DNA of 64,000 nt, from NCBI GenBank assembly GCA_964419835.1, contig CAYQPT010000002.1, forward strand, positions 6,732 through 70,731, in the 5' to 3' direction. Source of the DNA: an uncultured Candidatus Saccharibacteria bacterium. GTDB lineage: Bacteria; Patescibacteriota; UBA1384; XYA2-FULL-43-10; 1-14-0-10-43-13. The position numbers and the translations under genes are program-made. Shown here piece after piece: positions 1 to 64,000 of this stretch; the stretch's first letter is position 1, and every line of letters starts with the position of its first letter. The notes under the pieces were generated by a model. It did not search any database and was not told the origin of the DNA. It saw only the letters and a list, made by a program, of their open reading frames with translations.

Positions 1-69
1 ATAAAAGACGACCCGTTAAATGGTATTATTGTGGGCAAAATCTTGTAGTTCTGGATCCTCCAAGAAATA

Positions 70-1599
70 TTATAGGACTTTAAATATTGTATAACCCTCT
101 ATCGAATAAACCTCATTAAATAAATCCGGATTATGCTCCAGATTGGTTTTAAACACTGGATGATCAGATGCAACAATCACCCATTTTGCATTAAAGTCCC
201 TCTTTATTCTTTCCAATGCGGATGAATCCCTGCCGGAAGATATTCCCGAAAACTCTTTATATAACGACCCGTCATATCTATTCATAAATTCAGGATCAAG
301 CCCTACTATATAATAGTTTTTTTGATTTAAATAAAAATATAGTGGAAAAACATCCCAATCATCTGTAAAAACAATATCGCCTTTTTCAGAATTTTCAATT
401 AGAAAATTATTAGCTTTTTCAGCTGCACTCACATTAAAAAATGCACGAGTATCAGATAATCCCTTGTGCATTTGAGTGAAACTAAACTTTATTGAAACAA
501 CCGCTAGAACAATAAATAATAATATGGTGGTGGTTGTCTTTAAATTGATTCCAGACACTTTCCCCCTTAAAATCTTTTCCTCAAAGCAAGGTCCGGCTAG
601 GAAAATCCCTGACGCCACAGCCCAAAAGGGCCAATACTCAACATATCTTTTTGCTTTCCATTCCAATGCAAGTAAAATAAAACTAAATAAGACAAGCAAT
701 AATTCTTGAGAATTACTTTTTTGCTTTCTAATAAATCCGATCATTAAGCTTCCAAAAAATATTATCACTGGCACCAAGGAAGAAGTCAGCCAAAACCATG
801 TGTCATAGGGCCGCCATTCTCCACCTGAATAAGATTTTGCTCCAAGTCCTGTTTGAAATATTTGAACAATCAAAAAACTAATGTTGTGCGGGAAATACGG
901 ATTAATCACAAGCCCTAATACTGTCCCAATTAATATCGCTGCCGGTAATTTATAATCAATCTTTTCATCTGTAAAAATAAGTGCGATAAAATACAAGAAT
1001 GCTAGCACTGGCATAAATACAAATCCACCATACAGCCAGACAAAAAGAAATGATAAAACCAACAATCCCCAAAGTTTTTTCCGAAAAATTAAATAAACCG
1101 CCAGTGTCATCAGAAACAAGGCCGGCGCCTGTACTCGAACAAAAGACATCCGGAAATAAAAATCTGCCGGCATTATAAAAAAAGCGGCAATTGCGTAGAA
1201 TAAAGATAATTTCAATTTTTTTTCTTTAAAAATCAGAAATAAAAAGGAAAAAGAAAGGGCGACAAAAACAATTGTCATAATTTTGGCGCCATTGAAATCA
1301 CCGAAAACCTTGATAAAAGGAATTAGGATTAAGTGAAAAAGAAGCTGATGGTCAACAAAATTATTATTAAGTATGGTGTAGAACAAATAGGGGAAATGAT
1401 GCGGTATACCGTTTGCAAGTATAAACTTGGCCATTCCTACATGATAAAAGCTATCTTCTCCGGAGAGATTCGGCATTCTTAAATTAAACTGAAATCTTGA
1501 AAAAGCAGAAAAAATAACAAGAAAAGAAACATATATTTTTTGGCTAGTCAAAAAATTACTTAATATTTTAAGGTTTTTCATAGAGTTAAGATTTATCAA
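70..1599 (-). CDS. polytopic membrane protein, putative GT-C fold glycosyltransferase (ArnT/PMT-like)
   Basis: 509 aa with many predicted TM helices. The first loop carries an acidic motif (SGEDSFYHVGMA). A soluble C-terminal domain follows. Size and topology resemble GT39/GT83-family enzymes. Confidence 0.4.
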   Translation of the reverse strand: MINLNSMKNLKILSNFLTSQKIYVSFLVIFSAFSRFQFNLRMPNLSGEDSFYHVGMAKFILANGIPHHFPYLFYTILNNNFVDHQLLFHLILIPFIKVFGDFNGAKIMTIVFVALSFSFLFLIFKEKKLKLSLFYAIAAFFIMPADFYFRMSFVRVQAPALFLMTLAVYLIFRKKLWGLLVLSFLFVWLYGGFVFMPVLAFLYFIALIFTDEKIDYKLPAAILIGTVLGLVINPYFPHNISFLIVQIFQTGLGAKSYSGGEWRPYDTWFWLTSSLVPVIIFFGSLMIGFIRKQKSNSQELLLVLFSFILLALEWKAKRYVEYWPFWAVASGIFLAGPCFEEKILRGKVSGINLKTTTTILLFIVLAVVSIKFSFTQMHKGLSDTRAFFNVSAAEKANNFLIENSEKGDIVFTDDWDVFPLYFYLNQKNYYIVGLDPEFMNRYDGSLYKEFSGISSGRDSSALERIKRDFNAKWVIVASDHPVFKTNLEHNPDLFNEVYSIEGYTIFKVL

Positions 1600-1819
1600 T
1601 TATTTTAATTACTTTTTTTCTGCTTGTTAATCCTTTGGCAACTTGTATGCAACTTTGTGGAACACAAAAATATTTCGATAGCAGTTTTACAAGAGCCCTA
1701 TTCGCCTCCCCTTCTTTTGGTTGACCTTTCACCCAAACTTTTATACTGCCATCAATGCTTTTTTGGATTTGTTCAACCTTCGATCCGGGTACGACTTTTA
1801 CTATGATTGACTTTTCCAT
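1586..1819 (-). CDS. DUF167 (YggU/UPF0235) family protein
   Basis: 77 aa. The pattern IKVKVxPxSKxxxI ... GEANRALVKLLSKYF...V.I..G..SRKKVIKI matches the conserved DUF167 signature. Confidence 0.6.
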   Translation of the reverse strand: MEKSIIVKVVPGSKVEQIQKSIDGSIKVWVKGQPKEGEANRALVKLLSKYFCVPQSCIQVAKGLTSRKKVIKIIDKS

Positions 1820-2256
1820 TATTTTTTTAGCTCAGAGTCCAACGCCTCGTTTACGAGCTTATCTGCCGCTTTATTTTCCTCACGGGGAATATGAACAAAG
1901 ATGATTTTTAAGTTAAATTCGCCTAATATTTCTCTAATTTGAGAGATAAATTCCTGAATATGCGGCTGTTTAATTTTATAATTACCATTTATCTGTTCCA
2001 CAACCAGTTTGCTATCAAGCCGACAAGTGATCTTCCCTCCGTCACCATTGTTTTCCCTAAACCAGTCACTTTTAGCAATGATTTGTAATGCTTTTACTAT
2101 AGCACTGTACTCAGCTTCGTTATTTGTGGCTGTGCCAATAAATTCTTTATAGGTGTGAATAACTTTTTCATGATCGTCAAAAAAGACAATCCCGATCCCT
2201 GCTGGACCAGGATTGCCCCTTGAACCGCCATCTGTGTTTATAAAAATCTCACCCAT
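1819..2256 (-). CDS. rnhA: ribonuclease HI
   Basis: 145 aa. N-terminal TDGGSRGNPGPAGIG and the central EAEYSAI motif are typical of type 1 RNase H. The size is right. Confidence 0.75.
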   Translation of the reverse strand: MGEIFINTDGGSRGNPGPAGIGIVFFDDHEKVIHTYKEFIGTATNNEAEYSAIVKALQIIAKSDWFRENNGDGGKITCRLDSKLVVEQINGNYKIKQPHIQEFISQIREILGEFNLKIIFVHIPREENKAADKLVNEALDSELKK

Positions 2257-2338
2257 ATTTTCATCTCAAAAATTGATCAGACACCGCATATTACCAAGGT
2301 CACCCATTTGAATTATCAGGGGGGAGGGGATCGGTATC

Positions 2339-3001
2339 TCAGTCATCATCATGATAAGTACTCATCTCCGGTAAAATATACTTGCTCGCTCCCTCAAAAT
2401 ACCTCGGTCCCTTTAGACTGCTTTCATAATTGATAGAATTAACTCCATCGCTTTTACGGCCTGAAACATAATACCTTTCAGTTGGAATTGATGCCGTTCC
2501 ATTATATTGAAAAATATAAAATGACCTATCGCTCTTATATCTGGGATGTCTAGGGTTGGCAGTCAGCATTTGTTGCCCGCCGACATTTGATATCAATGCG
2601 ATAGAATTGTTATAACTTGAATACTGAGCCACGGTAGGATCGACATATCCAGAACCTGCAAGCGCCCGCTGTACAAATCCTAAATCAGGATTGCTATTAT
2701 CCGGATCACCCGGAACCAGAGAGCTGGGTGGTATGACCGCCGGGTTCCCTTCTGAATATGCCATTTCAGCCATTCGGGAAAGCTGGGATGTGTCGGCTAA
2801 TACTTTCGCATCATCTGCTTGGGCTCTTGCCTTGAGCACATTATAGATAACAATCGTAGCCAGGATTCCAATAATTGCTATTACAACTAAAAGCTCAATT
2901 AGCGTGAATCCTTTTCTTTTTTTTAGAAATCTAAAAAAATCTTTTAGCTTTCCTCTGGGACCTTGATTTTGGCTCAACATTTTCCTCCCTTTTAAAAACA
3001 C
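2339..3001 (-). CDS. prepilin-type N-terminal cleavage/methylation domain protein (pilin-like) with an unusually long basic leader
   Basis: The KGFTLIELLVVIAIIGILA motif lies about 30 aa from the annotated start. Around 22-30 basic residues precede the G|F cleavage site. The C-terminal domain is variable. Confidence 0.7.
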   Translation of the reverse strand: MFLKGRKMLSQNQGPRGKLKDFFRFLKKRKGFTLIELLVVIAIIGILATIVIYNVLKARAQADDAKVLADTSQLSRMAEMAYSEGNPAVIPPSSLVPGDPDNSNPDLGFVQRALAGSGYVDPTVAQYSSYNNSIALISNVGGQQMLTANPRHPRYKSDRSFYIFQYNGTASIPTERYYVSGRKSDGVNSINYESSLKGPRYFEGASKYILPEMSTYHDDD

Positions 3002-3021
3002 GTTAATAGTATCAAAACAAA

Positions 3022-4020
3022 TTAATTAACATTAAGCCCTAAGCCAATTTTTTCTTTTACCGTCTTTATTGTCTGGCTGGCAGTTTTGGCGGCTCTCTCA
3101 TTTCCCTTACCAAGAATTCCAATCAGCCCTTCCTCATCTCCTATTAGTTTATCATATTTTTCCTGTATAGGCGTTAAATGTTTAATAATCTGATCCGCCA
3201 ATTGCTCCTTAAACTCTCCGTAACTCTTACCGTCAAATTCTTTTTCCAACCCTGAGACAGATTTACCTGAAATTTCGCTGTATATATTTAAAAGATTTGT
3301 AATTGCCGGCTTGTCTTTGCTTGCTTTAATTTCGCTGCCTGAGTCCGTAACGGCCCGTTTAATTTTTTGTCTAATTAAATCTGCACTGTCAGTAAGCGCT
3401 ATGTAATTATAAATTGAACTGGCCGACTTGCTCATTTTCTTAGTCGGATCATCGAGCCCCATTATACGAGCAGAAGTTTCCTTTATAACCGGCTCTGGCA
3501 CAATAAAAGTTTGACCGAATTTGTTATTGAACCTCTGTGCTATGTCCCTTGTCAATTCGACATGCTGTTTCTGATCTTCACCAACCGGTACATCCGTTGT
3601 TTGGTAAAGTAGAATATCAGCCGCCATTAGAACAGGATAATCAAACAGTCCTACGGGAATATTCTGCTCGGAAAACTTGGTTGACTTGTCCTTGAATTGT
3701 GTCATTCGAGAAAGTTCGCCCACATTTGTAATGCAATTCAAAATCCAAGCCAATTCAGCATGCTCCGGACGGGAAGACTGCACAAAAATAATTGATTTTT
3801 CCGGATTAATTCCAGAAGCAATATAAAGTGCGGCTGTGGATAAAACGTTTTTCTTAAGTTCCGCCGGGTCCTGTGGAACAGTAATTGCATGCAAATCTAC
3901 AACACAGAAAATGGCCTCATCCACCTTATCTTGATGGGAAACCCATTGTTTAATCGCCCCAAGATAATTGCCTATGTGGATAACTCCGCTTGGCTGAATA
4001 CCTGAAAAAATTCTTTTCAT
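3022..4020 (-). CDS. trpS: tryptophan--tRNA ligase
   Basis: 332 aa class I aaRS. Class I HIGH-type motif (HIGN) near the N-terminus, plus a KMSKS motif. Length is typical of TrpRS. Confidence 0.9.
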   Translation of the reverse strand: MKRIFSGIQPSGVIHIGNYLGAIKQWVSHQDKVDEAIFCVVDLHAITVPQDPAELKKNVLSTAALYIASGINPEKSIIFVQSSRPEHAELAWILNCITNVGELSRMTQFKDKSTKFSEQNIPVGLFDYPVLMAADILLYQTTDVPVGEDQKQHVELTRDIAQRFNNKFGQTFIVPEPVIKETSARIMGLDDPTKKMSKSASSIYNYIALTDSADLIRQKIKRAVTDSGSEIKASKDKPAITNLLNIYSEISGKSVSGLEKEFDGKSYGEFKEQLADQIIKHLTPIQEKYDKLIGDEEGLIGILGKGNERAAKTASQTIKTVKEKIGLGLNVN

Positions 4021-4079
4021 AATATTTTACTCAATAATTTTAAACTAAGCATATCGGAAATATCTGACCAGAGCAATAT

Positions 4080-4856
4080 TTAATTATTATAGCTCCTTGA
4101 TGTTACTGACGAACGAATCATTGCCTTGGCGCCACGAACTTGATCCGTATTATAATCAGGACTTTTTGCTGTTATCATAAATTGAACATAGGGCTGACTT
4201 GCGGTTGCACTGGTATCATCGGGCGCATATCCTGCCATTGCCAATACAACACTGAGCTGTGTGGAGGATATCCTGTTATTATCGTTAGCTCCAGCGCCCA
4301 AAACTAACACTTCGGATATATCCGCTTCCGTGAGAATATAAACTGATCCGTCCGGATTTAATCTGCCATGTTCACCGTAAAAAACTCCGAAAGGGTTAGC
4401 GACAGCTGTTGAAGTAAAATAAATTTTATATTTGTCGGTTGTCCCTAGAATTAATATCTGAGCACCATTGCCGCTAAGAACCTCACCGGGTAATTCGGTT
4501 GATGGATCCCGATTGAGGGCAAACAAGCAAGTCTGATTGATAATATAATTCTGATTTGCGTTCAACATCGCAATCCCATTTTTAAACTGACGGGTAGAGA
4601 TCGTTACATCATCATCATGCGCCTCAATTTTAATCTCTTGATTTGCCGACCTTACATCACGAGTGACCATATCTGCTAATCTCCTAGTTTCTTCATTTAC
4701 TTCACGCATTATCTTTAATTTGGTTCTGTAACTGCTGCTTTGAGCTACAGTAGCGGTCGTCATTATCATAATAATAGTAAAAATAGAGGTGGCCACTAAA
4801 ACCTCAAGGAGCGTGAAACCCTGTTTGAATTTTTTTATTTTATTTGTTGATCCCAT
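4080..4856 (-). CDS. prepilin-type minor pilin / pseudopilin
   Basis: N-terminal KQGFTLLEVLVATSIFTIIM class III signal-peptide motif. 258 aa. Confidence 0.65.
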   Translation of the reverse strand: MGSTNKIKKFKQGFTLLEVLVATSIFTIIMIMTTATVAQSSSYRTKLKIMREVNEETRRLADMVTRDVRSANQEIKIEAHDDDVTISTRQFKNGIAMLNANQNYIINQTCLFALNRDPSTELPGEVLSGNGAQILILGTTDKYKIYFTSTAVANPFGVFYGEHGRLNPDGSVYILTEADISEVLVLGAGANDNNRISSTQLSVVLAMAGYAPDDTSATASQPYVQFMITAKSPDYNTDQVRGAKAMIRSSVTSRSYNN

Positions 4857-4894
4857 GATTCTTAATTCATTCCGCCAGCTGGCGGATCATAATT

Positions 4895-5461
4895 TTAATA
4901 ATTTGGTCGCCAATTTGTTATAACCTCGCTTGCAGATATTGATTTATTGCCTGTTACGTTGTCAAAGCTGACCGTAACCGTAATTTTTAACGCATTGTTT
5001 ACCGCATCAATTGCAGCATTGGGACCATCAGGAAGTATGGTGTCTGCGACTATTGGGGCGACATTAATAATTCTAGAGTAGCTTGTGTTGTTTATTGAGA
5101 TGGTTTCTCCTACCCCAGAAGCGGTCAGACCATACCGGCCTCCATTTATAGACAAGATATAATTCCCGTTTGAAGTTATCGGAGTTAAGACAGATGGAGT
5201 ACCATTCCATGCTAAAGAATTCCATTGTGTTGTATTGGCTCCATCAATCCAGTTTGTATCGCGAATCTGGCGAACATGCTCTATCCCCTCTTGTGCCAAA
5301 AATGTTGCTTGCGCCCTCTGCTGAATATAAACACTATTTGCCAAAGCAGTCTTTCCGACAAAAACCAAGGCCATCAGAATCGTAATGATAATTACCGCCG
5401 ATACCAAAACTTCCAGTATCCCAAATCCTTTTTTAAATTTTTCTTTTTTAAAATATTTCAT
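4895..5461 (-). CDS. prepilin-type minor pilin (PilV-like)
   Basis: N-terminal KKGFGILEVLVSAVIIITILMA motif. 188 aa. Confidence 0.65.
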   Translation of the reverse strand: MKYFKKEKFKKGFGILEVLVSAVIIITILMALVFVGKTALANSVYIQQRAQATFLAQEGIEHVRQIRDTNWIDGANTTQWNSLAWNGTPSVLTPITSNGNYILSINGGRYGLTASGVGETISINNTSYSRIINVAPIVADTILPDGPNAAIDAVNNALKITVTVSFDNVTGNKSISASEVITNWRPNY

Positions 5462-5464
5462 ATT

Positions 5465-5986
5465 TTAATGAACGGTCACACGAAAAGGTTCGTAATCAAT
5501 TTTAAAGCTTGCCGTGCCATCGTCACCTGCATTACCACCAGTTATTGTAATGTAGTCATCCTTAAATTTATTAATTGTCGGAGGATTGGGGCACACCCCT
5601 ATGGTAGGCGTTGCTGGCATCTTGCAGCAAAAATCGGCAGGAGTATCACAAACAAGAAAATTATTGGCTGCTACACCATTAATCGCAATCGCATAGCTGC
5701 TTGGCAAAGTAATTTTTTTTATTAACTCGCCCGTACCATCATTTTCATGCAACTCGATGGTTTTGGCAATGGTGTCAGCTTTAATAACATATCTAGATAT
5801 ACCCTGCTTCGGATTTTTTGCCATATTGCCCATTTGTTCAATCAAGGACTTGACTTCGATTGAACGCAAATTAAACTCGCTTCTTGCTCCGTATCTCGAG
5901 AAGAACGGGATAGTTAAAACCGTCATCAAACCAATAATTGCGCAAACTATTAGAAGCTCTATCAGAGTAAAAGCTTTATATTTCAT
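5465..5986 (-). CDS. pseudopilin (GspG/PulG-like), start corrected
   Basis: The internal Met starts MKYKAFTLIELLIVCAIIGLMT, a classic prepilin leader plus hydrophobic helix. The 39 codons upstream in the ORF track (to 6103) overlap the pilD CDS and are not pilin-like, so the start is placed at 5986. Confidence 0.7.
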   Translation of the reverse strand: MKYKAFTLIELLIVCAIIGLMTVLTIPFFSRYGARSEFNLRSIEVKSLIEQMGNMAKNPKQGISRYVIKADTIAKTIELHENDGTGELIKKITLPSSYAIAINGVAANNFLVCDTPADFCCKMPATPTIGVCPNPPTINKFKDDYITITGGNAGDDGTASFKIDYEPFRVTVH

Positions 5987-6075
5987 ATATGAACCATTTC
6001 TAACATGTATTAATTGGCTAAATGATAAATGATAAACAAATGAACAATGTGAAATGATAAATGGAAAATGATATT

Positions 6076-6837
6076 TCACCTTAAAAATGAACCAAAATAC
6101 CAACTTGTTATAATATTCCCAAAAAGTAAAGTTAGAAATGAGGCCAAAATTAAAAACGGAGCAAAAGGTAGAGAATCCTTTATTGTTTTATTTGCAATTT
6201 TTATATAAATCAGTCCTGCAATTGAGCCAAGCAAAAAAGCTAAAAACAAGCCAAAAACGGCTAAATGTAGACCGACTAAAAGCCCTAAAATTATCCCTAT
6301 TTTAATATCACCCGCACCCATCCATTTTTCCTTAGATACATAGACCAGTAAAGCCAAACTTCCACCGCCAATCAACCCGCCGTAAATCATATTCATAAAT
6401 CCCAAATTGCCAAAATACCAGCTCCCCAAAAAAGTTAATATGAGAGCAATCCAGACAAATATCTCCGGAGTTAATTCTGTTTTAAGGTCGTAAACAAAAA
6501 CCACCACTAAAAGGGAGAAGATTATCATATAAAATATTGCCGCCAACGAAAGGCCAAAACTCAAATACAGGAGCAAAAAGGAAAGTCCTGTTCCAATCTC
6601 TACCAATGGATACTGCCATGAAATGCTCTTACCGCAGTAACGGCATTTCGCACGAAGTAAAACAAAAGAAATAAAAGGAATTAAGTCGTACCACCCCAGA
6701 ATTTGCTTGCAATGAGGACAATGCGAACGAGAATTTAGAATAGACTTTAGGTCGTCCATTCTAAAAATGATAACATTTAAAAAACTGCCTATCACAAGAC
6801 CAATGACGAGAAACAAAAGGGAAAGTGAAATGTTCAT
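6076..6837 (-). CDS. pilD: prepilin peptidase (A24 family)
   Basis: N-terminal tetracysteine region (CPHC...CRYC), then a polytopic membrane domain with the conserved GAGD motif (WMGAGDIKI). Confidence 0.85.
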   Translation of the reverse strand: MNISLSLLFLVIGLVIGSFLNVIIFRMDDLKSILNSRSHCPHCKQILGWYDLIPFISFVLLRAKCRYCGKSISWQYPLVEIGTGLSFLLLYLSFGLSLAAIFYMIIFSLLVVVFVYDLKTELTPEIFVWIALILTFLGSWYFGNLGFMNMIYGGLIGGGSLALLVYVSKEKWMGAGDIKIGIILGLLVGLHLAVFGLFLAFLLGSIAGLIYIKIANKTIKDSLPFAPFLILASFLTLLFGNIITSWYFGSFLR

Positions 6838-6899
6838 ATTTAAATCCTAAATCCAAATTTCTAATGACTAATAAAATTTTAAATTAATAAATGTCAAAG

Positions 6900-7271
6900 T
6901 TACTTTTTTCTTGACTTATTCACGATTGATGAAAAAATTAAATTTAATTCGTTAGCTTCTTTCCAGAGTTTTCTGGAATCGTCTTTTGTTTCAGGTACTG
7001 CCTTAGTGATTATTCTAAACCAATATTTTGTCTCTTTTGATTCTTTTTTACATATTCCCAGTTTGTGTTCAAAATCCTTCTTGGTTTCCGCACAATCTGC
7101 TTCACAATAATTCGCTCCTATACTTGTACCTGATCTAATCAACTGTGTTATTAAGGGTCGTGTAATTTCATGTCTGGGTAGCTTGTTGCAAAATTCTATG
7201 ATCGCTTCTGCAAATTTGGCCGTTCTCTCTTCAAGATCATATTTTTTATTCTCAGGTCCCTCGTTTGACAT
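6900..7271 (-). CDS. four-helix-bundle protein (TIGR02436-like, 23S rRNA IVS-protein family)
   Basis: 123 aa. The IRSGTSIGANYCEA and KxxFxxKL...ESxET motifs are typical of this family. Confidence 0.7.
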   Translation of the reverse strand: MSNEGPENKKYDLEERTAKFAEAIIEFCNKLPRHEITRPLITQLIRSGTSIGANYCEADCAETKKDFEHKLGICKKESKETKYWFRIITKAVPETKDDSRKLWKEANELNLIFSSIVNKSRKK

Positions 7272-7425
7272 TTTGGCTTCGGACTTTTATTTGAAATTTG
7301 TAATTAGGATTTTGGAATTAAACTAATCTAATTATTCTAATTGAAAACTTAATTAATCTTTTCTCAAAATCATTTTTGAATTTTGAACTGTCATTTTGCA
7401 TTTTGAGTTTTGAGATTTAAATTTC

Positions 7426-7932
7426 CTAATCATTCTGCTCTGAAAAATTATATGCGGAGCCCGGCATGTCTCCTCCGAGCGGGTTCGTTTTATTTATCTC
7501 TCCATCGGATTTATTTTCTAATGCACAAAATAAAGCAAAATTCTGAGCATTACCTTCCACCCCATCCGTCTGATACAAGTAATTGTTTTGTCCCGTTGGA
7601 TCAGAAGGAACCGTTTTCATGTATGTGCTATCAAGCCCTGTATTTTCGGCGGTTACTACAACGGCAGATTTTTGATATTTGAAGGTATTTGGATTCTTGT
7701 CAGCATAATAAATACTGAGCGTTTTTTTTATTTGGGTAAGATCACTTTTTCTTTGTGCATCGCGGGTTTTCATTTTTGCATTGGATATTGCAACTAAAAT
7801 CATTGACGCCAAAATCCCGATGATGGCGATCACTACTAACAGTTCGATAAGCGTAAAGCCACGCTTACTCACTGCAAGCAATTCAATTAAGGTAAATCCT
7901 TTTCTTCTCATCTGGAATATCTTGTTTATCAT
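7426..7932 (-). CDS. type IV pilin-like protein with a tandemly duplicated prepilin N-terminal motif
   Basis: The protein reads MRRKGFTLIELLAV-SKRGFTLIELLVVIAIIGILA, i.e. two in-frame copies of the K/R-G-FTLIELL motif. They are encoded by synonymously diverged DNA (AAAGGATTTACCTTAATTGAATTGCTT vs CGTGGCTTTACGCTTATCGAACTGTTA). Confidence 0.7.
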   Translation of the reverse strand: MINKIFQMRRKGFTLIELLAVSKRGFTLIELLVVIAIIGILASMILVAISNAKMKTRDAQRKSDLTQIKKTLSIYYADKNPNTFKYQKSAVVVTAENTGLDSTYMKTVPSDPTGQNNYLYQTDGVEGNAQNFALFCALENKSDGEINKTNPLGGDMPGSAYNFSEQND

Positions 7933-8072
7933 TCGAACAAAGTGAGAACTAAAAATACTTGTTAAACTTCTCGTCCTTCTTCTTTCGAAAAATATTTCTT
8001 TTTAGCCCTTCAGTTGCTAGAGAAATTACCCGTTCGACTTTGCTCAGGGCAGGGTTTCTCTAGCATAGAAAA

Positions 8073-8498
8073 CTAAAATCCAGATTTGGTAGAGCCAGAA
8101 AAACCACCAGCAATTGTTTTTGCGGGAGTAGATCCATCGTTTGCAGCCAATGTCCAGTCTGCAGCCCCTGCAGCAGATGCAGCAGTGTTGCCTGAAGCTG
8201 AATAAGCCCAAGATCCATAGCCGTTTGCACCCGATAAAGTCGGCCAGCTGCCGGTCGCCACAGTGCTTCCTGTGCAGATTGTGGCTCCGTTTGCAGGCTT
8301 GACAACTGCTTCGCTATTTGTTGTGCAGATTGAAGCCGTCTTTGCAGCTTGTTGTAAATCGGCAAATGCCTTGGTATCAATTGCTTTTGTTCTTGCGCCG
8401 GCAACATTGATGATAATGATGGTTGCCAAAATACCAATGATAGCAATAACAACCAACAACTCGATTAAGGTAAAACCTTTTTTAAACATTTTTTTCAT
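8073..8498 (-). CDS. candidate major type IV pilin
   Basis: Start moved to MKKMFKKGFTLIELLVVIAIIGILA. An RBS (GGAGGAGG) sits 8 nt upstream at 8505-8513. Short leader, and an Ala/Gly/Ser/Thr-rich C-terminal domain of about 140 aa total. It is the smallest pilin and lies directly upstream of pilC. Confidence 0.7.
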   Translation of the reverse strand: MKKMFKKGFTLIELLVVIAIIGILATIIIINVAGARTKAIDTKAFADLQQAAKTASICTTNSEAVVKPANGATICTGSTVATGSWPTLSGANGYGSWAYSASGNTAASAAGAADWTLAANDGSTPAKTIAGGFSGSTKSGF

Positions 8499-8603
8499 TT
8501 TTTTCCTCCTCCCTGTTAAGCATCCTCGAGGATACACTTAAGCAGGGTAAATTATTACTGCCCGATCGACCTGACAGGCGATTTTTATAAATAACTCTAA
8601 CTT

Positions 8604-9809
8604 CTATTTCAACTGTGCAATATTATAAATTGGCACCAAAACGGCAAAAACCAAAAAGGCAACGCCTACTCCCATTATGACCAAAACAACCGGCTCAACT
8701 AAAGTGGAAATAGTTTTAATCATTTGGTCAGTTGCTTCCTCGTAATAATCAGCCACCTTGTTTAGCACTCCATCTAACTGTCCCGTTTCTTCTCCAACTG
8801 CCGCCATCTGCCCCACAAAAGCCGGAAAGGTCGGGTCTTTTGACAACTGGACTGACAATGGCACGCCTTTTTCAACCTGACTAGCTGCGTGCGAAATACT
8901 CTCTTCAAAAACAATGTTATTCATCACACTTCCGCCAATTTTTAATGCATCCAAAAGTGGCACTCCTGCTCCAATCAACATGGCCATAACTTTGGAAAAG
9001 CGATACATGTAGATGCCTTCAAAAACTTTTTTAATCACAGGAATTTTAAGCTGAAGCTCATCTTTCGTTCTCGCTCCGGTATTTGAACTTAGCCAGAATT
9101 TCAAAAAAACCACTAAGGCAATGGCTATCAAAAGAACGAGCCACCACTTTGTTTGAACAAACCCCGAAAGGGCAAGCAACATTCTTGTGGCTAGGGGCAA
9201 ATTTGCACCGGCGCTATCAAAAACAGTTTTTAACTGTGGGATAACTACTAAAAGCATATATGTTCCAATCCCCAACAATGCAACCAAAATGAAACCGGGG
9301 TAGTACATTGCCCCTTTTACCTTGCCGTTAAAATTGTTGTCATTTTCCAATTGATCCGCCTGTTGCTTTAATACAACATCAAGTTTGCCCGTACTCTCCC
9401 CCGCCGTCACAATAGAAATAAATACTTTATCAAAAGCTTCCGGATGCTTTGCTAAGGCGTTAGAAAAACTCATTCCTTCTTCTAGATCCTTGAATATTTC
9501 AGTATATATGCTTCGTAAATAGTCAGTTCGGGCTTGGGTGCTAGTAATCTTAATTGCCTTAGGAAGGGGAAGTCCGGCCGAGATCATTGTTGAAATTTGC
9601 CTTGCAAAGATGGAGCGGTCTTTAGCATTTACCTTTTTGCCAAATCCTATCACCCTGCTATTGGAACTGCCTTTTTCAGAAGTAATATCTAAAGTAATTA
9701 AATTGTGTTTAACTAAAATACCCTCCGCCTCACTCTGACTTGCAGCTTTGACAGTACCGGTAATAATTTCGTTCCTACTATTTTTTGCTCTGTATAGAAA
9801 AGTTTTCAT
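8604..9809 (-). CDS. pilC: type IV pilus assembly platform protein PilC (GspF family)
   Basis: 401 aa. Two GspF-type repeats with three TM segments. Confidence 0.85.
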   Translation of the reverse strand: MKTFLYRAKNSRNEIITGTVKAASQSEAEGILVKHNLITLDITSEKGSSNSRVIGFGKKVNAKDRSIFARQISTMISAGLPLPKAIKITSTQARTDYLRSIYTEIFKDLEEGMSFSNALAKHPEAFDKVFISIVTAGESTGKLDVVLKQQADQLENDNNFNGKVKGAMYYPGFILVALLGIGTYMLLVVIPQLKTVFDSAGANLPLATRMLLALSGFVQTKWWLVLLIAIALVVFLKFWLSSNTGARTKDELQLKIPVIKKVFEGIYMYRFSKVMAMLIGAGVPLLDALKIGGSVMNNIVFEESISHAASQVEKGVPLSVQLSKDPTFPAFVGQMAAVGEETGQLDGVLNKVADYYEEATDQMIKTISTLVEPVVLVIMGVGVAFLVFAVLVPIYNIAQLK

Positions 9810-9840
9810 TTAGCTTAATGCTTACTGAATTACTGCTTAG

Positions 9841-10908
9841 TTAATAGACCATCATCTTGAAGCTCTTTGGATCCTGCACCCAAGTAAGGGCATCTTCAAG
9901 TGTGATGTCACCACGGGAAACATATTCGGCCAAAACCTTGTCTAAACTAATCATGCCTTCAGAGGCAGAAGTTTGAATTACATTTGGTATTTGATAAGAT
10001 TTTCCCTCGCGAATTAAACTCTTAATAGCTGAATTTGCAATCATAATCTCAGCAGCCATCACCCGTCCACCATTAACTTTAGGAATTAAACGCTGTGACA
10101 CAACACCAAGCAGAACCGATGCAAGCTGGCTTGAAACCTGTTGACGCATATATGAGGGAAAAACGCTGATTATACGATCTGCGGTCTGCGCAGCTGAGTT
10201 TGTATGCAAAGTGGCAAAAACCAAGTGACCTGTTTCTGCGATTGTTAATGCCGCTTCAATCGTTTCCAAGTCTCGCATCTCACCCACAAGCACTACATCA
10301 GGGTCTTCCCGCAAAGCCGATCTTAGCGCGGTGGCAAATGAGTCGGTATCCGGACCAATTTCCCGCTGAGAAACTATACTTTTATTGTGTTCAAAAACAT
10401 ACTCAATCGGATCTTCAATAGTAATGATATGTTTTCTTTGGTTTTCATTAATCCCGTTTATAAGCGCTGCTAGCGTCGTGGATTTACCCGACCCGGTTGG
10501 GCCAGACAACACCACAAAACCTTGGCTATGCTGAGTGAATTTTTCCAAGATCGGAGGAAGACCGAGCTCTTTAATTGATTTGATTTGCTTTGGAATTAAT
10601 CGAAGAGAGACTGCTTCACATCCTTTTTGATAGTATATGTTCACCCTAAAACGCATGTCCTTATATCCAAAAGAAAAATCAAGTTCTTTTGTCCTCTTGA
10701 ACTTTTCTATCATGGCCGGAGGAGTAAAACTGGAAATAAATTCTGTTAATTTTTCATTGGTACAAACAGGAGCTTCAGGAATCACAAGAAGGCGTCCGTC
10801 GATTCTTACAGTTGGAGCAATACCAACTGTAAAATGAAGGTCGGATGCTTTCTTTCCAATCGCAAAATCGAGATACGAAACCATCTCATCGTTTAATTTG
10901 TTTTCCAC
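9841..10908 (-). CDS. pilT: twitching-motility/retraction ATPase PilT
   Basis: 355 aa. Walker A GPTGSGKSTT, and the signature helix IITIEDPIE typical of PilT-type ATPases. Confidence 0.85.
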   Translation of the reverse strand: MENKLNDEMVSYLDFAIGKKASDLHFTVGIAPTVRIDGRLLVIPEAPVCTNEKLTEFISSFTPPAMIEKFKRTKELDFSFGYKDMRFRVNIYYQKGCEAVSLRLIPKQIKSIKELGLPPILEKFTQHSQGFVVLSGPTGSGKSTTLAALINGINENQRKHIITIEDPIEYVFEHNKSIVSQREIGPDTDSFATALRSALREDPDVVLVGEMRDLETIEAALTIAETGHLVFATLHTNSAAQTADRIISVFPSYMRQQVSSQLASVLLGVVSQRLIPKVNGGRVMAAEIMIANSAIKSLIREGKSYQIPNVIQTSASEGMISLDKVLAEYVSRGDITLEDALTWVQDPKSFKMMVY

Positions 10909-11116
10909 AATTCCCTCCTAGAAGCTCTGCGAGTTTACAATATTATTATATGTTAAGTAGAAAGAAGAAGCAACCAATTTAAGTCTAAAGCCCTAATTTC
11001 TAATATCAAATGAAAATCCAAATGCTTAAATGTCTAAAAAGATTCGGAATTTATATTTTAGTTTTTTATTTGTCATTTGAAATTTTGATTTTGTAATTTG
11101 CTAATCTCTAATTGGT

Positions 11117-12652
11117 CTATCCTTGCATCGTTGCCTGGTAAACTTCATCGATCGTTGTCAGCCCTTGAAGTGCTTTAATAATTCCATCTTGCTTCATTGT
11201 AATCATGCCCTGCTTCAACACCGCATCTTTAATCTCATTGGCAGATCTTCTCGCAATAGCCAAGTCTTCAATAGCCGGATTCATGCTCATCACCTCAAAA
11301 ATACCGATTCTGCCTTTAAAACCTTGTGAGCATTCTGAACAACCCTTTCCATAGTAAAATTTGAGTTCCTTGGGAATAAGTGCTCTATCTTTAACATTAT
11401 TAGGTGATATTTTTTCTAATTCAACTTTGATCTGTTCTAGCAATTTTGGGGGAATTTTAACTTCCTCTCTGCACTTCGGACAAATTAGACGAATTAATCT
11501 CTGCGCAATAATTAAATCCACGGCAGAAGTAATAAGAAATGGTTCAACGCCCATATTTATAAGCCGAGGCAGTGCTCCAGCGGTATCATTCGTATGAAGT
11601 GTGGTCAAAACCAAATGTCCGGTTAAAGCGGCATGTGTTGCCATGCCGGCAGTTTCAGCATCACGAACCTCACCTACCATTATAATGTTAGGATCCTGCC
11701 TTAGTACGGAACGCAATCCCGACGCGAAGGTAAAGCCGATGTCTGGTTTGACTTGGCACTGGTTTACTCCCGGAGTCTCGTACTCCACCGGATCTTCAAG
11801 TGTAACAATATTTTTTCCAGGTAAGTTTAGCCGATTAATAATTGCGTTTAGCGTAGTTGATTTTCCGGAACCGGTCGGACCTGTGGATAAAATTAAACCC
11901 CATGGCTTAACAATTGAGGCCATTGTTTTGTCAATAGCGCTTCCCTGCATTCCAAGGTCCTCCAAGGAAAGAACCTTTTGGCTTTTATCGAGAATTCTGA
12001 GAACTATCTTCTCACCGTGAACAGTTGGAAGAGAAGAAACTCTGACATCAACTTCACGGTTTTTAAAAGCGACCTCAAAACGACCATCCTGAGGGATTCT
12101 CGTTTCATCAATTTTTAACTTTGCCAAAATTTTTACTCTGGAAATAATTGGAGGATGCATATTTATTGAAATTTTTACAATGTCTACGAGCACTCCATCA
12201 ATTCTACACCTAACTCGGAGAGTTTTTGATTGTGGCTCTATGTGAATGTCGGAAACCCCTTTATTCAAACCAAAATTAATAACTGCTGCAACAATTTTTG
12301 GAACATACCCCTCTTTGACTATTTCATCTAGTATTTTTGTATCAGTGATGTCAGTTTGGATTAAAGATCCTAAATTATCATTCTCCAAACCATTGCTCGG
12401 CATGGGAGTGCTTAATTCTTCGCTTGAAGGCAATGCTCTTGTTTGCTGCTTCTGATTTGCGATGGGCAGCGGAGCTTTATTTGGCTGATCCTTAGAAGGC
12501 GCGACTGTAGTGTTTTGTGCTGAAGAGGGTTGTGATGGTGTTTGCGTCTGACTATCATCTTTTGCAAACTCAGGATCAAAAAAACCGCTCAATGAGATGG
12601 TTTTTCCTCCAGATGGTGCTGCATTTTTTAATGCTGTTTGGTTCTGATCCAT
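11117..12652 (-). CDS. pilB: type IV pilus assembly ATPase PilB (GspE family)
   Basis: 511 aa. Walker A TGPTGSGKSTTL. A tetracysteine zinc motif (CPKC...CSEC). Low-complexity N-terminal region. Confidence 0.85.
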   Translation of the reverse strand: MDQNQTALKNAAPSGGKTISLSGFFDPEFAKDDSQTQTPSQPSSAQNTTVAPSKDQPNKAPLPIANQKQQTRALPSSEELSTPMPSNGLENDNLGSLIQTDITDTKILDEIVKEGYVPKIVAAVINFGLNKGVSDIHIEPQSKTLRVRCRIDGVLVDIVKISINMHPPIISRVKILAKLKIDETRIPQDGRFEVAFKNREVDVRVSSLPTVHGEKIVLRILDKSQKVLSLEDLGMQGSAIDKTMASIVKPWGLILSTGPTGSGKSTTLNAIINRLNLPGKNIVTLEDPVEYETPGVNQCQVKPDIGFTFASGLRSVLRQDPNIIMVGEVRDAETAGMATHAALTGHLVLTTLHTNDTAGALPRLINMGVEPFLITSAVDLIIAQRLIRLICPKCREEVKIPPKLLEQIKVELEKISPNNVKDRALIPKELKFYYGKGCSECSQGFKGRIGIFEVMSMNPAIEDLAIARRSANEIKDAVLKQGMITMKQDGIIKALQGLTTIDEVYQATMQG

Positions 12653-12690
12653 AATATAATTGACTAAAACTAATTACGCTTTATTGCTTC

Positions 12691-13968
12691 TCAATCATAA
12701 ATACTAAGCGCATATTCTATATCGGCCGGCTTGGTGATAAAAACCTCAGAAGGATGTTGATTTTTTATAAATAAAAGGGCCTTTTTTGTCATCTCCGACT
12801 TAGGGTCATCGGTTGCCAACATCAAATTACCCTCGTCATTTTCTCCAAAAACAACCACTCTGTATTTGGTTATAAAATTTTTTGGTAGCTTAGTTAGATA
12901 AGTTTTGGGAATCTTTCCAATCAAGCTTATTGTCTTTTCATATCCTTCAGTTTTTATTATATTCTCTTTAGCTGTGTTTTGAAACTTTTCCCTGCTTTCT
13001 TTTTGGACAAAAATCGAGTCGACCGTCAGAGTTGGAGATTTCGCCTTAATGATAGTTTTCTTAATGTTGGAAAAAGAAAACTTTAAGTTGTCCTGTAATA
13101 TAGTTTTAAACTCCTCAGCTTTCTCTTTCCTATTCAATTTTGAAGTTTTTGTGACAGGTTGTTCGATCTGAAAAGAGGCGTTGCTATCATAATTATTTAA
13201 AACGAAGTCAATATCATTTGCCGAGGTGGCAAACAGCTCAAGCTTAACTTTGTTTTCTTTTTCAATGTAGTCCAGAATTTTTTTTGTTAACGGAGAATCC
13301 GGTTTCTCAGAAGCCACGAGATAGTGGCCTGTGATATTTTCTCCGAAAACCAAAACTCGATATTTTTCAATAAAATTTTTCGGAATTTTATTAAGACATT
13401 CACGTGGAATATTTCGGTTGCGCAAATAAACCACCGGCAAACTCCCCTTTTTCATCAGTAAAGATTTATCCTGCTTGTTTTTATATTGTTTAAACGCTTC
13501 TTTGAAATCTTCGATGCCGGTTATAAACAATTCTAAATTTGCTTTTTTGTTTTTAAATAATTTTTTAAGAGCCGAAAGAAAACCCAATGGTAAATCAGCC
13601 GGCTCGGTTATGGCGATTTTAAGAAGTGTTCCCTCTGAATCAAAAGGAATTATTCCAAGCTTGGAAGATATTTTTTCAGGAATAATGTCCAGTGTTTCCC
13701 GGTCAATTTTTATATTGGAAAGTTCAATAAAAGGCAATTTTAAAATTATACTATAAGCTTTATTAATTGTATCTTTAGTTACCAGATGGTTCTTAAGTAG
13801 GAAAGTTTCGATCTCTCGATTTGTTCTAAAATTATTTTTCAGTTTCACGGCATCTTCCAATTCCAAAATTCCCTGCAAAACAAAAACATCCAGTATCGAC
13901 TGGTTAAAAAGCATTGCGGATGGTATGCCTAAAGACGAATTGTATTTCTGCTTGGAAAACATAGACAA
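12691..13968 (-). CDS. stand-alone protein made of repeated GspE/PilB N-terminal (T2SSE_N) domains, no ATPase domain
   Basis: 425 aa. Internal repeats KIPKNFIEKYRVLVFGENITGHYLVASEKPDSPLTKKILDYIE and KLPKNFITKYRVVVFGENDEGNLMLATDDPKSEMTKKALLFIK, plus an N-terminal copy, resemble the T2SSE_N fold. No Walker motif is present. Confidence 0.55.
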   Translation of the reverse strand: MSMFSKQKYNSSLGIPSAMLFNQSILDVFVLQGILELEDAVKLKNNFRTNREIETFLLKNHLVTKDTINKAYSIILKLPFIELSNIKIDRETLDIIPEKISSKLGIIPFDSEGTLLKIAITEPADLPLGFLSALKKLFKNKKANLELFITGIEDFKEAFKQYKNKQDKSLLMKKGSLPVVYLRNRNIPRECLNKIPKNFIEKYRVLVFGENITGHYLVASEKPDSPLTKKILDYIEKENKVKLELFATSANDIDFVLNNYDSNASFQIEQPVTKTSKLNRKEKAEEFKTILQDNLKFSFSNIKKTIIKAKSPTLTVDSIFVQKESREKFQNTAKENIIKTEGYEKTISLIGKIPKTYLTKLPKNFITKYRVVVFGENDEGNLMLATDDPKSEMTKKALLFIKNQHPSEVFITKPADIEYALSIYD

Positions 13969-14123
13969 CGTTTGTTAAATTCAACCAAAAAAACTTCAAA
14001 GCCCAAATAACAAATGACAAATAAAAATCCAAATTCTAAATTTTCAAATTATTTGGCATTAAATCATTAGATATTTTGTTTGAAATTAGAAATTAGGATT
14101 TTGAAATTATTAATTGCTGGTCC

Positions 14124-14381
14124 TTACTCTGCCGTAAACGGATTCGTTTTGCCCATTTTATCCACAGGGGTAGAAATTGGAATATCACTGCTTTTATCAA
14201 GACCGGATAAAACATTTTCAGCATCTTTTTTTACGCTTTCGATTTCAACCGGCTTAAGATTATCCTCAACGGCAGGATTAGCGTTATAGTCCTTTGACAT
14301 TTGCCAGAGCCAGAAAAAACCACCGACGACTGCAACTACCAGGATTAAGCTGCCCACTATACTCAAAGTTTTCATTTTCAT
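14124..14381 (-). CDS. small membrane-anchored protein in the PilP position of the pilNO operon
   Basis: 85 aa. N-terminal TM/signal (LSIVGSLILVVAVVGGFFW). No lipobox Cys. The assignment rests on position only. Confidence 0.3.
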   Translation of the reverse strand: MKMKTLSIVGSLILVVAVVGGFFWLWQMSKDYNANPAVEDNLKPVEIESVKKDAENVLSGLDKSSDIPISTPVDKMGKTNPFTAE

Positions 14382-14980
14382 TTTTGCACCCCCGTTGCCG
14401 CACTTGCGGTTGAGCTTGCAGTTACTGCTGAAGATTCTCTCTTATAAACCTCGAACTGAAGTGCCAGAGAAGTTGTTTTCCCATCGGATGATACGGAGTA
14501 GGTCAAGCTTTTAATATTTGTGAAACGAATGTCTTTTTCAAGGGCGGTTATCATTTTATTTAGATTTTCAAACGTTCCATTAACCGAAAAAGATACTGAG
14601 ACAGCATTCTTAGGTGTTGCAGCAGCTGCGCCACTGGCTGGAGCTTGAGCAGCAGCACTGGCGATTTGAATACTAGGGATAATAGTTTCGCTCTTAGCGG
14701 CGATAGCTTCCAATTCAGTAATTAGATTTGGCGTATCCTTGTCAGAAGGGATGGCGATAAACAAACGGTTCACAATATCTCCTAACTGATCAAGAGAATT
14801 TTTCGTAGTTTGCAATGATTCCAATTTTACTTTAGACAATTCTATTTCCTTGTTAACTTTAGCAACCTGCTCTTGATTTTTTTGATAAGCTGGAATAATT
14901 TGCTTCCAGCAATATACAAAAGAAGCCACTGCAATTAGCACTGCCAAAAGCCCATAAAATCCACTATTGGATCGCTTCAT
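14378..14980 (-). CDS. PilO-like type IV pilus alignment protein
   Basis: 200 aa. N-terminal TM, then a coiled-coil segment, then a C-terminal core domain. The gene overlaps and follows a PilN-like gene. Confidence 0.5.
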   Translation of the reverse strand: MKRSNSGFYGLLAVLIAVASFVYCWKQIIPAYQKNQEQVAKVNKEIELSKVKLESLQTTKNSLDQLGDIVNRLFIAIPSDKDTPNLITELEAIAAKSETIIPSIQIASAAAQAPASGAAAATPKNAVSVSFSVNGTFENLNKMITALEKDIRFTNIKSLTYSVSSDGKTTSLALQFEVYKRESSAVTASSTASAATGVQK

Positions 14981-15677
14981 TGTTTCCTCCTTCAGTGGTC
15001 CCTATTCCGCTTGTACTTCCGGTGCTTTTTGCTTCTGCTGCTTTTTGCTTCTGCTTGTCAACTTTAGCGCTTATAGCAAATACTGTTTCCATCTTATCGT
15101 CGGTAGTTGTGTTTGCGACCGATAATAAATCAACATTGGACAAAGTGCTCCAGCTTTTAAGCGACATCATTAAATCCGCAACGGCACGATAACCCTTAGT
15201 AGTGCCATTAATGTTCAGTGAACCGTCGGCAGTGACCGCAATAGTGCTTAATTGAACATCTTTTGTCAATTTACTGTTTAAATCGGTCAAAAATGAGGTA
15301 AAGGAGTATTTTTCATTATAGGCGGTCTTTAACTGCTTAACGGATAGCTTAAAATCCTGAGCTTTATTTTCAATCTCAACTGAACCTGGTGAAGAAATTT
15401 GCTGCGCAAGAGAGTCTTTCTCGGTTTTTTTATCAGCGAGGGCGTCTGATTCACTTTTGTTCATCCACCAGAAAAATAATGTTGCCAACACTGAAAAGAG
15501 AGCAACCATCCAAGTCAAAGCAAGGGCTGTATTAAAGCTTGAGTGTTCTCCAAAACCAGAAAAGCTATCATCAAAGGCATGCTTTGACGCTGCATTTGCT
15601 GCTTGTGCAGCCGGTGTTTCAGCAACACTCTGTGGTGCAACTTGTGGTCCTGCCCCCTGACTTGTTTCAGGATCCAT
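14964..15677 (-). CDS. PilN-like type IV pilus alignment protein with an extended cytoplasmic N-terminus
   Basis: 237 aa. About 45 aa of Ala/Pro/Gln-rich cytoplasmic tail, then one TM (ALALTWMVALFSVLATLFFWWM), then a periplasmic domain. Confidence 0.5.
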   Translation of the reverse strand: MDPETSQGAGPQVAPQSVAETPAAQAANAASKHAFDDSFSGFGEHSSFNTALALTWMVALFSVLATLFFWWMNKSESDALADKKTEKDSLAQQISSPGSVEIENKAQDFKLSVKQLKTAYNEKYSFTSFLTDLNSKLTKDVQLSTIAVTADGSLNINGTTKGYRAVADLMMSLKSWSTLSNVDLLSVANTTTDDKMETVFAISAKVDKQKQKAAEAKSTGSTSGIGTTEGGNNEAIQ

Positions 15678-15861
15678 ATTCCCTCCAATTATCCGATCAC
15701 CAAGATAAAACCTGTCTTTATTTTATTTTAATTTAATTCAAATATTTATGCAAATATTTCGTTTTCGTTTTTGGTTTACGAGGCCAGTATTGTTATTGGG
15801 TTACGGTTACGTTACCGAACAACCTAACCGATACGGGCATCGTTACCCTAACCGTTAGTCG

Positions 15862-17823
15862 TTACTGTTTTGTTTCTACCGGATGCGGCATATTGAGAAA
15901 CCTAAATCCTGGAGGCCAAGCACTGTCCAGAGCATAATCATAATAGAATCTTGCGTTTGCAGCGCTTATCGTAAAGGCGTTCGCCACAAATGAACCGATT
16001 AACTCCACATTACCACTTGATGCTGTGATACTACTATTTGGACAATAAATTGATGCTTGAATTTTATTGTTACCTAAAATTCTAACCGACCCAGTCACAA
16101 TAAAACCCAGTCGATCTGCAGAAGTTGCCGGAAGAATATCTATTCCATTGTTTATGATCAAATCACCATTTACGATAATAGTGCCTCTGCCATGATATTT
16201 TTTATCTACACTCCTGACTGTTAATGTACCGGGGAGCGTGTTCCATACTTTGCCTTCCGGAAATTTAGACGCATCAGCGTTTGTGATATCATCCATCATA
16301 GTAGTAGTCGTCGGAGCCGGTTCAGTCGGCGTTTGCAGATACCAATCAGATCGAGTCCCGGTATCGGCATTTGCTACTGGCGCCTCACCTTTAAGTGCAT
16401 TTATCTTGTTGGAATTTTTGTCAAATTCAGCTCCACTCAAAGTGGATTGAGCATTCGGGTTCAAAGTATAGCCACCCGCTCTCCAAGTTGCATCTGAACC
16501 GGGGTCTCCTGCACCAGATTGTTGATGTAAATTTCTACCCCAAAAGGCAAAATTATTCAGACCACTACCATATACGTCACCAGTGACCATTTTAGCGGGA
16601 TAGAATAACACGGCTGTTTCAATCACTGGCTTATTGGCTACGGAAGTTCTACTGGAGACAACTCTGATACTGGAGTTTGAGCTATTCGACTGAAAACAGG
16701 ATGTGTAGGGACGAACGACCCCAACCAATGCGTTATTTATACAATTAACCAATTCGGTATTTCTAAATCCAAATAATTCATCTGTGCTGCTGCCATTATT
16801 CTGTCCTGCACTTTTCAGAGAATTGTAAACCGTTTCATTTCCGGTAAACCCTCCATAAAAAGACATTTGAACCGTTGGACCCGCATTGACATTAAGAGGC
16901 AAAATATTCGTACCCCAAGTCACTCCGGCTATTATCAACCCGTCAGTATCATTACTCATGCCATGCGTTATGTCACCAACGCCACCTGTTCCCTCATCAA
17001 ACATCCAACGAGCCACCAAGTTCTCCGGATGAAGTTGGCCGTTTTCAAAAACATAGAGAGGGTCCAGTGTACCGCATTGTGCGAACTCAACATCACTCAA
17101 AGCAACTCTGTCATAAATTCTAACTTCATCAATCTGGCCCGAATAGTTGCCGGCCGCGTTGCCGATGAAGATAGGATCGGGTGTTGCAGTATCCGGATTT
17201 GCTGTTCCCCCTGCTATATTAGTAACTGCTGGTGACTTATAAGTTGTATCAAAGCCGATAGCCACAGGTTGATTAACTGCCAGAAGATCAATAGAGAACA
17301 TGATATGATGCCAGTTTCCATCAAATAATGTATTTCTATCAATAAGATCGCTTCTTAGAAGATATCCCTTTGTGGAGGATCCAACGGAAACCTGAACCGA
17401 ATAATGAGTTGCATCGGATAAATGAATCCCGATCGCCCAACCTTGCTTACCTGCGACATTGGCGTCTGTAGTCATGCGATTACCCATACTGATAATGGTT
17501 TGGTCTGGATCAGTTTGATTGGTTGGCTTTATCCAAGCCATCACAGTAAATGGTTTTAAATCTCCATTCTCGTCCTCTCCTCCAAGTGTGGAGATTAATG
17601 TATCCGGATTCTCCTCCGTAACTGTATTATCTACTCTTATGGAACCGTTTTTAGCAAGCATAATACTGCTTCCCGGATTTCCTCCACTGGCAGGAGTGGA
17701 GCTAAATGTAGCTTCTGTCTGGCCAACCATTATCTCAGGAAAATCGTTTTCTGCCATAGCAAAAGAAGTCCACATTAGAAAGACCAGTATGAAAGCAATA
17801 ATTTTTGTGTATTTTTTACTCAT
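15862..17823 (-). CDS. secreted LamG/concanavalin-A-like lectin-domain protein
   Basis: 653 aa. Signal peptide (KIIAFILVFLMWTSFAMA). The LamG-type signature GQIDEVRIYDRVALSDVEF. A long beta-rich C-terminal region. Confidence 0.6.
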   Translation of the reverse strand: MSKKYTKIIAFILVFLMWTSFAMAENDFPEIMVGQTEATFSSTPASGGNPGSSIMLAKNGSIRVDNTVTEENPDTLISTLGGEDENGDLKPFTVMAWIKPTNQTDPDQTIISMGNRMTTDANVAGKQGWAIGIHLSDATHYSVQVSVGSSTKGYLLRSDLIDRNTLFDGNWHHIMFSIDLLAVNQPVAIGFDTTYKSPAVTNIAGGTANPDTATPDPIFIGNAAGNYSGQIDEVRIYDRVALSDVEFAQCGTLDPLYVFENGQLHPENLVARWMFDEGTGGVGDITHGMSNDTDGLIIAGVTWGTNILPLNVNAGPTVQMSFYGGFTGNETVYNSLKSAGQNNGSSTDELFGFRNTELVNCINNALVGVVRPYTSCFQSNSSNSSIRVVSSRTSVANKPVIETAVLFYPAKMVTGDVYGSGLNNFAFWGRNLHQQSGAGDPGSDATWRAGGYTLNPNAQSTLSGAEFDKNSNKINALKGEAPVANADTGTRSDWYLQTPTEPAPTTTTMMDDITNADASKFPEGKVWNTLPGTLTVRSVDKKYHGRGTIIVNGDLIINNGIDILPATSADRLGFIVTGSVRILGNNKIQASIYCPNSSITASSGNVELIGSFVANAFTISAANARFYYDYALDSAWPPGFRFLNMPHPVETKQ

Positions 17824-17856
17824 TCAGGTTTAAATTCTAAATTATAATCATGGCAT

Positions 17857-20496
17857 CTAGTAACTCTTAACCAAACAATTGTAATGCAGGTTACTAATAT
17901 CACCCAGCGCATCGGCAGTTGCGTTAAACTTAACTGTCCCGTCAGAAAAAGTAGGATCAACATATGGAACAGTGGATGTTAATGCAATCGGCTCACAAAA
18001 TTGTCTATTATCAGTTGATTTATACAATTCATCAGTGATTAAATTTGAACTGTTTGGAACTAAATTACTCACCATAACCCAAACCTGTATTGTGTCATTT
18101 AACTGCAGGGAATACGGGTTAAAGTTGTTTGCCGGGCTAAGCCCGCTCCTGCTTATTGGGATTAATACCTTTCTTACACTTGAACTAGTCGGTGATGTCG
18201 GGTTGACAACGATCCATCCGCCGCCACCGCCTCGGCCGTCGGTCGGTCGATACAAAAGACTTCTGTCCCCTCCTCTGGCAGACATCTGATATAAAGTATT
18301 ATTTGCAATACCATTGACCTCATATACTCCTTGTTCTCCATCAAATGTCCCCCCCTCTACATTTATTCCATAAAAACTGGTCATGCCACCATATGAAATG
18401 GCGTTTGTCCGGATTACAATGCTTCCTCCTGCTCCGCCACCAGCCCCCACACTACAGCCATCATTCATAAACAAATAACCAATTTCTCCGTCGGCATATA
18501 TTCCGCCTGTGTCTGCACCGCTGAATGTCAGATTAAAGTCAATTGAATCAGCTGACAATGTAACCCTGCCACCACCATTTCCACCTTCTGAACAAGAAGT
18601 ATCATCACCCCCACCATCATAGCCCGAGGCGCCTCCGCCCGCTCCCCATTCTTGGCCGGCACCGTTCATATAGTCATATTTTTTACTGCCGTTAGTGTCG
18701 CCTGTGCCCACCTTTCCGTTGCCTCCGGCCCCACCGCCACCGCCGGATGAATAATCATACTCATTATATGCGGCTCCCCCACTCCATTCTGTGGCGCTTA
18801 TCTTTGGGCCAAATCCATAATTCTTCCGATAAGCTGTATCGCTTTTCGTGCTTGCACCTAAGGATCCTATCAATCGTCCCATTGTATTACCATTACACCC
18901 TCTTCTATCATCCAAGACATAGCCAGCATAAACCGTATACCATGAATAATATGCTCCAGGGTATCCTTTTCCTGTTACATCAATTTTTGCTCTCGATTCA
19001 AAAGTAATTTTATTGTCGACGGCAATATCAACCTTTTTCCATCTGGCGGAACCAACAGTCTCATCCGCCAAAGAGCCGTTATTATTCAAATCTTGCTTAT
19101 TAACACCATCACCGGCAGGACCAAGTATTTCAGAAGCAAGCAATCCACTATGAGTTAAAACTGCTTTATTTATAAGCTTTAAGCTTTTAAAATGGCGTTT
19201 AGAATCACAATTGCTATCGTTTTGAGCATTGCATTGCTGCCCTGCATTGGCACCGGTTTGAAAGACTTTTTCTTCTCCCATATCAATCGTTATCCCCTCA
19301 GCTATCCCATCATCATTCGTATCACCATCAATAACCACATCTCTGTTTTCGCAAATTGCCGGAATGGCAGTGCCTGATTTCAAATAGCAAAAAAAGTTTA
19401 GAGAATTATAAGTTATCTTCACTATACCTCCCCCTCCTCCACCGCCATACCCGTTAACACTCGAACTCCCCCCATTCGCGGAAATGTTATAAAATGCCGG
19501 ACTCGGAGGAGCGACATTTGTAATTCCCGAAGGAGCAACATCTGCTCCAGATTTTCCGCCTGAAACATTTGGTCCAATATTGGCCGAATTTAAATTATCT
19601 GAAGAAAAAACATTTGTCGTCAGGCGAATAGTTCCGCCGGCTCCACCCCCTCCAGTTGTTACAGTGGCACCAGTAGCAGACCCTCTGGCATAAAAACCAC
19701 TAGTTTCCATCTTAATGATTTCCTCCTTTGCCCAGATATCAATTATCCCTGCGCCTGCCTGCCCAACTCTTGTAGTACCATTACAGCTTGCTGCACCTCC
19801 CCCACTCCCTCGATCGATAGTGTCAATATTTGACCCGGCAAAGATACCACCCAAAGCGACAACGGGAGAAAGCCGGGCTAATCCGTTTTGCCCATTACCC
19901 CCAAGGCCTCCTCCACCACCAGCACAGTCAGTAGCTACTACTGACATCAAGCTGCCAGGTGCCGGTCCTCTGGCGGGAGTAACTAAATCGACCGCGCCAC
20001 CCCAATACCCATCCCTATCTACATAAAAACTTGACCAATCAGACATAGTAAGCTTTTTTTCTATTATCCAATTAACCTGTTTTTCAGTTTCTTGGGCCAT
20101 GGAATTAGTTGTTGCCGACAGAAAAGCTGTTGTTACCCGAGCACCTTGTTTCATTGTTACGTTATTAAAATGATGAAGACCCGTGCTCACTACATAAGCA
20201 CTGGTGCCCGGAATACCGCTGATAGTCAAATTTGTATTATCTAGAGTGTTAGCCGGTAAGACAAATGGGACACTCGGTGTGCCTCCGGTAATTTCGCAAC
20301 TATAAATGCCATCCCCATCAGGTGTTGGATCGCAAGTCGCACCAGCTGGAGGAATTGGCGCTGCTGCTTTCGTTCCGTTTGGATTTTTGGTTGCCGCGAT
20401 CGAAAGCAGAAAGGCCGACAAAAACAGCACTGCAACTAAAAGCATGGCATTAAACTTTTTTCTGCGATTCAACAAATTTGTAATCGATATTTTCAT
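17857..20496 (-). CDS. large secreted glycine-rich repeat protein (putative beta-helix/adhesin-like surface protein)
   Basis: 879 aa. N-terminal signal/anchor. Numerous GGGG(A/G) tracts and NxS/T-rich segments. Only 3 nt separate it from the Kelch protein gene. Confidence 0.5.
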   Translation of the reverse strand: MKISITNLLNRRKKFNAMLLVAVLFLSAFLLSIAATKNPNGTKAAAPIPPAGATCDPTPDGDGIYSCEITGGTPSVPFVLPANTLDNTNLTISGIPGTSAYVVSTGLHHFNNVTMKQGARVTTAFLSATTNSMAQETEKQVNWIIEKKLTMSDWSSFYVDRDGYWGGAVDLVTPARGPAPGSLMSVVATDCAGGGGGLGGNGQNGLARLSPVVALGGIFAGSNIDTIDRGSGGGAASCNGTTRVGQAGAGIIDIWAKEEIIKMETSGFYARGSATGATVTTGGGGAGGTIRLTTNVFSSDNLNSANIGPNVSGGKSGADVAPSGITNVAPPSPAFYNISANGGSSSVNGYGGGGGGGIVKITYNSLNFFCYLKSGTAIPAICENRDVVIDGDTNDDGIAEGITIDMGEEKVFQTGANAGQQCNAQNDSNCDSKRHFKSLKLINKAVLTHSGLLASEILGPAGDGVNKQDLNNNGSLADETVGSARWKKVDIAVDNKITFESRAKIDVTGKGYPGAYYSWYTVYAGYVLDDRRGCNGNTMGRLIGSLGASTKSDTAYRKNYGFGPKISATEWSGGAAYNEYDYSSGGGGGAGGNGKVGTGDTNGSKKYDYMNGAGQEWGAGGGASGYDGGGDDTSCSEGGNGGGRVTLSADSIDFNLTFSGADTGGIYADGEIGYLFMNDGCSVGAGGGAGGSIVIRTNAISYGGMTSFYGINVEGGTFDGEQGVYEVNGIANNTLYQMSARGGDRSLLYRPTDGRGGGGGWIVVNPTSPTSSSVRKVLIPISRSGLSPANNFNPYSLQLNDTIQVWVMVSNLVPNSSNLITDELYKSTDNRQFCEPIALTSTVPYVDPTFSDGTVKFNATADALGDISNLHYNCLVKSY

Positions 20497-20499
20497 TTT

Positions 20500-22119
20500 T
20501 TACTCCACCGTACAATAATAGTTCACCGTGGCAGGTCCCGCAGAAGTTACTGAAAGATTTGTCCAAACCACCTTTTTTGTTGTAATTCCACCAACAGTAC
20601 TGCTAGTTATGACTCCGCCACTAGAGGGGGGGGAGAATGTCCCGTAATTGTCCGGATTACACTTGAGTCCCGTCAAACTACCCTGTTGAATCGCCAGAGC
20701 CGTATCCGTCACTGTAACATATCCATCGTCAGATGAAGGAAGAAGTGAAATTACGAGGTTAATCCTGATTACATCTCCTTTTTGTAGTGCGTAAGCGTTG
20801 TAATTTGTATTAACCTCGCTATTTCCGGTTGTGCCATTTCTCTTTTCGGCAAGCAACCTCTTGCTTATCTTAACTCCGGAGGCCGTGGCAGAGGTTGGTG
20901 AGATATTGCTCAGAGTAATTTGATAAATGGAAGATGTGGCGCTTCCTCCAAATGTGTATATTTTATCATTATAAAAGACCGAGCCATACCCAATTAAGGA
21001 CGGGGGGGTCTTACTGGTTATGGTAAGCGTCTGTGCCTGTATGTCAAATTCGACCACTTCATAATAAGTAACACCAAGGGGAGTCCTTTTGACTAATAGC
21101 GTAATTTTTGAGTTTGCAGAGTCTAACGCAATCCCTTGTGGCACAGAAGAAGTAGCAAAAATAGTTCCGGGGTTGGCGACTGCAGTAAATGTCTCGGCGC
21201 CAGATGTGGGGTCAAATATGAAAATGCCGTTGCTCGTATTGGGGGAAGCATTTACAGCGCAATCACCAATATCACCGCTCGTTATGGTCGAACAAATGTC
21301 ACCGCCAAAAACATACGCCCTTGTAGTCACTGGATCAAAAACCACAGAAGCATGAGCTCGGTAGCCAAAAGAATCCAACCCGACAGGGGTTATTTTCGTC
21401 ATCGTGAGCGTAGTAGTATCTAGTACAAATACTTCCTTGAGATGATGATAGGTGCTTCGTCGTCCAGAAATCGTTGAATATTCCCCACCCATTATGTAAA
21501 TTTTATTGTCATAATAAAAAGCGGAAGCACCGTCCCTAGGATGAGCTATGAAGTCGGCATAACCGGGTCCAGTTATATTTAATTGATCTCCGCTTGCCAC
21601 TGTTGGCGCAACCCCGTTCCCATAAAGAGAGCATTTAGCAGGGAATAGACCTTGAATATCCCGCCCGCCGTTAAAATCTATCTCTGTGATACTGGCAGTG
21701 GGGTTACCTACTTGAACGTTTCCCCAGCCCATTTTACCTCCTATTAAATACGCTTTTTTGGTGGTCGGATTAAACACAGCAGCAGAATTCTGCCTCTGCC
21801 AGCAGCTATCATGAGTGCCGCCAGGGGTGAGAGTCAAGCTTGTCGTAGACATGTTAGACATATCTACTTTTTGAAGAAGAATATACCAAGAATGGAAATA
21901 TCCTCCAATCAAATAAGTAATTGCCCCATCATAAATTGTCATTGGATTTGTGACCGGAATAGGTAAAGTCTGAGGCAACAATGTTGCAGCATCTGTGCTT
22001 CGAGGATTATTCACAATCATTAAACTGCCGAACATAAATGCCAAAAGAATCAGAGACATTAATGTTGAGTATCTGAATCGTCTACGAGAATTAAGTTTTT
22101 GCGATAACGATCGTTCCAA
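20500..22119 (-). CDS. secreted Kelch-repeat beta-propeller protein
   Basis: 539 aa. Signal/TM at the N-terminus. Kelch-type blades occur at roughly 50-aa spacing (AYLIGG, IYIMGG, AYVFGG, IYTFGG). A beta-sandwich-like domain sits at the C-terminus. Confidence 0.6.
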   Translation of the reverse strand: MERSLSQKLNSRRRFRYSTLMSLILLAFMFGSLMIVNNPRSTDAATLLPQTLPIPVTNPMTIYDGAITYLIGGYFHSWYILLQKVDMSNMSTTSLTLTPGGTHDSCWQRQNSAAVFNPTTKKAYLIGGKMGWGNVQVGNPTASITEIDFNGGRDIQGLFPAKCSLYGNGVAPTVASGDQLNITGPGYADFIAHPRDGASAFYYDNKIYIMGGEYSTISGRRSTYHHLKEVFVLDTTTLTMTKITPVGLDSFGYRAHASVVFDPVTTRAYVFGGDICSTITSGDIGDCAVNASPNTSNGIFIFDPTSGAETFTAVANPGTIFATSSVPQGIALDSANSKITLLVKRTPLGVTYYEVVEFDIQAQTLTITSKTPPSLIGYGSVFYNDKIYTFGGSATSSIYQITLSNISPTSATASGVKISKRLLAEKRNGTTGNSEVNTNYNAYALQKGDVIRINLVISLLPSSDDGYVTVTDTALAIQQGSLTGLKCNPDNYGTFSPPSSGGVITSSTVGGITTKKVVWTNLSVTSAGPATVNYYCTVE

Positions 22120-22311
22120 TACCCCTCCGAAGTTAGCCAGTAACTAGGATTATCCTTCAGAACTCCTTGGCATTTTCATACAAAAAAATGCGTGTTTTGT
22201 GTACAAATTTAGTATACCTAAAATAATAGTACTGTTACAACTGGGGAAAAATATTTCCTTAAACTATAAACTTGTTTGATCTTGTTTATATCTATAATAT
22301 TGTAACTGCCT

Positions 22312-22626
22312 ATGAAAAATATTGGTAAAAGTGAAGAGGTTTATAAAATTGTCAAAGGAATTCCGAAAGGCAAAGTTTTGACCTATGGCTCTCTCGCTAA
22401 AGTAGCCGGAATAAAAAATCCTCGGCTGGTTGGATCTATTTTGCACAAAAACCCCGACCCGCAAAGCATCCCCTGCCATCGCGTTGTAAATAGTAAAGGA
22501 GAGACGGCAAAAACTTACGCTTTTGGAGGAGGGGACGCTCAAAAAATAAAACTGGAAAACGAAGGAATTATATTTCAAAATAACAGACTAGACCTTAAGT
22601 TATATTTATGGCGACCAAAAATATAA
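22312..22626 (+). CDS. methylated-DNA--protein-cysteine methyltransferase (MGMT) DNA-binding-domain protein
   Basis: 104 aa. The active-site motif PCHRVV and helix-turn-helix (YGSLAKVAG) of the MGMT C-terminal domain are present. There is no N-terminal domain. Confidence 0.65.
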   Translation: MKNIGKSEEVYKIVKGIPKGKVLTYGSLAKVAGIKNPRLVGSILHKNPDPQSIPCHRVVNSKGETAKTYAFGGGDAQKIKLENEGIIFQNNRLDLKLYLWRPKI

Positions 22627-22822
22627 CAATCACAATAAAGTCCGATCTACAATCTTCTTCTTTGCCCACTTCCCTACTTCATCAAACTAGTTTGATGAAG
22701 TAGAATCTAGTCCAATTAATTATTATCTACTGGGCAACAAATTATGAAGTTATTGTCCATTCTGCCAATGATTCTTCCTCAATAAAACGCTTAACTTAAA
22801 GGCGTATTATTTTTATCAGAGC

Positions 22823-23194
22823 ATGTCTAAAAGCTGCTCTTGGAAGGAGTGTATGGACGACCCCGTGTTTGACTTCTATAAAGGGTTTTACAAAAAGGCA
22901 TCTTCTTGGTTTGTGGGCACATTAATCGTGCTAGTTGTTATTATAGTGATCGGAATCGCTTATATAACAATAAGCAAATTGAATGCAAAGAACGACACAA
23001 ATGAAAATACTAATGAGCAAACAACAGAGCAACCGCTAGATAGTAAAAAAGATACTCAAATGGACGAACAGGACTTATTCGAGCAAGACCCCACCGACAA
23101 TGGAGGTTATATGATTGATGAAAACGGCGAAATGATAATTGACCCAAATGACGGCACAAGCACAACATTGCCAGAAAATGAGCTGGGACTATAA
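22823..23194 (+). CDS. hypothetical small membrane protein with an acidic C-terminus
   Basis: 123 aa. One TM (LIVLVVIIVIGIAYITI), then a D/E/N/T-rich tail. No recognisable family. Confidence 0.35.
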   Translation: MSKSCSWKECMDDPVFDFYKGFYKKASSWFVGTLIVLVVIIVIGIAYITISKLNAKNDTNENTNEQTTEQPLDSKKDTQMDEQDLFEQDPTDNGGYMIDENGEMIIDPNDGTSTTLPENELGL

Positions 23195-23203
23195 CATAAA
23201 AAT

Positions 23204-23235
23204 AACCTCCCGCAATTGCGGGAGGTTATTTTTAT
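23204..23235. terminator. bidirectional rho-independent terminator
   Basis: Perfect 10-bp stem AACCTCCCGC / GCGGGAGGTT with an AATT loop, followed by ATTTTTAT and preceded by an A-rich run. It lies between the convergent genes 22823..23194 (+) and 23262..24350 (-). Confidence 0.75.
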
Positions 23236-23261
23236 AATATACGATACTGTTGTATATTTGC

Positions 23262-24350
23262 TTATTCGTCCGAAAGACGGAATTTCCAGAGAGCGAGAAG
23301 TGACATGGCCACGATCCAACCAATAATAATTTCAAAGTTAACAGGATTAGAAAACGGTGAAACCGCATCAATCGAGATACCGCGTAGCATTCTAAGAAGC
23401 GGTGCTATCGGCAAGAATTGAACTACACTGAAAAGCCACTTCGGAAGAGCATCGATTGGGAAAAAGACTCCACCTAAAAACATCATCGGAATAGCAATCG
23501 CCTGCGCCATTCCCTGAGCGGCGTCGGCTGTTTTTGCAAAACCGGCCATTACAAAGCCGATTAATTGAAATAATATTGCCCCGAGAAGTGCGATCCCAAT
23601 TAAAACCCAAAGGTTTCCATACACATGTCCATGGAAAACAAACACTCCCATCGTTAAAATTAATGTAATCTGCACAATATTCAGCACCAGCCGAGAAGTA
23701 ACCTCGGCAACCAAAAACTTCCAGGTCGAAAGCGGAGTGGTGGTAATTCGCTTTAAGATCTTGTCCTCTTTATACTTACTAATACCAACCGCCATTCCCA
23801 TAATTGAACCGTTCATGAGCGCCAATCCTAGAATTCCAGCCATAATGAAGTCAAAATAGGAAAACGGACGGTTTGATCCAATTTTTTCTTGTGTTATTGA
23901 AAAAATCGGCTTGGCGTTCTGCAAGGCAAAACTTGTACCTATCAAATATTTATCAAAAAAAGCAGAAAGAATTGATGTCGCCTGACTACTGCTTGGATCG
24001 TAATACATTGTAATACTTTTTGGAGAATTCGGATCGGCTAGATTTCCAAATCCTTCAGGAATCAACACGGCAGCAGAAAGTTTGCTTTTGCTGACTTGAT
24101 CCTTTGCCTCGTCAATATTATCCATTTCCACCACATTTAAAATGTTGGCGTCAATCAAACCTTTGTCTAAATTTTTCGACAATTCAGTGCCGGATTTATT
24201 AACAATAGCAACACTACCGGCCATATTATTGCTCTTGCCAAAGAAAAGACCAAAAATTATGGTAAATATAAGCGGAAACATCAAAGCCCAGAACAAGGCC
24301 TGTTTATTTCTAAGTAACATTTTCAAGTCTGCAAGAAATAATTTAAGCAT
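23262..24350 (-). CDS. ABC-2 family transporter permease
   Basis: 362 aa. N-terminal TM, a large extracytoplasmic loop, and 5 C-terminal TMs. The start overlaps the ATPase gene by 8 nt. Confidence 0.7.
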   Translation of the reverse strand: MLKLFLADLKMLLRNKQALFWALMFPLIFTIIFGLFFGKSNNMAGSVAIVNKSGTELSKNLDKGLIDANILNVVEMDNIDEAKDQVSKSKLSAAVLIPEGFGNLADPNSPKSITMYYDPSSSQATSILSAFFDKYLIGTSFALQNAKPIFSITQEKIGSNRPFSYFDFIMAGILGLALMNGSIMGMAVGISKYKEDKILKRITTTPLSTWKFLVAEVTSRLVLNIVQITLILTMGVFVFHGHVYGNLWVLIGIALLGAILFQLIGFVMAGFAKTADAAQGMAQAIAIPMMFLGGVFFPIDALPKWLFSVVQFLPIAPLLRMLRGISIDAVSPFSNPVNFEIIIGWIVAMSLLALWKFRLSDE

Positions 24351-25269
24351 TATTTTCCTCCTGTATATTTTTTCCGGTGAGTTCTATAAACACATCTTCC
24401 AATGAAGCCCGTCCAACAGTAAGTGACTCCGGCTGCGCTTCATGAATAATACCCAAAGCTTTGTTCAAATTTGCCTGTGTTTGCAGGCGCAATTCAAAAT
24501 TATATTTTTTACCCGCCACCGTTTTTAATTGACCCAATTTTTTAACCTTATCCAAATTCTTAGCACTGATTTTTGTGTCAACAAAATTGATTTTGAAAGG
24601 ATTTTTGGCTTTCTCGATTAATTTATGTGTCAGATCCATTGCAACAATCTTGCCTTTGTCCATAATAGCTATTCTGTCGCATAGAACTTCTGCCTCTTCC
24701 ATATAGTGGGTTGTCAAAATTATGGTTTTGCCCCTCTCTTTTATGCTGGTAATAATTTCCCATAAGTGTCTGCGTGCCAATGGGTCAAGTCCGGTCGTCG
24801 GCTCATCCAAAAATACAATCTCGGGATCATTTATTAAGCTCGCAATAATTGAGAATCTCTGGCGCTGGCCTCCGGAAAGCGACCCAACAAAAGCATTCTT
24901 CTTTTCCGAAAGGTTGACCGCTTTTAACAGTTCTTCCGAATTAGCTTCTTTATTGTAAAAACTGGCAAAAAGATCCAATATCTCTTTTAATGTTAAAAAA
25001 TGATAGTAGGCGGATGATTGAAGCTGAACCCCTATCTTCTCTTTTATCTCCCGTGCCCCCTCTTTGCTTTCGTGTCCAAGAACCAAAATCTTCCCCGATG
25101 TCGGTTTTCTGAGCCCTTCAATCATTTCCAGTGTGGTAGACTTGCCTGCTCCATTTTCACCGAGCAATCCAAAAACTTCTCCCCTATTAACAGAAAAGCT
25201 GATGCTGTTTACGGCCATTAATTTTCCATAATTTTTGACGAGGTCTCTTACCTCAATGACTTTTTCCAT
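24343..25269 (-). CDS. ABC transporter ATP-binding protein
   Basis: Walker A GENGAGKSTT. Signature LSGGQRQR. Walker B IVFLDEPTTGLD. Confidence 0.85.
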   Translation of the reverse strand: MEKVIEVRDLVKNYGKLMAVNSISFSVNRGEVFGLLGENGAGKSTTLEMIEGLRKPTSGKILVLGHESKEGAREIKEKIGVQLQSSAYYHFLTLKEILDLFASFYNKEANSEELLKAVNLSEKKNAFVGSLSGGQRQRFSIIASLINDPEIVFLDEPTTGLDPLARRHLWEIITSIKERGKTIILTTHYMEEAEVLCDRIAIMDKGKIVAMDLTHKLIEKAKNPFKINFVDTKISAKNLDKVKKLGQLKTVAGKKYNFELRLQTQANLNKALGIIHEAQPESLTVGRASLEDVFIELTGKNIQEENNA

Positions 25270-25283
25270 AGATCTCCCTTAAT

Positions 25284-25931
25284 TTATACCGAGAAGGTGA
25301 AAACACCTTTGACAAGAAAAGAAAGCACCCGCAAAATCGGCTCCATAATAGTAAATAAAATTGAATTTCCACTAATTTGACCGAAAATGATTAAACCAAG
25401 CAGAAGATACGGACCCATTTGCTGATAAGTTGCTCTTGCCTCGTAGCCCAAATAATATTCAACAAAATGCGATCCGTCCAACGGAAAAATCGGTAATATA
25501 TTGAAGGCAGCGAGCATTAAATTAATATCGACTATAATGTTTAAAAATAATAATAAGCTCGACGACTCGATTGTATGCCCCTGCATCAAAGCCACTCTGA
25601 TCGGAATCGCAATGATAAGAGCAAAAATAATGTTCGCCACAATACCGGCAATAGCCACCTTTAATTCATCTCTTCTCTCATGAAAATTACGCGGATTAAT
25701 TACTACCGGCTTACCCCAACCAAATCCGACCAACAAAAGAAATATTGATCCCAAAAGGTCAAGATGAACCAGTGGGTTTAGTGATAATCTGCCCTCCAAT
25801 CGAGGAGTCGGATCGCCTGACTTATCCGCCATCCAAGCATGGGCAAACTCATGGATCGTAATACCAATCAACAGAGCAACAATAAAGGCCAGGAAGTAGA
25901 TTGGATTTTTAAATAAATTAATCAATAGCAT
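25284..25931 (-). CDS. site-2 protease family (M50) intramembrane zinc metalloprotease
   Basis: 215 aa. HExxH (HEFAHA) in the first TM. Polytopic. The second zinc-ligand region is NILPIFPLDGSH. Confidence 0.7.
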   Translation of the reverse strand: MLLINLFKNPIYFLAFIVALLIGITIHEFAHAWMADKSGDPTPRLEGRLSLNPLVHLDLLGSIFLLLVGFGWGKPVVINPRNFHERRDELKVAIAGIVANIIFALIIAIPIRVALMQGHTIESSSLLLFLNIIVDINLMLAAFNILPIFPLDGSHFVEYYLGYEARATYQQMGPYLLLGLIIFGQISGNSILFTIMEPILRVLSFLVKGVFTFSV

Positions 25932-26041
25932 AGAATTTTGTACTTAATTTTGGTTATGATGCTTGAATTTTTTGCCGTTTTCTGTTAACATTACTTTGTA
26001 ATACTAACATTTTAATTAAATCCAATCAATCATGGCCAATT

Positions 26042-26203
26042 GCACACTATGCGGAAAGAGATCAGTTTCGGGAAATGCCGTCTCTCACTCGCAAATTCAC
26101 ACAAAAAGAACATTCAAGCCAAACCTACAAAAAGTTAACGGTGTTGTTGTCTGTACGCGTTGTCTTCGAACTCTGAATAAAGAAGCTAAATAGTACCGAT
26201 ATA
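26042..26203 (+). CDS. rpmB: 50S ribosomal protein L28 (not in the ORF track, under 60 aa)
   Basis: Translates to [53 protein letters not shown]. The bL28 signatures (CxxCGK...GNxVSHS...RxFxPNLQ) are present. Confidence 0.8.
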
Positions 26204-26214
26204 TAAAAAATAAT

Positions 26215-26250
26215 CTTTAAGAAGATTATTTTTTTATTTTTATAAATTTT
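26215..26250. terminator. bidirectional intrinsic terminator between rpmB and the convergent zinc-ribbon gene
   Basis: An A-run, then a 9-bp stem AATAATCTT / AAGATTATT with loop TAAG, then TTTTTTTATTTTT. Confidence 0.6.
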
Positions 26251-26256
26251 AAGTTA

Positions 26257-26592
26257 TTATGCCGGAACTTCTTCTCCAAGCTCTTTAATGGCGGCATTAC
26301 GCTTCTCCACCTCTTTATTGAAGCAGCTTTCGCATAAAATATCCTCGGTTTTTGGCTCAAAAGATACTTCTGCTTTTTTACCGCAACCAGTACACTTTAC
26401 CCACCAAGCCGGATGCTTTTCTCTGAGCTGATTTTTGTAAACTGCCGTGCAGACCTTGCATCGCTTCGGAATATTTGTAAGCCCTTTGTCAATAAAAAAT
26501 TTCTGCTCTCCTGCAGTCCAAATAAACTTGTTTCCGCAGTCTTTGCAGATGAGTGTTCTGTCCTCTAAATCTGATTCTTTTACTTTAGCCAC
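26257..26592 (-). CDS. zinc-ribbon protein (tandem CxxC pairs)
   Basis: 111 aa with four CxxC pairs (CKDC, CKVC, CTGC, CESC), a repeated zinc-ribbon architecture. Confidence 0.5.
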   Translation of the reverse strand: MAKVKESDLEDRTLICKDCGNKFIWTAGEQKFFIDKGLTNIPKRCKVCTAVYKNQLREKHPAWWVKCTGCGKKAEVSFEPKTEDILCESCFNKEVEKRNAAIKELGEEVPA

Positions 26593-26761
26593 GAAATACT
26601 CCGTATTTAGTTGGTTGGTAAGTTAGTTTGTTAGTATTTAGTAGATGATTAAACAATATTTATTATATCAATTCTTTTTCAATCCTGCCACCCAGCCATC
26701 CATCCACCCTACTATTATACTACCCTTGTCAATTGAGCTCCTGTTTGCTAGATTAAAAGTG

Positions 26762-27460
26762 ATGCAGGAGAGAAATTATTTCGAATTAGAGAGAAAACAA
26801 AACAAGTGGTTTCATGCATATCTTTTGGTAGGAAAAAACAAGGACAGTAAACAAGAATTAATTAATTATATTATAGAAGGCAAGAACTGCCTTCCCGCTG
26901 ACATTTCAACTGTTACTCCGGAAGAATCGAGCGGAAAACGGGGTGAGATCAAAATTGAGCAGATCAAGGAGCTTCTTCATCAAATTTCACTCTCCCCTCT
27001 CGGTAAGTGCCGTATAGCAGTAATTTACAACGCAGAACGGCTGAATCAGTCCTCGGGCAACATACTACTTAAAACTTTAGAAGAACCGGCCGGTGATGTT
27101 CTGTTCATCTTAAGTGCGGAAAACAACTCCGTTCTGCCAACAATAAAGTCGCGTTGCCGTACCATATTCGTTCATGACAACACAGAAGAAGATGGCGATC
27201 AGGAATATGCAAAGATAGTTGAGAAAAACTTTGTTAAAGCATCGTTTGATCTTGAAAATATTGTTAAAAATAATCAAATAAATGAATTTCTAGACGATAT
27301 TTTAGATTATTGCCGCAAAAAGATGCTTTCTGGGAAAAAAAGTAATTACGGAAAAGTGATTTATAGGATCGAGGAAGTGAGAAAAGAGATCGCAGGAAAC
27401 GCCAATCCCCGGCTAGCTTTAGAAAACTTGTATTTGATGCTAAAATCAATAAATCAATGA
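26762..27460 (+). CDS. holB: DNA polymerase III delta-prime subunit (start corrected to the internal ATG)
   Basis: HAYLLVG, LLKTLEEPAGDVLFIL and TIKSRC (sensor) motifs of the clamp-loader delta-prime subunit. It is followed by a PSP1/yaaT gene, as in many bacteria. The N-terminal 39 codons of the ORF track are non-conserved and likely upstream read-through. Confidence 0.7.
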   Translation: MQERNYFELERKQNKWFHAYLLVGKNKDSKQELINYIIEGKNCLPADISTVTPEESSGKRGEIKIEQIKELLHQISLSPLGKCRIAVIYNAERLNQSSGNILLKTLEEPAGDVLFILSAENNSVLPTIKSRCRTIFVHDNTEEDGDQEYAKIVEKNFVKASFDLENIVKNNQINEFLDDILDYCRKKMLSGKKSNYGKVIYRIEEVRKEIAGNANPRLALENLYLMLKSINQ

Positions 27461-28251
27461 AAAAAGAAATATACATAAAAGTTAAAAGTGACAATAAAAT
27501 TTATAAGTCTGATGCTTCTAATTTAGAAGTTATGCCAGGCGACCAAGTTTTATTTGAATTGGAATCAAGCCAAGATACCGGAATCGTTATTGATGAGAAC
27601 AACACAAAAGATCAGTGTGGGATTGAAAGCGGCGATGGAAAAATAACTATTATACGGAAGTTAACCGAAAAGGATCTCGAAAAGACTGCCGAAATGGAAA
27701 AGGAAGCGCTGGGGACTCTTGCTCAATGTAAAGAAAAAATCAGCAAACACGGACTTGAAATGAATCTCCTAGGCGCCGATTTATCCTATGACGGGAAAAA
27801 ATTAACCTTCTATTTCACCTCACCCGGAAGAGTGGACTTCCGCTCACTTGTACCAGATTTAGCGTCCACTTTTAAAAAACTGATCCGCTTGCAACAAGTT
27901 GGGGCTAGGGACAAAGCAAAATGCATAGGAGCCGTTGGAAGATGCGGGCAGGGAGTTTGTTGTAAAAGATTCTTGAAAGGTGACCTCGAAAGCGTCACGA
28001 TTGATATGGCAACCGAGCAAAATTTGGGCCAAATGGGTTCGACTAGAGTAACCGGAGCTTGCGGAAAACTAATGTGCTGCTTAAAATACGAACTCGACAA
28101 TTATCAAAAAACCAGGAAGAAAATGCCAGCAATCGGAAGTGAAATTAAAACCCCAGAGGGCACTGGTATCGTCAAGTCACAAAATGTAATAAAAAATACT
28201 ATTTTAGTAATTCTCAATAAGGATAATCGCATAGTGGAGGTCGATTGTTAG
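27457..28251 (+). CDS. PSP1 domain protein (YaaT/RicT-like)
   Basis: 264 aa. A Cys-rich PSP1 C-terminal signature (GRCGQGVCC...GACGKLMCCLKYE). It immediately follows holB with overlapping stop/start. Confidence 0.8.
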   Translation: MKKEIYIKVKSDNKIYKSDASNLEVMPGDQVLFELESSQDTGIVIDENNTKDQCGIESGDGKITIIRKLTEKDLEKTAEMEKEALGTLAQCKEKISKHGLEMNLLGADLSYDGKKLTFYFTSPGRVDFRSLVPDLASTFKKLIRLQQVGARDKAKCIGAVGRCGQGVCCKRFLKGDLESVTIDMATEQNLGQMGSTRVTGACGKLMCCLKYELDNYQKTRKKMPAIGSEIKTPEGTGIVKSQNVIKNTILVILNKDNRIVEVDC

Positions 28252-28985
28252 AAGTTGGAATCATAATTTGTTTAGCGATCGTGTTGTTCCTAATTTTGCA
28301 TAACTTTCCGGGAACTAAAGAGGAAGGAGAAATTGGAGTGCAGACAAGAGAGAAAAAACCAAGCATCTGGAATAAAATTTCTTATAAGAAAAAAAGGAAT
28401 AATGCTGTAGCAATCCAAAAAGCAATAGACGATGCCAAAGAAGAAATAATTGCGCCGTCCGAAACAGAAACCGCTCAGATAAAATTTAAAGAAGATGATC
28501 CGGAAGTAGCAGAATTCTTATATGAAGCAGAATCAGCCATGGAAAAGAGCGATCTGCGGGAAGCGGAAGAAAAAGCGATCTCTGCCCTTTCAAAAAACAA
28601 GAAATGTGGAAAAGCATATGAAATAATTGGCACAGTCGCGATGCAAAGAGGATCATTTGATGAAGCAAGGGAGTCTTTTAAAACTGCTATAAAATGTGAC
28701 CCTGAAATAGGCGAAGCATACTTTGGACTGGGAGAAATTGACCTTAAAACTGAAAACTTTACTGAATCAATTGAAAACCTGCAACGAGCAGTTGCTTTGG
28801 ACCGGGGCCGTGCTGACTGGTATTGCGAACTGGGAAAAGCATATACCGAAGTCCGTCAGTTCGCCAAAGCGGCAAAGGCATTGAAGCGCGCCGCCAGCTT
28901 AGACATTGATAATAAAGAATATAAAGAACTCGCAGCTGAAGCAGAAGAAAAACAACGTGCTCACGCCGCCGCTTTCCGGAAGTAG
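28245..28985 (+). CDS. membrane-anchored tetratricopeptide-repeat protein
   Basis: N-terminal TM. A charged linker. At least 3 TPR-like repeats (AYEIIGTVAMQRGSFDEA, AYFGLGEIDLKTENFTES, WYCELGKAYTEVRQFAKA). Confidence 0.6.
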   Translation: MLEVGIIICLAIVLFLILHNFPGTKEEGEIGVQTREKKPSIWNKISYKKKRNNAVAIQKAIDDAKEEIIAPSETETAQIKFKEDDPEVAEFLYEAESAMEKSDLREAEEKAISALSKNKKCGKAYEIIGTVAMQRGSFDEARESFKTAIKCDPEIGEAYFGLGEIDLKTENFTESIENLQRAVALDRGRADWYCELGKAYTEVRQFAKAAKALKRAASLDIDNKEYKELAAEAEEKQRAHAAAFRK

Positions 28986-29025
28986 TATTCAAATGCTTAA
29001 CCAGTTAGAATAATGCCTTTTTTCG

Positions 29026-29529
29026 CTATTTTGTTGATATGTAGTTTCTTAGCTTCTCAGCATAATCTTCAACTGTTTTTATCTTTTCCGGTGTTTTCCA
29101 ATTTTCTTTTGCATAAATCATCATCGGTTTGACCGCTTTTATTCCGGTGCCAAATTTATCCAAAGCTTCCTTAGTTACAGGATAGAGCCAGAGATGAAAA
29201 TGCTCATCTTTCCTCTCTGGCAACTCCGCCACAATAATATTAACTTGATTTATATTTAAAACCTCGCGCATCCCCTTGCGTAGTCTTACTATTAGAGACA
29301 TAAACTCTTTTTGTTCCTCCTCGGTAAACTGGTCGATGCTTTTAATGTGTCTATTAGATGAGATGATGATGAATCCGGGTATTGGGATTTCGCAATCCTG
29401 ATTAACGCAAAAATGCTCTGATTTATAAATCATCCCGCATGGCACCTTGTACTCTCCTGAATCAATAGCACAACTCAAACACTCTTCATTTAAGATGGTT
29501 TTATTATTGTAGATGTCAATTATTTCCAT
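29026..29529 (-). CDS. HIT-like superfamily protein with a degenerate histidine triad
   Basis: 167 aa. N-terminal CxxC...C..C. The triad region reads EHFHLWLYP, i.e. H-x-H-x-W in place of H-x-H-x-H. Confidence 0.4.
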   Translation of the reverse strand: MEIIDIYNNKTILNEECLSCAIDSGEYKVPCGMIYKSEHFCVNQDCEIPIPGFIIISSNRHIKSIDQFTEEEQKEFMSLIVRLRKGMREVLNINQVNIIVAELPERKDEHFHLWLYPVTKEALDKFGTGIKAVKPMMIYAKENWKTPEKIKTVEDYAEKLRNYISTK

Positions 29530-29623
29530 AAAACCAATATATCAACAAAAGAAAATATTATCTACAAATCCCAACAATCAAATGTAAATAAAGTGTAGAA
29601 AAGAACTATTTATAGCAAATTAT

Positions 29624-30433
29624 CTATTGAGAAGTTTTTCGGCGGAACAACCAAGAAGCAACCGGTAAGGAAACGAGAAGAATACCGATGCTCCATGCAA
29701 CCGATTTCCAGCCATAATCGCCAATGGGCATACCTAGCATGAGAGAGCGAACGGCTCCGATAACCTGAGTGATTGGTTGATTCTCGGCAAAAACGCGGAG
29801 AACCGGCGTCATACCCTCTGTTGGGACAAAAGCGCTGCTAGCAAAAGTCAAAGGGAAAACGAAGACAAATGTTAGCCATTGAACCGCTTCAATACTTTTG
29901 GCAATCAGGCCGACAATTGCAGCCAACCAAGAAAAGGCCAAAGTAAAAAGTAGAAGAATCCCACTAATAACCAACCAGTCAGATGCGCTAGCCTCTGGCC
30001 TGAAACCCAGAACTAGCCCCGCAAGAATCATTACCACGGTCGAAATGATATTGCGGAAAAGATCGGAAATGACATGCCCATTAAGAACTGCCAGATTAGC
30101 CATTGGAAGCGAGCGGAAACGGTCCACTATCCCCTTTTGAAGATCGTTACAAACAGCAATGGCAGTTGTCGTGGACCCAAATGCAACTGTTTGAACGATA
30201 ATCCCCGCCATTAAAAAATTTAGATAGCTAACGCCCGGAGGCAATGCTCCCGAGACAGCTCCACCGAAGACGGCGACAAATAGAACCAAAAACATAATTG
30301 GCTGGAAAAATGTTCCGAGCAGCTGATCCATATTACGCACAATATGGGTGCTGCTGCGCCTGATCATAATAAGAGAATCATTGAATGCTAAAACGATTCT
30401 TGGTTTTTTTTCAAATTCTAATTTAACAGTCAT
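29624..30433 (-). CDS. ABC-2 family transporter permease
   Basis: 269 aa with 6 TMs. The ABC-2 type signature region sits in the central loop. The start overlaps the ATPase stop. Confidence 0.7.
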   Translation of the reverse strand: MTVKLEFEKKPRIVLAFNDSLIMIRRSSTHIVRNMDQLLGTFFQPIMFLVLFVAVFGGAVSGALPPGVSYLNFLMAGIIVQTVAFGSTTTAIAVCNDLQKGIVDRFRSLPMANLAVLNGHVISDLFRNIISTVVMILAGLVLGFRPEASASDWLVISGILLLFTLAFSWLAAIVGLIAKSIEAVQWLTFVFVFPLTFASSAFVPTEGMTPVLRVFAENQPITQVIGAVRSLMLGMPIGDYGWKSVAWSIGILLVSLPVASWLFRRKTSQ

Positions 30434-31395
30434 TTGTCCTCCTCGGCATCGGCCGCCACTTTTTGTTTGCCCGTCAGAGATAAAAAAACATCGTCGAGAG
30501 TTGGCTTATGCACGGCCAAGGAAAGCAATTTGATATCGGCTTTACTCAATCTTTTAAGAATATCTTGAACATCAATATCGGTATCTTCAATAACTGCGCA
30601 AATAGTAAAATCTTTCTCGTTTATAGCAGTGGTATATTTACTCAATATTTTTTTAGCCTTTGATAACTTCTCAGCGTCAACCAAGGTAAGTTCCAGCCGG
30701 TCTTTGCCAACCTTGGACTTCAACTCTTTTGCTGTTCCCTCGGCAATAACCTTACCGCCGTCAATAACAGCAATACGGTCCGCCAACTGATCGGCTTCTT
30801 CAAGATACTGAGTTGTGAGCAATATAGTAGTGCCACTATCTAGTAATTTTTTAATAATCGACCACATTGCCAAGCGGGAACGAGGGTCAAGACCAGTTGT
30901 CGGTTCATCCAAAAAAATGATTGGAGGCGTTGCAATAAGACTCACAGCCAAGTCCAAACGACGACGCATGCCGCCTGAATATGTTTTGGTGATCCGGTCG
31001 GCGGCATCAAGAAGATCAAATTCTTTCAGTAACTCTTGCGCTCGAGCTTTGGCACTTTCTGGTGTTAGACGATATAGTCTTCCCATCATCACCAAATTTT
31101 CGCGGCCGGTAAGCAACTCATCCACCGCAGCAGACTGCCCTGTCAAACCAATAATGCCTCGGACTTGATCAGCCTGTTTTGTAACATCATAACCGCCCAC
31201 CGAAACTAACCCGCCATCATAAGAAAGCAAAGTACTCATAATCCTAACTATGGTAGTTTTGCCTGCTCCGTTTGGCCCCAGCAAAGCCAACATTGTGCCT
31301 TTTTCAACTTGCAAATCGACGCCTTTAAGAACATGGTTCAAACCATAAGATTTGGTCAAATTCTTGACCTCGATGATATTTTGGGGTTCGTTCAT
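30430..31395 (-). CDS. ABC transporter ATP-binding protein (DrrA-like)
   Basis: Walker A GPNGAGKTT. Signature YSGGMRRRL. Walker B IIFLDEPTTGLD. A C-terminal regulatory extension is present. Confidence 0.85.
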   Translation of the reverse strand: MNEPQNIIEVKNLTKSYGLNHVLKGVDLQVEKGTMLALLGPNGAGKTTIVRIMSTLLSYDGGLVSVGGYDVTKQADQVRGIIGLTGQSAAVDELLTGRENLVMMGRLYRLTPESAKARAQELLKEFDLLDAADRITKTYSGGMRRRLDLAVSLIATPPIIFLDEPTTGLDPRSRLAMWSIIKKLLDSGTTILLTTQYLEEADQLADRIAVIDGGKVIAEGTAKELKSKVGKDRLELTLVDAEKLSKAKKILSKYTTAINEKDFTICAVIEDTDIDVQDILKRLSKADIKLLSLAVHKPTLDDVFLSLTGKQKVAADAEEDK

Positions 31396-31510
31396 ACTAT
31401 TACCATCCTCAATAATTCAACTGCGGTATGTTTCATTATATAAAAGTGCACTAATAAATTCAATAGTCTATTCTAATGGCTTAGTCATGCCTGTTCGATT
31501 CCTCATTACT

Positions 31511-31557
31511 AAAAAACCATCCCGCATAGCTCATCTTCGATGAGCGACGTGGGATGG
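31511..31557 (-). promoter_or_regulatory. hairpin followed (on the minus strand) by a U-tract in the 5' leader of the ABC operon; attenuator/terminator-like
   Basis: A compound stem on the + strand: CCATCCCGC ... GTGGGATGG enclosing GCTCATC-TTC-GATGAGC, preceded by AAAAAA. Read on the minus strand, the hairpin is followed by UUUUUU, about 110 nt upstream of the ATPase start codon. Confidence 0.3.
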
Positions 31558-31615
31558 CAGGATGTAACAACTGAAGTCAGAAACTTTTATGCCATTAATG
31601 GATTTTTGCTAGCGA

Positions 31616-32239
31616 TTGTCATATAATTTACACATGAGTACAAAACTTAAAAATCGATATATTCTGATTGCTTTTTCTGCGATCGAGATAGCGATAGTAT
31701 TGCTGCTGTCAACTGGTATAATTCAGCCAGATTTACGATTTTATTTCTTGGTAGTTTTTGGTTTTGCAACATTGGTTTGTTCTTTGGTCATGAGCGACCA
31801 AAAAAAGATGCTCGGATTAAGAATTGATAATATTAAGAGTGCAATGCTTGCAAATTTAGCTTTCGTGATTGTTGGATCGTTATTTATACTTATCGTCCGA
31901 GAGTTTAATTTAGTACGCTATGTTCTCGATAACATTCCTCCAGCCAGCTGGTATATATTATATGCCTTGCTTCTTGGGCCGATTCAAGAATTTATTTTCA
32001 GAGGATTCTTATTTGCTCGACTTAACAGTAGTGGGATTAATCCTTTGTTCAGAATTATAATAAGCGGCTTACTCTTTGGTTTTATTCATTTAATTTATGG
32101 CGACATTTGGACTCTAATTTTCGCAACGATTTTCGGAATTTGTTTAAGCATTATTTATTACTATAAACCCAATTTATATGCCGCAATATTTTCTCATAGC
32201 ATAATTGGTGCGTTAGCAATCTATCTCAGAATTATATAA
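31616..32239 (+). CDS. CPBP-family (CAAX protease / Abi) intramembrane metalloprotease
   Basis: The conserved motifs are in the right order and spacing: EExxxR (QEFIFRGF), FxxxH (FGFIHLIY) and a C-terminal HS..G (HSIIGA). Confidence 0.75.
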   Translation: MSYNLHMSTKLKNRYILIAFSAIEIAIVLLLSTGIIQPDLRFYFLVVFGFATLVCSLVMSDQKKMLGLRIDNIKSAMLANLAFVIVGSLFILIVREFNLVRYVLDNIPPASWYILYALLLGPIQEFIFRGFLFARLNSSGINPLFRIIISGLLFGFIHLIYGDIWTLIFATIFGICLSIIYYYKPNLYAAIFSHSIIGALAIYLRII

Positions 32240-32275
32240 CAAAAAATGACCAGCCATCGACGGCTGTTCATTTTT

Positions 32276-32501
32276 TGGCAGGGCCAAGAGGAATCGAACC
32301 CCTAATAGAGGTGGCGCCTGTCCGCCGCAGTTACAATCTTGGCAGGGGCTAGAGGAATCGAACCCCTAATAGAGGTTTTGGAGACCCCCGTTATACCATT
32401 TAACTAAGCCCCTATCAAGATTGTACATTAACGTAGGCAGGAAGACCCTCGTTATTCCCGCTGCTCGCGAGCGGCGGGATATACCATTTAACTATGGCCC
32501 T
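32276..32501 (-). other. nested tRNA unit: tRNA-Trp-like 5' half fragment, inverted repeat, intact tRNA-Trp, inverted repeat, tRNA-Trp-like 3' half fragment
   Basis: The 5' fragment (about 32478-32501) is AGGGCCA-TA-GTTA-AATGGTA-TATC. The 3' fragment (32276-32312) is ACCTC-TATT-AGGGG-TTCGATT-CCTCT-TGGCCCT-G-CCA. The fragment acceptors AGGGCCA and TGGCCCT are perfectly complementary and differ from the inner tRNA acceptor (AGGGGCT / AGCCCCT). The 26 nt spanning anticodon-stem 3' strand to T-arm are identical to the inner tRNA. A 9-bp inverted repeat (TTACAATCTT at 32331-32340, AAGATTGTA at 32417-32425) directly flanks the inner tRNA. Confidence 0.6.
32340..32413 (-). tRNA. tRNA-Trp (anticodon CCA)
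   Basis: Cloverleaf read by hand: AGGGGCT-TA-GTTA-AATGGTA-TAAC-G-GGGGT-CTCCAAA-ACCTC-TATT-AGGGG-TTCGATT-CCTCT-AGCCCCT-G-CCA. CCA is encoded. Confidence 0.85.
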
Positions 32502-32595
32502 AAAATGCGCTTGTGCGCAATTATCAATTACCGATAGTCAATGATCATTAAATGAAAATTGAAAAATGATAAATGAAAAATGTAATCGCTTGCGA

Positions 32596-32763
32596 TTACT
32601 TCGTCTCTTTGTGTGCTGTGCGTTTTTTATCAACTTTACAATACTTGACCAATTCAATTCTCTTGATGACATCTTGGCCTTTAAGTCTTTTTTCTGTGTG
32701 ATAATTTCTCGCTTTGCAGTCTGCACATTCGAGAGTTACTAGTTTCCTTGCTTCTTTTGCCAT
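32596..32763 (-). CDS. rpmG: 50S ribosomal protein L33 (not in the ORF track)
   Basis: Translates to MAKEARKLVTLECADCKARNYHTEKRLKGQDVIKRIELVKYCKVDKKRTAHKETK, the bL33 zinc-ribbon signature. The 32538..32726 ORF in the track is a different frame. Confidence 0.8.
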   Translation of the reverse strand: MAKEARKLVTLECADCKARNYHTEKRLKGQDVIKRIELVKYCKVDKKRTAHKETK

Positions 32764-32782
32764 GATTTTTCCTTATATTAAA

Positions 32783-32947
32783 TGGAGCCGAAGGAGGGAT
32801 TTGAACCCACGACCTACTGTTTATCCCTCACCCTTGGAGCCACCTGGGGGATTTGAACCCACGACCTACTGTTTACAAAACAGTTGCTCTACCACTGAGC
32901 TAAGGTGGCACTCAAGGGTGAGGGACTCAACACTGAGCTACTTCGGC
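32783..32947 (-). other. nested tRNA unit: tRNA-Thr-like 5' half fragment, inverted repeat, intact tRNA-Thr(TGT), inverted repeat, tRNA-Thr-like 3' half fragment
   Basis: The 5' fragment (about 32924-32947) is GCCGAAG-TA-GCTC-AGTGTT-GAGT. The 3' fragment (32783-32820) is ACAGT-AGGTC-GTGGG-TTCAAAT-CCCTC-CTTCGGC-T-CCA. The fragment acceptors GCCGAAG and CTTCGGC are perfectly complementary and differ from the inner tRNA acceptor (GCCACCT / AGGTGGC). The 28 nt spanning anticodon-stem 3' strand to T-arm are identical to the inner tRNA. A 12-bp inverted repeat (CCCTCACCCTTG at 32826-32837, CAAGGGTGAGGG at 32913-32924) clamps the inner tRNA, including its CCA end. Confidence 0.6.
32837..32909 (-). 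tRNA. tRNA-Thr (anticodon TGT)
   Basis: GCCACCT-TA-GCTC-AGTGGTA-GAGC-A-ACTGT-TTTGTAA-ACAGT-AGGTC-GTGGG-TTCAAAT-CCCCC-AGGTGGC-T-CCA. There is one T-stem mismatch. CCA is encoded. Confidence 0.85.
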
Positions 32948-32949
32948 AA

Positions 32950-33036
32950 TGGTGCTGAGGGCAGGATTCGAACCTACGAAGGCACAAGGCCGTGTGATTT
33001 ACAGTCACATGCGTTTGACCACTTCGCTACCTCAGC
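32950..33036 (-). tRNA. tRNA-Tyr (anticodon GTA), type II with a long variable arm
   Basis: GCTGAGG-TA-GCGAAGTGGTCAAACGC-A-TGTGA-CTGTAAA-TCACA-(15-nt variable arm CGGCCTTGTGCCTTC)-GTAGG-TTCGAAT-CCTGC-CCTCAGC-A-CCA. Confidence 0.85.
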
Positions 33037-33124
33037 ACATATTTTAATGTCCTTCGACTACTTTTCGAATCATTCGACTCAAATGGTTTACCATGAGCGA
33101 GCGAATAAAATGAAGCGAGTCGAA

Positions 33125-33200
33125 TGGAGCCGACGACGGAACTCGAATCCGTGACCTCACCCTTACCAAGGGTGTGCTCTACCAACTGAGCTACATCGGC
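33125..33200 (-). tRNA. tRNA-Thr (anticodon GGT)
   Basis: GCCGATG-TA-GCTC-AGTTGGTA-GAGC-A-CACCC-TTGGTAA-GGGTG-AGGTC-ACGGA-TTCGAGT-TCCGT-CGTCGGC-T-CCA. Confidence 0.85.
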
Positions 33201-33436
33201 CCAACTTTGCTCTAGTTTGCGCTAGAGCTACGCTGGGCAAGCAAACTCAGGATGAAATTCACTTGTCCTTCGTAGCCCGGCTACAAGAGGGCGAAGAAGG
33301 AAGCTACATCGGCACAGGCGTGAGATCACTCTCAAGCGTAAGGAACAAAAAAATTGTAACATTTTTCTCTAATATTTTCAACCATCAGGTGAGCAGAAAC
33401 AGCAACAACATTTCTGACATTAACTTGCTATATTCT

Positions 33437-33790
33437 TTAATTATTTTCTTTCTTCATTTCAATCAAAGTCTCTGCAGCCAAAATACCTCTTTCTACCTTG
33501 TCTCTCAATCTTTCTGCAGTGGCGATATTACTCCTTGCCTCTTCAGTCGCCTCTCCAGTCTGCGCCCTCTGTATTGTATCTTCAAAACTTTTCCTCACTA
33601 TCGTCGCCGCCTCAACATACTTCCTTAATTCATCGACAGATTGCTCAAAAATATTCGCATCCACTCCGTTAAGATCAAGCCCTCTCTTTTTTAATTTCCC
33701 CTCCCACAATTCTGCTTCTGTATCCGGACCCTTCATCGATCGGATAAAATCCGCTTCGCCTCTGTATTCACCAATCATGTTTCCCCCCAT
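33437..33790 (-). CDS. hypothetical protein (charged, helical)
   Basis: 117 aa ORF immediately downstream of the creatininase-family gene, with a 1-nt gap. No recognisable motif. The start is uncertain (MGGNMIGEY...). Confidence 0.3.
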   Translation of the reverse strand: MGGNMIGEYRGEADFIRSMKGPDTEAELWEGKLKKRGLDLNGVDANIFEQSVDELRKYVEAATIVRKSFEDTIQRAQTGEATEEARSNIATAERLRDKVERGILAAETLIEMKKENN

Positions 33791-33791
33791 G

Positions 33792-34466
33792 CTATTTTAA
33801 GAATTCTTCCATTTTTTCTTCCGAGCCGTTTACCATTTTATCTAAATGTTTTTTGCCTAGTTCTAAGGAGGATTTTTCCAGCGGATCAGAGCCGTGGAAG
33901 TTCACAAAATCATCATCTTCGGTAAGGGTAACCGCCCTAGATTTCGCTTCTTCTTCCGGATGACAAGCCCATAATAGCGATGTTTCGCCCTCATCGGCAT
34001 GTGCTATGTGGTCAGTCATCTCGTATGGATTTATAAATAAAACTTTTTCATCCCCCTCTGCAATTTCGGTTAATTTTGCAACTTGGTTACTCCCGCCATG
34101 TCCCGTAACAATAATAACTTTTTTAAATCCCTGATCTTCCAAGTTCTGAACTACTGAAAGAATAATTTCTTTAAATAAATCGGGCTTAACAAAATACAAA
34201 TTACCTAAAAGTGCCTTACCCAATCTTTTGTCCATCCCTCTAAGTTCTTTGCCATCGATGATTTTTGTCCCGTATGCGCCCAAATAAATGGGCGGCAAAA
34301 CATATCCCTCATATTTTTCAGCTAAAATCCGGCAGATTTTTTCCGCTACCATAAAATCTGTCTCGATCGGCAAATGATTTCCATGCCACTCTATTGTCCC
34401 GAGCGGCACATAAGCAATCCCCTTTTTCACAAATTCCTCATATTCCTTCAATGATGTAGTTTTCAT
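33792..34466 (-). CDS. creatininase (creatinine amidohydrolase/ArfB-like) family protein
   Basis: 224 aa. N-terminal PLGTIEWHGNHLPIETD and later VTGHGGSNQ fit the creatininase fold signatures. Confidence 0.7.
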   Translation of the reverse strand: MKTTSLKEYEEFVKKGIAYVPLGTIEWHGNHLPIETDFMVAEKICRILAEKYEGYVLPPIYLGAYGTKIIDGKELRGMDKRLGKALLGNLYFVKPDLFKEIILSVVQNLEDQGFKKVIIVTGHGGSNQVAKLTEIAEGDEKVLFINPYEMTDHIAHADEGETSLLWACHPEEEAKSRAVTLTEDDDFVNFHGSDPLEKSSLELGKKHLDKMVNGSEEKMEEFLK

Positions 34467-34577
34467 AATTTTTATCCTTTTTACATTTTAATATTACCTG
34501 AATTAATAATTCACTGCCAATTATATGAATACTACTAGCTAAACGCCGGTGGTATTTATATATTCACGGATTCACAC

Positions 34578-34609
34578 CCTACTTCAACAAACTAGTTTGT
34601 TGAAGTAGG
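34578..34609. repeat. perfect 32-nt palindrome CCTACTTCAACAAACT|AGTTTGTTGAAGTAGG (copy 1 of 3)
   Basis: The element is exactly self-complementary with a central ACTAGT. Copies lie at 35061-35096 (36 nt, identical core) and 22674-22703 (a variant, CTACTTCATCAAACTAGTTTGATGAAGTAG). Confidence 0.8.
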
Positions 34610-34634
34610 AATAATCAAGGTTCTTTATTGCCTA

Positions 34635-35006
34635 TCATATGGCTCCGGGATAGTGTGATTTGAACGGATTCTCCTTCTCAGCCAAAATCGTCTCGTGTTT
34701 GAACTTATATTCTAAAACAATTTCCATGAGCTTGATTCCACCGGAATCCAGACATTTTTGAGCATTTGTGATTGTCCCGGTAGAGGTGCCAATCAATTCC
34801 TGAATTTTTAGATAATTAAAGTTCTTTGCCAGCATCCGCATGATGTTTAACCTCTGTCCCAAATACGCTTGCTCGGACTCAGACAGGAACGAGTGAAGAA
34901 ACAAAGTCAAATCCTCCTTTGTTCTAATTAAATTTATAATATCCACCAGAGTTTCAAACTGCTCTTTCCTCAATTCCTCATCATTGATGTTCGCAATTCT
35001 TTTCAT
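34635..35006 (-). CDS. TrpR-like (YerC/YecD family) helix-turn-helix protein
   Basis: 123 aa. N-terminal MKRIANINDEE..., and the central LSESEQAYLGQRLNIMRMLAKNFNYLKIQELIGTSTGTITNAQ matches the Trp-repressor-like YerC/YecD family. Confidence 0.6.
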   Translation of the reverse strand: MKRIANINDEELRKEQFETLVDIINLIRTKEDLTLFLHSFLSESEQAYLGQRLNIMRMLAKNFNYLKIQELIGTSTGTITNAQKCLDSGGIKLMEIVLEYKFKHETILAEKENPFKSHYPGAI

Positions 35007-35060
35007 AATCTCCTTTTATAAATTTGGATTAATTATTCAATATTATATTACACCATATTA

Positions 35061-35096
35061 ACCCTACTTCAACAAACTAGTTTGTTGAAGTAGGGT
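35061..35096. repeat. perfect 36-nt palindrome ACCCTACTTCAACAAACT|AGTTTGTTGAAGTAGGGT (copy 2), just upstream of the TrpR-like gene start
   Basis: Same core as 34578-34609, extended by 2 bp on each side. It lies 55 nt upstream of the ATG at 35006 on the minus strand. Confidence 0.8.
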
Positions 35097-35309
35097 GCCT
35101 AATCATATTTTACTGGATCTAAAGGAATTTAAGAAAGATTGGGTTGGGAGTAGTACAAAACTTCCATTCGGGCGATTTCGGATTTGGAATTAGAGCTGCA
35201 TAAAGCGACTATTTTTTGCTCTATCAATCTTTAAAAGTGGTTGTGTTTGTGCTATTTTCTTTTTGTAGAGGCGTACTGCTCTCCTTATTCTAATAATAAG
35301 GAGATAGCC

Positions 35310-35477
35310 ATGTCAGAAAAGACCGGAAAAGAAGAGCTGAAGAGTGCTTTCACCAGGACACTTCGGGAAAGAAAGCCTCGAATCCGTAAACAGTTCGGAA
35401 CGAAACCAGATTGCATCCCCGTCGGGTGTTTACCGCCCGGAAAATTGATAAGTGTTCCCGTCTATAAACGACGATAG
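35310..35477 (+). CDS. small basic hypothetical protein (55 aa), start corrected to the ATG with an RBS
   Basis: MSEKTGKEELKSAFTRTLRERKPRIRKQFGTKPDCIPVGCLPPGKLISVPVYKRR. The RBS AAGGAGA is 6 nt upstream and a strong terminator lies downstream. The 23 codons upstream in the ORF track lack an RBS. Confidence 0.3.
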   Translation: MSEKTGKEELKSAFTRTLRERKPRIRKQFGTKPDCIPVGCLPPGKLISVPVYKRR

Positions 35478-35490
35478 GAACAGCTATCAG

Positions 35491-35528
35491 CCCCACCGGT
35501 TCGGCTTTGCCGGTGGGGATCATTTTTA
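35491..35528 (+). terminator. rho-independent terminator
   Basis: CCCCACCGG / CCGGTGGGG 9-bp GC stem with a 10-nt loop, followed by ATCATTTTTACT. Confidence 0.65.
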
Positions 35529-35687
35529 CTTAAGGGTTTTTTGCCCGTAGTACAAAACTTCCATTCGGGCGAGGGCAGACTTGGGATTAGAATCGCTTAA
35601 ATATTCAACCACTTCCCCACTCTCCGGATCTTCAAAAAATATTGAGTACTTTCCTTTGTTCTTATTGTAAATGCAATCAGGAAAAAG

Positions 35688-36308
35688 CTAAATCAGGTAC
35701 ATGAGCCCGATACCAATAGCAATCAGAATAGTGCCAATAATTTTTTGAGTGATTCTGTTTCGTTCGTTCAAGAAAATTATCCCAGCCAACAAAGTAATTA
35801 TTAAAGACACTTGAGTAACAGGCACCACCTTTGACGCTTCACCGGTTTTAAGAGCATAGAACAGCAGTAGCTCAAAAAAACCGTAAATAATGCCCGAAAT
35901 AATAAGCCCCCACTTTTGGATTCTTAGTTCATCTACAACCTTTTTCGGCTTAAATCCCAAAAACATAAAACTAATGAGGCCGATCAAAAGAAATTCCAGA
36001 GAAGCTGCTGCAGATTCAGGAAAATCTTGAACTGTAAGTTTAGCGAACACAAATGCAATTACGGCAAAAAAAGTACTCAAAACCGTTAAGTAAGCGCCTT
36101 GATTGATTTTAATTTTCTTCTTCTCAAACAAAGCAACTACAACACCGGCAATAATAAATAATATTGCAATGATTTTTGAAAAACTTATCGCCTCAGCAAA
36201 CACAAAGAGTCCGCCAAATAAAATAAAAATATGCCTTGTTTGATTTATAATTTGATATTCAGAAACATCAATCTTTTTTATCGCAATGAAAGAAAACCAA
36301 TCGGCCAA
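35688..36308 (-). CDS. EamA/DMT-family membrane protein, single-domain size (possibly truncated)
   Basis: 206 aa, about 6 TMs. A C-terminal EamA-type signature (GEASKVVPVTQVSLIITLLAGIIFLNE). Canonical family members are about 300 aa with two domains. Confidence 0.45.
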   Translation of the reverse strand: MADWFSFIAIKKIDVSEYQIINQTRHIFILFGGLFVFAEAISFSKIIAILFIIAGVVVALFEKKKIKINQGAYLTVLSTFFAVIAFVFAKLTVQDFPESAAASLEFLLIGLISFMFLGFKPKKVVDELRIQKWGLIISGIIYGFFELLLFYALKTGEASKVVPVTQVSLIITLLAGIIFLNERNRITQKIIGTILIAIGIGLMYLI

Positions 36309-36414
36309 AAAAGCAAAAACAACAATTCCAAAAAACTACACCATAAAAAAACACGGCAAGAATGACGAGTAAACGATTAGATTAGATTATTTCAATATAT
36401 TTTAGAGCAGTTTT

Positions 36415-36642
36415 TTAACTGTCTTTTCTTCGAAGCATCTCAAGCTCTAGAACAATGTAACCCAAAGCAAGGATAATTAATCCACCGATAACTTTAAACG
36501 AAGGAAAGTAAAAACCGGCATCAATTGCGAAGATGTTGAACATCCATGCAGCCGATCCGTAAACAAAAATTATTACCCCCATAATAATCAGCAAGACGGC
36601 CACTCCGTAAAACGAATGATCAGAACCCTTTTTTGAGAACAT
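36415..36642 (-). CDS. hypothetical small membrane protein
   Basis: 75 aa with two predicted TM helices. Confidence 0.3.
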   Translation of the reverse strand: MFSKKGSDHSFYGVAVLLIIMGVIIFVYGSAAWMFNIFAIDAGFYFPSFKVIGGLIILALGYIVLELEMLRRKDS

Positions 36643-36751
36643 TTTTCCTCCTTGCCCCGTGTAATTACGCGAATGCGAAAATATTACTATGGGGCGTAAT
36701 ATTAATTAGTTTTATTATATCACAAATATTTTTTCAAATTGTGTAATCTGA

Positions 36752-36828
36752 TGGTCGGGGAAAGAGGATTCGAACCTCCGGTCTCGGGACCCCCAGCCCC
36801 GCGCTTTAACCAGCTAAGCTATTCCCCG
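36752..36828 (-). tRNA. tRNA-Pro (anticodon GGG)
   Basis: CGGGGAA-TA-GCTT-AGCTGGTTA-AAGC-G-CGGGG-CTGGGGG-TCCCG-AGACC-GGAGG-TTCGAAT-CCTCT-TTCCCCG-A-CCA. Confidence 0.85.
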
Positions 36829-37180
36829 ATTTCAGTTATATTTAATCATTATTTATAATTCGATTCAAATAAAAAATGGGCCGCCGGCTAAGATAAATTG
36901 GTCTTCTTTGCTAAGTGGGTAGTCGCACGAACCGGCCACGGCCGGCTCAAATATTGACCCAACCCCTCACCCTTCCGATAATGAAATTCACTGCAGGAAG
37001 GGTGAGGGGCGCCCGCATCAATTAAGATGAAGGACCCTTTTGTGAAATATTAACAGCCCAATTTAAAGTACCGACGAACCCACTTATATTATACACCTTG
37101 GTACAATGTCAGACCAAACAAAACAATGGTTGCAAGCCCTTGCTCTAGTCTGGTAAAATTATAGCAACAGGAATTTTTTT

Positions 37181-39391
37181 ATGGCAAATGAGATTTTGGT
37201 CCGTTCAGCGCTCTTGACCACAAACGAAAAACTGCCTGATAGGTTTTTATTTTCAGGAAAAGTAGAAGCGGAAAGCTGCAAAAACTGTTTTCTCTTCTAT
37301 CTTTTTGAGATTTCCACACCTTGGTCATCTTCTTGTGTCAAAATTAAAAAAAATGTATTAGATATTATTCAGAAAAACTTTCATCCTCGTGATTGCAGTG
37401 ATGCAGAGAGTATTTTTGAAAGAATCCTTCAGGAAATAAACCAATCCCTAAACTCTCTCGCCCAGAAAGGGGAAAATAGCTGGATCGGAAACCTAAACTC
37501 CATTATCGGCCTTGTCATTGAGAATGACATCAACATCGCTCAGGCGGGCAGATTTTCGGGATACATTTTTAGAAAAAGCCGGATTTCTTCTTTAACTGAA
37601 AATTCCCACCTAAAAGAAGAACCGCATCCATTGAAAACATTTTCAGACATTACTCAGGGAAGACTGGTTGCCGGTGATCGTGTTGTTTTCGGAAACATCG
37701 AACTATACAACCATTTTTCACTGGACCGGATCAGAAAGACTGTCGAGGAGCTTTCGGCGAACGAGGCCTTGCAGGAGTTTTATCATGCCTTAAAACGAAA
37801 CAAAATTTTAACTGTCAACTCCATCATCATTGAAGCTAAATCACTCGAAAAAATGCCGGATGAAGCAAGAGTTGATTTGCCGGAAATAATCACTCTGGAC
37901 AAGCAGGAAGAAAGTATGGCTACTGTTATGGCCAAAAAATATTCTCCGGTCGTAAAAAGTTTTTATGATAAAACAAAAAAACATTTGGCAGGAGCTAAGA
38001 AAAACCTGTCCGAACAAATTAAAAATAAAAGAACGAATAGCCAGTCTCTCGGAGAGAATTCGAAGGGTAAGGGTTTTTTAAGTAGTAGCGCAAGAAATAT
38101 TGGAAGAGGGCTTGGTGCTATGAAGGAAAAAATTGCTCCTCAAATTGAGAAATTAGGCAAAAGCAAACAATTCCAGAAAATTAAAATTAAAACTTTCCCC
38201 CACACCTCCAAAACAGCCGGTGGAACGACCAAGTTCTTCCAAAAGCTCTCTTTTATTCCCGCTCTTATTCAGCAGTTGCTGCTAAAGAAGAACCGGAAAT
38301 ATCTATATGGAATATTAATTATTCTTTTTGTCTTTATTGGTTACCTAAAAATTAACGCCAATAATTCAAACCGGACTGACAAAAAACAGGAGCAACAACT
38401 GGCGCTATCATACGATAAAGCAAAAGAAGCGTATGCAAAAGCAAAAGACGACTTAGCGTTAGGCAGGAACTCAGATACCAAACCGCTCGAAGATGCATTG
38501 GCACTGGCGGTAGAATCGCAGAAATCCCCCTCCAACAAGAACAAAGCTATTGAATTGACCAAAGAAATTCAAACCTCCCTCGACCAAACTACTAAGACAA
38601 ACCGGCTTTATGGTCCAAAACCGGTTTTTTCTTTCAATGATAGTGTGGGCAGGGTTGTGCTGACAGGGTTGGACATTTATGGATTTGATTCTGACGGTAA
38701 AATATATACCGCAAATGTTGCCGATAAGGAACCGCGACTTGTCGCCTCAATTGGTAAGGAAAACGGCAATGTTATTTCGGCAAATTTTTCCTCGTCAAAA
38801 AATAAAATATTTATCTATCCCAGCAGTAACAAAATGATCGAGTACGATATTACCTCGAAAACTCAAGGAGAAATGAAAGTGACAGATGGGTCTGGTAAAT
38901 GGGAAGACGCAAAAGCAATCTCGAGCTTCGTAACCAATGTCTATCTCTTGGATTCCGAAGCAGGCGAAGTTTGGAAACATGTGGAAACGGAGACGGGCTA
39001 TGGCAAAGGCACCTCATATGCAAATGCCAATAAAACGAGCTTACGAGGAGCCGTTGACCTGGCTGTTGATGGAAACATATATGTGCTATTAAACACTGGT
39101 GATGTTGTAAAATTTATTAAAGGCACCTTGGATCAAGGATTTTCCCTGAAAAATATCCCTGCCAGCAACAATAAAGTTGAAATTCCTACAAAAATATATA
39201 CCGACGCAGACACAAACTACATATTTATTCTCGATAAAAAAACAAACCGGATTTTGAAGTTTGATAAGAGTGGAAACTATGTTAACCAAACAGTTTTGGA
39301 TAATATGCCGATTGATGACTTTGTTGTAAATGGCAAAGTGCAAAAAATGTGGATCCTTTCTGGTGGAAAAATTTTCGGAATAGACCTCTAG
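37181..39391 (+). CDS. large membrane-anchored hypothetical protein; N-terminal degenerate PP2C-like region, central TM, C-terminal beta-propeller-like domain
   Basis: 736 aa. The N-terminal LVIENDINIAQAGRFSGYIFR and GRLVAGDRVVFGNIELY resemble PP2C motifs, but the metal-binding Asp residues are replaced. A TM sits at about residue 370 (YLYGILIILFVFIGYL). The C-terminal repeats (IFILDKKTNRILKFDKSGNYV) are NHL/beta-propeller-like. Confidence 0.35.
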   Translation: MANEILVRSALLTTNEKLPDRFLFSGKVEAESCKNCFLFYLFEISTPWSSSCVKIKKNVLDIIQKNFHPRDCSDAESIFERILQEINQSLNSLAQKGENSWIGNLNSIIGLVIENDINIAQAGRFSGYIFRKSRISSLTENSHLKEEPHPLKTFSDITQGRLVAGDRVVFGNIELYNHFSLDRIRKTVEELSANEALQEFYHALKRNKILTVNSIIIEAKSLEKMPDEARVDLPEIITLDKQEESMATVMAKKYSPVVKSFYDKTKKHLAGAKKNLSEQIKNKRTNSQSLGENSKGKGFLSSSARNIGRGLGAMKEKIAPQIEKLGKSKQFQKIKIKTFPHTSKTAGGTTKFFQKLSFIPALIQQLLLKKNRKYLYGILIILFVFIGYLKINANNSNRTDKKQEQQLALSYDKAKEAYAKAKDDLALGRNSDTKPLEDALALAVESQKSPSNKNKAIELTKEIQTSLDQTTKTNRLYGPKPVFSFNDSVGRVVLTGLDIYGFDSDGKIYTANVADKEPRLVASIGKENGNVISANFSSSKNKIFIYPSSNKMIEYDITSKTQGEMKVTDGSGKWEDAKAISSFVTNVYLLDSEAGEVWKHVETETGYGKGTSYANANKTSLRGAVDLAVDGNIYVLLNTGDVVKFIKGTLDQGFSLKNIPASNNKVEIPTKIYTDADTNYIFILDKKTNRILKFDKSGNYVNQTVLDNMPIDDFVVNGKVQKMWILSGGKIFGIDL

Positions 39392-39402
39392 GATATATGA
39401 AA

Positions 39403-39440
39403 TTAAAAAAAACCGCCTTTTAACTGAGGCGATTTTTTAA
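39403..39440. terminator. bidirectional terminator between the convergent 37181..39391 and argS genes
   Basis: AAAAAAAA, then a CGCCT / AGGCG stem with an 8-nt loop, then ATTTTTT. Confidence 0.45.
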
Positions 39441-39472
39441 TTGTAATTCGCTTCAATTCGTAATTCGTATTG

Positions 39473-41122
39473 CTACATCTTCTCCGGCGCCTCAATACCA
39501 CAGATTGATAGTGTATTTGCAAGAATATATTTTGTCGCCATAACCAAAGATAGGCGAGAGGCCGAGAGTTTTTTATCAGTTCCGATTACTTGGCAGTTAG
39601 CATAAAAATCATGGAATAAGCTGGCGATTTTATAAGCAAAATGGGGGAGTGCCTGAATTTGAAAATCAGTAACAGCAGTATTTATAAGTCCGGAAAAATT
39701 AATTAATTCTTTATAGAGAGCAACCTCTTTGTCGTTTTTCAAGAGTTTTAGATCTACTTCCTCTAATTTCTCTACCGCACTCTCCCCCGCCTTGGCCAAA
39801 ATACTGCAAATTCGAGCATGCGCATACTTTATATAGTAAACAGGATTTTTTTCCGATGTATCGGCAGCCAATTTTAAATCAAAATCAAAAGGCGTGTTGG
39901 AATTTTGCGCCAAAATAAAGTATTTAAATGCATCCGGCTCTACCCCACTCTCAATTACTTGCCGGAGTGTGACAAAATTTCCCAACCGCTTTCCCATACT
40001 GACTGATTTTCCTGCTTTCTTGAGCCGGATATATTGATAAAACAACACTTCTATCTGATCTTCTGCATGGCCCAACGCCTTCATGGCAACTTTGAACCTA
40101 GGAAGATGGCCATGATGATTAGCGCCCCAAACATCAATTAACCTGTCGAATCCTCTTTCAAATTTATCTATATGATAGGCAATGTCATCTGCAAAATAGG
40201 TCGGCGTTTTGCCATCACTTTTAACCAGAACGGACTCTTTATCTTTTAATTCAGGATCTTCTGGATTTTTAAACCAAAGTGCACCTTCCTTGCTCACAGT
40301 AAAACCTTTTTCTTTCAAAGTATTGATCGCTTTATCCGACTTACCACTATGTTGGAGATCGCTTTCATAGAACCAATTATCAAATTTTATTCCTATTAAT
40401 TCAGAATCTTCTCGAACTGATTTAATTGTATAGCAGAGTCCTTCTTTAATAAAAAATTCAATCAACTCTGATTCGTCTTTAATTTTTGTTAATTCTTCCT
40501 TTTTATCTTTCTGAATTTGCTCTGAAATTTCTTTAACATATGGCGCTGGATATCCGTCAGCCGGAAAATCCAACCCTTTGTCCTCTTTTTTAGCGAACCA
40601 ATAATAGAGGGATCGGCCAAAACGCTCTATTTGCAGTCCCATATCATTCACATAAAATTCTCTTCCGACCTCATACCCAAGAAACTCTAGTAGCTTTGCA
40701 ACTGTTTCTCCAATCGGTCCGCCTCGAGCATTTCCCACATGAAGAGGTCCCGTCGGGTTTGCAGAAATGTATTCCACCTGAATTTTTTGCTTTTTTTTGC
40801 TTCCTCGGCCATAATTCTCTTTTTCAGCTAAAATTCTCATTATCTCAGCATAATAAATTTCTTCCTTAATAAAGATATTAATAAATCCCGGACCGGCAAT
40901 TTCCACTTTTAAAAAATCTTTAACCGGTTTCATCAGTAGAGTAATTTTCTCGGCAACTTCCCGTGGGTTTGCCCCGTCTCTGCCCGCAATCATCATTGCA
41001 ATATTTGTGGCAAAGTCCCCCATTTCAGGTTTTGGCGGTGTCTCAATGCTAAAATTCTGCGGAATACTAAAGTCAGCTTTTTTAACAGCTTCAATAATTT
41101 TTTCTCTTACCAGTTCTTTCAT
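39473..41122 (-). CDS. argS: arginine--tRNA ligase
   Basis: 549 aa. The class I HIGH region ANPTGPLHVGNAR. A C-terminal DALR anticodon-binding-like domain. Size is typical. Confidence 0.9.
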   Translation of the reverse strand: MKELVREKIIEAVKKADFSIPQNFSIETPPKPEMGDFATNIAMMIAGRDGANPREVAEKITLLMKPVKDFLKVEIAGPGFINIFIKEEIYYAEIMRILAEKENYGRGSKKKQKIQVEYISANPTGPLHVGNARGGPIGETVAKLLEFLGYEVGREFYVNDMGLQIERFGRSLYYWFAKKEDKGLDFPADGYPAPYVKEISEQIQKDKKEELTKIKDESELIEFFIKEGLCYTIKSVREDSELIGIKFDNWFYESDLQHSGKSDKAINTLKEKGFTVSKEGALWFKNPEDPELKDKESVLVKSDGKTPTYFADDIAYHIDKFERGFDRLIDVWGANHHGHLPRFKVAMKALGHAEDQIEVLFYQYIRLKKAGKSVSMGKRLGNFVTLRQVIESGVEPDAFKYFILAQNSNTPFDFDLKLAADTSEKNPVYYIKYAHARICSILAKAGESAVEKLEEVDLKLLKNDKEVALYKELINFSGLINTAVTDFQIQALPHFAYKIASLFHDFYANCQVIGTDKKLSASRLSLVMATKYILANTLSICGIEAPEKM

Positions 41123-41131
41123 TTGTTTTGG

Positions 41132-42301
41132 CTACTTAATTTTGTATACTTTTTTCTTTCCAACCTGAATGATCATTCCAGCATGTGTTGCAATGTCCGA
41201 CTTTGGATCAGTTATTTTTGCACCGTCAATTTTTACTCCGCCTTGTTCGATCAATCTTTTTGCTTCAGAGTTAGAACCGGCAGCACCAACCTCAATCAAG
41301 AACAAGGGCAACTCATAATTTCCGCTAATCTTCACTTCGGGGATATCTGTTGGCAGCTCTTTTTTCGTAAAAACATTTTTAAATTCCTGTATGGCTCCTT
41401 CAGCATCCTTCTCGCTATGATATATTTTAACGATTTCGAAAGCCAATTTCTCTTTTATGTCTCTCGGATTTGTTCCCTTCTTAAGATCTTCCTTGTGCTT
41501 CTCAATTTCTTTGGCCGGCAAATCTGTACACAAATTGAAATACTCTATTATCAATGAATCCGGAATAGACATTATTTTGCCGAATTGAGAATTGGCGCTC
41601 TCAGTAATCCCAACATAATTATCGAGCGACTTGCTCATTTTTTCTTTTCCATCCAGCCCGACCAAAAGCTTTACCATAATAATATCCTGTGGCTCTTGCC
41701 CCATCTTTTTTTGCAGAGATCTACCGGCAAGAATATTAAATTTCTGATCTGTTCCGCCAAACTCAACATCGGCTTTTAATATGACTGAATCATAGGCCTG
41801 CATTATTGGATAAAGGGTTTCCTGAATTCCAATATCACTTCCGGACTTAAGCCGTTTTTCAAAGTCGTCTCTTTCAATAATTTGAGCAACCGTAAACAAA
41901 GAGCATAATTCTAAAATCTCGGAAAATTTCATCTTCGAATACCATTCTGAATTGTAGCGGATTTCGGTCTTTTTAATATCGAGGATTTTCCCCACCTGAT
42001 CAAAATATGTCTTTGCATTTTTAGCAATTTCTTCGTCAGAAAGAATGGGACGGGTTTTGTTTCTACCTGAAGGATCTCCAATTTTTGTCGTGTAATCCCC
42101 GATTAAAAAAATGATCTTATGTCCTTCGTCTTGAAGTTGCCGTAGTTTTCTTATGGCCACGGCATGACCAATATGGATGTCCGGCCTAGTCGGATCTACA
42201 CCCAGTTTAATCCGCAGCTTCCTGCCCGATGACAACTTTGTCTTTAGTGACTTTTCGTCTATTATTTCCGCAACACCTTTTTCAAAAAAATCTTTGTCCA
42301 T
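41132..42301 (-). CDS. tyrS: tyrosine--tRNA ligase
   Basis: 389 aa. HIGH motif (PDIHIGHAV). KMSKS present. C-terminal S4-like domain. Confidence 0.9.
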   Translation of the reverse strand: MDKDFFEKGVAEIIDEKSLKTKLSSGRKLRIKLGVDPTRPDIHIGHAVAIRKLRQLQDEGHKIIFLIGDYTTKIGDPSGRNKTRPILSDEEIAKNAKTYFDQVGKILDIKKTEIRYNSEWYSKMKFSEILELCSLFTVAQIIERDDFEKRLKSGSDIGIQETLYPIMQAYDSVILKADVEFGGTDQKFNILAGRSLQKKMGQEPQDIIMVKLLVGLDGKEKMSKSLDNYVGITESANSQFGKIMSIPDSLIIEYFNLCTDLPAKEIEKHKEDLKKGTNPRDIKEKLAFEIVKIYHSEKDAEGAIQEFKNVFTKKELPTDIPEVKISGNYELPLFLIEVGAAGSNSEAKRLIEQGGVKIDGAKITDPKSDIATHAGMIIQVGKKKVYKIK

Positions 42302-42446
42302 GCTGTCCCTTTATTAATTGTGCATGCAAGCGGTTGACATGCAGGAGTTTTGCAATTATAATTCTCTCGTTTTCTTTTTAGATTCGTTTTCTGTTTACAT
42401 ACTATCAAGCGAAGCATATAATGTAAAGAAAGGAGGTGGCAAATTT

Positions 42447-45029
42447 ATGAATAAATTTTTAAATTTTTTGAAGCACCCATTCAAAAAAAACTTTCGCAAT
42501 ATTATCCCATCTAAAAAATTGAAGAAATTCAGCTGGAAACGGTTTTCTTCATATTTTCTCTATGCCGCCGTTGGTCTTATTTTTATTATCGCGCTCTCCT
42601 TTGCATGGTTTGCTAAAGATTTACCTACCCCCGGCAAAATTGCCAACCGAAAGGCAACAGAATCAACCAAACTTTATGACAGAACCGGTAAAATTTTGCT
42701 CTATGAAACCGGAGATGAAAAAAGAACAATAGTTACAACTGATCAACTGCCTCAGAACCTAAAAGAAGCCACGGTAGCAGTTGAGGACGCAAATTTTTAT
42801 CGCAACCATGGCTTTGAAACAAGATCAATAGTTAGATCTGTATTCAATAAATTAACTGGAAAAACGGCCAACATCCAAGGCACGTCCACTATAACTCAAC
42901 AATATGTCAAAAACGCCCTCCTAACTTCTGACCGTTCGATTATCAGAAAAATAAAAGAGCTCATTCTTTCCATTGAATTAGAGTTTATGTACAAAAAGGA
43001 AGACATACTAACAATGTACTTAAACGAAATTCCATATGGCAACTCTACGGCCGGTGCTGAAGCCGCCGCAAAAATGTATTATGGTAAACCAGCCAAAGAC
43101 TTAACTTTAGCACAAGCCGCAACTTTAGCTGCTATTCCACAAGCGCCAACTTATTTCTCTCCTTATGGCACACACACAGATAAATTGATTAACAGACGAA
43201 ATTATGTCCTAGACCGCATGGTCACAACGGGAAAAATATCAAAAGAAGATGCTGAAAACGCCAAGAAAGAAGACACTATCACATTGGGACAAGCGTTAAA
43301 ACCGAGAAAAGATGCCATTTTAGCACCTCATTTCGCCATGTATGTGCTCGAGCGTGTTGCCCAACAATTCGGGGAAGACAAAGTTCAAAAAGAAGGATTG
43401 AAAATCATTACAACGCTCGACTATGAAAAGCAAAAAGCCGCTGAAGAATCTGTCGCTTCCGGTGTAAAGAAAATCAACCAGTACGGAGCAAGCAACGCCG
43501 GCCTCGTTGCCACCGATCCAAAAACAGGACAAATCCTTGCTATGGTCGGATCAATTGACTATTTTAATACCGAAATTGACGGCAATGTTAACATTACCGA
43601 TTCACTAAGACAGCCAGGTTCATCCTTCAAGCCGTTTACTTATGCTACTGCTTTTAAAAGACCTGAATTCTCCCCTTCCAGAATTCTATTTGACTATCAA
43701 ACCGACTTCGGCGGCGGATATGTTCCAAAGAACTACGACGGATCATTTCGTGGACCATTAACAATGAGACAATGTCTGGATAACTCTTTAAACATCCCTG
43801 CCGTTAAAACAATGTCTTTGGTCGGGATGGACAATGTTATTAAAACGGCGCAGGATATGGGCATTTCCTCCCTAAATCAGAGAGATCGCTATGGATTGTC
43901 CCTAGCTCTTGGAGTTGCCGAAGTGAAGCCGGTTGAGATGGCCGGCGCATTCGGCGTATTTGCCAATGGGGGCCTCAAACAAGACGTTAGAAGTGTTATA
44001 AAAATCACCGACGCCAAGGGAAAGGTTCATTACGATTTTGATCAGAAAAAACCAACCGGCCAACAAGTGCTAGATCCCCAGGTTGCCTATGAGATGGCGC
44101 ATGTTTTAAGTGATAACAACGCCAGAACTATGGTATTTGGAGCCCGTTCACAACTTTATTTTCCAGGACGGCTTGTTGGAGCCAAGACAGGTACCACTTC
44201 AGATAACAAGGATGCTTGGACTGTTGGTTTCACCCCCTCTATCTCGGTTGCGGTTTGGGTTGGAAACAATAATGGAAAAATAATGAAAGGGGGCGCCGAC
44301 GGTTCAGTTGTAGCAGCCCCAATGTTTCATACCTTCATTGAAAAGGCACTGGCTGGCACACCGGCAGAAGAATTTACCAAACCAGACGGAATACAGACCT
44401 TAACCGTTGCCAAATATACAAATAAATTACCCGGGGATGCAACAAGGGAAACAACAACTGACATTTTTGCCACATGGCAGATTCCAACCGAAAAAGATGA
44501 TACCTCTATCACCGTTAAAGTTTGCAAATCAAACGGAAAACTAGCTCCAGCCGATATGCCAGCCAATCTAACCGAAGATAAAACCTTTTCCGGTGGAGTT
44601 CATTCGGAGCGGCCAGATAATCCAAGCTGGGAAAATCCGGTCCGCGCCTGGGCTGAAGCTAATGGCTATGGATCCTCCTCGCCGCCAACGGAATACTGTT
44701 CCGTTAGTGATTTAGCGCCAACCGTTGAAATAGTTAGCCCAATAAACGGAGCATCTGTTTCTGGTAATACTGAGATCACCACCTCCTATACTTCTGTCGC
44801 CAATATAATATCAGTGGAATTTTTCATTGATGATGTATCAATCGGCAGTATTACTTCGGCACCATTTACAAAAACATATGACTTTACCACTGCGGGAAGC
44901 CACAAAATTTCTGTCATAGCGACAGATGAAAATGGTTCAACTGCGAGAAAAGATATTATAGTAACGAAGGCCTCAACCCCTCCGCCCGCTAACAGCAATG
45001 CAAACGCCAATACTAATGGTGCACACTAA
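42447..45029 (+). CDS. bifunctional class A penicillin-binding protein (glycosyltransferase + transpeptidase), start corrected
   Basis: The RBS AGGAGGTGG is 7 nt before the ATG at 42447. GT51 motifs (EDANFYRNHGFE; RKIKELILSIELE). Transpeptidase SxxK (GSSFKPF), SxN and KTG (AKTGTT). An Ig-like C-terminal extension ends in low-complexity PPPANSNANANTNGAH. Confidence 0.85.
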   Translation: MNKFLNFLKHPFKKNFRNIIPSKKLKKFSWKRFSSYFLYAAVGLIFIIALSFAWFAKDLPTPGKIANRKATESTKLYDRTGKILLYETGDEKRTIVTTDQLPQNLKEATVAVEDANFYRNHGFETRSIVRSVFNKLTGKTANIQGTSTITQQYVKNALLTSDRSIIRKIKELILSIELEFMYKKEDILTMYLNEIPYGNSTAGAEAAAKMYYGKPAKDLTLAQAATLAAIPQAPTYFSPYGTHTDKLINRRNYVLDRMVTTGKISKEDAENAKKEDTITLGQALKPRKDAILAPHFAMYVLERVAQQFGEDKVQKEGLKIITTLDYEKQKAAEESVASGVKKINQYGASNAGLVATDPKTGQILAMVGSIDYFNTEIDGNVNITDSLRQPGSSFKPFTYATAFKRPEFSPSRILFDYQTDFGGGYVPKNYDGSFRGPLTMRQCLDNSLNIPAVKTMSLVGMDNVIKTAQDMGISSLNQRDRYGLSLALGVAEVKPVEMAGAFGVFANGGLKQDVRSVIKITDAKGKVHYDFDQKKPTGQQVLDPQVAYEMAHVLSDNNARTMVFGARSQLYFPGRLVGAKTGTTSDNKDAWTVGFTPSISVAVWVGNNNGKIMKGGADGSVVAAPMFHTFIEKALAGTPAEEFTKPDGIQTLTVAKYTNKLPGDATRETTTDIFATWQIPTEKDDTSITVKVCKSNGKLAPADMPANLTEDKTFSGGVHSERPDNPSWENPVRAWAEANGYGSSSPPTEYCSVSDLAPTVEIVSPINGASVSGNTEITTSYTSVANIISVEFFIDDVSIGSITSAPFTKTYDFTTAGSHKISVIATDENGSTARKDIIVTKASTPPPANSNANANTNGAH

Positions 45030-46309
45030 CTGAACAAATTAAGAAGTTCGTTTATATTTCTAAAATTTTCTGCCGTTTTATAACCCAACGAAGTGGATTC
45101 CTTTTCCCGTTCCTTTGACCTTGTTACTTTTCTTATTTCTCCCGAAAGGCCAACCTCACCAAAAAGACATAAATTTTTGGAAAGTGGCTTGTTTTTGTAG
45201 GAAGATATTATGGCAGCGCAGACAGCCAGATCAATTGCCGGTTCAGAAAGCTTCATCCCACCTACAATATTGATGTAGATATCATAATTGCCCAAGTTGA
45301 CCGGAGTCTTTTTACTAATGACAGCAGAAAGCAGGTTCAATCGGTTCAAATCAAAACCGGAACTTGTTCTTTTTGGATAGCCAAAATGTGTCGGAATAAC
45401 AAGTGCCTGAACTTCTACCAAGATGGGTCTGGTTCCCTCCACTGTGGCAGTTACTACACTCCCAGCTGCACTTTGTGTTTCCGCCAAAAATAGTTCAGAA
45501 GGATTTTTTATTTCAATAAGACCTTTTTCCTGAATTGAAAAAATACCGACCTCATTGGTTGCCCCAAAACGGTTTTTTACACCACGCAATATTCTGGCGT
45601 CATGGAACCTCTCCCCTTCCAAATAAAGAACCGCGTCAACTAAATGCTCAAGCGTTCTTGGGCCTGCAAGAGAACCTTCTTTTGTAACATGTCCGACAAT
45701 AACAATCGAAATGCCCGTTCTTTTAGCTAACCGTTGCAGGAATATTCCACATTCTCTAACCTGCACCATTGATCCAGGGGTGGAAGGATATTCCGATAAA
45801 TAAACGGTTTGGATCGAATCAATAATGACTAAATTTGGTTTGTTTTTTAAGATTTCTTTTTCGATTGAAAGCAAATCTCCGTCAGCGATTAACTTTAATC
45901 CAGAGGGATTTAGTTTTAGCCGGTCAGCTCTGCCTTTTATTTGACCAAGGGACTCTTCGGCTGATACATAAAAACAATTTTTTATGGTGTCGCAAATTTG
46001 AAGCAACAATGTTGATTTGCCGATCCCCGGCTCACCGCCTACAAGGATCAAAGACCCAGGAACAATACCTCCGCCAAGAACACGATCAAATTCCCCTATT
46101 CCTGTTTTCATACGCTCGTTTTTTCCAATTGAAATATCGGACAAATTTGAAACTTCAACATCTTTAACATTTTTAGAACTAGTGCTTCCCTCTGGCACAG
46201 TGATTTCTTTTAAAGAATTCCACTCGCCGCAAATAGTACAACGCCCTGACCACTGAGTAAAGTCATTACCACAATTTTCACATAAATATACTTTGTTAGC
46301 TTTTTTCAT
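45026..46309 (-). CDS. radA: DNA repair protein RadA/Sms
   Basis: N-terminal C4 zinc finger (CENCG...CTICGEW). RecA-like Walker A GGEPGIGKSTLLLQ. A Lon-protease-like C-terminal domain. Confidence 0.85.
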   Translation of the reverse strand: MKKANKVYLCENCGNDFTQWSGRCTICGEWNSLKEITVPEGSTSSKNVKDVEVSNLSDISIGKNERMKTGIGEFDRVLGGGIVPGSLILVGGEPGIGKSTLLLQICDTIKNCFYVSAEESLGQIKGRADRLKLNPSGLKLIADGDLLSIEKEILKNKPNLVIIDSIQTVYLSEYPSTPGSMVQVRECGIFLQRLAKRTGISIVIVGHVTKEGSLAGPRTLEHLVDAVLYLEGERFHDARILRGVKNRFGATNEVGIFSIQEKGLIEIKNPSELFLAETQSAAGSVVTATVEGTRPILVEVQALVIPTHFGYPKRTSSGFDLNRLNLLSAVISKKTPVNLGNYDIYINIVGGMKLSEPAIDLAVCAAIISSYKNKPLSKNLCLFGEVGLSGEIRKVTRSKEREKESTSLGYKTAENFRNINELLNLFS

Positions 46310-47974
46310 TTAAATTTCACAGGGCTTAAAATCGACCAGTTTAAGGTCAAGGTTGCTTTCGCCTTTCCAATTATTGATATCTATAGTAAAAGCCAGGTCA
46401 TACAAAATATTACTTTTTATTTCTTTTATGCTACTTGAGTCAGTGAAGTTAAAACAAACCGTTCTAAATATTCTGTCGCCATATTTAATTTGAGCAGACA
46501 TGTGCTTTTGGGTTGATCCAATTAAACGCGGAGAAACGATCTCAGCATTTTTTACCATAAAAACCGGTCTCGCGTTCCCCATTCCAAACGGCTCAAATTG
46601 TGATATTTTATCACACAAACTTGTTTTTAATTCATTTGGTTTTATTTCGGCGTCAACTTTTATTTTTTTGACCAAATTTTCCGGCTTAATAAAATTGTTG
46701 GCGAAGTCGACAACAAATTTAAAAAACTTTTCAAAGTTTGTAACCGAGAGTCCGGCTGCTCCTTTGTGTCCCCCGAATTTTTTAATATAATCTTTTGCTT
46801 TTTCAAAAATCTCAACTATATTCACACCTTCAACACTTCTGGCGCTTCCAATATAAATGTCATTGTCTTTTGCAAATAAGATTACTGGGCGAGAGTATTT
46901 TTCAACCAAATGGCTGGCAGATGGACCAATCACTCCCTTAAGCCAATCGCCTGCTACAATGATAATATTGTTTTTATAGAGTTCTTTTTTTTCAATTTTC
47001 TCTATCGCAGATTTTTCGACAGTGTTCATGGCGCGTTGGCGGTCCTCATTTTTCTCGTTCAGCCACATCGCCAGCTCTACAGCTTCGTCTTTATCCTCTG
47101 TGATTAAAAGTTCATACGATTTGGTAGCATGATCAATCCGGCCGGGGGCATTTATCCGCGGAGCAATTTTAAACCCAACGGTATAAGCGTTTATATCTTC
47201 TTTTTTAATACCGGCTATTTTAATAAGTTCTCGCAAACCAATATTTCGGGATATTTTCATAATAATTAAACCGTAATGAGCCAATACCCTATTTTCTCCG
47301 ATCAAGGGCACCACATCTGCAATAGTGGAAATTGCCACCAAATCCAAGTTCGACTTTAAAAATTCTGTGTCAATTTCTTTGGGAAATTCTTTGCCTAACG
47401 CTTGCGCCAGCTTATAAACAACTCCGCACCCGCAAAGTTCCTTGAATGGGTACTTATTTCCCTTAATTTTGGGGTTGATAACAGAGAGCGCATTTGGAAT
47501 TTCTTCCGCCGGAATGTGGTGATCAGTGATAATTAAATCGATATTTTTTTCTTTGCAATATTTTGCTTCAACAAAGTTTCTAATTCCCAAATCGGCCGTA
47601 ATGATCAAACTGCATTTTTTGGAGATTAAAATATCGATCCCCGATTTTGACAGACCATAACCAGATTCCCTGTTTGGAATATAGACATGCGATTTAAGAC
47701 CGATTGCCTTTAATGTCTTATATAGTAAGGCGGCAGCCGGAATTCCATCAGCATCATAATCAGCAAAAATACCAACCGTTTCTTTTTTTTCAACTGCCAG
47801 CTTGATTCGCTCGACTGCTTTTTTCATTCCCTTTAGCAAATATGGATCGGGTAAATCCTTTCCAAAATCAGGATTAAAAAATGACTCTTTTTCAGCGGGA
47901 TCAATCCCTCGGTTAAAAAGAAGCTGGTCAATTAGATCGTCATATTTTCTTGGTTGTATTTTCCACTCTGCCAT
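46310..47974 (-). CDS. recJ: single-stranded-DNA-specific exonuclease RecJ
   Basis: DHH motifs (IFADYDADG; ITDHH). DHHA1 GGHKGAAG. A C-terminal OB-like domain. Confidence 0.85.
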   Translation of the reverse strand: MAEWKIQPRKYDDLIDQLLFNRGIDPAEKESFFNPDFGKDLPDPYLLKGMKKAVERIKLAVEKKETVGIFADYDADGIPAAALLYKTLKAIGLKSHVYIPNRESGYGLSKSGIDILISKKCSLIITADLGIRNFVEAKYCKEKNIDLIITDHHIPAEEIPNALSVINPKIKGNKYPFKELCGCGVVYKLAQALGKEFPKEIDTEFLKSNLDLVAISTIADVVPLIGENRVLAHYGLIIMKISRNIGLRELIKIAGIKKEDINAYTVGFKIAPRINAPGRIDHATKSYELLITEDKDEAVELAMWLNEKNEDRQRAMNTVEKSAIEKIEKKELYKNNIIIVAGDWLKGVIGPSASHLVEKYSRPVILFAKDNDIYIGSARSVEGVNIVEIFEKAKDYIKKFGGHKGAAGLSVTNFEKFFKFVVDFANNFIKPENLVKKIKVDAEIKPNELKTSLCDKISQFEPFGMGNARPVFMVKNAEIVSPRLIGSTQKHMSAQIKYGDRIFRTVCFNFTDSSSIKEIKSNILYDLAFTIDINNWKGESNLDLKLVDFKPCEI

Positions 47975-47998
47975 ATGCCCATAATAGCAGAAGGATTA

Positions 47999-48580
47999 TC
48001 AATTCACCAAACAATTAACACCGAATTTTTTAAGATCTTTTGCTAAAGATTGTAAGGGCAATCCGACAACATTATCATAATCACCATCGATTCTATTGAT
48101 TAGCTTTCTGCCTAGCCCATTTATTGAATAAGATCCCACTCTATCAATCGGCTCGCCGGTTGCAACATATTCATCAATTTCATTCTCTAATAATTTATTA
48201 AAATAAACTTTGGTCTCTACTGCGTTAGTTAACTTCTTACCGTTTTTGGTATCCAAAATTGCATAGCCGGTAAAAACAGAGTGAGATTTTCCGCTTAAAC
48301 TTTTTAACATTTCTTTTGCTCTAACTTTGTCCCCTGGTTTTCCGAGTACCTTGCCTTGAAATGATATTAGAGTGTCCGCTCCAATAATTATTGCATCCTT
48401 GTATTTAAACGCAATATCTTTAGCTTTTTCTTCTGATAAATATTTAACCAGATCTTCAGGTTTTAAATCCAATGTCATATCCTCTTCGTAATTACTGGTT
48501 TCAACCCGAAAAGGAATATTTGCTCGTTTTAATATTTCTTTGCGTCTGGGCGAACTTGACGCTAAAATTATCTTTCTCAT
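47999..48580 (-). CDS. maf: Maf-like nucleoside triphosphate pyrophosphatase
   Basis: 193 aa. N-terminal IILASSSPRRKEIL and the conserved GADT..., fitting the Maf family. Confidence 0.8.
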   Translation of the reverse strand: MRKIILASSSPRRKEILKRANIPFRVETSNYEEDMTLDLKPEDLVKYLSEEKAKDIAFKYKDAIIIGADTLISFQGKVLGKPGDKVRAKEMLKSLSGKSHSVFTGYAILDTKNGKKLTNAVETKVYFNKLLENEIDEYVATGEPIDRVGSYSINGLGRKLINRIDGDYDNVVGLPLQSLAKDLKKFGVNCLVN

Positions 48581-48891
48581 TTCTCACTTTCTGATCCAGC
48601 AGAGCCGTTTTTTAATCTTCTCTTATATTTTTCCAAAGCATGATCGAGTGCTTCTTCTAGGTCAATGTTTAAGGTGTTAGCAACTAAAATTAAAGAATAA
48701 AATGAATCGCCCAACTCGTCCTTTAGCTCTGGAGTATATTTTAATTGTTTCCTGCCATCGTCAGTGCTCTTTAAAACTTCTTTTGACACTTCTCCAATTT
48801 CAGAGACCAAGTCGAGCAAAACATATTCGGTTATATTTTTAAAACCATTTTCTTCGCAAAACTTTTCAACTTTTTCTTGTAATTTTTTCAT
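48577..48891 (-). CDS. small MazG-like nucleotide pyrophosphohydrolase domain protein
   Basis: 104 aa. The EIGEVSKEV ... ELGDSFYSLILVAN motifs match the MazG-type all-alpha NTP-PPase (EExxE/D). Confidence 0.55.
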   Translation of the reverse strand: MKKLQEKVEKFCEENGFKNITEYVLLDLVSEIGEVSKEVLKSTDDGRKQLKYTPELKDELGDSFYSLILVANTLNIDLEEALDHALEKYKRRLKNGSAGSESEK

Positions 48892-49445
48892 AATTTTATT
48901 TCCTCTGCTATTTTGTCATAGTTCTGCTCCGTAGAGTCAAAAATTATCTTTGGTAAACTGGAACTTTCTAAATGCTCCAACAATTTTCTCTGTGTGCCTA
49001 TATAATGCTGATTAATTTCTTTCTTTGAACCATGGGTAGCGAGATGAGATCGCCATGCCGAATCACGATGCTTTGCGGCGTTTGCAATTCTTTCAGGGAT
49101 CTCTTTCTCGTCTATTTTCAGAAATACAATTGTCGGATTATGCTGTAATAATATTTTTTCTAGCTCTTTATATTTTTCAACCGTACTATTAGAAATAGCC
49201 ATGGCGGTCAAATGCAATCTATCAAATATCACAACATCATATTCTTCGCTAAAAACATCTTTTACCAGCTTTGTCAGATGATCCAAAAATATTTCCGGCT
49301 CAAACTTACCAAGAACGGGCATCAGAGTCTGACCTTCATCAACCAATTTACAGTTGAGGTTTTTTTTCGCACAAATATTAGCCAATTTATTGGCTAAAGT
49401 CGTTTTACCGCTTGCAGATGTTCCCTCTAGAATTATTATTTTCAT
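48888..49445 (-). CDS. P-loop NTPase, putative (deoxy)nucleoside/nucleotide kinase-like
   Basis: Walker A GTSASGKTT at the N-terminus. 185 aa. It forms an overlapping operon with the maf and MazG-like genes. Confidence 0.45.
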   Translation of the reverse strand: MKIIILEGTSASGKTTLANKLANICAKKNLNCKLVDEGQTLMPVLGKFEPEIFLDHLTKLVKDVFSEEYDVVIFDRLHLTAMAISNSTVEKYKELEKILLQHNPTIVFLKIDEKEIPERIANAAKHRDSAWRSHLATHGSKKEINQHYIGTQRKLLEHLESSSLPKIIFDSTEQNYDKIAEEIKL

Positions 49446-49536
49446 TCTACTCTTACTCTACTCGTCGTAATTCCATTTTTCAACCAAAAAAAGACCGCCC
49501 AAACAGTCTTTCGTTAAAATAAATATTTCGGCTAAG

Positions 49537-49875
49537 CTAAGCCGGTTTTTCTTCAAGCTTGGTTACTCTCACATCAAGGTTTTTAACATCTATCCGGTGA
49601 GCCAAAATAATATTATCCAAGGTTTCTATAATTTCTTTCTGACCTTTTTCAATCCTAAGTATTTTTGATTCTAGACCATCAAAGCGTGTATCCGCTCGTT
49701 CAAACTTTTCGTCAATTTTATCAAACTTTTCGTCAATTTTTCTAAAATTGCCGTCAATTCTGGAAAATTCTTTTTGAATCATCATTCCAAGATCGTCAAT
49801 TGTAATTCCGGATTTTTTCATAGTGTTATTATTATATTCTGTTCTCGAATTTTGTGTCAAACCGGACTTATCCAC
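49537..49875 (-). CDS. hypothetical coiled-coil protein
   Basis: 112 aa, with repeated FxKIDEKF heptad-like segments. No known family. Confidence 0.3.
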   Translation of the reverse strand: MDKSGLTQNSRTEYNNNTMKKSGITIDDLGMMIQKEFSRIDGNFRKIDEKFDKIDEKFERADTRFDGLESKILRIEKGQKEIIETLDNIILAHRIDVKNLDVRVTKLEEKPA

Positions 49876-49878
49876 TTT

Positions 49879-50691
49879 CTATTTAAAATACGCCCAGCCG
49901 TCGATGCGAAGGTCTATATATTCCTTAACCGCATCTCTTCGCGCAACCAAAACCATTTTTAAATTATCTAACTGTTTAGAAGAAGAGCGAAGTGAATTTA
50001 ACTTAACATAGAAACCTGCTTCGGTATGAAGGTTGACATCAAAAGTAGTTTCATCAACCTCAAAATATGTCGGCTTAATATTTACCGTATTAAAAAACTG
50101 GCTCTGGATGTTTGTGATAAAGGCAACGAAACTTGCTGAGAGTAAATTTGATCCGACTTGTACTGGAATAGCCCTTTTGTCTACAACTTTAGGCAGATCA
50201 AAAATTTCGTCGGTATTTAATTTCTTCGCAACAGCGCCTTGGGAACTGATCAAATATACCCCATCTCCGCTCTGCCAAAGCATTTTCCCTTCGTGCTCCA
50301 AAACAACTATTTTTACTGCATTTGGGATGCCGCGATAAATTTCAATATTTTTTATTTCCGGATTTTCTTTAAAAATCTGTTTTTTTGCGTTGCCCACACT
50401 GAAAAGTAAAATATTTTGTTTCTTTGAAATAACAGAAGATATTTTTTCGGCAGGCACCATTTTATTGCCTTCGACAATTATGTCATTTATCAAAAATTTG
50501 CCCGAGAAAAATAAATAGTAAATAGCTACGCAAAGAACTATTATCCACAACAAAGTTTTAAATGGAAATTTAGGGAGTTTAAATTCTTTTTTTTGCTTAA
50601 TTTCAGCACCCTTAAAAATAGAAGGCCGGCGAAATTTACGATGCCCCCCATAAAGTTGTCTTCTGTAATCTTTTCGAAAATTATTTACCAT
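49879..50691 (-). CDS. ftsQ: cell division protein FtsQ/DivIB-like
   Basis: Basic N-terminus, a single TM (LLWIIVLCVAIYYLFF), and a POTRA-like domain (IIVEGNKMVPAEKIS). It sits in the ftsQ position after murB. Confidence 0.6.
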   Translation of the reverse strand: MVNNFRKDYRRQLYGGHRKFRRPSIFKGAEIKQKKEFKLPKFPFKTLLWIIVLCVAIYYLFFSGKFLINDIIVEGNKMVPAEKISSVISKKQNILLFSVGNAKKQIFKENPEIKNIEIYRGIPNAVKIVVLEHEGKMLWQSGDGVYLISSQGAVAKKLNTDEIFDLPKVVDKRAIPVQVGSNLLSASFVAFITNIQSQFFNTVNIKPTYFEVDETTFDVNLHTEAGFYVKLNSLRSSSKQLDNLKMVLVARRDAVKEYIDLRIDGWAYFK

Positions 50692-51626
50692 TTGCCTATA
50701 TATTCAACTTCCTCTTCAAGTTCTATATTGTATTTGTCCTTAACAAGTTCTTTTGCTTTTTCAGCTAACTGCCGCACATCTTTAGCAGTTGCACCCTTGC
50801 GGTTTACGAGGTAGTTGGCATGCGCTTTAGAGAATGACGCTCCACCGATTTTAAGTTTTTTAGCTCCAGCTTGGTCCAATAAGTAACCAGCCGAATTTTC
50901 CCGATTGGTTGATGGATTCTTAAAGAAACTGCCTGCACTTTTTTCGCCAACTGGCTGGCTTTGTTTCTTTTTTTGAAGGTTTTGCTGCATAAGACCCAGG
51001 ATTTCATCTTTTCTTCTTTTAACTAGCTGTAATTTCACAGTTAAAATCACTGGTTTGGATTTTGATGAGATGAATTCTCTTTTTAATTTGGATGAACGGT
51101 ATTGAAATTCAAACCATGGCGCTTCTTTCTTCACCACCATCATCTTGTCATCTTTCGGCATAAGAAGTATGACTGATTTTACAAAGTCTCCGATTGCGTA
51201 ATTAAATGCTCCGGCATTTCCATAGACCGCTCCGCCAACTGTTCCAGGAACGCCAAATAAAAATTCTAGTCCGCCCAAATCTCTGCCAGCCGCTAAATTG
51301 ATCAATCTGCCAAGCGAAACTCCCGAATCAACAATAACTTGGGAATTATCACCTGAAAAAGCAATATTATTTGAATCATTTTTTATTACCAAACCGGGAA
51401 ATCCTGAATCAGATGGGACAATATTGTTTCCACCACTCAATATGAAATACGGCAACTTCAATTCGTGCACCAGCATTACAACTCTAGCCATTTGATCAAC
51501 ATTTTTTGCTGTATAAAAATAGTCTGCCACGCCACCTACATGAATACTGACATAGTCCCGCAAAACAACATTTTTTCTAAATCCTTCACCCAGCTCTTTC
51601 TCTAATGTTAATTCAAGGTCAGACAT
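50685..51626 (-). CDS. murB: UDP-N-acetylenolpyruvoylglucosamine reductase
   Basis: FAD-binding region HVGGVADYF and LSGGNNIV. A C-terminal MurB domain. Confidence 0.85.
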   Translation of the reverse strand: MSDLELTLEKELGEGFRKNVVLRDYVSIHVGGVADYFYTAKNVDQMARVVMLVHELKLPYFILSGGNNIVPSDSGFPGLVIKNDSNNIAFSGDNSQVIVDSGVSLGRLINLAAGRDLGGLEFLFGVPGTVGGAVYGNAGAFNYAIGDFVKSVILLMPKDDKMMVVKKEAPWFEFQYRSSKLKREFISSKSKPVILTVKLQLVKRRKDEILGLMQQNLQKKKQSQPVGEKSAGSFFKNPSTNRENSAGYLLDQAGAKKLKIGGASFSKAHANYLVNRKGATAKDVRQLAEKAKELVKDKYNIELEEEVEYIGKW

Positions 51627-51659
51627 TATTTTTTATCCCGTGAAATGCAGTAAAACCGC

Positions 51660-52940
51660 CTATTTCAACGGGATCCTTTCTTTAATTTCCGCGAGCTTAT
51701 CGGCAATCTTATAAACAGGTGGAATACCAATGGTCAAAAGGACAGAATCTTTGTCCAATATTTTCTTTAGATAAGTTGTAATTTTTTCATCCGTGTCCAA
51801 TACTTGAGCATTTTTTTTCTTTTGGTTAATCAGATCAACTAAATCGTTGGAGCTTACCTTCAATAACTCATCGCGCCCCGGCACCAAAAAAATCGGTTTT
51901 AAAATTACTTCATCCGCTTTTTTGAACGCTTCAGCAAACTGTTTTAAGAATGGTTTAATTCTTTTATATTGATGTGGCCAGAAAACCACAATTTTCTTCT
52001 TGTCAGAATATTTTTCTGCGAGCGCGCTTAGTGTCGCTTTTATTTCGGTCGGATGATGTCCATAGTCATCAATTAAGTCCGCACCATTAAAACTTCCCTT
52101 AAACTCAAATCTTCTTCGTGCGCCTTTAAATTTTTGGAGCGCTTTTTTGGTTATCTCTCGATCAACACCAAGAAGATCACCAAGCGCAACCACAGCCAAA
52201 GCGTTGGCAATATTATGATTTCCGGGAACAGAAAGTGTGAAATTTAATTTGTTATATTTCTCCGATAAAGAACCATAAAACATTACTTTTGCCTTAGTCT
52301 TACATTTCGATAACACATCCTTAATATTTTCATCGTCTGCAGAAGCTATGATTGTTCCGTCATCCGGAACATGATCAATGTACTGAATGAACGCTTCCTT
52401 TATCTCTGGAAGTCCACCGGGGTAGGTGTCTAGATGCTCCTCTTCAATATTTGTCAATATTAGAATCTTAGGATAAAAATCCAAAAATGCTCTATCGTAT
52501 TCACATGCTTCCATCACGAACCAATCTGACTTACCTACTCTCAAAACTCCACCAAAATCTTCTAATTCTTCACCAATTAGCACGGTTGGGTCAAGTCCAC
52601 CAGCCACAAGCGCTAGACCAGCCATAGATGTAACCGTAGTTTTTCCATGCATTCCTGAAATTGCAATAACTTTTTTATCCTTGGTTATTTCACGAAGTAA
52701 CTCTGACCTTTTCACAACTTTTATTCCAAGTTTTTCTGCCGCCTCTACCTCTACCCACCCTTCCGAACCCGGACTGACAGCCGAAGTTCTTACGACTATG
52801 TCAATGTCGCTTGTAATATTTTCTGCTTTGTGACCGCTTGTTTTTAAATCAGAACCAAAAACAGTCTCGCCTTTTGACTCGAGATATTGTTTAATTCCCC
52901 GCATTGACACGCCTTGATCACCAATCAGGTAATATTTCAT
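51660..52940 (-). CDS. murC: UDP-N-acetylmuramate--L-alanine ligase
   Basis: MRGIKQYLESKGETVFGSD N-terminal domain. Mur ligase P-loop GMHGKTTVTSM. Confidence 0.85.
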   Translation of the reverse strand: MKYYLIGDQGVSMRGIKQYLESKGETVFGSDLKTSGHKAENITSDIDIVVRTSAVSPGSEGWVEVEAAEKLGIKVVKRSELLREITKDKKVIAISGMHGKTTVTSMAGLALVAGGLDPTVLIGEELEDFGGVLRVGKSDWFVMEACEYDRAFLDFYPKILILTNIEEEHLDTYPGGLPEIKEAFIQYIDHVPDDGTIIASADDENIKDVLSKCKTKAKVMFYGSLSEKYNKLNFTLSVPGNHNIANALAVVALGDLLGVDREITKKALQKFKGARRRFEFKGSFNGADLIDDYGHHPTEIKATLSALAEKYSDKKKIVVFWPHQYKRIKPFLKQFAEAFKKADEVILKPIFLVPGRDELLKVSSNDLVDLINQKKKNAQVLDTDEKITTYLKKILDKDSVLLTIGIPPVYKIADKLAEIKERIPLK

Positions 52941-52954
52941 ACTTCCTCACACTC

Positions 52955-54079
52955 TTATTTTAGTAGTATTTTTATTTCTTTTACTATCTGGTCTGCTCCA
53001 TCTTTAGGAAAAAGATTATAGGCATTTTTTCCCATTTCCTTCATCAGAGACCCATTCCCGAAAAGGCGGTCAATTTCCTGTACCAGATTTTTCTTTAAAC
53101 TTCTATCGTCCGCCATCACTATCGCCGCATTATTTTTTTCAAAATACTCTGCATTTTTTGTCTGATGATCAGAAGCAGCATATTTGTAAGGAATTACGAT
53201 CATTGGTTTGGACAAAGCAGCAATTTCCCCTAATGTAGTAGCACTCGCTCTGGTAATAATCAAATTTGATTGAAAAATAGCACTTAAAAGTAAACTTTTC
53301 CCGTCTCCCGCATCAGTCAGAAGATCTGAAATATAATAGGATTTCTTTTGCTCCTTGCTCAAGCTAGACCTTATCTCAATTGCCCTACTATAGTCAAGCT
53401 CCCCTACATGATGAATTAAATTATATTTACCCAACAATTCTGGAAGCGAAGAGAAAATCGCATTATTTATATTCCGCGCCCCCTGACTACCTCCCGTTAT
53501 AAATAACACCGGCTTACTTTTATCCAGATTGAAATCGTATAAATCATGACGAAAAAAATTTATCTCAGGACGAAGTATCTGTCCGGAAAAATACATTGCC
53601 TTCCGATATTTTTTTTGATAATACTCCTTGGGAAATCCAACAAATATTTTTTTTGCCCCAGACGCTGCAAACTCATTTGATTTGCCCATATAGATATCTG
53701 ACTCATGTATGCAATAAGGTATTTTTAAAACCTTAGCCCATAGAATAATTGGGAATGAAACATATCCCGCCTTGGAAAAAATTACTTTTGGCCTAACCCT
53801 TAATAAAAATAGAAGAGATTGTATTAATCCAATTAAAAGATATAAAAGCTGAAGTATATTGTTTAATGTTAGTGCTCTATGAAACTTACCGGTATATAGA
53901 ACATAATAGCCACCTATTTGGCAGTAGAATTTACGATCCAAATATGAGTTGCCTCCAACGACACAAATATCAAGGTCTTTATGATTCTGTATTAATTTTT
54001 TATATATATTTAGAATCGGAACAATATGACCGCCAGTTCCACCACCAACCAATAAAATTGTGTTGCTTCTTGTTTTCAT
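52955..54079 (-). CDS. murG: undecaprenyldiphospho-muramoylpentapeptide beta-N-acetylglucosaminyltransferase
   Basis: N-terminal GGGTGGHIVP. A GT28 C-terminal domain. Confidence 0.85.
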   Translation of the reverse strand: MKTRSNTILLVGGGTGGHIVPILNIYKKLIQNHKDLDICVVGGNSYLDRKFYCQIGGYYVLYTGKFHRALTLNNILQLLYLLIGLIQSLLFLLRVRPKVIFSKAGYVSFPIILWAKVLKIPYCIHESDIYMGKSNEFAASGAKKIFVGFPKEYYQKKYRKAMYFSGQILRPEINFFRHDLYDFNLDKSKPVLFITGGSQGARNINNAIFSSLPELLGKYNLIHHVGELDYSRAIEIRSSLSKEQKKSYYISDLLTDAGDGKSLLLSAIFQSNLIITRASATTLGEIAALSKPMIVIPYKYAASDHQTKNAEYFEKNNAAIVMADDRSLKKNLVQEIDRLFGNGSLMKEMGKNAYNLFPKDGADQIVKEIKILLK

Positions 54080-55212
54080 TTTGAAACGCTTTCCTTGTAT
54101 GAGGAAGTCATACCGCTTGTTTGGTTTTTAGAAATATTTACAAGCACTCCGACAGCAGCTAAAAGAATGATTAAGGACGAACCTCCGTAGCTAACAAATG
54201 GTAGCGGAACACCGGTCAGAGGCAATATTGAGAACATGGCGCCAATGTTGATAAACATCTGAGAAAGAAGCCAGGTTGTTATACCGGTTGCAACCATCCT
54301 AGAAAAAGTGTCCGGAGCATTTTTTGCAATTTTATATCCCCGAAAGGCTATGAAAGCGAAAATCAATATGACTAAAATCGCCCTCAAATACCCTAATTCT
54401 TCTGAAATAATGGCAAAAATCGAGTCAGTATGCGCCTCAGGCAAATAGAGATATTTTTGTTTGCTTTGGCCGAAACCCAATCCCAACCATCCGCCCGAAC
54501 CAATCGCGATCAAGGCATTCCTGATGTGATAACCAGCGCCCAAAGCGTTATCCTCTGGATTTAGAAAAGTCAGAAATCTTTGCAATCTGTATGGTTCAAT
54601 TTTTATAGCTAGCCAAAAAAGAAATCCCGTCAAACCGCCAGCGGCAAGAATTTGATATAAAGGCGCGCCAGCCACAGTAAATAGCGCAGCACCAATGCAG
54701 ATAATAACTGATAGCGTACCAAGATCCTTTTGCGCCAACATAAGGACAGAGACAGCACCCAAAATAGCCATAAAGGGCCAAAACATTTTTTTAATGGTGG
54801 ATAAATTTTCACCTTTGCTCGCCACCCAACCGGAAAGATAAAAAATAAGAGTTAGTTTTGCAACCTCAGCTGGCTGAAAAGAAAAAAACTTTAAGTCTAT
54901 CCACCTGCCCCCATTTTCTTCCTTGCCGAACAAAAGCGGTAAAATTAATAGAAAAAAAGTTGCTATCAACATCATGCTGGATTTTTTCTGCCAATACCGG
55001 AAGTCTATAGATTGAAAAAAAATCCATGTAAAGATCCCCAGAGCCACAAACATTAGTTGTTTTTTTAAATAAAGCTTATCGGTTGCATCATCTGTAATTT
55101 GAAGAGAGTAGTACTTAGACACCGAATAAATCATAATCAGCCCAAAAACAATTAGCGCAAAGACCGCCAAAGAGATCAAATAATCAGGTTTTGCCCTTCT
55201 TGTCTGGTTCAT
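54076..55212 (-). CDS. ftsW: SEDS-family peptidoglycan glycosyltransferase FtsW
   Basis: 378 aa, 10 TMs. It sits between murD and murG. Confidence 0.8.
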   Translation of the reverse strand: MNQTRRAKPDYLISLAVFALIVFGLIMIYSVSKYYSLQITDDATDKLYLKKQLMFVALGIFTWIFFQSIDFRYWQKKSSMMLIATFFLLILPLLFGKEENGGRWIDLKFFSFQPAEVAKLTLIFYLSGWVASKGENLSTIKKMFWPFMAILGAVSVLMLAQKDLGTLSVIICIGAALFTVAGAPLYQILAAGGLTGFLFWLAIKIEPYRLQRFLTFLNPEDNALGAGYHIRNALIAIGSGGWLGLGFGQSKQKYLYLPEAHTDSIFAIISEELGYLRAILVILIFAFIAFRGYKIAKNAPDTFSRMVATGITTWLLSQMFINIGAMFSILPLTGVPLPFVSYGGSSLIILLAAVGVLVNISKNQTSGMTSSYKESVSK

Positions 55213-56618
55213 CGTTTTTCTAGCTTTAAAACTGCATCCTTAAACTTCTCTCCTCGTTCTTTATAATTTTTGAACATCCCAAAACTAGCACATGCTGGCG
55301 ATAAAATTACAATTTCCCCGCTTTTTGCTTCAAAGGATGAGCTTTGAACGATCTCGTCAATATTTGTTTTTCCTTCCACAATCCTCCCTTTGAAGCCCGA
55401 TTCAATAAGAGCTGTTTTAATTTTTGATCCCTCGGGATCAATCAAAACCACAGAAGAGACATTTCCGGCAGCAATCTTTTGCGCCAACATTGAAAAGTCT
55501 GCCCCCTTACTACTTCCCCCTAAAATCAGTATTTTCGTCTGCGAAAATGAGTCAATAGCCGCAATTGTAGGATCAGGATTTGTGGCGTAAGAATCATTTA
55601 TATATTTAACCCCGCTAACTTCAGCTACAAATTCCAATCGATGAGGCAAACCGGAAAATTCTTTTACCGCTTCTTTAACAATTTCTGAATTAATGTTCAA
55701 CATATCTGCAACCAATGTGGCAGCCGCAATGTTTTCCAGATTATGCACACCGAAAAGTTTGATTTCACTTTGATCGCAAACTCTAATATTGCGTCCACTC
55801 GGATCAATCATTACTTCGTTATTGTTCGTGACAATAGCATCCGCTTCTTTGATTTTTGAAAAAAATTTCTTCTTCGATTTAGTGGTGTCCAACAATTCGA
55901 AAGAGAAAGTCGAATCGGCATTTAATACTGCAAAGTCGTCTTGCGTCTGGAACTTTAGTATATTGAATTTTGCAATTTGATATTCCGCAATATCACCATG
56001 ATAGTCCAGATGATCCTCACTCAAATTTGTTACTACGGCGATATGGGGAGGATGTTCTAAATCCAAGAGCTGAAAACTTGATAATTCCAAAATCACGATG
56101 TCGCTTTCCGAAAGATTTGGAATTAAAGTGATCGCCGGATAACCAATATTTCCAGCCAAATATACTTTTGATTTCTTTCCGATATTTTGCTTCTTTAATA
56201 TTTCAAAGATAAGTGAAGCCGTCGTCCCTTTTCCTTTAGTTCCAGTAACTCCGATTATTGGGCAAGGACAAAGTTCAAAGAAGAGTTTTATTTGACTCGA
56301 TATAAGAACTCCGGACTGCTCTGCCTTCTTAATCTTTTCATTAAAAGCAATTCCGGGGGAACGGAAAATGATATCAAAATCAGATAAATTACTAAGATAT
56401 TCCGGACCTAATGTTTTTTTTATACTTGAATTCTGATTTATTCTACCGAACTCTTCCTTCTCTTCACCTTCCAGCCGTTCAAAAATTTCTCCTTCAGAAA
56501 GTTTATCCAAAACAGTTAAACTTACAGATTTGTCGGATAGAAATTGAGCCAGCGCTAAACCTTCGATGCCAATTCCTAAAATAGCAACCCTTTTGTCATG
56601 CAAATTGAGCTTACTCAT
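55209..56618 (-). CDS. murD: UDP-N-acetylmuramoylalanine--D-glutamate ligase
   Basis: Mur ligase P-loop GVTGTKGKGTTASLI. N-terminal Rossmann-like domain. Confidence 0.85.
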   Translation of the reverse strand: MSKLNLHDKRVAILGIGIEGLALAQFLSDKSVSLTVLDKLSEGEIFERLEGEEKEEFGRINQNSSIKKTLGPEYLSNLSDFDIIFRSPGIAFNEKIKKAEQSGVLISSQIKLFFELCPCPIIGVTGTKGKGTTASLIFEILKKQNIGKKSKVYLAGNIGYPAITLIPNLSESDIVILELSSFQLLDLEHPPHIAVVTNLSEDHLDYHGDIAEYQIAKFNILKFQTQDDFAVLNADSTFSFELLDTTKSKKKFFSKIKEADAIVTNNNEVMIDPSGRNIRVCDQSEIKLFGVHNLENIAAATLVADMLNINSEIVKEAVKEFSGLPHRLEFVAEVSGVKYINDSYATNPDPTIAAIDSFSQTKILILGGSSKGADFSMLAQKIAAGNVSSVVLIDPEGSKIKTALIESGFKGRIVEGKTNIDEIVQSSSFEAKSGEIVILSPACASFGMFKNYKERGEKFKDAVLKLEKR

Positions 56619-56650
56619 AGTTTTATTTTAGATTAATTGAATAGATTTAT

Positions 56651-57670
56651 CTAGAGAGAACCCCTACCTACAATCGCCAATATCAGTCCTGCCACCGCCC
56701 CGACAGCACCTACAATCCAAAAACGCATGGTTATTTTATACTCGGGCCAGCCAATAGCTTCTAAATGATGGTGGAGCGGAGAAGAAAGAAAAATCTTTTT
56801 TCCTCGTAGTTTTTTTGAAGCAAATTGAATAAGAAAGCTAAGTCCTTCAATAAAGAAAACCAGAGTAATTAATGGAAGGGCTATGACAGTATTAGTTAAA
56901 AACGCAACCACGCCCAGCGTCATTCCAAGCGACATACTTCCTGTGTCTCCCATAAAAAACCTTGCCGGGGGAATATTGAACCATAGAAATGCTAAGAGAG
57001 CCCCCATGACTGTAGCACAAAATCCTGCCAAACCGGTTTTTCCTTCGACCAAAGCTATAATAGCGTAAGCTCCATATGCCAAGGCGAAAATCCCTCCTGC
57101 TAGTCCGTCCAATCCATCTGTTTCGTTTGACGCGAAAGCCATCCAAATCAACCCAAAAATAAATAATGGTACATACCAAGCTCCGATCACATAATCACCC
57201 ATATTTGGAACATGAATTGAGTTCCAACCCAGTTTAGAATAAAACCACCAGGCACCAACAGCAGCAATTACTGCATAAAGAAGGAATTTTTGCCGAAAAC
57301 GCATTCCTCCACCATTGGGACCGATACCTTTTACGTTCCACAAATCATCCACTAAGCCAACTATTCCAACCGAAATAAGGCAAAAAAGAGGCAGCCATGT
57401 TGCTGATCGATCAAGGTTAAAAATGAAAGTCAGCACCGCCACCGTAACCCAAATCAATATTCCTCCCATAGTTGGAGTTCCGGCTTTTTTTTCATGCAAT
57501 TTAGCCATAATCGGAGCAGATTTACTATCCCTTATTCTTTTGCCGAGTTTGTTTTTATATAAAAAATTTGTTAGGAGTGGTGTCCAGAGCACTGCAATCA
57601 CAAATGCTAACAACGCCAACCAAAACATCTTTGTAAGCTCGCTCGTCGAAATTTTCAGAATCTCCATCAT
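56651..57670 (-). CDS. mraY: phospho-N-acetylmuramoyl-pentapeptide transferase
   Basis: Polytopic. The conserved motifs include NETDGLDGLAGG. Confidence 0.9.
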   Translation of the reverse strand: MMEILKISTSELTKMFWLALLAFVIAVLWTPLLTNFLYKNKLGKRIRDSKSAPIMAKLHEKKAGTPTMGGILIWVTVAVLTFIFNLDRSATWLPLFCLISVGIVGLVDDLWNVKGIGPNGGGMRFRQKFLLYAVIAAVGAWWFYSKLGWNSIHVPNMGDYVIGAWYVPLFIFGLIWMAFASNETDGLDGLAGGIFALAYGAYAIIALVEGKTGLAGFCATVMGALLAFLWFNIPPARFFMGDTGSMSLGMTLGVVAFLTNTVIALPLITLVFFIEGLSFLIQFASKKLRGKKIFLSSPLHHHLEAIGWPEYKITMRFWIVGAVGAVAGLILAIVGRGSL

Positions 57671-57694
57671 TGTGCTCCTATCAATAAAATATTT

Positions 57695-58954
57695 TTACTT
57701 CTTCCCTTTCCAATCGCTTCCTTGCCTAACAAGCATTTTACCAGCATCTGCTCCATTTTTCATCAACTTTTTTACAATTTCTTCCAAAAAATTATTGTTT
57801 TGCGAAGCTTTTACCAGTATTAGGTCGTCTTTTTTAATAATTTTTTGGAGATCAACAGCCAAATCATTTCTCGAGGCAAATGCGAAGCTATCCTTCATTC
57901 CGTAAGCTTCCTGCATCACTCCCGCATTTTTTCCGACAAAAACAGCAAGATCACATTTTCCTATTAAAAATCGGGCAAGCTCACGATGAGCATCTTTCTC
58001 ATGTTCACCAAGCTCATTCATATTACCCAAAATGGCTACTTTTCTGTGTTGATATTTAACTTCATTTAAAAAAGCAACTGCCATTTTTGCTGAAGCAGGA
58101 TTGGAATTATATGTATCGTCAAGAATCACTGTATTATTTTTTCCTTCAACTACATTCAATCTTCCGGGAAGGGGATGCATTTTTTCCAAAGATTTACTGG
58201 CTTCCACCAACGGCATCTTCATTAAATCGGCCAGAGCAATTGAAAACATTTGAGCATACACCATCTGGTTGCCCAGAAGCTTTGATTTAACAGAGAGTTT
58301 ATATCCTGTTTTACAAATCCGGTAATCGGTTCCGAGGAGTGAAAGTTGAATGCTTTCAGCCCTGTATTGCGATTTTATATTTTCTATCCCAACTGAAATA
58401 ATGTTGTCATTACTTATCTTGGAAAGATTTGGATCGTCATAATTAAGAATGGCCTTCCCGCCCTCCTTGAGACAGCCAATGATAGATATTTTTTCTTCTC
58501 GGTATTTATCTACATTCTGAAAATTTACCACATGCGCTGGTGAAGTTGAGGTAATAACAGCGATATCCGGCTCTACGATAGAGCAAAAGTATTTAATATC
58601 GCCTAAATGTTCTACTCCCATTTCCAAAACCAAGTATTTGGGATAAATTTTCGGGTTGGTTCTAAATTTTGCTAATAACAAAAATATCGGCCACATTATT
58701 TTATTTGGCAAGCTCTCATATCCAAGTATGGTTAAAGGAATGCCAATTTCCGCATTTAAATTACCATAGTTCTTCCTGACATCTTCTCCATACTTGTCAT
58801 GCAAGACCTGATAAATTGCCTCTTTGGTACTGGTTTTGCCAACCGATCCGGTAACTGCGATCACAAATGGATTGTGTTTTGCAATCACTTTTCGGGCATA
58901 AGAAGCGAGCACCTTATAAATTATTTTAAGAAAAATATTTTTCATGAAATCCAA
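57695..58954 (-). CDS. murF: UDP-N-acetylmuramoyl-tripeptide--D-alanyl-D-alanine ligase
   Basis: Mur ligase P-loop VTGSVGKTSTKE. It lies immediately downstream of ftsI with no murE in between. Confidence 0.85.
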   Translation of the reverse strand: MDFMKNIFLKIIYKVLASYARKVIAKHNPFVIAVTGSVGKTSTKEAIYQVLHDKYGEDVRKNYGNLNAEIGIPLTILGYESLPNKIMWPIFLLLAKFRTNPKIYPKYLVLEMGVEHLGDIKYFCSIVEPDIAVITSTSPAHVVNFQNVDKYREEKISIIGCLKEGGKAILNYDDPNLSKISNDNIISVGIENIKSQYRAESIQLSLLGTDYRICKTGYKLSVKSKLLGNQMVYAQMFSIALADLMKMPLVEASKSLEKMHPLPGRLNVVEGKNNTVILDDTYNSNPASAKMAVAFLNEVKYQHRKVAILGNMNELGEHEKDAHRELARFLIGKCDLAVFVGKNAGVMQEAYGMKDSFAFASRNDLAVDLQKIIKKDDLILVKASQNNNFLEEIVKKLMKNGADAGKMLVRQGSDWKGKK

Positions 58955-58957
58955 TTT

Positions 58958-60712
58958 TTATTGTATGGGCCTTGTCGGCGTTTCCCTATAATAATAATTT
59001 AACAAAAATGAGGCAATTTCGCCAAATACAGGAGCGGCAGTGTCTTCTGCATACCTATTAGTTTTGGGTTTGTCTAACTTAACAAGCATAGCGAATCTTG
59101 GGTTATCAGTTGGAGCAAATCCAGCTAAAGAGTGGATAAATATCCCGAGTCCCGATTCACTCTCTTCATAACCGCCTTCCGGTTTTGGTATCTGCGCCGT
59201 GCCTGTCTTGGCTCCAATTTTAAAACCGGGAACTTTCGCTTTCTTACTATGACCATTTTCAACCACATTAAACAGCATCTCAGCCATCGTTGAGGCAGTT
59301 TCCGGCTTAATTATCTGTTCACCCTCTTGTGTCTCGACTTTTTTTTCTGTTCCATCTGCAAATACCATTTTATCAACGATATGCGGATAAACATACTTTC
59401 CCTTGTTGCCAATCGCCGCATAAGCCGCCACAAGCTCTATTGGCGACACTGAAATACCTTGACCAAAAGAAATCGTCGCTCGGTGAATGTCGCGCCAGTT
59501 TTTCAATGCCGGAGCATATCCTGAAACCTCCGAATCGAGATCTATACCCGTTTTATTTAAGAAATTAAATCCATCTATGTATTTATACATGTTTTCTTTC
59601 CCAAGCTGTTCACCAATCCAGACCATTGCAACATTGTCAGAATTCTGAAGCACTTGAGTCATGTTTTCCTCTCCGAACGCTTTTCTTTCCGCAGTTTTTA
59701 TCTCGTAGTTCTGGACAAATACATGCCAGTCAAAAGTATTTTTTGTTTCAGGGGTAATTACACCTTGATCAAGCGCTGCCGACATAATAATCGGCTTAAA
59801 AATGCTTCCCGGCTCGTACAAGTGAGCAATCGCTGGATTAACAAAAACCCCCGGATTGCTTTTTGCTGCATCCTGAAAGACATTTGGATCATAGGTCGGT
59901 GAACTTGCCATTGCGACAATACCGCCCGTCTTAGTATCCATTACAGCAATCGTACCGGAGTCTGCCTGAAACTTTTGAATCGCTTCATTCAATTTCTTTT
60001 CGACAAAGAATTGGACCGATCTATCGATTGTTAACACATAACTTGTTCCATCTTTTGGATCCTTTTGATCAAGCAAGTTAATAACTCTCCCCAAAGTGTC
60101 TTTCTCCCCTGTGATATTACCAGCCGTTCCCGTGAGTTCGCTATTGTAATGCCCCTCAAAACCATACTGGCCTTTCCCATCTGAATTCACAAACCCAAGT
60201 AACTGTGATGCCAACTGACCCTCGGGGTAATACCTACTATATTCAGGCATTACAAAAACACCTACAATTTTCTGGTCCTTAATTTTTGTTGCCTCATCCA
60301 AAGATAAACCTCTCTTGATTGGAGGGATATAGAGCTTATCATTATCTATCTTGTCAAAAATATCTTTTGACGGCATACCAAGAGGCCCTTCAAGCAGTTT
60401 TGCCGTTTCCTCCTTTTTTGATATCTGATGAGGAACAAGCCAGACGGCAAACTTTTTGACATCGAAAGCCAATGTATAATAGTCATTTGGATCAGAAAAA
60501 GAGTCATGGACCAAAACTTTTCCGCGCTGAGCCATCTCAACTTTCTCGAATCTCTGTTGTCCTTGGGCCAAGGCAATATAGTGATCATGCTTTATAATTT
60601 GAATATCAAACATCCTCCAGCACAAAACCAGAGCAACTAACACGACAATAACGCCCATAGCTCTGAGGCGTCTCTCGATTGTCCCTTTATATTCCAGCAT
60701 ATTGAAGCTCAC
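58958..60712 (-). CDS. ftsI: peptidoglycan D,D-transpeptidase FtsI (class B PBP)
   Basis: N-terminal TM. A PBP dimerisation domain. SxxK (GSIFKPI), SxN (NSDNVAM) and KTG (AKTGTA). Confidence 0.8.
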   Translation of the reverse strand: MSFNMLEYKGTIERRLRAMGVIVVLVALVLCWRMFDIQIIKHDHYIALAQGQQRFEKVEMAQRGKVLVHDSFSDPNDYYTLAFDVKKFAVWLVPHQISKKEETAKLLEGPLGMPSKDIFDKIDNDKLYIPPIKRGLSLDEATKIKDQKIVGVFVMPEYSRYYPEGQLASQLLGFVNSDGKGQYGFEGHYNSELTGTAGNITGEKDTLGRVINLLDQKDPKDGTSYVLTIDRSVQFFVEKKLNEAIQKFQADSGTIAVMDTKTGGIVAMASSPTYDPNVFQDAAKSNPGVFVNPAIAHLYEPGSIFKPIIMSAALDQGVITPETKNTFDWHVFVQNYEIKTAERKAFGEENMTQVLQNSDNVAMVWIGEQLGKENMYKYIDGFNFLNKTGIDLDSEVSGYAPALKNWRDIHRATISFGQGISVSPIELVAAYAAIGNKGKYVYPHIVDKMVFADGTEKKVETQEGEQIIKPETASTMAEMLFNVVENGHSKKAKVPGFKIGAKTGTAQIPKPEGGYEESESGLGIFIHSLAGFAPTDNPRFAMLVKLDKPKTNRYAEDTAAPVFGEIASFLLNYYYRETPTRPIQ

Positions 60713-60874
60713 ACGGGCTTTTGACCGTGAAATCTCTTTTAAATGATCTCGTAACCTATTTTAATGAGCTGAAATCCGTCGCAGCAAAATTAGCACAAAT
60801 ATTTCCGGCCACTCGGATCCTTGAGTTTTGCTCAAGGAATTTTGCGGAGGCGGACAAGGCCATTATATTATTGT

Positions 60875-61249
60875 TCAGTTTGAGGTTGCAACAGGAGCTG
60901 GCGAATTTATATGGTCTACGGTTGTTCCCGGCTCCAGCACAGCAGTTTGCTCCGGTTTCACTACCCCCGCATCAATTTCCTTTAATGACTGCAATCTTGT
61001 TTGTTCAACAGATAAACGCTCCTTTTCCATCTCAAGCTGTGTTTTTTTGTCATCTAATGCCCCGACCTTCACACTTCTGTTCGCACCGGCGGTCGATTGA
61101 GTCAAATAAACTAGTGCTAGAATTGCAAAAATTGCGATAGCCACAAATTTTATTGCATTCGGTCCGATAACAATTTCACGTCCAATAGTTTTTTTTCTAA
61201 CTCCGGCCAGATTGTGGCTACTATTTGTGATTGTCAGAACTCTACCCAT
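60875..61249 (-). CDS. FtsL/DivIC-like septum formation initiator (start moved to the ATG with an RBS)
   Basis: RBS GGAGGAA precedes the ATG at 61249. A single TM (FVAIAIFAILALVYL) is followed by a coiled coil (KKTQLEMEKERLSVEQTRLQSLKE). The position between mraZ and ftsI fits. The track N-terminal extension (to 61483) has no RBS and is non-conserved. Confidence 0.45.
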   Translation of the reverse strand: MGRVLTITNSSHNLAGVRKKTIGREIVIGPNAIKFVAIAIFAILALVYLTQSTAGANRSVKVGALDDKKTQLEMEKERLSVEQTRLQSLKEIDAGVVKPEQTAVLEPGTTVDHINSPAPVATSN

Positions 61250-61555
61250 TTTCCTCCTGCCAATAATTAACAAAATCAGGAATCGAATCTTCCATAAATC
61301 AGTAGCCAACTTGTTTGTTTTTTTAAACCCTAACCAAGTTTTTGTTTTCGAGCACAACTTTTTACAATAGTCGCGAGATCCCTCCGAAGCGAAGTTTCGT
61401 TTGTGAACCCATAGGTTTCGAGACGAACCTGAGCGAAGGGGGATGAGCGCAACACCTCTCCTTTGTTTGCTCCGATGAACCATCGGAGCCCTCCTCCGTG
61501 AATTTTTTGTTGGCTACTTATTTTTGGAAAATTTTAAAGTACGATCTGATAAACT

Positions 61556-61987
61556 TTAGAAACCGATTTCAGAAAGCTGCTCTGCAATCTCTTCTGAATT
61601 GTCTTCCATTTCCTTCTTAAACTCGCCCCATTTGTCTTCCGGCCAAATCTCCAACCTGTTATACATACCGGCAACAATAACCTTGTTTTTAACTCCGGCG
61701 TATTCCTTCAGATAATTGGGCAAATTGATTCTTCCTAGCTTGTCTAGCTTTAAATCCATTGCTCCTGAAAGCATTAATCTTGAGAAACTTCTGGCATTTT
61801 TTTGAGTTATGGGAAGGTTTGCCAAGCTCTCCGCAATTTTCTGCCATTCATTCGTCGGATAAAGCCAAAGGCAATGATCCAATCCTCTGGTTACAATGCA
61901 TCCTTCAGAAAGAGAAGCCCTAAACTTTGCCGGAACCGATAAGCGCCCCTTTTCATCAATTGTGTATGAATATTCACCGATAAACAT
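61556..61987 (-). CDS. mraZ: transcriptional regulator MraZ
   Basis: 143 aa. Two MraZ repeats with the DxxxR motifs (DEKGRLSVP; DKLGRINLP). Confidence 0.85.
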   Translation of the reverse strand: MFIGEYSYTIDEKGRLSVPAKFRASLSEGCIVTRGLDHCLWLYPTNEWQKIAESLANLPITQKNARSFSRLMLSGAMDLKLDKLGRINLPNYLKEYAGVKNKVIVAGMYNRLEIWPEDKWGEFKKEMEDNSEEIAEQLSEIGF

Positions 61988-62251
61988 GTTATTAGGGTTA
62001 GCTTATTAGATTTTTTTGTGTTTGTTTTAGATCTTTTTATTTTGAGAGGGCATTATTTTCCACTTTTACCCACTTTGTCCCACTAATTACCAGTTTAGAG
62101 CTAAGTCACCTTTCGGTCAACACCACCCTTCACCACAAATTTGTGGACAACAATAACAAACACCAGTTTAAATAGTTCAGAACTTAATAATTATAAAAAA
62201 ATCAGCCCAATTTTGGGGCTGATTTTTTTAAGAATTTATATAGAATTACAT

Positions 62252-63613
62252 TTACTTCAATTGACTTGAAATATGGTCCACGATTTTAGAAATATCAATT
62301 CGTTCTTGTTTCATGGTATCGCGGTCCCGGATAGTAACTGTTTTGTCCTTTATCGAATCAAAATCAACTGTAATACACCAAGGCGTACCGATTTCATCCT
62401 GTCGGCGATATCGCTTCCCTACCGAGCCACTTTCATCATAATAAGTATGAATTCCCGCCTTTCGTAAATTTCCAGCAATTTCTTTTGCGATCTCGGGCAT
62501 CCCTTCCTTCTTCATCAGCGGAAAAACCGCTACCTTGACCGGAGCTAGCTTTGGGTGCAAGTGAAGTGTAACTTCACCCTCTGCCCTGCCATCCTTACCA
62601 TCTGACTCATCGTAGGCGTCAACCAAGAAGGCCAAAGCGGCTCGGTCTATACCCATTGACGGCTCAACTACATATGGAGTCAATTTTTCCCCTCCGCCAG
62701 CTGGCGGATCATCATTAAAGTATTCAAGGTTGTGCGCCTTTAAGTCAAAATCAGTTCTCTGAGCGATTCCTGCCAGTTCCGATACACCGAAGGGAAAACT
62801 ATATTCAATGTCGCTTGTACCGGCAGAGTAATGAGATAATTCTTCTTTTGCATGTTCTCGAATTGAAATATTTTCTTTGTTTATGCCGAGACTGGTATAG
62901 AAGCTTTCGACTTCTTTAATCCAAAATTCATACCACTTTTTCGATTCCTCTTTGTCCGGCTTTATGAAAAATTCAATTTCGGCTTGTTCAAATTCGCGAG
63001 TGCGGAAGATGAAGTTCCCTGGGGTAATTTCATTTCTAAAGGCCTTGCCTATCTGAGCAATACCAAAGGGCAATTTTACTCGGTTGGATTGCATTACATT
63101 TTGGAAGTTAATAAATATGCCTTGTGCAGTTTCCGGTCGCAAATAAGCAACCGAGGCCGAGTCTTCACTAACACCAATGAAAGTTTTAAACATCAAATTA
63201 AAGTTTTTGGCTTCAGTAAACTCGTGTTCTTCCGCGCCCTTACAATAAAGCATCTCTTTCTGTTCTGAAGTTTTGTTCTCCGATGTCTTTGCCCCTTCTA
63301 CATGGTCAGCGCGAAAACGCTTGTGACATTTTTTACATTCAACCAACGGGTCTGAAAAAGATTTTAAGTGGCCACTCGCCTCCCAGACTTTTGGGTTTTG
63401 GATAATGGCTGAATCAAGCCCAACCATGTCGTCCCGCTCTGTTACAAATTTTTGCCACCAAACATCTTTAATATTTTTCTTTAGTTGCGCGCCAAGCGGA
63501 CCGTAATCAAAAGAATTGGCAAAACCGCCGTAAATTTCCGAAGAGGGAAAAACAAATCCTCGCCTCTTGCAAAGTGAGATTATTTTTTCCATTTGATTAT
63601 TTTTCTCAGCCAT
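62252..63613 (-). CDS. glyQS: glycine--tRNA ligase (dimeric class II type)
   Basis: 453 aa. N-terminal RRGFVFPSSEIYGG. A class II core. A C-terminal anticodon-binding domain. Confidence 0.9.
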   Translation of the reverse strand: MAEKNNQMEKIISLCKRRGFVFPSSEIYGGFANSFDYGPLGAQLKKNIKDVWWQKFVTERDDMVGLDSAIIQNPKVWEASGHLKSFSDPLVECKKCHKRFRADHVEGAKTSENKTSEQKEMLYCKGAEEHEFTEAKNFNLMFKTFIGVSEDSASVAYLRPETAQGIFINFQNVMQSNRVKLPFGIAQIGKAFRNEITPGNFIFRTREFEQAEIEFFIKPDKEESKKWYEFWIKEVESFYTSLGINKENISIREHAKEELSHYSAGTSDIEYSFPFGVSELAGIAQRTDFDLKAHNLEYFNDDPPAGGGEKLTPYVVEPSMGIDRAALAFLVDAYDESDGKDGRAEGEVTLHLHPKLAPVKVAVFPLMKKEGMPEIAKEIAGNLRKAGIHTYYDESGSVGKRYRRQDEIGTPWCITVDFDSIKDKTVTIRDRDTMKQERIDISKIVDHISSQLK

Positions 63614-63708
63614 AATATTCCTTAAGCGCTTATTTACTTATTCACTTACAACTTACTACTTATCCATCTTACTCTACAATTTTTTACTCTTTTTTTCAAT
63701 GACAAACG

Positions 63709-64000
63709 CTAATTAACCATTCTCATAAAACTCATGCTCTTTATCTCCCGCTCCAAAATAGATTTGATATAATTCGATAAAATGTTCTCTGCCTCCTCTT
63801 TGATCGGTTTTTTGATATTTAATCGCTCGATAACAGAAAAGTCACTTTGCTCAATTAAGCGAAATAATTTTATTAAATCATTCGAGATCGGCTTGCCATG
63901 ATGAGTTTTTTCTTGGCAGGAGGCACAAACCACCCCGCCCTCTACCGCATCCCAAAAATTTTTTCCAGGGGCTAATTTTTCTTTACAATGAACACAGCCA
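63709..64000 (-). CDS. recO: DNA repair protein RecO, C-terminal part (the gene continues beyond the window edge)
   Basis: The reading frame is open to position 64000. It contains the RecO-type C4 zinc motif (CVHC...(17)...CASC), and recO-glyQS synteny is common. Confidence 0.5.
   Translation of the reverse strand, partial: GCVHCKEKLAPGKNFWDAVEGGVVCASCQEKTHHGKPISNDLIKLFRLIEQSDFSVIERLNIKKPIKEEAENILSNYIKSILEREIKSMSFMRMVN

Follow-up and report, generated by a model that had tools for sequence, protein, structure and literature searches.

The tRNA-Thr(UGU) locus in the 64-kb stretch of Patescibacteria DNA analysed here (the window) probably carries a self-compensating replacement tRNA cassette, which would have entered the cognate, single-copy resident tRNA gene at its anticodon region. 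The original tRNA-Thr(UGU), with the acceptor stem GCCGAAG/CTTCGGC, would have been destroyed by a cassette of ~105 nt at site 35/36, consisting of a 13-bp perfect inverted-repeat frame around a complete replacement tRNA-Thr(UGU) with a different acceptor stem, GCCACCT/AGGTGGC. The inner gene would now provide the tRNA, and the outer pieces would be a pseudogene in which the complementarity of the acceptor strands is inherited. A like event appears to have struck tRNA-Trp downstream, and an older one tRNA-Thr(GGU) upstream. These ultra-small bacteria have tiny genomes and single-copy tRNA genes, so that disruption of a tRNA gene by an insert would be expected to kill the cell; such insertions may nevertheless be common here because the invader supplies a working replacement.

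All features described below lie on the minus strand of the window. The initial annotation had reported a nested order of 5' fragment, repeat arm, intact tRNA-Thr, repeat arm and 3' fragment, and exactly this order is found at 32947-32783. The 5' fragment of the outer (resident, dead) tRNA-Thr(UGU), GCCGAAGTAGCTCAGTGTTGAG (32926-32947), comprises the acceptor 5' strand and a damaged D arm, with nt 25-35 absent; its left junction (..GAG|TCCC) is also present in the related locus L080. The left arm of the cassette frame, TCCCTCACCCTTG (32913-32925), is complementary at 13/13 positions to the right arm, CAAGGGTGAGGGA (32824-32836); the inverted repeat claimed initially is therefore perfect, but its length is 13 rather than 12 bp. 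The left arm is identical in L080, and related frames occur in L031, L082 and L087. An unpaired 3-nt leader, AGT (32910-32912), lies between the frame and position +1 of the inner intact tRNA-Thr(UGU) (32835-32909), which has an encoded CCA, is called by ARAGORN and is presumed to be the working gene. A 2x2 internal loop at -1/-2 : 73/74 of the framed pre-tRNA may allow it to be processed. The right arm includes C75-A76 of this tRNA, as had been noticed in the initial annotation, and 10 nt of it (AAGGGTGAGG) are identical to nt 37-46 of tRNA-Thr(GGU), an exact match that bears out the suspected resemblance of the clamp to the anticodon arm of that tRNA. The outer 3' fragment, TAAACAGTAGGTCGTGGGTTCAAATCCCTCCTTCGGCTCCA (32783-32823), extends from T36 to the CCA and matches the intact L031 allele. 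Its first 28 nt, from T36 into the T arm, are the same as in the inner tRNA, in agreement with the original observation, and its acceptor 3' strand, CTTCGGC, pairs at 7/7 positions with GCCGAAG of the 5' fragment; both strands are unlike GCCACCT and AGGTGGC of the inner tRNA, also as first described. The insertion site falls in the anticodon region, at 35/36, and the cassette contains no ORF and has no duplication at its junctions.

The recurrence of this architecture at tRNA-Trp, already pointed out from the sequence, was found at 32501-32276, 400 nt downstream of the Thr nest. Between the two nests lies rpmG (ribosomal protein L33; 32596-32763), which served as the anchor for fetching related loci. 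The first part of the outer tRNA-Trp 5' fragment, AGGGCCATAGTTAAATGGTATA (32480-32501), begins with AGGGCCA and agrees at 100% with the intact L001 tRNA-Trp; the second part, ATAACGAGGGTCT (32443-32455), ends with U33. Between them, in the D arm, a 24-nt palindrome has been inserted (79% GC; 32456-32479). Compared with L001 it has ATA/ATA on its two sides, and the window contains no second GC-rich palindrome. The left arm of the Trp cassette (32414-32442) is made up of the TCCTGCC strand of the closing helix, a spacer, and the leader arm TACAATCTTG with AT after it; in the right arm (32313-32339), a spacer separates the trailer arm (CA)AGATTGTA from the conserved end GGCGGACAGG. These arms enclose an intact tRNA-Trp(CCA) (32340-32413; acceptor AGGGGCT/AGCCCCT), also called by ARAGORN; with RF00005 scores of 72 bits (Thr) and 61 bits (Trp), both inner tRNAs exceed the threshold of 29 bits. 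The acceptor 3' strand of the outer 3' fragment, ACCTCTATT...TGGCCCTGCCA (32276-32312), pairs 7/7 with 32501-32495. L108 and L083 have cassettes homologous to this Trp cassette. Upstream of the Thr nest, a third remnant comprises the first 12 nt (GCCGATGTAGCT; 33302-33313) of a tRNA-Thr(GGU), located behind the ancestral promoter region and 101 nt upstream of the intact tRNA-Thr(GGU) gene (33125-33200). It adjoins a hairpin element, TCCTTC...GAAGGACAAG (33262-33301), whose ends are of the type seen in the Trp cassettes and which has no tRNA within it (compare L083). An intact tRNA-Tyr(GUA) (32950-33036) precedes the outer Thr fragment by 2 nt; like tRNA-Thr(GGU), it is recognized by both ARAGORN and RF00005. 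The pattern GRMGGACARG has three hits in the window compared with 0.4 expected, and two of the three are within the nests.

The cassette is a conserved unit that occurs in different resident alleles. In L080, an identical frame, TCCCTCACCCTTGAGT[tRNA]AGGGTGAGGGATAAAC, with identical junctions, lies inside another resident allele, GCCATCT/AGATGGC, which supports the insertion of a tRNA-targeting mobile element, an alternative listed in the initial annotation. The frames of the window and L080 are the same, and their inner tRNAs have acceptor stems distinguished by three compensated pairs; in L082 and L087 it is tRNA-Trp that lies within near-identical frames. The frame is therefore more conserved than its cargo and brackets different tRNAs, a point against the replacement cassette in that it hints at a sequence-specific function. 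Such nests are common in Berkelbacteria-like Patescibacteria: fragments of the same tRNA type flank an intact tRNA in 31 of 53 unique Berkelbacteria-like loci, 16 nests being complete, versus four of the 76 loci that represent other lineages. A helix of leader and trailer spanning 7 bp or more was recognized in 17 of 187 tRNAs (~1% expected), and same-type fragments adjoin all of these 17 except a 7-bp case, the tRNA-Tyr of L073. The helix covaries strongly; beside these helices, G.U and A.C mismatches, counted as a guide to constraint at the RNA versus the DNA level, number 11 and eight, respectively. At the Trp site, filled and empty states can be compared directly, since L001, L004, L005 and L008 have an uninterrupted gene, and the window and L007 a nested one. 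The window and L001 form a mosaic, with 97% identity in the tRNA/rpmG blocks and 70-89% elsewhere. For Thr, an exact-protein lookup of L33 together with genome and metagenome scans yielded no near-identical strain with an intact GCCGAAG allele, and thus the insertion was not caught in the act at this locus. The contig L071 ends inside the fragment, and the closest approach to an empty Thr site is the intact L031 allele.

The outer sequences are ordinary alleles that are intact in relatives. The acceptor and T stem of the outer Thr gene match the intact tRNA-Thr(UGU) of L031 (GCCGAAG/CTTCGGC), and the outer Trp halves are identical to the intact tRNA-Trp of the four loci with an empty Trp site. 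In L031 the Thr roles are reversed, GCCACCT there belonging to the broken outer copy, and in L023 the Trp roles are reversed relative to the window. The initial annotation had argued that a perfect 7-bp match is no accident and indicates a selected structure; the match is indeed far beyond chance, but shared ancestry with a normal tRNA gene accounts for it, because the complementarity is inherited from tRNA genes of the ordinary kind. Likewise, the two outer strands do co-vary between loci, as was proposed for examination (GCCGAAG/CTTCGGC in the window and GCCATCT/AGATGGC in L080, around an identical cassette), but each pair is an ordinary allele, the latter being intact in L027, and selection for a structure does not follow. 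Removal of the inserts would restore no tRNA: the outer Thr gene has lost nt 25-35 and has a damaged D loop, and the outer Trp gene contains the D-arm palindrome, lacks A37-A39 and has an A27/C43 mismatch. The suggestion that the outer halves might score as an interrupted tRNA failed with both ARAGORN (introns of up to 250 nt, lowered thresholds) and Rfam (E <= 10). Decay is also seen in the relatives: 3' acceptor strands are degenerate or absent in L011, L012, L019 and L025, hairpins have taken the place of T-loop nucleotides in L016, L073, L083 and L093, and one half is wholly absent in L018, L024, L031, L078, L082 and L107, so that many loci retain a single half and both halves are not conserved across relatives. 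Judged by these sequences, the reading initially favoured, a selected split or host tRNA-like RNA, is not supported, and the flanking "halves" appear to be the remains of an old tRNA gene rather than a new type of split tRNA.

A functional nested RNA, in which the acceptor stem and the clamp join the outer halves into a tRNA-like molecule under selection, is accordingly quite improbable. Such an RNA might assist processing of the inner tRNA as a scaffold or act outside translation as an acceptor/T-arm minihelix, and several features are in its favour. The 165-nt sequence, when folded, does give the nested drawing, with a predicted stability of z = -6.9 relative to shuffled sequences; outer acceptor pairing is 7/7 in 11 of the 16 complete nests (6/7 in three and degenerate in two); the outer 3' halves are better kept than the 5' halves in several loci; and compensatory changes are found in frames and hairpins (e.g. 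L020 versus L023). However, besides the ordinary origin of the outer sequences and the degenerate strands, single halves and T-loop hairpins of other nests, the outer halves in the window have neither a D arm nor an anticodon arm, and some related genomes have the nest while others do not. Even less probable is a spliced, intron-like element, in which RNase P and RNase Z with a ligase, or another endonuclease, would take the cassette out of the RNA, and a second functional tRNA would arise from the joined outer exons. The insertion sites, 34/35 and 35/36, are in the anticodon loop, where group I introns also occur at 35/36 in Patescibacteria tRNAs (PMC13011429), and in the class I Trp nests of L019, L020, L023, L073, L093 and L108 the exon ends would rejoin exactly to GGTCTC|CAAAACC. 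In the window, however, neither Thr nor Trp would be restored by excision, for the reasons given above, and elsewhere universal nucleotides have been replaced by the T-loop hairpins. Moreover, the frames match no intron or ribozyme family of Rfam, there being no family at E <= 10 in the window and none at the gathering score in nine related nests.

A framed, miniature, non-autonomous transposon, with the frame as its terminal inverted repeat, the tRNA as cargo and a transposase or hairpin-specific enzyme encoded elsewhere that targets tRNA loops, has more in its favour, but we still consider it unlikely. The 13-bp terminal repeat is perfect, identical in L080 and near-identical around other cargo in L082 and L087; two unlike resident alleles share the same junctions; Trp and Thr(GGU) cassettes have the class I ends CCTGCC...GGCGGACAGG in common; a 3-nt ATA duplication flanks the palindrome at 32456-32479; and the helices are almost wholly Watson-Crick, with very few G.U pairs. 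On the other hand, the tRNA cassettes have no target-site duplication, and none of the loci has a transposase nearby. The target is always the tRNA cognate to the cargo, which homology would explain and a transposase would not. In the window the frame motif occurs once, and neither it nor the GC-rich palindrome has dispersed copies there; among the loci examined, the frame is found only beside cognate tRNAs. An ordinary scar of an integrative element or prophage, in which an integrase inserts and the displaced 3' end is the att duplication, is very hard to credit, and its rejection in the initial annotation is upheld. In some relatives (L012, L023, L078, L082 and L107) only the 3' end is duplicated, with the same acceptor, 90-1000 nt downstream and sometimes with cargo ORFs between, but those in the larger insertions of L012 and L023 are small and unannotated, with no recombinase among them. 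Furthermore, the window also has a 5' fragment, the displaced CTTCGGC is unlike the acceptor strand AGGTGGC of the intact tRNA, and the insert of ~105 nt has no integrase. Finally, the chance that a collapsed tandem tRNA array or chimeric reads produced the nest is negligible. Direct repeats of 28-38 nt in the region can mislead assemblers, and the related contig L071 ends exactly at the outer Thr 3' fragment. Nevertheless, 1295 nt that include the entire Trp nest and the Thr nest in its 3' part agree at 100% with L007, an independent Logan assembly, the Thr architecture is also found in a different organism (L080), and dozens of MAGs and metagenome contigs, obtained in different studies, show the same architecture. 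The assembly error that the initial annotation had named among its refuting conditions is therefore ruled out as the source of the nest.

For the replacement cassette, we infer that homing or gene conversion spreads it. When an uninterrupted tRNA gene is broken in its anticodon region, repair would draw on cassette-bearing DNA, with the invariant tRNA body providing short homology arms, and for this reason only the variable acceptor ends would stay resident. The insertion would be harmless because the cassette brings a spare copy, and the nests may persist because the inner and outer stems differ, so that recombination between the direct repeats would yield a mismatched, lethal tRNA. The break would probably be made by tRNA-gene-specific homing endonucleases of the kinds whose putative genes adjoin these tRNAs in relatives. 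There, small ORFs ending within ~17 nt of tRNA 5' ends carry GIY-YIG domains, and an ORF family with a LAGLIDADG fold also adjoins these tRNA genes; examples are the GIY-YIG ORF at L026:2821-3093 and, with an HTH as well as a LAGLIDADG fold, the protein at L001:2158-2760. Anticodon stems other than ACUGU, such as ACACU and GCGCU, are found in all six nuclease-linked Thr(UGU) alleles versus eight of 29 others (Fisher p = 0.002, phylogeny ignored), and Trp alleles next to paralogs are likewise altered, with CUUCU/AGAAG stems. These altered alleles and adjoining ORFs suggest nuclease-triggered gene replacement. The tRNAs are the same in L013, without a nuclease ORF, and L077, with one. Neither a GIY-YIG gene nor a gene of the LAGLIDADG-fold family occurs within the window, and the common ACUGU anticodon stem is present in the focal cassette's inner tRNAs, which are therefore not of the nuclease-resistant type. 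Two observations do not sit easily with repair of a break. The homology arms implied by the junctions shared between the window and L080 are only ~15-16 nt, which is short for RecA-type recombination and counts against the repair model, and the GC-rich hairpins in the loops of the dead halves are unaccounted for by replacement.

If the replacement cassette is correctly understood, it would represent a distinct route to harmless selfish DNA, beside self-splicing introns, inteins and integrases that rebuild the 3' end of a tRNA. It would also account for acceptor-stem swaps of essential tRNAs between lineages, and it points to a specialised, unannotated LAGLIDADG-fold family and small GIY-YIG proteins that are apparently dedicated to tRNA genes. 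For annotation, tRNA fragments adjoining intact tRNAs in Patescibacteria should be regarded as scars and not as split genes, and the loci may offer a natural system for tRNA gene replacement and short-homology-directed repair. A wider proposal, possible but put forward only tentatively, is that the framed cassettes and the GC-rich TCCGCC...GGCGGA hairpins together constitute an undescribed mobile-element family of Patescibacteria, specific to single-stranded loops of tRNA genes (D loop, 26/27, 34/35, 35/36, 37/38 and T loop), which would enter by a hairpin-recognising enzyme or an RNA-level step and whose damage would be neutralised by the spare tRNA. If true, such a family would be a third route of harmless gene invasion besides self-splicing introns and inteins.

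A full-text literature search found no description of nested bacterial tRNA genes or of such replacement cassettes, and several known systems resemble them in part. In phage T4, the free-standing GIY-YIG homing endonuclease SegB (PMC2330249) provides a close parallel: as in the relatives studied here, the nuclease gene lies among or next to tRNA genes, tRNA alleles linked to a nuclease deviate at the presumed target from the common form, and break repair favours the inheritance or replacement of a whole tRNA-containing segment. Here, however, the genome is that of a cellular Patescibacteria organism, the resident gene is left as two halves rather than cleanly converted, the cassettes in the window have no nuclease gene, and the nucleases of the relatives are putative ones, known from sequence. 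The group I introns in anticodon loops of bacterial tRNAs (PMC13011429; PMC3984707) share the 34/35 and 35/36 insertion sites and the phylum, and both kinds of insert are made harmless and have probably spread through homing. In one of the related loci, L151, the tRNA-Tyr gene contains a true group I intron. In contrast, the cassettes have no ribozyme core and measure only ~105-150 nt, and they are harmless through a spare tRNA and not through splicing, the interrupted gene remaining dead. Integrative elements that target tRNA genes with att duplication also bring tRNA sequence along and leave displaced fragments as scars, but the present cassette is tiny, brings a complete tRNA with its own acceptor stem, leaves both 5' and 3' remnants and has no integrase. 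In the disrupted tRNAs of archaea (split tRNAs of Nanoarchaeum, multi-intron tRNAs and the mobile-element model for Caldiarchaeum; PMC3293823, PMC4390854), breaks are similarly placed at loop positions, short GC-rich hairpins occur in the D, anticodon and T loops, and a mobile element has been proposed. However, the BHB endonuclease splices or trans-splices the archaeal pieces into a functional tRNA, whereas in the present case the broken gene is beyond restoring and a separate intact copy presumably does the work.

All five tRNA genes called in the window lie on the minus strand, and four of them are clustered with rpmG (32763-32596): tRNA-Thr(GGU) at 33200-33125, tRNA-Tyr at 33036-32950, tRNA-Thr(UGU) at 32909-32835 (72 bits in Rfam) and tRNA-Trp at 32413-32340. 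Reading of the minus strand and a repeat finder confirmed every element of the nested arrangement that the initial annotation described for tRNA-Thr(UGU). The intact inner tRNA is preceded by an outer 5' fragment, GCCGAAGTAGCTCAGTGTTGAG (32947-32926), and framed by a perfect 13-bp inverted repeat (TCCCTCACCCTTG / CAAGGGTGAGGGA; 32925-32913 and 32836-32824), the second arm of which takes in C75-A76 of the inner tRNA. It is followed by an outer 3' fragment (32823-32783), 28 nt of which are identical to the inner tRNA, and which ends in CTTCGGC, an acceptor strand complementary to the outer 5' strand at 7/7 positions. The arrangement recurs at tRNA-Trp, where the outer gene has a 24-nt GC-rich palindrome (minus strand, 32479-32456) in its D arm. 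Predicted RNA folds match the nested drawing (z = -6.9 for Thr and -3.8 for Trp). Assembly error is ruled out, because the independent assembly L007 is identical to the window over 1295 nt.

An exact-sequence lookup with the L33 protein returned 10 metagenome contigs. In the related loci L001, L004, L005 and L008, tRNA-Trp is one intact gene with the acceptor stem of the window's outer Trp (AGGGCCA/TGGCCCT), and the 5' 32 nt of the outer Trp are identical to this gene after removal of the palindrome. It follows that the outer Trp was an ordinary resident tRNA before its interruption. Among the related loci fetched via L33, none came from a near-identical strain with an empty Thr site. In locus L031, an intact tRNA-Thr(UGU) has the acceptor stem (GCCGAAG/CTTCGGC) and T stem of the window's outer Thr, and the broken copy is the GCCACCT allele, which is the window's inner allele; in L023 the roles of the two Trp alleles are likewise swapped relative to the window. 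Thus, the outer halves at both loci are resident in origin.

The initial annotation took the perfect acceptor complementarity as a sign of a selected split tRNA. Since the outer alleles exist intact in relatives, this complementarity is inherited from a normal gene and carries no information on selection for a new structure; the proposed check for co-variation of the outer acceptor strands comes out formally positive, but does not count as evidence of selection, each pair being an ordinary allele intact in relatives. Furthermore, nt 25-35 are missing from the outer Thr, whose D loop also has two changes, and the outer Trp lacks A37-A39 and has an A27/C43 mismatch in addition to the palindrome, so that, to judge from these defects, removal of the insert could not rescue either gene. 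Neither ARAGORN (introns allowed) nor Rfam gave a score for the outer halves. We therefore reject a selected split tRNA, the outer halves being ordinary alleles of defective, decaying genes.

Signs of such decaying scars are found in the outer sequences of many loci. Among 16 complete nests, outer acceptor pairing is 7/7 in 11, 6/7 in three and degenerate in two. Only the 5' half is kept in L018, L024, L026 and L031, and only the 3' half in L078, L082 and L107, and GC-rich hairpins stand in place of universal T-loop nucleotides in L016, L073, L083 and L093. Such hairpins, many of the form TCCGCC-loop-GGCGGA, occupy the D loop, position 26/27 or the T loop of dead outer halves (window 32456-32479; L011, L012, L016, L019, L020, L023, L073, L076, L083, L093, L096, L108 and L110), and homologous copies carry compensatory changes. 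The window hairpin is flanked by an ATA/ATA duplication, and no similar hairpin occurs elsewhere in the window. The third, older scar of the window is a tRNA-Thr(GGU) remnant of the first 12 nt (33313-33302, minus strand), which lies behind the ancestral promoter region, is followed by a hairpin element with the end type of the Trp cassettes (33301-33262, minus strand), and has the intact tRNA-Thr(GGU) 101 nt downstream.

Several other repeats lie near these genes. A palindromised tRNA-like 5' fragment, GCCCAGCGTAGCTCTAG-CGCAAA-CTAGAGCAAAGTTGGGC (33199-33238), just upstream of the intact tRNA-Thr(GGU), suggests that inverted repeats at these loci arise from fold-back copying; in L083 the leader repeats the 3' end of tRNA-Trp in inverted orientation. 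Further 3' ends of tRNA-Trp have been displaced to positions 190-1020 nt downstream of nests (L012:3887-3916, L020:3122-3143 and L023:3752-3769), with small unannotated ORFs in the intervals; they suggest successive insertions at one tRNA. Directly after the CCA of several tRNAs there is a repeated 85-150-nt element (window 33040-33124; L001 1933-2018 and 2827-2975; L011, L017, L018, L019 and L027) of sequence TTCGACTCG...CTCGCTCATGG...GAGTCGAATGA(CCCTGAG)...GTCGAAGGRC. Its inverted repeat (CATTCGACTC/GAGTCGAATG) includes the CA of CCA. In L012 and L020, another family (CGTAAAAATCGA...) occupies this position. A perfect palindrome of 30-36 nt (CCTACTTCAACAAACTAGTTTGTTGAAGTAGG) is present in three copies (22674-22703, 34578-34609 and 35061-35096), two of which flank a Trp-repressor-like ORF (34635-35006), and may represent operator sites or a small repeat family.

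With L33 as the anchor, we retrieved the corresponding region from collections of genomes and metagenomes, which yielded 53 distinct Berkelbacteria-like loci. The gene order Thr(GGU)-Tyr-Thr(UGU)-rpmG-Trp is conserved among them, and adjacent tRNA genes are 1 nt apart in some (e.g. L013). An intact tRNA is flanked by tRNA fragments of the same type in 31 of the 53, and 16 of these are complete nests; anything similar was seen in four of 76 loci of other lineages, all four CPR. The L080 frame is identical to that of the window's Thr cassette (TCCCTCACCCTTGAGT ... AGGGTGAGGGA), and so are its junctions, after ..GAG and before TAAACAGT. The resident allele in L080 differs (GCCATCT/AGATGGC, T stem GUCGG/CCGAU, like the intact L027 gene), and the inner acceptor stem is GCCAGCA/TGCTGGC. 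L031 has a diverged copy of the cassette, in which the outer 5' half is kept up to G35, and the Thr insertion site is therefore 35/36. In L082 and L087, tRNA-Trp lies within a nearly identical frame. The Trp cassettes of the window, L108 and L083 are homologs that share an end (GGCGGACAGG then CAAAACC), which puts the insertion between C34 and C35. The insert is a conserved cassette that has spread to different resident alleles, and the tRNA-targeting insertion that the initial annotation gave as a fallback is supported.

Leader and trailer form a helix of 7 bp or more in 17 of 187 tRNAs of the Berkelbacteria-like clade, compared with around 1% in controls, and 16 of the 17 have same-type fragments beside them, the exception being the L073 tRNA-Tyr (7 bp, no fragments). 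Twelve of 13 tRNA-Trp helix cases share one geometry (...TG, 2-nt leader, tRNA, N73-C74 unpaired, C75-A76 paired). Across 14 Trp cassettes, 94% of cells are paired versus 67% in shuffles, and 14 of 19 helix pairs show double changes. Conservation is higher in the frame than in its cargo; the frame brackets different tRNAs, and its helices are almost purely Watson-Crick. A count of mismatch types, meant to tell RNA-level from DNA-level constraint, gave 11 G.U against eight A.C beside the helices. The properties of the frame would fit recognition by a protein or as a DNA hairpin, and would also fit a transposon-like mechanism, a less likely reading of the cassette.

Two families of predicted nuclease genes lie beside tRNAs in relatives. 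Small GIY-YIG ORFs of 88-110 aa (Pfam E = 1e-14 to 1e-18; L012:1611-1892, L018:2066-2353, L026:2821-3093, L017, L027, L087, L109 and L151) end at most about 17 nt from the 5' ends of tRNA-Tyr, tRNA-Thr(UGU) and tRNA-Trp, and a further copy lies downstream of tRNA-Trp in L026 and L029. The other is an unannotated 200-aa family with an N-terminal HTH and a LAGLIDADG-fold domain (L001:2158-2760, L019:1706-2311, L020:1810-2400, L149, L151, L153 and others). None of its 99 relatives has a functional annotation, and all those with a lineage name are of the candidate phyla radiation except one, "Candidatus Methylomirabilis sp.". This family adjoins tRNA-Thr(UGU) in every locus examined, distant genomic contexts included: at 17 loci the ORF is immediately upstream and its stop codon, UAG at tRNA nt 8-10 in the sequences read, lies inside the tRNA; the overlap also occurs in L149 and L150, and in L151, L152 and L153 the order is reversed, with the tRNA just upstream of the ORF. 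Paralogs are found close upstream of both tRNA-Trp and tRNA-Thr(GGU). The nucleases are associated with variant alleles: an anticodon stem other than the common ACUGU is found in all six distinct nuclease-linked Thr(UGU) alleles versus eight of 29 unlinked ones (Fisher p = 0.002, not corrected for phylogeny), and Trp alleles beside paralogs have an unusual stem (CUUCU/AGAAG). Identical tRNAs occur without the ORF in L013 and with it in L077. Homing endonucleases that cleave the common allele in its anticodon region, and travel with an allele resistant to cleavage, would be expected to leave this pattern; T4 SegB is an example from the tRNA cluster of a phage (PMC2330249). No homolog of either family lies in the 64 kb of the window, and the focal Thr cassette carries the common ACUGU stem.

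Between 29300 and 35700, the window is a mosaic relative to L001: identity is 97% across Thr(GGU)-Tyr and from rpmG through the spacer to the tRNA-Trp 5' part, and 70-89% in neighboring genes. Downstream of tRNA-Trp, the window, L007 and L011 have a CPBP-family protease gene that L001 lacks. We envisage that an uninterrupted tRNA gene, once broken in its anticodon region, would be repaired from cassette-bearing DNA, with the invariant tRNA body serving as homology arms and only the variable acceptor ends remaining the recipient's; judging from the left junction, which is identical in the window and L080, these arms would be only about 16 nt long. The insertion would be harmless because the cassette brings a spare tRNA. 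The nests that persist would be those with different inner and outer acceptor stems, because, if their direct repeats of 28-38 nt recombined, the resulting tRNA would be mismatched and non-functional, and collapse would be selected against. We regard a cassette inside a resident tRNA gene as the probable explanation, and are less confident of a nuclease-driven homing step.

In full-text searches of one literature library, neither nested tRNA genes of bacteria nor comparable cassettes with a tRNA as cargo were found described. The closest system in its working is intronless homing by free-standing endonucleases, but the window has no nuclease gene. Integrative elements targeted to tRNAs likewise compensate for their own damage, whereas the nest lacks both an integrase and an att-type duplication. 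In Patescibacteria, group I introns choose the same site, anticodon loop 35/36 (PMC13011429), but the cassette has no ribozyme core. In a distant Patescibacteria genome, a group I intron (RF00028, 50.5 bits) splits a tRNA-Tyr after its anticodon (L151:2138-2342), and ARAGORN misses this tRNA. Unlike archaeal split or multi-intron tRNAs (PMC3293823, PMC4390854), the broken gene of the nest is never restored. The cassette belongs to none of these systems, and we rate it as a kind of selfish element.
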